This document shows, piece by piece, positions 1-15,633 of a stretch of DNA of 15,633 nucleotides. The notes beneath the pieces are model-generated. The model searched no databases, was not told the DNA's origin, and saw nothing but the letters and a program-made list of their open reading frames with translations. The translations under genes were made by a program, and so were the position numbers. How positions within the stretch are numbered: the stretch's first letter is position 1; every line of letters begins with the position of its first letter. The DNA lies in assembly GCA_018304385.1 (NCBI GenBank), contig JAGVWJ010000061.1:1-15633 (forward strand), in the 5' to 3' direction. Source of the stretch: Candidatus Micrarchaeota archaeon (lineage in GTDB: Archaea; Micrarchaeota; Micrarchaeia; Anstonellales; Bilamarchaeaceae).

Positions 1-1464
1 GGTCCTAATGGATGCAGCGGCGTTGAAAAATGCACTAGCTATTGCCTAGCAAACGTTTTTGATTGTAAGGCATGGTGCGAATTGAACAACGAAAACAAGG
101 CAGTATGCGATAAATATGGAATAAAAATAACTATTCCATCAGGCATCCCAGATAGCCCGTGTGCAAAGGATGATGATTGCCAGAGTGGGCTTATATGTTT
201 GGATTATAAGTGTGCCCCACCAACACCAGCAAACATGGCGAAAAAATCCGACTTTAAGATGCCAGGGGGATGTACCACAATGCAGGAATGCGCCAGCTAT
301 TGCGCAAAGCCAGAGAACAACAAGGCATGTACTAGTTTTTGTGAAAGCTTCCCAAGCTTTTGCGGTGACCTTAGCAAGCTAAAGGCTGCTAATGCCCCAG
401 AGGAATGCAAGGAATGTGTAAAATGTGAGGAAACCGCTGAACCTAAGGACTGCATATTGGATTGTACATATACCTGCTATGCTTACATGCCATTTGAAAA
501 ACAAAATGTTGAGGAACTGAAAAAAGATGTTACATTTGAGCGCAAATACCAAACTCCTATAAAAGCAGTATGGGAACCAGGTCCGGCTAATAACCGTAAT
601 GGAATAATGTATTTTATTGATTACTACAAAGAGCTCGGAATTAATACATACAGCATAACTCCAAAATACAATCATAAAGATGGCAAGCTCATACATGTAG
701 CTGATTACGTAATAGGTGAGGAAGCAGCAGATAATGAGAAAATAGCGAACATAATACGCGCAAAAAAAGCAGGATTGCAGGTTGTCCTTGTTGCACATGA
801 TCTTTATGATATGTTCCCAGATGTTTCAGGGAAAGATCCAAACCTAAATCCAGCAATGTATTATGATGATATAGAAAAAACAGCATTAAAGTGGGCGCAG
901 GTTGCAGAGGATTATAAGGTTGAATATTTCGTTCCAGTAAATGAATTTGAATATGTACTTTATGAGAATGGTTATTCTGCAGAAGAGTCATGTAGGATAA
1001 CGAATGGGTTATACAAACAAATAATTCCAAAGGTGCGCGAGGTATATAAGGGCAAAATTTATTGCAGAGTGGGTGGCATGGATGCAAAATTCTCATGTAT
1101 GGATTTCTCACAATGTGATATGTTCGGATTTACTTATGGTTTCAGTGGTGGTGATCCAAAATCCAACTTTGATGCTGCATTTACTGTTGGCGAAGAGGTT
1201 GCAGCACGAGATGGAAAGCCATACATAATGGCAGAAGCATTTAGCTTTAATTGGCAGGGATATAGTGCATGTGCTAATCTTCATTTGGCAGGGATTGAAT
1301 CATACAAGGCAAATGCGAAAAATGGCGCTGGTTATACGTTCATGGGTGTTGTACAGCGTGATCCTATAAACAAAAACGATTGCCCGATTGTCCATCCAGA
1401 GGTTAAAGGCACACTTGTTCCAGCATATAAGGAATTTTTCAAATGGATGGATCAGAATAGTTGA
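1..1464 (+). CDS. 5'-truncated Cys-rich repeat protein with a C-terminal glycoside-hydrolase-like (clan GH-A / GH113-like) TIM barrel
   Basis: Frame 1 is open from base 1 (GPNGCSGVEKCTSYCLANVFDCKAWCELNN...), so the listed TTG start at 82 is not the true start. A related Cys repeat is at 259-363 (MPGGCTTMQECASYCAKPENNKACTSFC). The C-terminal ~300 aa has GH-A-like segments KWAQVAEDYKVEYFVPVNEFE and YIMAEAF (candidate catalytic Glu residues). The family call is by resemblance only. Confidence 0.6.
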   Translation, partial: GPNGCSGVEKCTSYCLANVFDCKAWCELNNENKAVCDKYGIKITIPSGIPDSPCAKDDDCQSGLICLDYKCAPPTPANMAKKSDFKMPGGCTTMQECASYCAKPENNKACTSFCESFPSFCGDLSKLKAANAPEECKECVKCEETAEPKDCILDCTYTCYAYMPFEKQNVEELKKDVTFERKYQTPIKAVWEPGPANNRNGIMYFIDYYKELGINTYSITPKYNHKDGKLIHVADYVIGEEAADNEKIANIIRAKKAGLQVVLVAHDLYDMFPDVSGKDPNLNPAMYYDDIEKTALKWAQVAEDYKVEYFVPVNEFEYVLYENGYSAEESCRITNGLYKQIIPKVREVYKGKIYCRVGGMDAKFSCMDFSQCDMFGFTYGFSGGDPKSNFDAAFTVGEEVAARDGKPYIMAEAFSFNWQGYSACANLHLAGIESYKANAKNGAGYTFMGVVQRDPINKNDCPIVHPEVKGTLVPAYKEFFKWMDQNS

Positions 1465-1502
1465 TTATGGTTTTGGTTTTTATTCTATTTAAGTTTATTT
1501 TC

Positions 1503-1527
1503 ATATAAAATGTTCGGTATACCGAAC
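1503..1527 (+). promoter_or_regulatory. TATA box followed by a perfect 16-bp palindromic operator upstream of the NRAMP gene
   Basis: ATATAAAA at 1503-1510; GTTCGGTATACCGAAC at 1512-1527 is its own reverse complement; ATG at 1539. Confidence 0.7.
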
Positions 1528-1538
1528 TTTGTGATGTT

Positions 1539-2771
1539 ATGAGTTTTCTAAAGCTGATATCTGATAAAAAATTCTGGTCATTCTTTGGTACTGGCCTTAT
1601 TGTTAGCGTAGCTTATATGGATCCTGGCAATTGGGGTACTTCAATAAGCAGCGGTGCTTCATTCAACTATGATCTGCTTTGGGTAATATGGCTTTCGAGC
1701 GGAATGGCAATGCTATTCCAGTATATTTCTGGTAAGATGGGTATTGTAGGCTATTCGCTTGCAGAGATTATAAAAATAAAATGGCAAAATAAATTTTTGG
1801 TATTTGGTTATTGGTTATTGGCAGAGATTGCGATACTCGCTACTGATCTTGCAGAATTTCTTGGTATAGTAGTTGCACTGAATCTTTTGTTCGGGATTCC
1901 AATGCTGCTTGGCGCGTTTATCGCAATTGCAGATGTGCTGCTTCTATTATTTTTAACAAGAAAAACTTTTAGAACGCTTGAGTATGCATTCATATTATTT
2001 GTATCAATAATTGGAATTGGTTATGTTTATGAATTATTAATTACAAAACCAGATTTTGGGCTTATTGCGATACATTCCATAAAACCTATTTTGAGCGCAG
2101 AAACAATCCTTCTTGCGGTTGGGATAATTGGCGCAACAGTAATGCCACACGCATTATTTGTTCATTCCTGGCTAATGAAAAATAAAATGAAAGAAAAAGG
2201 CTTTGGATTAGATAAGAGAATTGCACTCCGCTACCATCTTTTCGATAATGTTTTCTCTCTTATAATAGCAGGTTTGATCAATGCAGCAATTTTAATAATG
2301 GCTGCAGCAGCATTTTATAATTCTGGTTTTGAAGTTGCAACAATTGACCAGGCATATAGAACGCTTACTCCTTTATTCGGCAGTTTAGCAGCAACTATTT
2401 TTGCTATTGCATTGCTTTCAGCTGGAGTTTCATCTTCGATCACTGGTACGCTTGCAGGTCAGAGCATAATGGAAAGCCTTACTGATTTTAAATTAAGCAT
2501 TACTGTCCGCAGGATAATAACTCGTGCTATTAATCTAATTCCTGTACTTATTGCGATTCTATTGAATATTGAACCATTGCAAATATTGGTTTATAGCCAG
2601 GTTGCATTAAGCCTGCTGATACCGCTTCCTCTTATTCCTCTTATATATTATAGTGCAGATAAGAGACTGATGGGTGTTTTTGTCAATAAAAAGGTTACTA
2701 CTGTACTTGCAACAATATTTGCACTAATTATACTAGCTTTTAATGGGTATTTATTATATCAGCTAGTTTGA
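1539..2771 (+). CDS. mntH: NRAMP-family divalent metal (Mn2+/Fe2+) transporter
   Basis: 410 aa, highly hydrophobic, with the NRAMP signatures AYMDPGNW (TM1) and GATVMPHALFVHS (TM6). Confidence 0.95.
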   Translation: MSFLKLISDKKFWSFFGTGLIVSVAYMDPGNWGTSISSGASFNYDLLWVIWLSSGMAMLFQYISGKMGIVGYSLAEIIKIKWQNKFLVFGYWLLAEIAILATDLAEFLGIVVALNLLFGIPMLLGAFIAIADVLLLLFLTRKTFRTLEYAFILFVSIIGIGYVYELLITKPDFGLIAIHSIKPILSAETILLAVGIIGATVMPHALFVHSWLMKNKMKEKGFGLDKRIALRYHLFDNVFSLIIAGLINAAILIMAAAAFYNSGFEVATIDQAYRTLTPLFGSLAATIFAIALLSAGVSSSITGTLAGQSIMESLTDFKLSITVRRIITRAINLIPVLIAILLNIEPLQILVYSQVALSLLIPLPLIPLIYYSADKRLMGVFVNKKVTTVLATIFALIILAFNGYLLYQLV

Positions 2772-2792
2772 TATATTAATACCGTAGAAATA

Positions 2793-2926
2793 TCTCGAAC
2801 GACCGACGCAGCCCTAGTCTTTATTAGACTGCGTCACTATAGGCTTCATAAGTAAAACTACGTCTTCGCCAGAATGTTTGATTGTGCAAGTTTCTATAGT
2901 CAGGCGCTTGTCGTTGGACTTTGAGA
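2793..2926. ncRNA. Candidate ~135-nt structured RNA (three-way junction), identity unknown
   Basis: Nested complementary segments: TCTCG 2793-97/TGAGA 2922-26; AACGAC 2798-2803/GTCGTT 2910-15; GACGC 2805-09/GCGTC 2831-35; AGTCT 2816-20/AGACT 2826-30; ACTATAG 2836-42/CTATAGT 2894-2900. Followed by a T8 run at 2941-2948. Confidence 0.4.
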
Positions 2927-2992
2927 AACCTTTTTAATCCTTTTTTTTCTAAAGAGGTACAAACTAACTTACAGCTTAGAGCAGGTGAAACT

Positions 2993-4090
2993 ATGTCTAT
3001 TAAAAATGATGAATTTGGACCAGAACGCGTTATCGAGGTTTATGATCAAAAAACAGGTATGTGGGGTGTGCTTGTTGTTGATAATACTGCACGTGGCCCA
3101 GGTAAGGGTGGCATGAGGTTTGTGCCAGATGTTACAACTGAAGAGGTATTTGGATTAGCTCGTGCAATGACTTGGAAAAATGCATTGGCTGAGATTCCTT
3201 TTGGCGGTGCGAAGTCAGGCATTCGTGGCGATCCAAAAACAGTGAATAAAGAAGCCTTTATACGCGCGTTTGCAAGAAAGATAAAACCGTTTATCCCAGA
3301 TTATTATATCGGTGGCCCGGATATGAATACCACTGAAAAAGAAATGGCAATCTTTGCTGATGAGGTTGGAACACCATTGGCTGCTACTGGAAAACCATCT
3401 AGCATTGGAGGTTTGCCACACGAACTTGGGAGTACTGGCTTTGGTGTTTATTGCGCAACGCTTGTTGCTGCTGGCTTTGTTAATATTGATCTCAACAAAT
3501 TGACTGTAGCAATTGAAGGATTCGGAAATGTTGGAACATTCACTATGAAATATTTAACAGATAAGGGGATAGATGTAGTTGCGGTTAGCGATTCAAAAGG
3601 AACAATATATAATGAAAATGGTTTGGATTTTGAAAATTTACTTGATACTAAATCGAAAAAGGGCACAGTAACTGCATATAAGGATGGAAAAATACTATCC
3701 GCAGAGGATTTATTCAAATTAAATGTTAATGTATTGATTCCTGGCGCACGACCAAATGTTATTCATGCAAAAAATGTAAATGATGTAAAGGCGCAAATAA
3801 TTGTTGAGGCTGCAAATATCCCAATGGAATATGAAATTGAAAAGGTATTAATGAAAAAAGGAAAGATGGTTATTCCAGATTTTGTTGCAAATGCTGGCGG
3901 CGTTATTAGCAGTTATTGCGAGTGGCGCGGTTATAATGAGAAAGAGATGTTCAAGATTGTTGAAGAAAAAATAATTAATAATACCGAACTGGTTTTGAAC
4001 AAGACAGTTGGAAATGATACGCGTGCTGCTGCGCTTGCAATTGCAAAAGAAAGAGTGAGCGATGCGATGAGCAAACGCGGTTGGAAGTAG
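2993..4090 (+). CDS. gdhA: Glu/Leu/Phe/Val dehydrogenase, most likely glutamate dehydrogenase
   Basis: Motifs GPGKGGMRF, MTWKNALAEIPFGGAKSG, GPDMNT, Rossmann GFGNVG, IVEAAN and PDFVANAGGV. Start moved to ATG 2993 because GGTGA lies at 2984-2988. Confidence 0.9.
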   Translation: MSIKNDEFGPERVIEVYDQKTGMWGVLVVDNTARGPGKGGMRFVPDVTTEEVFGLARAMTWKNALAEIPFGGAKSGIRGDPKTVNKEAFIRAFARKIKPFIPDYYIGGPDMNTTEKEMAIFADEVGTPLAATGKPSSIGGLPHELGSTGFGVYCATLVAAGFVNIDLNKLTVAIEGFGNVGTFTMKYLTDKGIDVVAVSDSKGTIYNENGLDFENLLDTKSKKGTVTAYKDGKILSAEDLFKLNVNVLIPGARPNVIHAKNVNDVKAQIIVEAANIPMEYEIEKVLMKKGKMVIPDFVANAGGVISSYCEWRGYNEKEMFKIVEEKIINNTELVLNKTVGNDTRAAALAIAKERVSDAMSKRGWK

Positions 4091-4122
4091 CGTTTGCTCA
4101 GATTTGCTCAGCAGAGCAAACG
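4091..4122. repeat. Intergenic inverted repeat with an internal direct duplication
   Basis: CGTTTGCTC 4091-99 / GAGCAAACG 4114-22; TTTGCTCAG occurs twice (4093, 4103). It begins right after the gdhA stop codon. Confidence 0.55.
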
Positions 4123-4179
4123 GATGGAAAAACGCGGATGGAAGATATATTTTTATTTACTTTTAACTCTTATTTTAAT

Positions 4180-5025
4180 ATGAAAAAACTTGGTTTTCTT
4201 TTTCTACTTTTATCACTCCCATCATTTGCTTCTATCATTAATTGGGAACAGAAGTTCGATGTTAATAAAAATGGAGAAATTGAAGGGTCTATAATTATTA
4301 ATACAAATACCTCAAATGAGATACAGTTATTTTTCTCTCAACAGTTTGATAAAATAGAAGTATTAGATGGAACTTTATTTCAAATACCTTACTCATATGC
4401 AAATAATACATTAACTTTTACACCTCCGCTTGACAAGGTTGAAATTCGATTTAAAAGTAACTTCTTTACTTCTAAAGAAAAAAATCACTGGAAATTAAAT
4501 ATTACTATGAAGAGCAGCGAAGCAATAGAAAAATTCTCTGCACATGCAAAATTACCTCCTAGCCAGGTAATAGCAACAAATGGACGTGTCTCAGCCAATA
4601 ATGGAATTGAACTAATGTGGTCGCAGGAAAAATTGCCTGCAGATAAGTTGTTTAATTTGAGAGCTGAATATCAACAAAATGAAATTATATTCTTGAGCTT
4701 CTCTTGGTTCTGGATCGGTGCAGCTATTATTCTTATAATTGCAATTTGGTTTCTTTACAATCGCAAAAACGTGAAAAATAAAACTGCTGTTGACATGTCT
4801 GTTACTACTTTACAAAAACCACAAGGCTGGCATTTGCTTGAGCAAGAAGAGCAACAGATATTAGAGGAGATTTTGCGCACGGGTGGAAAATGCACACAGA
4901 GACATTTACAAACCTATACAAACTTACCAAAAGCAACGCTTTCACGAAGAATACAAAAGCTAGAGCGAAAAGAACTAATTATGCGCATACAAAAAGGAAA
5001 TACAAATGTCATTGCGTTAAAATAA
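4180..5025 (+). CDS. Membrane-anchored winged-HTH transcriptional regulator (COG2512-like architecture)
   Basis: From ATG 4180: signal peptide MKKLGFLFLLLSLPSFAS, ~150-aa extracellular domain, one TM helix (FSWFWIGAAIILIIAIWFLY), and C-terminal wHTH (GGKCTQRHLQTYTNLPKATLSRRIQKLERKELI). Confidence 0.8.
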   Translation: MKKLGFLFLLLSLPSFASIINWEQKFDVNKNGEIEGSIIINTNTSNEIQLFFSQQFDKIEVLDGTLFQIPYSYANNTLTFTPPLDKVEIRFKSNFFTSKEKNHWKLNITMKSSEAIEKFSAHAKLPPSQVIATNGRVSANNGIELMWSQEKLPADKLFNLRAEYQQNEIIFLSFSWFWIGAAIILIIAIWFLYNRKNVKNKTAVDMSVTTLQKPQGWHLLEQEEQQILEEILRTGGKCTQRHLQTYTNLPKATLSRRIQKLERKELIMRIQKGNTNVIALK

Positions 5026-5034
5026 ATTGTTTTA

Positions 5035-5097
5035 GTTTCAGTTTGTTTCAGGTTGTTCCGACGATGTTGTTCCACATAATATATAAATACCGTTCCA
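5035..5097 (+). promoter_or_regulatory. TATA box with adjacent short direct repeats
   Basis: TATAAATA at 5082-89; GTTGTTCC at 5052 and 5066; GTTTCAG at 5035 and 5045; GTTCCA again at 5092. Confidence 0.45.
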
Positions 5098-5151
5098 CTG
5101 CAGCAAGTTACGCTTCGTTTATATTTCGTATGCGAAGCGGAGGGAATTGAA

Positions 5152-6090
5152 ATGAATTGGAAAAACAGCGTGCTATTTGTGCTTGCGCTTTTGCTTATGG
5201 GCCCAATAGCGTTCGCCGATGAGACGAATAGTTCAGAAAACGAAAAGAATAATAAATATGGAATGCAGGCAAGGTATGACCATATTGTTTGTCAAACGGA
5301 TTTTGCAGCACATAGTGTTGATAATGTAGTTTCACATATACCTGACAAAGCAACAGAGTTAAATCCCTACAAAGATGGAATAGCAACTGGGGTATCAACT
5401 TTGAAAGGTTATTTGGATGCGATGGATAAAGAGGCATTTAATAAATACGTAAAAGGAACTCTCCATCCTAAATTAAGGGAATTATCAAAAGAAGTAAGGG
5501 ACTCTTATAAGGGTAAAAATAATAGAGGCATAGACAGGGAAACAAAACAAGCAATTCGTGATCAATTTAAAACTGATAAAAAGACAATGGCAACATGCAT
5601 CTCAAATACAACAAAAGATTTCGCACAAGGAAAAATTAAACACATGCGTGATGACTTAAAAGAATGGAATAAGAAAATAGATAATTTAAGTGCACGTGGT
5701 GTTGATGTTTCAGAATTGAAGCAAATAATAGGTGGTGCACAAGGGACTGTGGTTGAGCCTCTAGATAGTGAAGTTGAAACAGATGCACAAGGTGCAACGA
5801 AAAAGTTTTGTCTAGGAAATGGATGCAAGGATGGAACTAATTTTCATTTCTTTGCAAAAATGCATATCGCTAGATTGAATGCATTACTTGAGTATCTTGA
5901 AAACTCGGATAAAAATTTAGATGAGACTTTATTAGCACAAGTAAAGAGCGACATATCACTAGCTAGCTCAGCATTGAGTGATGTAGGTACATCAGCGTAC
6001 ACAGATCAAACTAAAGCAGCAGTTTGGGGCAATATCAAAAAAGCATCTGAAGATATGCGAGCATTAGTTAAGAGCGCTAGGAGTGGTTAA
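5152..6090 (+). CDS. Secreted, probably helical protein of unknown function
   Basis: 312 aa; signal peptide ending AFA; charged amphipathic sequence with 4 Cys; GGAGGG RBS at 5139-44. Confidence 0.8.
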   Translation: MNWKNSVLFVLALLLMGPIAFADETNSSENEKNNKYGMQARYDHIVCQTDFAAHSVDNVVSHIPDKATELNPYKDGIATGVSTLKGYLDAMDKEAFNKYVKGTLHPKLRELSKEVRDSYKGKNNRGIDRETKQAIRDQFKTDKKTMATCISNTTKDFAQGKIKHMRDDLKEWNKKIDNLSARGVDVSELKQIIGGAQGTVVEPLDSEVETDAQGATKKFCLGNGCKDGTNFHFFAKMHIARLNALLEYLENSDKNLDETLLAQVKSDISLASSALSDVGTSAYTDQTKAAVWGNIKKASEDMRALVKSARSG

Positions 6091-6387
6091 ATGAAAACAC
6101 TGTTAGTGCTTCTTGCTATTGGCTTGGTATTGTTGGCTGGATGTGCAGGCCAGGCGCAAAAAGATAGTAGCAAATCTTCTAGCGTTGGCAAAGACATAAA
6201 AGTAAGTGATTCGGACTTAGGTACAAATCCTCCAGCTGATGAGAATCAGTTGGATGACTTATCACTTCCAAAAGAACCTGATGTTGGCGGATCACTTGAC
6301 ACAATCCAAGAAAGCGATCTGCTTGTTGAAGAACAAAGCGATGAGCAAGCATTGGATGATTTAGAAATCCCATCCGAGCCAGGCTAA
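6091..6387 (+). CDS. Small acidic, low-complexity lipoprotein
   Basis: LAGC lipobox after a hydrophobic stretch; D/E/S-rich tail; ATG directly follows the upstream TAA. Confidence 0.8.
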   Translation: MKTLLVLLAIGLVLLAGCAGQAQKDSSKSSSVGKDIKVSDSDLGTNPPADENQLDDLSLPKEPDVGGSLDTIQESDLLVEEQSDEQALDDLEIPSEPG

Positions 6388-6405
6388 TTCTTTTTTTATT
6401 TTTTT
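6388..6405 (+). terminator. Oligo-T archaeal terminator
   Basis: TTCTTTTTTTATTTTTTT immediately after the stop at 6387, between convergent genes. Confidence 0.6.
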
Positions 6406-6410
6406 AATAA

Positions 6411-6773
6411 TTAACAATATTCTTCTATTCTCTCATGAATTAGTCGTGCAGGTACACTATCTTCACCAAGTGCTTTAGCCATTTCACGTGCCTTATGAGC
6501 ATTTTCTACTTCTGCATATTTTACTCCTGCTTCATAGAATCTGCCATTTCTTTCATCTTCTCTTGCTTCTGCTTCTAATGCTTCTCTTTCTCCTGGTTTA
6601 AATAAAATTTTTGTTTTTCTTCTTGGAGGTTCATAAACAGGTTCGAAACTGCATAAACTTAATGCGGCCGCAGCTACAAAAGGTTTAACTGCTCTTATGA
6701 CTCTATCACGCAATCTCTGGCCTACACCTTTATCTTCAGATCCACCCAATTTTCTAAAAGCTGTTCCAGTCAT
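6411..6773 (-). CDS. Hypothetical protein (~120 aa)
   Basis: Open frame with one short hydrophobic stretch. ATG 6773 is preferred over GTG 6782 because GGTGA lies just upstream. No family recognised. Confidence 0.6.
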   Translation of the reverse strand: MTGTAFRKLGGSEDKGVGQRLRDRVIRAVKPFVAAAALSLCSFEPVYEPPRRKTKILFKPGEREALEAEAREDERNGRFYEAGVKYAEVENAHKAREMAKALGEDSVPARLIHERIEEYC

Positions 6774-6869
6774 TAATATCACCCTATTTTAAGTATAACT
6801 TTTTTCTACACAAAACAATTTAAAAACCTACGTTTGCCATAAAAAACCACAATCATTTGGACCGTAACA

Positions 6870-6877
6870 TTTATAAA
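6870..6877 (+). promoter_or_regulatory. Probable TATA box of the 23S rRNA transcription unit
   Basis: TTTATAAA ~25 nt upstream of where the hairpin-rich leader begins (~6900). Confidence 0.55.
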
Positions 6878-6899
6878 TAAGTTCATTCATATTTAAAGT

Positions 6900-7214
6900 T
6901 CACTGATTCTAGTAATGAGAGCGTGCGAGCTCACGTTAAGTGAGCGAAGTTTCTTAGTGCGCAATGAAAATGACTAGCTAGATTCATGCAACGCAGAACA
7001 AGCAATTGTGCGCGTTGCTCTCTTCCGAATAGGAAGAAATCATGCGTGTGAAGTAATGACAAGAAATTCATAGTAATACACTTGAGGATCCTGAAATTCC
7101 GCAAGGAATTTTAGGAGCTAGTGATCGAAAGATCACTGGATAGTCCTCGGTATAAGAAGTGATTCATTTGCATTTAAACAAATGCAAATATTTGTCAACA
7201 ATAGTTGACAAATC
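6900..7214 (+). other. 5' external transcribed leader of pre-23S rRNA, highly structured
   Basis: Local hairpins GCTCAC/GTGAGC, GCAACGC/GCGTTGC, TCTTCC/GGAAGA. Long-range pairing to the 3' trailer: 7042-50/12041-49, 7051-73/12013-34 (one bulged T), 7156-63/12002-09. Confidence 0.75.
7082..7155 (+). mobile_element. 74-nt BHB-bounded intron-like element in the 23S leader, homologous to the intron at 11244-11477
   Basis: Central helix ATAC 7076-79/GTAT 7150-53, 5' bulge ACT, 3' bulge AAG, 7-bp inner helix TGAGGAT/GTCCTCG. Junctions TACAC|TTGA and GTATAA| are identical to those of the 11244-11477 intron, and 46 of 56 aligned positions of the internal module are identical. Confidence 0.65.
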
Positions 7215-9076
7215 ATTAGATATGCTGATTACACGCCATATAGTGGATGGCTTGGCTAGTCTTCGCAAGGTCACGTGGTAAGCTACGAAAAGTCTGGGGT
7301 AGGCGCACGCAGCCTTTGATCCCAGAATCTGACTGTGCACAGCTTGAATAAAGTTGTGCAATAACTTCCTGAAATGAAGCGTCTTAGTAAGGAATGGAAA
7401 AAAAATCAACCGAGATTCGGTAAGTAACAGCGAGTGAAAGCCGAATAGATCAAACCGAATTCTGCTTGGTAACAGGCAGTAGATGTGGTGGGGAATATCC
7501 TTTATCTTAGCTGAAGTTGACTGGAAAGTCATACCATAGCGGGTTATAGTCCCGTAAGCAAAGGAAAGAGGAATGATCCAAAAAGAGTAACATGCCCTAG
7601 ATTGGGCGTGTGAAAATAGGGGTATCAACCTCTAAATCTAAACATGGAAGATTAGACCGATAGCGAACAAGTACCGCGAGGGAACGTTGAAAAGTACCGC
7701 GAGAGCGGTGTGAAAAGTGCCTGAAATTATATGGTTACAGAATGATATAGCATGAAAGGTTAAGCATTTTGGAAGTCTGCTTGGGCAACTTAGCAGGTGA
7801 CAAGGTGTTTCAGTGTTATATCTTTCTTCTCGAAGCAAGAGCCATGGAGTTACTGGGCGTGGCGAGGCGAAAGCCGAAGCGAAAGCAATAGCGCGCAAGC
7901 AATGAGGCGCGACGTCTTAATCGGCGTTAAGTCACTCTCAGCAGACCCGAAGCCATTGTGATCTACACCTGACCAGGGCGAAGCCATTCTGACGAATGGT
8001 GGAGGCCCGCAACCGATGCTAGTATATTCTGCTCGGGTGAGTTGGGTGTAGGGGTGATAGTCCAATCGAACGTGGCGATAGCGGGTTCCCCTCGAAATGT
8101 CCCTCAGGACAGCGTCTTTCGAGGATAATACAACGGTAGAGCACTGATTACTGGGAACGGTTCCGAAAGGGATCGCCTGGTTCTCAAACTCCGAATGTTG
8201 TATTTCTATAGACAAAGGCAGTCGAGTTTCACGGAGTAAGTCTGTGAGCTCTTTCGGGAACGACCGTACGTAAGGTTAAGGACCCTAAATTCTGACTAAG
8301 TGTTAATCGTAAAGGAATCTCCTCTCTGAGACAACCGGGATGTAGGCTTAGAAGCAGCCATCATTTCGAACGGAGCGTGGTTAAACGCGTAATAGCGGAC
8401 CGGTCGAGAGTGCAGGTTCTGAAAATTCACGGGGCTAAGTCAGGTTCCGATACCTTACCCGCGCCAAAAGCGCATGGAGTAGGGGGGCGATCGGATTGCG
8501 TAGAAGTATGGCGGTAACGTCATATGGAGCAGTCTGATACGAATATCATGGTGTTAGTAGCAGCATATCCAGGTGAGAATCCTGGACACCGAATAGAGCA
8601 AGGTTTCCTCAGCAATGTTCGTCAGCTGAGGGTTAGTCGATCCTAAGGTCCGCGGTAACTCCAAGAGGCCGAAAGGGAATCTGGCTAATATTCCAGAACT
8701 ATAGTGGTAGACGTGGTAACACAAGCAGTTTCTCTGACATCTTTGGATATGTGGAGCAGCGCAAGCTGTCTGTAGGCAGTAGGTCCTCGGAGTCTCGTTG
8801 TGAGGAGAAGAGGATGAAAGCCGAAAGAGCAATTCTATTGAGTCCGGGGATCCATGAAAAGGAGAGCTGAGCGATCCATTATAATCGTACCTAGAACTAA
8901 TACAGGTGCTCTAGCTGAAAAGGCTAAGGTGTGGCAGGAGAACTTAAATAAGGGAATTCGGCAAATTAGCCCTGTACCTTCGGTATAAGGGGTGCCTTCG
9001 CTTGCGTAAAGCGGAGGTCGCAGTGACAAGGGAAGAGCGACTGTTTATCAAAAACACAGATCATCGCAGAGGCGAA

Positions 9077-9131
9077 AGCTTTGAATTTAGGGCAAAAAAA
9101 TAAATTCAAAATTTGTCCGCAAAGCAGCCAA
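9077..9131 (+). other. 55-nt ORF-less BHB intron (approx. E. coli 1809/1810)
   Basis: Central GGCG/AGCC (one G-A mismatch), bulges AAA and AAA, inner helix GCTTT/AAAGC. Excision restores the hairpin GGC-GAAA-GCC. Internal stem TTTGAATTTA/TAAATTCAAA. Confidence 0.75.
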
Positions 9132-9336
9132 AGCCTGAGTACGATGGTTGACGCCTGCTCACTACTGGTACCTGAACGTCGGTTTCAACCGGAAAAAGGG
9201 CCAGCAAAGAGCGGGGGTAACTCTGACCCTCTTAAGGTAGCGTAATACCTCGCCGCTTAATTGGCGGCTTGCATGAATGGCGTAACGACTCTTCCACTGT
9301 CCCTATTTAGGACCTGGTGAACTCACTTCCCGGTGA

Positions 9337-9392
9337 ACTTCTTTTTTCAGATTTACATATACAAAGTAGGATACTGAAGACTGAAGACCGAT
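9337..9392 (+). other. 56-nt ORF-less BHB intron (approx. E. coli 2030/2031)
   Basis: Central CGGT 9331-34/ACCG 9387-90, bulges GAA and ATA, inner helix CTTC/GAAG. Excision restores CCGGTGAAGATGCCGG. Confidence 0.88.
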
Positions 9393-9417
9393 AGATGCCG
9401 GGGACTCCCAGAGGGAA

Positions 9418-9461
9418 TTTAGCGTAATTAAATTTTTTTCAATAATTAGTGCTAGCTCTAA
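9418..9461 (+). other. 44-nt ORF-less BHB intron (approx. E. coli 2055/2056)
   Basis: Central AGGG 9412-15/CTCT 9456-59, bulges AAT and AAA, inner stem TTAGCG/TGCTAG plus TAATTA/TAATTA. Excision restores GAGGGAAACGAAGAC. Confidence 0.85.
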
Positions 9462-9644
9462 ACGAAGACTCCATGGAGCTTTACTGTAGTCTGATCTTGT
9501 AATAGCGAGTCCATTACATAGAGTAATTGGGAGAGGTCATGCTGTGTCTTTCGGGGCACGGTTACTCAAAAGTGTAACACCAATTAGTGGATTTGTTATT
9601 GCTTACTCGAAAGAGAACAGGGTCAGGTGGACAGTTTGGCTGGG

Positions 9645-10346
9645 AGCCTTTAGGAATAAGATAAACAAGAGTCCAATAGCTCGTTCTTGGTTTTTCCAAA
9701 GTTTGCAGAAGTTGATTGAACAACAGTGCTTTCAGGAAGGAATCGAATTTTAGATGCGAATTTTCTAATTTCGCTTATTCTATTAATTCGAATTCCTTTT
9801 GAAGTTATTAAACTAAATATATCCAAAGTTTCAAGAAGTTCAAAAAGCTGTTGTCTCAATCCAGGATGAACACATGCAATTTCTAAAACTGCCTTATGGC
9901 TTTTATTAGAATAGATGCATCCATCTGCTGAGAAATATGTTTGAAGGAAGGCAATTGCAAAATCTGAACTATTAAATATTTCAGAAGGAATTTTTGCCTT
10001 TGGATATTTTCCATCTTGGAAGCGAAGTGTTCTGAAAGATGGCGAATATTTAAAGAGGCAATCCGCAATTTTCTTTGAGAAAAATCTCACAGATATTGCG
10101 CCTTTACATTTGTTTATGTGGAAATTTAAATTTCCAAAACATTGGGTAGCCAAGTATTTGAATTTTTCAAGCATTTGTTTGTTTTTATTGGTAAATTGAA
10201 TACAATACGTCCGTTTACTTTTATCATAGTAGACAGAACCATCAGAAAATAAAAAACCAATAAGAGCGGCAAGATTTTTGTCCATAATTTTTATATTATG
10301 GAAAATTATATTTATAGGACTTTTGCTTATTCCTCTAGGCCAGCAA
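9645..10346 (+). mobile_element. 702-nt BHB intron in the P-loop (approx. E. coli 2252/2253) carrying an antisense homing endonuclease gene
   Basis: Central GCTG 9639-42/CAGC 10341-44, bulges GGA and AAG, inner stems GCCT/AGGC and AGGAATAAG/CTTATTCCT. Excision restores GGCTGGGGCGGTAC. Confidence 0.92.
9650..10285 (-). CDS. Double-motif LAGLIDADG homing endonuclease (211 aa), antisense to the rRNA
   Basis: Motifs LAALIGFLFSDGS and IAFLQTYFSADGC. The start is set at ATG 10285 (MDKN...) because the longer listed ORF crosses the intron boundary into exon. TATAAATA on the minus strand at 10316-10309. Confidence 0.9.
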   Translation of the reverse strand: MDKNLAALIGFLFSDGSVYYDKSKRTYCIQFTNKNKQMLEKFKYLATQCFGNLNFHINKCKGAISVRFFSKKIADCLFKYSPSFRTLRFQDGKYPKAKIPSEIFNSSDFAIAFLQTYFSADGCIYSNKSHKAVLEIACVHPGLRQQLFELLETLDIFSLITSKGIRINRISEIRKFASKIRFLPESTVVQSTSANFGKTKNELLDSCLSYS

Positions 10347-10547
10347 GCGGTACGCTCTCGATAAAGAAACAAGAGCGCCCAATGTCGATCTCATTCCGGT
10401 CAGAAATCGGAAGTAGAGGGTGAACAACAAATGATCGACTGACTGTAACCTTAAAAGCGTGGGTTGCAGGGATGAAAGTCGGGTGTAGCGAACCTTGTAG
10501 CCTTTTTGATGAGGGCACAAGCTGTCAGACAAGCTACCCTGGAGGTA

Positions 10548-11216
10548 ATTTACTAGCAATCATTTTTCTATTGCTGGAAATATAGTTTCTCTTATAAATT
10601 TTCTCTACTATTTAATCAACATGAATCCAGATCTTGCCTATTTATTAGGTGCTGCAGGTGATGCATCAGTTATCTATAATAAAAAACGTGCTGAGTATTA
10701 TATAGAATACTGGCAGAAAAATTATAAATGGCTGGAGCAAAGTGTTGCACCGCGAATCAAAAAACTTTTCAATAAAAATGTCAAATCCATTCCAAAAAAG
10801 AATGGGTTATTTCTAATGCGTTTTTATTCGAAAAGTGGTTACGAGTTGTTTAAAAAATATTTAAGCAATTCAACCTTGATTTTAGAAGAAACTAATGAAG
10901 CACAATTAAGTTATGTGCGAGGTTTCTTTGATGCGGAAGGAAGTGCACCTAAAAGAAAGCATGGTACTACCTATAGAATTCATATCTATCAAAAGAATTT
11001 GGAACCTTTGAGAGTAATCTCAAAAATACTTTCAAATAACGGAATTATTGTTGGTAATTTAACAAATAGTAGGGATATTGGCTTATTGCCTATAAGAGGA
11101 AAATCAAATATTGCATATTTTATTCAAAATGTAAAACCAGAGCATCCTGATAAAACAGTTGCTCTTGAAAACTTATGCAAGTAATTATTTTTTCCAGTTT
11201 GCTAGTAAAACCTTAT
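10548..11216 (+). mobile_element. 669-nt BHB intron in the peptidyl-transferase centre (approx. E. coli 2450/2451) carrying a sense homing endonuclease gene
   Basis: Outer helix CCTG/CAGG, central GAGG 10542-45/CCTT 11211-14, bulges TAA and ATA, inner stem TTTACTAGC/GCTAGTAAA(A). Excision restores GGAGGTAACAGGCT. Confidence 0.92.
10621..11184 (+). CDS. LAGLIDADG homing endonuclease (187 aa; two motifs, the first degenerate)
   Basis: DLAYLLGAAGDAS and QLSYVRGFFDAEGS; lies wholly within the intron; TTATAAAT at 10592-99 upstream of the ATG. Confidence 0.9.
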   Translation: MNPDLAYLLGAAGDASVIYNKKRAEYYIEYWQKNYKWLEQSVAPRIKKLFNKNVKSIPKKNGLFLMRFYSKSGYELFKKYLSNSTLILEETNEAQLSYVRGFFDAEGSAPKRKHGTTYRIHIYQKNLEPLRVISKILSNNGIIVGNLTNSRDIGLLPIRGKSNIAYFIQNVKPEHPDKTVALENLCK

Positions 11217-11243
11217 ACAGGCTCGTCGCGGGTGAGAGTACAC

Positions 11244-11477
11244 TTGAAGCTTTTAGGAAAAGCTTCACCAAAACGGTGATGCTAAAAGTTTTGATACAAT
11301 CTAGCGCAAGCTATCCTGAAATGCGCAAGCATTTTGGGAACTGGTGACCGAAAGGTCACTGGAGAGACTCTTACTTATGAGACTTCGGTCTCAATTGAAT
11401 AGAAACAAATTCTTTAAAGTAGGGGATTTAGTTGATCTCATCTGCTCTCATTATTATATTTGAGATCAACAGTATAA
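11244..11477 (+). other. 234-nt ORF-less, highly structured BHB intron in helix 89 (approx. E. coli 2477/2478)
   Basis: Central GTAC 11238-41/GTAT 11472-75, bulges ACT and AAA, 2-bp helices on each side. Excision gives GAGAGTACACATCGACCCC, the canonical length. Confidence 0.85.
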
Positions 11478-11534
11478 ATCGACCCCGCGGTTTGGTACAT
11501 CGCTGTCGGCTTGGGATATCCTGGTCGTGTAGGA

Positions 11535-11613
11535 AACACGAACCATGTATAATTCCCGATGCTGCGTTTTCCAAATAGTAGTGTTGGGAATAAACTCTGG
11601 TTCGCGTCTATAA
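11535..11613 (+). other. 79-nt ORF-less intron with a relaxed BHB in helix 91 (approx. E. coli 2534/2535)
   Basis: Central GTAG 11529-32/CTAT 11608-11, bulges GAA and AAG, inner stem ACACGAACCA/TGGTTCGCGT, internal 13-bp stem 11553-65/11578-90. The exact boundary could shift by 2 nt. Confidence 0.82.
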
Positions 11614-11741
11614 GCGGCCAAGGGTTGGGTTGTTCATCCATTAAAATCCCACATGAGCTGGGTTCAGTACGTCGCGAGACAGTACGGTAGTATCTCCTGG
11701 GAGTGTAGATCCTTGAGAGTAAGAATGCCTGAGTACGAGAG

Positions 11742-11776
11742 ATAGCGTTAGCTAGCGATAGCTATCGTAACTCGAA
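11742..11776 (+). other. 35-nt BHB intron in the sarcin-ricin loop (approx. E. coli 2663/2664)
   Basis: Central CGAG 11736-39/CTCG 11771-74, bulges AGA and AAG, internal TAGCTA-GCGA-TAGCTA hairpin. Excision restores AGTACGAGAGGAAC. Confidence 0.9.
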
Positions 11777-12001
11777 GAACGGGCATTCGGCGCCTCTAGT
11801 ATACCGGTTGTAAAATTGCATAGCCGGGCAGCCACGCGCCACGTCGATAAGATCTGAAAGCATCTAAGATCGAAGCGACTCTTAAAACTAGGGATCAAAG
11901 TCCGCCTATAGTAGATAGGTTTGATAGGATCGAGGTGTAAGCGTTTAGCGTAAGCGAGACGTTCAGCCTGCGATTACTAAAGGAATATTTGTATATCTAA
12001 T

Positions 12002-12049
12002 ATCACTTCAATCTATGATTTCTTGTCATTACTTTCATGCTACACGCAT
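12002..12049 (+). other. 3' trailer strand of the pre-23S processing stem
   Basis: Complementary to leader segments 7156-63, 7051-73 and 7042-50; followed by a T run at 12049-12055. Confidence 0.8.
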
Positions 12050-12156
12050 TTTTTTAATTTTTTATCCAAACCTTTTATGCGTTTCGCGTAAAAATTTGCC
12101 AAAATTTCTTAGCATTTTTGGCAAACCTTTTTATTTCTATTTAACATTATTCTCTC

Positions 12157-13002
12157 ATGGATTATCAAGGTTCTAATTACGATATAAAAGGCCATATTAT
12201 CTATGAAGGATATAGTGAAGGAGAAAGCTGGCGATTTGAAGAATGGACATTGAAGTTTCCTTTAGATACTAGATATCTAGAGAATGATGAAGGAACATTT
12301 ATCCTATGGCAAGCACCTTCTGGCGGCACACCAGCAATAACAGATGAAAACAATAATCCTATAGAATTTAATGTAAGTGCACACGCTGCAACTGCAAGTG
12401 GATCACGCATTAGTTTGCGAAAGGGCCAAAAACTTTTTGTAAATGGATTAGCAATGCAGATAGAAGAAAGCGAGGTTGTAAAGGTTGTATCTAGCGATAG
12501 TGATGATCTTGATGTTGGGGAAAAGGTTTGGTATATTGATTTGTTTAAAGGAGATAAAAGATATACAATAGAATTATATGAGAATGGAGAAAAGGAAATT
12601 AGCGAAGGCAGAATGGTAATTCCTGCTGATTTTGAATGGGCGAAAGCGCAAGCAAATACACCATTATATTCAGATGATGAAGGCGCAGCGTTTACTGGTT
12701 CAGGTAGGGGGAAAGGAAGTTTAATTAGTACTGTTATTGGTCTAATATTTTTAGCTGGCATTGGTGCATTTGCGTTTGGATTTGTTGGCGGTGGCGAAGT
12801 TACTAGAACATGCCAGGAATGTATAACTTATTGTGGAGATTTAAACTCTACGACTGCATGGACTAATGTTACGCAAGTTGATTGCAATGAATGCAAATTA
12901 AATTGTGTTGAGAACGGCCAGGTGCGTCGTGATAGAAATTTTAGATCAAGGTACATTCGTGGATCAAGGAGTCATGGATATGGTGGCGGTGGCGGAAAAT
13001 AA
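12157..13002 (+). CDS. DUF4178-like protein with a C-terminal TM helix, Cys-rich segment and Gly-rich tail
   Basis: N-terminal YDIKGHIIY..GESWRFEEWTL..RYLENDEG pattern resembles DUF4178; TM LISTVIGLIFLAGIGAFAFGFV; ends GSRSHGYGGGGGK. The gene context supports the call. Confidence 0.6.
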   Translation: MDYQGSNYDIKGHIIYEGYSEGESWRFEEWTLKFPLDTRYLENDEGTFILWQAPSGGTPAITDENNNPIEFNVSAHAATASGSRISLRKGQKLFVNGLAMQIEESEVVKVVSSDSDDLDVGEKVWYIDLFKGDKRYTIELYENGEKEISEGRMVIPADFEWAKAQANTPLYSDDEGAAFTGSGRGKGSLISTVIGLIFLAGIGAFAFGFVGGGEVTRTCQECITYCGDLNSTTAWTNVTQVDCNECKLNCVENGQVRRDRNFRSRYIRGSRSHGYGGGGGK

Positions 13003-13564
13003 AATCTTTCTACTAGTTCTTTTTATCTCTGGTTTTACATCTATGTCATATGAGATTGTTCTAATCAGAGAAATTAGTATTATTGTTGGGCCAACTGAAA
13101 GTGCAAGCGCATTAGTACTATCTGCATTTATGGCCGGTCTAGCATTAGGCGCGTATATACTTGGCAATGCTAGCGAAAAGCAAAACCCAATTAAGCTGTT
13201 AATAATTGTTGAAATTGTTTTGGCATTAGTTGGTCTAATCCTTTTGCCCATTATACGTACGCTAGCAATAGTAGAATCAATGTTTTTCGTATTTATTTTT
13301 TCATTCTTACTAATGATTATACCAGCGTTTTTTATGGGAGGGGAAATACCAATTGTCAGCAAGATTCTTAATCGAAATAATAAAACTGGTGCAAATGTTG
13401 GTGCTGCATATGCAAGCGATACAATTGGCGGCATATTAGGTAGTTTGCTCTCTGGTTTGTTTCTTTTGCCCGAGTTCGGTAGCTTCCGTGTTTTTGCATT
13501 CGGAAGTTTGCTTAATGCTATTGGTGCTTTGTTAATAATATATAGAGAGAAGTTGATTAAATGA
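12980..13564 (+). CDS. Membrane domain of a membrane-type spermidine synthase, encoded as a separate ORF
   Basis: About six TM helices; LFISGFTSMSYEIVLIRE...SAFMAGLALGAY and GAAYASDTIGGILG match the N-terminal domain of fused SpeE-like proteins. AGGAG at 12967-71 favours ATG 12980. Confidence 0.75.
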   Translation: MVAVAENKIFLLVLFISGFTSMSYEIVLIREISIIVGPTESASALVLSAFMAGLALGAYILGNASEKQNPIKLLIIVEIVLALVGLILLPIIRTLAIVESMFFVFIFSFLLMIIPAFFMGGEIPIVSKILNRNNKTGANVGAAYASDTIGGILGSLLSGLFLLPEFGSFRVFAFGSLLNAIGALLIIYREKLIK

Positions 13565-14505
13565 AATTAGCACATATTGCAGTAGCAATCATAATAGTTA
13601 TTCTAATTATACTTGGAACCGACATTGCAGGCAAAATAGAAAATTTTGAACCAGAATTTGGCGAGCGTTTAATATATAGCGAGCATTCAAAATATCAGAA
13701 AATTGAAATAGTTAAGTTGCCTGAATATGGAAATGCATTGCTACTTGATGGAGAGTTTCAACTAAGCGAAAGCGATGAAAGCTTTTATCATGAGGCATTG
13801 ATACATCCTGCACTCTTTTTGCATGACAATCCAAAAAATGTTTTAATTATTGGTGGAGGGGATGGTGGCGCAGTAAAAGAGGCGCTTAAGCATAACGTTA
13901 ACGTGACCTTAGTAGAGCTTGATGATCGCGTTATTGAGGTTTCAAAAAAATATTTTAGTTTTTCAAAGGCTGCATTAGAAAATAAACACGTTAACGTAAT
14001 TATTACAGATGGTAGGGGCTTCTTGAAGAATACAGACCAAAAATATGATATAATAATTGTTGATTTGCCAGATCCAGATAATTCCAATGTTGCATTATTA
14101 TACACGCGCGAGTTTTACTATATTGTAAAAAGTAGGCTCACCTCGCGAGGCATACTTGTAACTCAAGCAACCTCTCCTTTTTATTATCCGCGCGCTCACG
14201 CAAGCGTATATAAAACTGTAGATTCAGTTTTCAATAAAACCTATTCATATCACACATGGGTTCCTATTTTCGGTGATTGGGGGTTTGTTTTAGCGTGTAA
14301 TTATGATTGTAATGCACATGGTGCAGATGTATTTAACAGAATAAACAATAAAACCTTCATCACTACTCATTTCAATAGTGACATTTATCTTGCATACTTT
14401 GCATTAGATAATCGAATAAAAAGTTATCTTAATTCTGAAGTTGATATAAATTACGACGAAACATTGCATATAGTAAAATATATGCTTAGTCCGCAGTTTA
14501 ATTAA
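13561..14505 (+). CDS. speE: Polyamine aminopropyltransferase (spermidine synthase family) with an N-terminal TM anchor
   Basis: LLLDGEFQLSESDESFYHEALIHP, VLIIGGGDGG and DIIIVDLPDP motifs; ATGA overlap with the upstream ORF. Confidence 0.93.
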   Translation: MKLAHIAVAIIIVILIILGTDIAGKIENFEPEFGERLIYSEHSKYQKIEIVKLPEYGNALLLDGEFQLSESDESFYHEALIHPALFLHDNPKNVLIIGGGDGGAVKEALKHNVNVTLVELDDRVIEVSKKYFSFSKAALENKHVNVIITDGRGFLKNTDQKYDIIIVDLPDPDNSNVALLYTREFYYIVKSRLTSRGILVTQATSPFYYPRAHASVYKTVDSVFNKTYSYHTWVPIFGDWGFVLACNYDCNAHGADVFNRINNKTFITTHFNSDIYLAYFALDNRIKSYLNSEVDINYDETLHIVKYMLSPQFN

Positions 14506-14537
14506 CTCGGAACTGGAAACAGAGAACTCAAAACTAC

Positions 14538-14798
14538 TTATGGTCCGTGTACGCCCGCAATTATTGCTGCGGCTATAATAATACTTATACCAATTGTCAC
14601 TCCCATTACTATCTGTCCCATATAATTAGCAACAGCTACATTTCCTTTTTTTAATTCCTCTCTTTCTTTAATGTCTGGAGTAAGTTTATCAACTATAATT
14701 GGTACTAAAACTGCGGATACTATCGCAATTAAAATTCCTAACAATGCGCTAAATAATGTCCATACTGAAGCATTGAGTAGATCTGATGTTTCAACCAT
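14538..14798 (-). CDS. DUF350-family small membrane protein
   Basis: 86 aa, two hydrophobic helices flanking DKLTPDIKEREELKKGNVAVA; TAATG coupling to speD. Confidence 0.8.
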   Translation of the reverse strand: MVETSDLLNASVWTLFSALLGILIAIVSAVLVPIIVDKLTPDIKEREELKKGNVAVANYMGQIVMGVTIGISIIIAAAIIAGVHGP

Positions 14799-15187
14799 TA
14801 AACCACCATCTCAGTTTTATGTTCTGTTGTTTTTCCACGTGAAATTCTTGTGATTTTTATCTTTTCTAATTTTAATCTTACTTTTAATTCATTTAATACA
14901 AGCATTGGGTCTTTTTCCCCACATGTAAATATGTCAATAGCTGCATAGTTATATTCTGGCCATGTATGTATTGCAATATGCGATTCTGCAAGCAATGCAT
15001 ATCCGGTTACGCCGCGAGGCACAAACTTGCGTGTTGTTAATTCCAATATTGCAAATTTTCCAGCATTTGCTGCTGCAACTAAACTTTCCTTAACTAGTTT
15101 TTCATCATTTAGCAAATGCTGTTCACTTCCTACTGCCTCAACAATTAGATGCTTTCCTGCAATTCCATTTTCTTGCATTGTTTGCAT
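14798..15187 (-). CDS. speD: S-adenosylmethionine decarboxylase proenzyme
   Basis: GVTGYALLAE|SHIAIHTWPEYNYAAIDIFTCG, the pyruvoyl self-cleavage signature. Confidence 0.95.
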   Translation of the reverse strand: MQTMQENGIAGKHLIVEAVGSEQHLLNDEKLVKESLVAAANAGKFAILELTTRKFVPRGVTGYALLAESHIAIHTWPEYNYAAIDIFTCGEKDPMLVLNELKVRLKLEKIKITRISRGKTTEHKTEMVV

Positions 15188-15209
15188 GGATTTCTATAAT
15201 TCTTTAATA

Positions 15210-15217
15210 TTTATAAA
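15210..15217. promoter_or_regulatory. Palindromic TATA box, probable bidirectional promoter
   Basis: TTTATAAA lies exactly 22 nt from both the speD ATG (15187, minus) and the lipoprotein ATG (15240, plus). Confidence 0.6.
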
Positions 15218-15239
15218 GCTTCCACCACCAATTTATGTT

Positions 15240-15633
15240 ATGCGATCTTTGCTTTTTATATTCGGACTTGTTTTTCTTTTGTTTTTAGCCGGCTGCAGTG
15301 GTATCAGTCAATCACAACCAAGTAAAAACGATAGCGCACCATCGCCGCAACCAACTCCTCAGCCCGCACCTCCACCAGGCGATGATGATTATCCACCACC
15401 TTTACCAGATGATAGCAAAGCAGAAACTTCTGATAAAGAAGAAGATTTAGAACTTAATTTGGCTGCTTCTTCTGCAACTTGTAGTGCAACTTCTCCTGCA
15501 GCATCAGGAACAATAAATCTAAACGAATCTGTGACAGCTGGTTCTTATTCATATAAACTAATAGAACTGACTAGTGCTGGAAAAGCAAAGATATCAGTGC
15601 AACAAGGTGGAGTAGAAAGGTACAGAGTAACAT
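15240..15633 (+). CDS. 3'-truncated lipoprotein with a Pro/Asp-rich linker (not in the ORF track)
   Basis: Manual translation: MRSLLFIFGLVFLLFLAGCSGISQSQPSKNDSAPSPQPTPQPAPPPGDDDYPPPLP..., open to the window end; LAGC lipobox. Confidence 0.8.
   Translation, partial: MRSLLFIFGLVFLLFLAGCSGISQSQPSKNDSAPSPQPTPQPAPPPGDDDYPPPLPDDSKAETSDKEEDLELNLAASSATCSATSPAASGTINLNESVTAGSYSYKLIELTSAGKAKISVQQGGVERYRVT

Follow-up and report, generated by a model that had tools for sequence, protein, structure and literature searches.

The 23S rRNA gene, its introns and its leader

The window analysed here is a complete contig of 15.6 kb (C21; 15,633 nucleotides) from the Candidatus Micrarchaeota genome G000, which comprises 1.53 Mb at 36% G+C and is 89% complete; coordinates refer to the window and the plus strand unless stated otherwise. 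It carries the 23S rRNA gene (7217-11999; Rfam RF02540, 1930 bits), which is not linked to 16S in this genome and is 4.8 kb long because four BHB introns lie inside it. All four show a 4-bp central helix and bulges of 3 nt, and when cut behind the second base of the bulge they yield the correct joins between conserved exon sequences. Intron 1 (9645-10346, 702 nt) has the central helix GCUG:CAGC and intron 2 (10548-11216, about 669 nt) the central helix GAGG:CCUU; neither is present in the 23S gene of the same-genus genome G001. Both contain a LAGLIDADG open reading frame recognised by Pfam. That of intron 2 lies on the sense strand (10621-11184), and that of intron 1 (PF14528) on the strand opposite to the rRNA (9650-10372, minus), where the frame as called starts 26 nt within the downstream exon. 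To our knowledge, an antisense homing-endonuclease gene within an archaeal BHB intron is unusual.

The third intron interrupts helix 89 (11244-11477, 234 nt). Its fold gives a GUAC:GUAU central helix of 4 bp between two 3-nt bulges (ACU after GUAC and AAA after GUAU), flanked by an imperfect outer helix h and by a multiloop that replaces h', and its excision restores the conserved helix-89 sequence. Intron 4 (11535-11613, 79 nt) is a canonical hBHBh' intron with the central helix GUAG:CUAU, as established from the sequence and the Rfam alignment. The LAGLIDADG intron 2 and the helix-89 intron are separated by a micro-exon of about 27 nt (11217-11243), so that this part of the peptidyl-transferase region has to accommodate two BHBs in very little sequence.

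Other RNA genes of this genome are interrupted as well. The 16S rRNA (locus L008, C3:27131-31888, minus strand) carries inserts of 102 nt and 58 nt and, unlike the 23S, has a BHB-like motif between leader and trailer (AGAC:GUCU, A-rich loops of 3 nt). Searches of this 1.5-Mb, 89%-complete assembly with ARAGORN and with the Rfam tRNA model gave only four tRNA genes each. Most of its tRNA genes must therefore carry heavy interruptions, and in examples on contigs C62 and C41 the introns lie in the T-loop or the variable region.

Upstream of the 23S gene we recognised a TATA-like promoter box (CATTTATAAATA, 6868-6879), and the CTTTATAAAT box also stands upstream of the 23S genes of relatives in the family and order. 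Judging from this box, transcription probably starts near 6900, which would give a leader of about 315 nt and place the element under study inside it. When leader and trailer were folded together, the 5' strand of an outer processing stem (7042-7073, 32 nt) paired with trailer positions 12013-12049, and the 5' strand of an inner helix (GAAGUGAU, 7156-7163) formed 8 bp with 12002-12009; between them, the trailer (12002-12049) leaves AAU unpaired at 12010-12012. The 5' strand of the outer stem contains a AUGCGUGUGAAG motif conserved among leaders across the family. Conservation across the family and order (loci L041-L051) also extends to (A)UG(C/A)GUGUGAAG, the motif at the 5' base of the stem (7042-7053). 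The inner helix is conserved in G001 with changes that preserve pairing (AGAAGUGAG with CUUACUUCU, also paired in the co-fold).

No leader-trailer BHB could be drawn for the 23S from this co-fold, in which the trailer provides a 3-nt bulge only, with no partner bulge. A BHB hairpin is found within the leader itself (7076-7156). Its central helix joins 7076-7079 to 7150-7153 (AUAC:GUAU), its bulges are 7080-7082 (ACU) and 7154-7156 (AAG), and an h' stem of 6-7 bp pairs 7083-7088 with 7144-7149. Taken alone, the hairpin is a canonical BHB, with two 3-nt bulges on opposite strands and a 4-bp helix between them, but it has no local outer h: on that side lies a three-way junction with the trailer, from which the hairpin projects as a side arm between the outer stem and the inner helix of the co-fold. 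Cleavage by the rule of the introns is predicted to excise a piece of 74 nt (7082-7155) and to give the spliced-leader join UAAUACAC/GAAGUGAU, where slashes here and below mark cleavage points.

A dispersed family of covarying hairpin modules

The first-pass annotation of the window had noted that this leader element resembles the helix-89 intron, and the sequence is as it described. The leader reads AAUACAC/UUGAGGA..UCCUCGGUAUAA/GAAG around 7082-7155 and the intron GAGAGUACAC/UUGAAGC..CAGUAUAA/AUCGACC around 11244-11477, so that the 5' junction TACAC/TTGA and the 3' junction GTATAA/ are common to both. Each element is indeed bounded by junctions that fit a BHB, AUAC:GUAU in the leader and GUAC:GUAU in the intron, with the cleavage rule of the other three 23S introns. 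The two also share a two-hairpin module with GCAA and GAAA loops: 7087-7143, in the apical loop of the leader hairpin, aligns with 11312-11366 in the intron, and both fold alike, the leader element as a closing stem plus two hairpins and the matching part of the intron as the same two hairpins. Compared with shuffled sequence, the folds have z-scores of -6.0 (leader copy) and -5.4 (intron copy). All 19 aligned pairs stay paired despite the differences U-A/G-C, U-A/C-G, U-A/U-G and A-U/G-U and one extra pair in the leader, as the annotation had argued; its further detail of a C-G to G-C exchange varies with the placement of the one-pair indel. Chance cannot account for so close a similarity. 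Misassembly of the two copies is unlikely, because they differ at 10 of 56 positions and have unique flanks.

BLAST of the genome revealed further copies of the module on other contigs. A covariance model built from four copies (R1) found 23 copies in G000 and a model built from 21 copies (R2) found 32, and we put the total at about 30 copies of a unit of some 55 bases. The leader copy scored 76.8 bits with R1 and 64.5 bits with R2, and the intron copy 76.6 and 60.5 bits. In an alignment of 21 copies, 97.8% of cells were paired and compensatory changes affected 17 of the 19 pairs; none of 500 shuffles reached the pairing or covariation values of the module, and no slid register came near either. 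With all copies aligned, the covariation is overwhelming and bears out the proposed common origin of the two modules under selection on structure. The consensus runs from GAU through a first hairpin of variable sequence and length to AG, and then from CUAG through a GNA or GNRA loop to CUGG and a final A.

Most copies are intergenic or lie in 5' UTRs, and many stand at contig ends or in tandem. We found R2 matches in 16 of 24 genomes of the same family, at 0-36 copies each, and within the genus the numbers extend from one copy in G001 to 36 in G002; outside the family there were two single matches only, one of them marginal. The module-rich genomes are G000, G002, G005, G009, G015, G017 and G021, and the module-free ones G006, G007, G013, G014, G016, G018, G020 and G023. 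Rfam 15 contains no family matching the leader (E<=10) or the 23 copy-bearing loci, the only nearby match being an SRP RNA fragment, and no description of the repeat emerged from our literature searches, whose scope was not confined to this question.

Several further features were observed around individual copies. Two tandem copies in locus L014 (C12:66023-68209; 1380-1553 and 1777-1862, minus strand) lie just downstream of the SRP RNA fragment match, on the same strand. The flanks of three copies contain a GACGTGG/CCACGTC stem, in which the slash separates the two strands. Tandem GAGAG-UUUUGUCCGAAAGGACAAACAG units mark out the lower-scoring matches as a sub-family (L024 1570-1660 on contig C65; also L028, L025 and L027). 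About 500 nt downstream of a module copy, a free-standing open reading frame of 345 aa (L001 586-1623, minus strand; contig C16) encodes a LAGLIDADG domain together with a winged-helix DNA-binding domain.

No inverted termini could be discerned in the module, and the flanks of three filled sites display no consistent target-site duplication, with boundaries blurred by divergence. No candidate transposase emerged from the two types that we tested, Y1 and TnpB. Mobilisation by RAYT/Y1 was rejected when PF01797 was not found in the 89%-complete G000, and mobilisation by IS200/IS605 when searches for the TnpB domain PF07282 were negative in the module-rich genomes G000, G002, G005 and G009 and positive in the module-free G013 and G014. 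We also set aside a viral origin, as viral contigs contained no exact copy of a conserved 25-mer from the module core. After inspection by eye, hammerhead-like, C/D-box and K-turn readings were dropped, their required motifs being absent or inside covarying helices.

The strong covariation, together with G-U pairs that make the fold strand-specific, suggests that the copies could function as RNA. The module might even be mainly a functional RNA domain, for example a protein-binding or stabilising one, that is kept in leaders, 5' UTRs and introns and whose spread is secondary; its conserved unpaired bases (GAU, AG and CUAG..CUGG), the GNRA-like loop and the transcript-sense orientation of the three best-resolved copies agree with such a role. 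Against it stand the variation among close relatives from 0 to 36 copies, with 1 versus 36 inside one genus, and the placement of the copies. About ten of the 32 matches, or about a third, overlap open reading frames, as called by a crude stop-to-stop caller some of whose frames may not be genes, and copies between tandem genes are sense in six cases and antisense in three, a bias that is not significant.

Empty orthologous sites and the likeness of the two junctions

Three sites that are filled in G000 are empty at the orthologous position in relatives, and two of these keep their BHB junctions without the module. The leader of G001, which we compared by direct reading, has the same architecture: a UGAGGA-AUUAG-UCCUCG hairpin is followed by GUAUAAA and the conserved AGAAGUGAG, and the 5-nt loop AUUAG occupies the place where G000 carries the module. 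The helix-89 intron of G001 lies at the same position, ends in CGUAUAA/AUCGACC and shares its backbone hairpins with that of G000, in which the module appears as a clean 50-nt insertion (AUCCUG..CACUGG). Model R2 had no match in the entire 23S locus of G001, nor did it detect the module in the 5' regions of 23S genes from 15 other relatives. The two 23S sequences are 81% identical over most of the gene, and the exact insertion boundaries are uncertain by 1-2 nt. At the third site, the G000 copy lies between the promoter of a lipoprotein gene and its ribosome-binding site. By low gap-extension alignment and direct reading, promoter, ribosome-binding site and start region are the same in the orthologue of G002, which lacks about 110 nt that include the module.

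In G001 both BHB structures occur and the module is missing from each, so the histories of junctions and module are separate. For the intron copy, a loss in G001 in place of a gain in G000 could in principle have occurred, and it is by its presence and absence that the module appears to be mobile. The empty sites add to the evidence against a module maintained mainly for an RNA function, and we consider that reading improbable.

Comparison with G001 also showed that the helix-89 intron is a composite of a backbone common to both genomes and two dispersed cassettes. The second cassette, GAAGCUUUUAGGAAAAGCUUCACCAAAAC (11246-11274), is a hairpin with a covarying stem of 9 bp and has seven copies in the genome: the one in the window and those at C26:7929, C58:206 (minus), C20:41777 (minus), C50:2637, C62:26612 (minus) and C41:14039. 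A further locus is L061 3478-3508. Copies of this cassette occupy the 5' end of introns in rRNA and tRNA; one precedes the start codon for ribosomal protein P1 by about 25 nt, and part of one falls within a 16S intron; in G001 the cassette is located in a different 23S intron. The two copies within tRNA introns face opposite ways with respect to the tRNA, the C62 copy being antisense, which indicates insertion at the DNA level and not reverse splicing.

These observations bear on how the two junctions in the window came to be alike. To explain the likeness, the first-pass annotation had proposed a single BHB element without an ORF, which would spread as RNA, for instance by reverse splicing, and enter after TACAC by means of the central helix formed by its own 3' GUAU. 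With near-identical junctions, 4-bp central helices and 3-nt bulges, the two window copies fit this proposal, but the thirty other copies have no such junctions: among all 32, only the window copies have TACAC upstream and GTATAA downstream. Copies recovered with the covariance model from the genome and its relatives are mostly outside rRNA and introns, and relatives, too, carry the module without BHB junctions. Nor are BHB flanks enriched around the module. A loose scan with 200-nt flanks was uninformative, as it succeeded at 100% of random sites, and in the tight version that we used, 3 of 32 module copies had BHB flanks compared with 17% of random sites, two of those three being continuous stems. 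Taken with the junctions that exist in G001 without the module, the make-up of the intron, which exceeds the leader element by 160 nt and combines separate cassettes, and the occurrence of the second cassette in both orientations within tRNA introns, these results make spread of a single BHB element at the RNA level very improbable.

The annotation had alternatively suggested that a leader processing signal was captured as an intron. Copying of the leader hairpin into helix 89, or in the reverse direction, would account for the UAC:GUA central helix and the GUAUAA end that leader and intron have in common in G000 and G001. In G001, however, these are all that the two elements share once the module is put aside, AA bulges are usual in most of the rRNA BHBs here, and GUAC is conserved rRNA sequence. 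We found no support for such copying, and it can be given almost no weight.

Much of the resemblance probably has a simple source in constraint. GUAC belongs to the conserved rRNA sequence of helix 89, so the intron must end with its complement, and of five rRNA BHBs examined in G000, four have an AA bulge. The remainder is made of unlike parts, for UUGA in the intron is the start of the second cassette, and UGA in the leader is the first part of the ancestral inner h' stem. Here G001 reads AUACUC-UGAGGA where G000 has AUACACUUGAGGA, so only G000 has the 9-nt identity at the 5' junction, and the parts that compose it are not homologous. The 9-mer at this junction occurs 16 times in the genome, mostly in apparently coding regions, and TACACTTGA..GTATAA has three extra genome-wide matches, which are apparently coding and in no BHB-like fold. 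Although an identity of 9 nt is unlikely a priori, which speaks against coincidence, we infer that the likeness of the junctions reflects constraint plus coincidence.

Origin of the repeat, the leader hairpin and known systems

We regard it as probable that the module is a small structured repeat of REP/MITE-like character that spreads at the DNA level through this genome and family, and that two of its copies landed independently in RNA that is dispensable to the cell. One copy would have entered the apical loop of a pre-existing 23S leader hairpin and the other the multiloop of a pre-existing helix-89 BHB intron, both insertions presumably being tolerated because the host segments leave the mature rRNA. 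Such an origin removes the attractive idea of a self-guiding BHB intron. It also suggests how look-alikes can arise: if small hairpin repeats gather in RNA that is spliced or trimmed, unrelated introns and leaders will seem homologous.

The leader BHB hairpin raises a testable question of its own about the maturation of unlinked 23S rRNA in these archaea. It is transcribed 4.8 kb ahead of the trailer and could therefore be cut while emerging. G000 contains, on C28, an open frame of 416 aa with the endonuclease domain PF01974, and judged by length this would fit a three-unit, broad-specificity enzyme; a splicing endonuclease of that kind is known from Micrarchaeum (PMC3488258). Two features of G001 count against cleavage of the leader, namely that its hairpin has a non-canonical 2-nt 5' bulge, if a U-G pair forms, and that in its co-fold the trailer, in place of the local GUAU, is the partner of ACAUAC. 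Co-transcriptional cutting of the leader hairpin by the splicing endonuclease has, in our judgement, somewhat less than an even chance. A more ambitious proposal, which we think rather unlikely, would hold that the 23S precursor of this genus has no leader-trailer BHB and that a true 'leader intron', the side hairpin, is cut co-transcriptionally by a broad-specificity endonuclease to release a small module-bearing circle, the repeat family being a new class of archaeal structured mobile element. If true, this would amount to a variant route of archaeal 23S maturation.

Among known systems, the repeat is closest in kind to the REP/BIME/REPIN, BOX, ERIC and Correia elements, small structured repeats of bacteria (reviewed in PMC3184786), for which an association with RAYT has been described (PMC2817692). 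Like them it is short, gene-less, hairpin-forming and multi-copy, mostly placed in intergenic or UTR sequence, sometimes in tandem, and variable in copy number between close relatives. Unlike them it is archaeal and consists of two unlike hairpins, the first with a variable stem and the second conserved with a GNRA-like loop; it shows no discernible inverted termini, RAYT/Y1 was not found with it and TnpB does not track its copy number. It has, in addition, settled inside an rRNA leader and an rRNA intron.

Related ORF-less sequences in several spliced RNAs of one archaeal genome also have a counterpart in the Thermoproteales. Fujishima et al. reportedly described in 2010 that ORF-less BHB tRNA introns were transposed in these organisms. 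Such transposition is summarised in a review (PMC4090602). The repeated unit in the Thermoproteales is the intron with its BHB, whereas here it is an internal module, most copies of which lie outside introns and lack a BHB.

For the leader hairpin, the nearest parallel is the 5' UTR of HVO_1309 in Haloferax volcanii, where a BHB intron is cleaved and circularised (Schwarz et al. 2020, PMC7714728). Both are local BHBs in a non-coding leader, neither in a tRNA nor within an rRNA; cleavage has been demonstrated in Haloferax, whereas the 23S leader hairpin is known from sequence and folds. Finally, a canonical leader-trailer BHB is described for archaeal pre-rRNA processing stems (PMC7038931, PMC10351888). 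The locus conforms to this pattern in that a long leader-trailer stem flanks the 23S, and the 16S of the same genome has its leader-trailer BHB-like motif, but the 23S BHB departs from it, being formed by the leader without the trailer, in a side hairpin that branches from a three-way junction.

Follow-up and report, generated by a model that had tools for sequence, protein, structure and literature searches.

The 23S rRNA gene and its inserts

The window analyzed here is a 15,633-nucleotide stretch of DNA from a tiny groundwater archaeon of the Micrarchaeota, and it contains the single 23S rRNA gene of this organism. The archaeal large-subunit model of Rfam covers the gene from end to end, with 4783 nt of DNA lying against 2987 model positions, and eight inserts account for 1874 of the 4783 nt (39%). 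A preliminary description made from the sequence alone had proposed eight introns making up 39% of the gene; after a BHB scan and alignment, all of the lengths and E. coli positions that it gave were identical to ours, and the intronic share agrees. The limits of the largest insert were set by BLAST against 19 relatives. The features are listed below, with the inserts numbered as introns and their sites given in E. coli numbering.

7217–11999, + strand: 23S rRNA gene, 4783 nt (Rfam RF02540, 1930 bits, model positions 1–2987)
9077–9131, + strand: intron 1, 55 nt, after 1809, in the GNRA loop of helix 66
9337–9392, + strand: intron 2, 56 nt, after 2030, in the loop of helix 72
9393–9417, + strand: micro-exon between introns 2 and 3, 25 nt
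9418–9461, + strand: intron 3, 44 nt, after 2055, at the margin of the peptidyl-transferase ring, 3 nt short of position 2058
9645–10346, + strand: intron 4, 702 nt, between G2252 and G2253 in the P-loop (helix 80)
9650–10285, − strand (antisense): LAGLIDADG homing-endonuclease gene in intron 4, 211 aa plus stop (Pfam LAGLIDADG_3, E 1e-16)
10548–11216, + strand: intron 5, 669 nt, between A2450 and A2451 in the peptidyl-transferase center
10621–11184, + strand (sense): LAGLIDADG homing-endonuclease gene in intron 5, 187 aa, I-DmoI-like with two motifs (LAGLIDADG_3, E 4e-10)
11217–11243, + strand: micro-exon between introns 5 and 6, 27 nt
11244–11477, + strand: intron 6, 234 nt, no ORF, after 2477, in the loop of helix 89
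11535–11613, + strand: intron 7, 79 nt, after 2534, in the loop of helix 91
11742–11776, + strand: intron 8, 35 nt, between G2663 and G2664 in the sarcin-ricin loop (helix 95)

Deletion of the eight inserts left a 2909-nt rRNA that is collinear with intron-free relatives and aligns without gaps at all eight junctions against E. coli and six relatives lacking introns there. Excision thus restores the consensus in length and sequence, as had been proposed. The large inserts in the Rfam sub-alignments (56 nt after model position 1927, then 124 nt in place of 20, 932 in place of 29, 81 in place of 2, and 39 in place of 4) coincide with the positions given from the sequence alone.

Other searches of the locus and genome gave the following: ARAGORN found no tRNA genes in the window. 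A scan of the 16S gene against E. coli, done with a very wide search window, gave several candidate mini-inserts. A group I or group II origin of introns 4, 5, and 6 was considered and rejected; at E ≤ 10, RF00028 and group II gave nothing but noise, and no match reached the gathering threshold.

Exon joints in RNA and the BHB motif

The RNA evidence consisted of assembled contigs from the metatranscriptomes of three studies (X7, X13, and X18); these RNA runs and the DNA run (X1) came from different samples. The predicted exon joints were present for all eight introns in X7, for six in X13, and for four in X18. The joints, written as the last and first exon positions brought together, were as follows:

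Intron 1: 9074>9130, 5-nt ambiguity, X7 and X18
Intron 2: 9336>9393, X7, X18, and X13
Intron 3: 9415>9460, 2-nt ambiguity, X7 and X13
Intron 4: 9644>10347, unambiguous, X7 and X13
Intron 5: 10547>11217, X7, X18, and X13
Intron 6: 11243>11478, unambiguous, X7 and X13
Intron 7: 11533>11613, 1-nt ambiguity, X7, X18, and X13
Intron 8: 11741>11777, unambiguous, X7, with 67 nt on the shorter side

The RNA junctions were exact for introns 4, 6, and 8, where the sequence leaves no ambiguity, and the other five agreed within an ambiguity of 1–5 nt. The RNA contigs run unbroken over every junction, which means that in the joined RNA the inserts are gone and the exons ligated. The mature rRNA represented by these contigs neither keeps the inserts nor is spliced at other positions; its exons are joined as predicted.

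Single contigs spanned several of these junctions. One 374-nt contig of X13 consists exactly of 9258–9336, the 25-nt micro-exon, 9460–9644, and 10347–10433; it has eight differences, so its source is a close strain and not an identical genome. A contig of X7 has no mismatch over the variable 185-nt exon 9460–9644, which is spliced at both ends in this contig and is only 67–83% identical in most relatives. The two joints that flank the 27-nt micro-exon were found at equal depth, in X7 and again in X13. No RNA contig from the three runs covered the interiors of introns 4, 5, and 6, and exon depths were in the hundreds; the empty interiors are evidence only when taken with the contigs that bridge them. 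In the DNA, X1 reads through introns 1–7, and the 35-nt intron 8 falls in a gap between the listed X1 pieces.

To set the boundaries, a BHB scan was run over the cut positions left ambiguous by the sequence, and one cut pair was chosen for each intron. At every junction a central helix is flanked by 3-nt bulges, one on each side; the helix is 4 bp long in introns 2–8 and has 3 bp plus a G.A in intron 1. Cleavage after the second base of each bulge, as proposed earlier, fits the geometry of all eight junctions, and the RNA joints concur. When random cut pairs within the same 23S gene were used as a null, 6.7% of the trials gave a complete 4-bp central helix, and at least seven of eight would be obtained by chance with a probability of about 4e-8. 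Minimum-energy folds recovered the motif for introns 5, 6, and 8, and partly for intron 4.

The flanking helices were less regular. The outer, exon-exon helix (h) has three or more of its 4 bp only in introns 4 (3/4) and 5 (4/4); in the other six introns it has 0–2. The inner helix (h′) has at least three of its first 4 bp in five introns: 6 bp in intron 1 (bulges AA^A and AA^A, outer helix absent), 4/4 in introns 2 and 4, 6/6 in intron 3, and 3/4 in intron 5. It has 2/4 in introns 6 and 7 and three with a mismatch in intron 8. The set as a whole therefore lacks the strict hBHBh′ form with both flanking helices, and the mostly weak outer helix places these motifs in the relaxed class, which needs a broad-specificity enzyme. 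The six introns that lack an ORF retain little beyond the BHB pairing.

Splicing enzymes, homing-endonuclease genes, and relatives

The genome encodes a three-unit EndA of 399 aa of the epsilon2 (ARMAN-2-like) type. Its residues 11–399 match residues 4–387 of the ARMAN-2 epsilon2 enzyme (PDB 4FZ2) over the full length (E 1e-129). The contexts of the catalytic Tyr, His, and Lys are kept (FRIY, HSKH, and SV(K/R)K), and the Pfam catalytic domain lies at 213–302, in the middle unit. Among the 80 loci listed as its closest public homologs, all were on Micrarchaeota-type or unclassified archaeal MAG contigs, with the exception of one contig binned with a Desulfobulbaceae MAG. An RtcB ligase is also encoded, in a gene cut by the contig end, and EndA has a paralog of 161 aa. 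The epsilon2-type enzyme cuts both strict and relaxed BHB motifs in vitro (PMC3239211). The preliminary description had argued from the relaxed motifs to a broad-specificity endonuclease, and both the weak outer helices and the architecture of the EndA found here bear this out. EndA and RtcB are probably the enzymes that act on these introns; because the outer helix is missing in most introns, and intron 1 has only three of four central pairs, we infer cleavage by EndA rather than assert it.

Introns 4 and 5 contain the two endonuclease genes listed above. The predicted endonucleases are encoded by intact ORFs with two LAGLIDADG motifs, including the acidic residue, and the ORFs leave only 66 nt of intron 4 and 105 nt of intron 5 uncovered. 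One relative, L018, carries a homologous 700-nt intron at the site of intron 4, and the antisense ORF has 76% amino acid identity to the matching antisense ORF in L018; its dN/dS of about 0.09 points to purifying selection. Another relative, L017, carries a homologous intron at the site of intron 5, with an ORF that is 48% identical in amino acid sequence. A TATA-like box lies about 27 nt upstream of the ATG of the intron 4 ORF, at an equal distance in L018, and another lies about 26 nt upstream of the intron 5 ORF. These sequence features suggest a separate promoter for each of the two endonuclease genes, which are probably active and independently transcribed.

Sites were mapped in 20 genes, consisting of this gene and those of the 19 relatives, in which BHB introns occur at many 23S sites. 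The site of intron 2 is also occupied in L014 and L015, and that of intron 6 in 8 of the 19 relatives, by introns of 49–184 nt. Sites 1809, 2055, and 2663 are occupied only here among the 20 genes. Pairing in the central helix is retained through compensatory changes: the helix at 2534 reads GUAG/CUAU here but GCAG/CUGU in L009, with exon and intron changing together, and the one at 2450 reads GAGG/CCUU here but GGGG/CCCU in L017. The BHB rule fits about 30 short inserts in the 19 relatives and fails at 1921–1931, where the inserts are of about 700 nt, plus one of 284 nt; because these inserts lie at known group I sites (PMC6125680), the test discriminates.

Intron 6 is a mosaic of structured modules with copies elsewhere in the genome. 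Such copies were partial for intron 6 and weak for intron 1, whereas introns 2, 3, 7, and 8 are unique; thus the mini-introns are not one obvious repeat family. Modules of intron 6 are common to a leader element and to dispersed repeats.

Interpretation and comparison with known systems

We conclude with high confidence that all eight inserts are archaeal protein-spliced (BHB) introns in a single 23S gene. In the precursor, the end of the 5′ exon would pair with a short 3′-terminal stretch of the intron that mimics the exon, forming the 4-bp helix flanked by two 3-nt bulges. The three-unit epsilon2 endonuclease would then cut each bulge after its second base, leaving RtcB to ligate the exons. 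The product would be the 2909-nt rRNA, in which helices 66, 72, 80 (P-loop), 89, 91, and 95 (sarcin-ricin loop), as well as two strands of the peptidyl-transferase ring, are predicted to be restored. Introns 4 and 5 would be mobile elements with intact LAGLIDADG genes.

It is very improbable that the joined RNA contigs came from co-occurring intron-free strains or relatives, with some inserts being retained in this organism or its rRNA being fragmented. The exons at the P-loop, peptidyl-transferase center, and sarcin-ricin loop are highly conserved, and the shorter flank of several joints is only 22–33 nt, so that intron-free relatives might in principle be the source of some of the joint contigs. 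X18 also has joints with foreign letters from other organisms, and a single intron-free joint in X1 (10547>11217, depth 5 versus about 15) implies that an intron-free intron 5 allele or relative exists. However, X1 has no such joint at the other seven sites, the X7 contigs match the variable exons of this organism without mismatch, including the 185-nt exon spliced on both sides, and the interiors of introns 4–6 lack RNA contig cover at exon depths in the hundreds. The congener L014, moreover, is about 19% divergent and has a different intron set. Retention itself is incompatible with function for inserts at G2252, A2450, and G2663, as judged from established ribosome biochemistry.

A different origin for the inserts themselves is no more probable. 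For the large ones (introns 4, 5, and perhaps 6) it would be that of degenerate group I self-splicing introns, which we consider equally improbable. Position 2450 adjoins the classic group I site L2449. In Micrarchaeota 23S genes, group I introns that carry LAGLIDADG genes are known (PMC6125680), and the relatives carry the inserts at 1921–1931 that have no BHB. The 66 and 105 noncoding nt of introns 4 and 5 are, however, too little for a group I core, and these two introns have near-strict BHB motifs whose pairing is conserved or compensated in the L018 and L017 homologs. Some of the short inserts, which lack ORFs and lie in hairpin loops, resemble bacterial-type IVS elements or expansion segments, which would be retained or be cut without ligation to give a fragmented rRNA; the continuity of the RNA contigs across every junction and the BHB core in all of the inserts make this the least credible of the alternatives.

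Protein-spliced BHB introns remain our reading. We think it doubtful, though conceivable, that the mini-introns (35–79 nt) and the 234-nt mosaic are small BHB elements that are actively spreading in Micrarchaeota. With no need of a homing endonuclease, such elements would move among tRNA genes, the loops of the rRNA, and its leader, possibly by a reversed EndA/RtcB reaction followed by copying back into DNA. If true, this would account for why congeners differ in their sets of sites, why the outer helices are weak, and why intron 6 has modules in common with the leader element and dispersed repeats.

Every splice is presumably required for ribosome function, and ribosome production in this organism would then hinge on eight correct protein-catalyzed splices, three of which fall in the P-loop, the peptidyl-transferase center, and the sarcin-ricin loop. 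The gene ties the broad-specificity epsilon2 endonuclease, whose study has until now been confined to tRNA, to heavy colonization of rRNA by introns, and its eight introns, with their RNA-confirmed junctions, are natural substrates of the relaxed kind. Genes of this kind are 60% longer than expected, the sites of universal 23S primers and probes are broken in them, and annotation pipelines can truncate them. The turnover of sites among close relatives is material for studies of intron gain and loss in archaea. Because the type of intron is known, the gene is an extreme and well-supported example and not a new mechanism; what is new is the intron load, the sites, and the lineage detail.

Known crenarchaeal 23S BHB introns include those of Desulfurococcus mobilis (the I-DmoI intron), Staphylothermus marinus, Pyrobaculum, and Aeropyrum. 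Crenarchaeal introns resemble those described here in being protein-spliced, in lying in conserved 23S regions with a BHB at their junctions, and in including both introns with two-motif LAGLIDADG genes and short introns devoid of an ORF (PMC4496867). In both, the 3′ end of the intron mimics the exon, so that splicing switches the helix partner. In contrast, the host here is a mesophilic DPANN archaeon with an epsilon2 rather than an (alpha-beta)2 endonuclease, eight introns are packed into one gene with micro-exons of 25 and 27 nt between them, the sites include the P-loop, A2450/A2451, and the sarcin-ricin loop, and one endonuclease gene is antisense.

Within the same phylum and gene, Nawrocki, Jones and Eddy (2018, PMC6125680) described Micrarchaeota and other DPANN large-subunit genes that hold several introns, with group I and BHB introns together. 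Their table catalogs group I sites at 1923, 1931, 2500, and 2593, and BHB introns are only sketched in a figure; none of our eight sites is in the table, and the gene here has no group I intron. Literature text searches found no BHB site lists for DPANN 23S genes. The earlier suggestion that some of the sites may be unreported is upheld in part: three sites are empty in all 19 relatives and all eight are absent from the papers compared, a comparison that did not extend to the main archaeal rRNA intron-site catalog.

The ARMAN-2 epsilon2 endonuclease (Fujishima et al. 2011, PMC3239211), of which a full-length homolog is present here, co-occurs with many noncanonical introns and disrupted tRNA genes; that study concerns tRNA introns, and rRNA introns as epsilon2 substrates lie outside its scope. 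In bacteria of the CPR, rRNA genes have up to 16 inserts each, biased to the 3′ half of 23S, with frequent 23S sites at 1917, 1931, 1952, 2593, 2604, and 2657; many contain LAGLIDADG genes, and they are absent from transcripts (Tsurumaki et al. 2024, PMC11270868). Like the archaeon described here, CPR bacteria are ultrasmall, live in groundwater, and have rRNA genes with numerous inserts, but most of their inserts are group I introns, joined in 16S by some of group II, and the splicing chemistry differs.

Introns of the 23S gene and their splice motifs

The window is a complete 15.6-kb contig of a 1.53-Mb archaeal genome (89% complete). On its plus strand, positions 7217-11999 matched the Rfam archaeal LSU model from first to last position, spanning 4783 nt as compared with 2987 model positions. 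Sub-alignments to the model confined the large unaligned inserts to the 3' half of the gene (56, 124, 932, 81, and 39 nt facing 1, 20, 29, 2, and 4 model positions, respectively). BLAST searches against the 23S genes of 19 relatives recovered the same exon blocks and delimited a 702-nt insert to 9645-10346. Eight blocks were removed, and the 2909-nt product was aligned to E. coli rrlH and to six relatives lacking introns at the sites in question. All eight junctions were gap-free and lay in conserved sequence; deletion restored the register of the conserved gene (4783 to 2909 nt), as is characteristic of bulge-helix-bulge (BHB) introns.

Repeated flanking bases leave the cut position ambiguous by 1-5 nt, and every equivalent cut pair was scored. 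A fixed BHB geometry was used, in which each strand contributes 4 nt to the central helix and then a 3-nt bulge, with the cut between the second and third bulge bases. One cut pair stood out for each intron.

BHB-chosen cut pairs, with sites in E. coli numbering from the alignment of the spliced product to rrlH, and the ribosomal elements to which they belong
I1: 9077-9131, + strand; 1809, the GNRA loop of helix 66
I2: 9337-9392, + strand; 2030, the helix 72 loop
I3: 9418-9461, + strand; 2055, three bases ahead of position 2058
I4: 9645-10346, + strand; between 2252 and 2253, within the P-loop
I5: 10548-11216, + strand; between 2450 and 2451, the core of the peptidyl-transferase center
I6: 11244-11477, + strand; 2477, the helix 89 loop
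I7: 11535-11613, + strand; 2534, the helix 91 loop
I8: 11742-11776, + strand; between 2663 and 2664, within the sarcin-ricin loop

The spliced alignment and the cut scan showed that the lengths, E. coli positions, and 39% intronic share (1874/4783 nt) given in the preliminary description were correct. I2 and I3 are separated by a 25-nt micro-exon (9393-9417), and I5 and I6 by one of 27 nt (11217-11243).

The central helix was fully paired (4/4) in seven of the eight introns, I1 having 3/4 plus a G.A. All eight 3' bulges start with A (AAA, AUA, or AAG). Cut pairs drawn at random within this gene gave a 4/4 helix in 6.7% of trials, so the probability of finding it in at least seven of eight introns is approximately 4e-8. 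At least three of the first four inner-helix pairs were formed in five introns and two of four in I6 and I7; in I8 the inner helix was interrupted by a mismatch. An outer exon-exon helix of 3-4 bp was found only in I4 and I5, bearing out the earlier description of the motifs as relaxed, and the strict outer helix was the sole BHB feature lacking among the eight junctions scored. Because it is lacking, the motifs, whose 3-4-3 core is canonical, belong to the relaxed class, which is served by broad-specificity enzymes.

Free-energy folds showed the BHB in I5, I6, and I8 and part of it in I4; they favored the native rRNA hairpin for the remaining introns. This fits an old idea in which the 5' exon strand is paired with an intron mimic before splicing and with the 3' exon afterward.

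Splicing in RNA and the probable splicing enzymes

The 1860 nt at the 5' end of the gene, which contain no introns, were present in groundwater DNA runs and in metatranscriptomes of several studies. Contigs from three metatranscriptome runs of separate studies (X7, X18, and X13) and from one metagenome run (X1) were placed on 7000-12100; the RNA was from other samples than the DNA. The assembled RNA contigs, some with short joint flanks, contained exon joints across all eight introns in X7, six in X13, and four in X18. The unambiguous joints were at the BHB-predicted bases (9644 to 10347 for I4, 11243 to 11478 for I6, and 11741 to 11777 for I8), and those of the other five introns matched the prediction within sequence ambiguity. 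One 374-nt X13 contig consisted of 9258-9336, 9393-9415, 9460-9644, and 10347-10433, representing three splices in a single molecule. The variable exon 9460-9644 is merely 67-83% identical in most relatives (BLAST); an X7 contig carried it without mismatch, spliced at both ends, so the source of the RNA was this organism or a strain very close to it. Examined for retained inserts and for other junctions, which the preliminary description had named as evidence against its reading, the RNA contigs did not contradict it.

In X1 DNA, introns 1-7 were read through, and the 35-nt I8 falls in a gap between the pieces listed. The sole intron-free joint was at I5 (10547/11217; depth 5 vs. ~15). In one X1 variant, most of intron 7 (11537-11606) was swapped for 25 other letters. 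This joint, with flanks of 28 nt, and this variant weakly suggest that strains differing in intron content co-occur.

Two genes in the genome encode a tRNA-intron endonuclease catalytic domain. The enzyme architecture, a check proposed earlier, proved to be of the three-unit epsilon2 type: a 399-aa protein matches the ARMAN-2 enzyme (PDB 4FZ2) over its full length (E 1e-129), with the catalytic Tyr/His/Lys contexts preserved. This type cuts both strict and relaxed BHB motifs (PMC3239211). Among the 80 closest public homolog loci listed, 79 are on MAG contigs of Micrarchaeota type or of unclassified archaea and one is on a contig binned with a Desulfobulbaceae MAG; their source was mostly groundwater, and the best match is 95% identical. 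These homologs settle the lineage. RtcB is also encoded. The other gene is as follows.

L023:1468-1950 (contig C53), - strand; second endonuclease-like gene, 161 aa, catalytic-domain fold signature

Aligned to the M. jannaschii enzyme, the 161-aa protein has His and Thr at the places of the catalytic Tyr and His. Its gene was found in all 18 family genomes searched; endonuclease-like genes of ~390-490 aa were found in eight of those 18 and in four order-level relatives. Judging from its sequence, the protein probably serves as a subunit without catalytic activity, perhaps as an accessory to the splicing endonuclease.

Intron genes, relatives, and group I introns

The two largest introns contain two-motif LAGLIDADG genes, a 187-aa sense-strand gene in I5 and a 211-aa antisense gene in I4. 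The homologous intron of L018, a relative from another genus, keeps the antisense layout with 76% amino acid identity to the I4 gene (dN/dS ~0.09, synonymous sites near saturation). A TATA-like box centered ~26 nt upstream of the ATG in both genes and in their homologs in L018 and a further relative (L017) suggests that the genes may be transcribed independently as leaderless mRNAs. Antisense endonuclease genes have been described in nuclear group I introns (PMC9548176); a literature search found no report of them in archaeal introns.

Group I introns are known in Micrarchaeota 23S genes at 1923, 1931, and 2593 (PMC6125680). No group I or II Rfam model matched in the window at the gathering threshold, and a permissive scan gave no match at E<=10 within I4, I5, or I6. 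Outside the ORFs, the non-coding remainder is 66 nt in I4 and 105 nt in I5. A group I or II origin of I4, I5, and I6 was rejected on these grounds. The relatives provided an internal control for the BHB rule: it fit ~30 of their short inserts and failed on their ~700-nt inserts and one 284-nt insert at 1921-1931. These non-BHB inserts occur in five relatives (L006, L011, L012, and L017, with L019 having the 284-nt one) and otherwise measure 689-706 nt; four of the five carry sense-strand ORFs of ~180-227 aa. These inserts probably correspond to the catalogued Micrarchaeota group I introns of LSU 1923 and 1931 (PMC6125680).

The BHB introns were compared with the 23S genes, of 2890 to 5113 nt, of 19 relatives in the family and order; a 20th, partial gene was left out. 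BHB-type sites with a 4/4 helix in relatives were 1343, 1617, 1633, 1911, 1927, 1938, 1963, 2030, 2252, 2450, 2454, 2477, 2497, 2534, 2573, and 2754; those with a 3/4 helix were 784 and 2472. Site 2477 was filled in 8/19 relatives; 2030, 2252, 2450, and 2534 were common to the window gene and a few relatives; and 1809, 2055, and 2663 were found only in the window gene, which has the highest intron count of the 20 genes mapped (runners-up, six). Because the congener L014 has just three sites in common with it, intron turnover is fast. Where a site is shared, the interiors of the introns diverge and the exon-pairing bases are kept or compensated: the 2534 helix is GUAG/CUAU in the window, GCAG/CUGU in relative L009, and GCA/UGC in L018, and the 2450 helix is GAGG/CCUU in the window and GGGG/CCCU in L017.

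Flanking elements and comparison with known systems

By eye, pairing of the leader with the trailer encloses the 23S gene in a long processing stem.

Processing-stem pairings (by eye)
7042-7074 with 12013-12049
7157-7164 with 12003-12010
7216-7224 with 11994-12002

This stem is interrupted by a 74-nt intron-like element in the 5' leader (7082-7155). By eye, the central helix of this element is fully paired (4/4; 7076-7079 with 7150-7153), its bulges are AC^U and AA^G, and its inner helix has 6 bp. Inspection of leader and trailer by eye located no clean 3-4-3 BHB for whole-23S excision. The RNA contigs begin near 7244 and end near 11958, leaving leader and trailer uncovered.

A two-hairpin module is common to the leader element, intron 6 (11313-11366), and another contig of the genome (C16:9142-9192); the hairpin stems of the three copies differ by compensatory changes. 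The 5' end of intron 6 (11244-11279), a stretch of 31-36 nt made up of a hairpin plus ACCAAAAC, recurs with 93-100% identity at three unrelated loci (C26:7927-7957, C58:201-234, and C20:41777-41806), in two cases with a C-rich tract upstream. Intron 6 has the appearance of a minimal helix-89 intron, which in relatives measures 49-184 nt, with dispersed structured repeats absorbed into it. The 16S gene (C3:28631-30388, - strand, locus L024) is 1758 nt long vs. 1478 model positions; in a permissive scan against E. coli it had candidate mini-inserts of 56, 58, 37, and 35 nt near 727, 840, 952, and 1079; the junctions of some of these resemble a BHB.

BHB rRNA introns have long been known from Crenarchaeota, and the window introns work like them, sharing every defining property examined except the strict outer helix. 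BHB introns in DPANN LSU genes were sketched in 2018 (PMC6125680), and rRNA genes with multiple inserts are common in CPR bacteria (PMC11270868). What is new is that a single archaeal 23S gene carries eight introns, with each junction confirmed in RNA; that introns interrupt the P-loop, A2450/A2451, and the sarcin-ricin loop; that micro-exons lie between neighboring introns; and that a BHB rRNA intron load is paired with an epsilon2 endonuclease.
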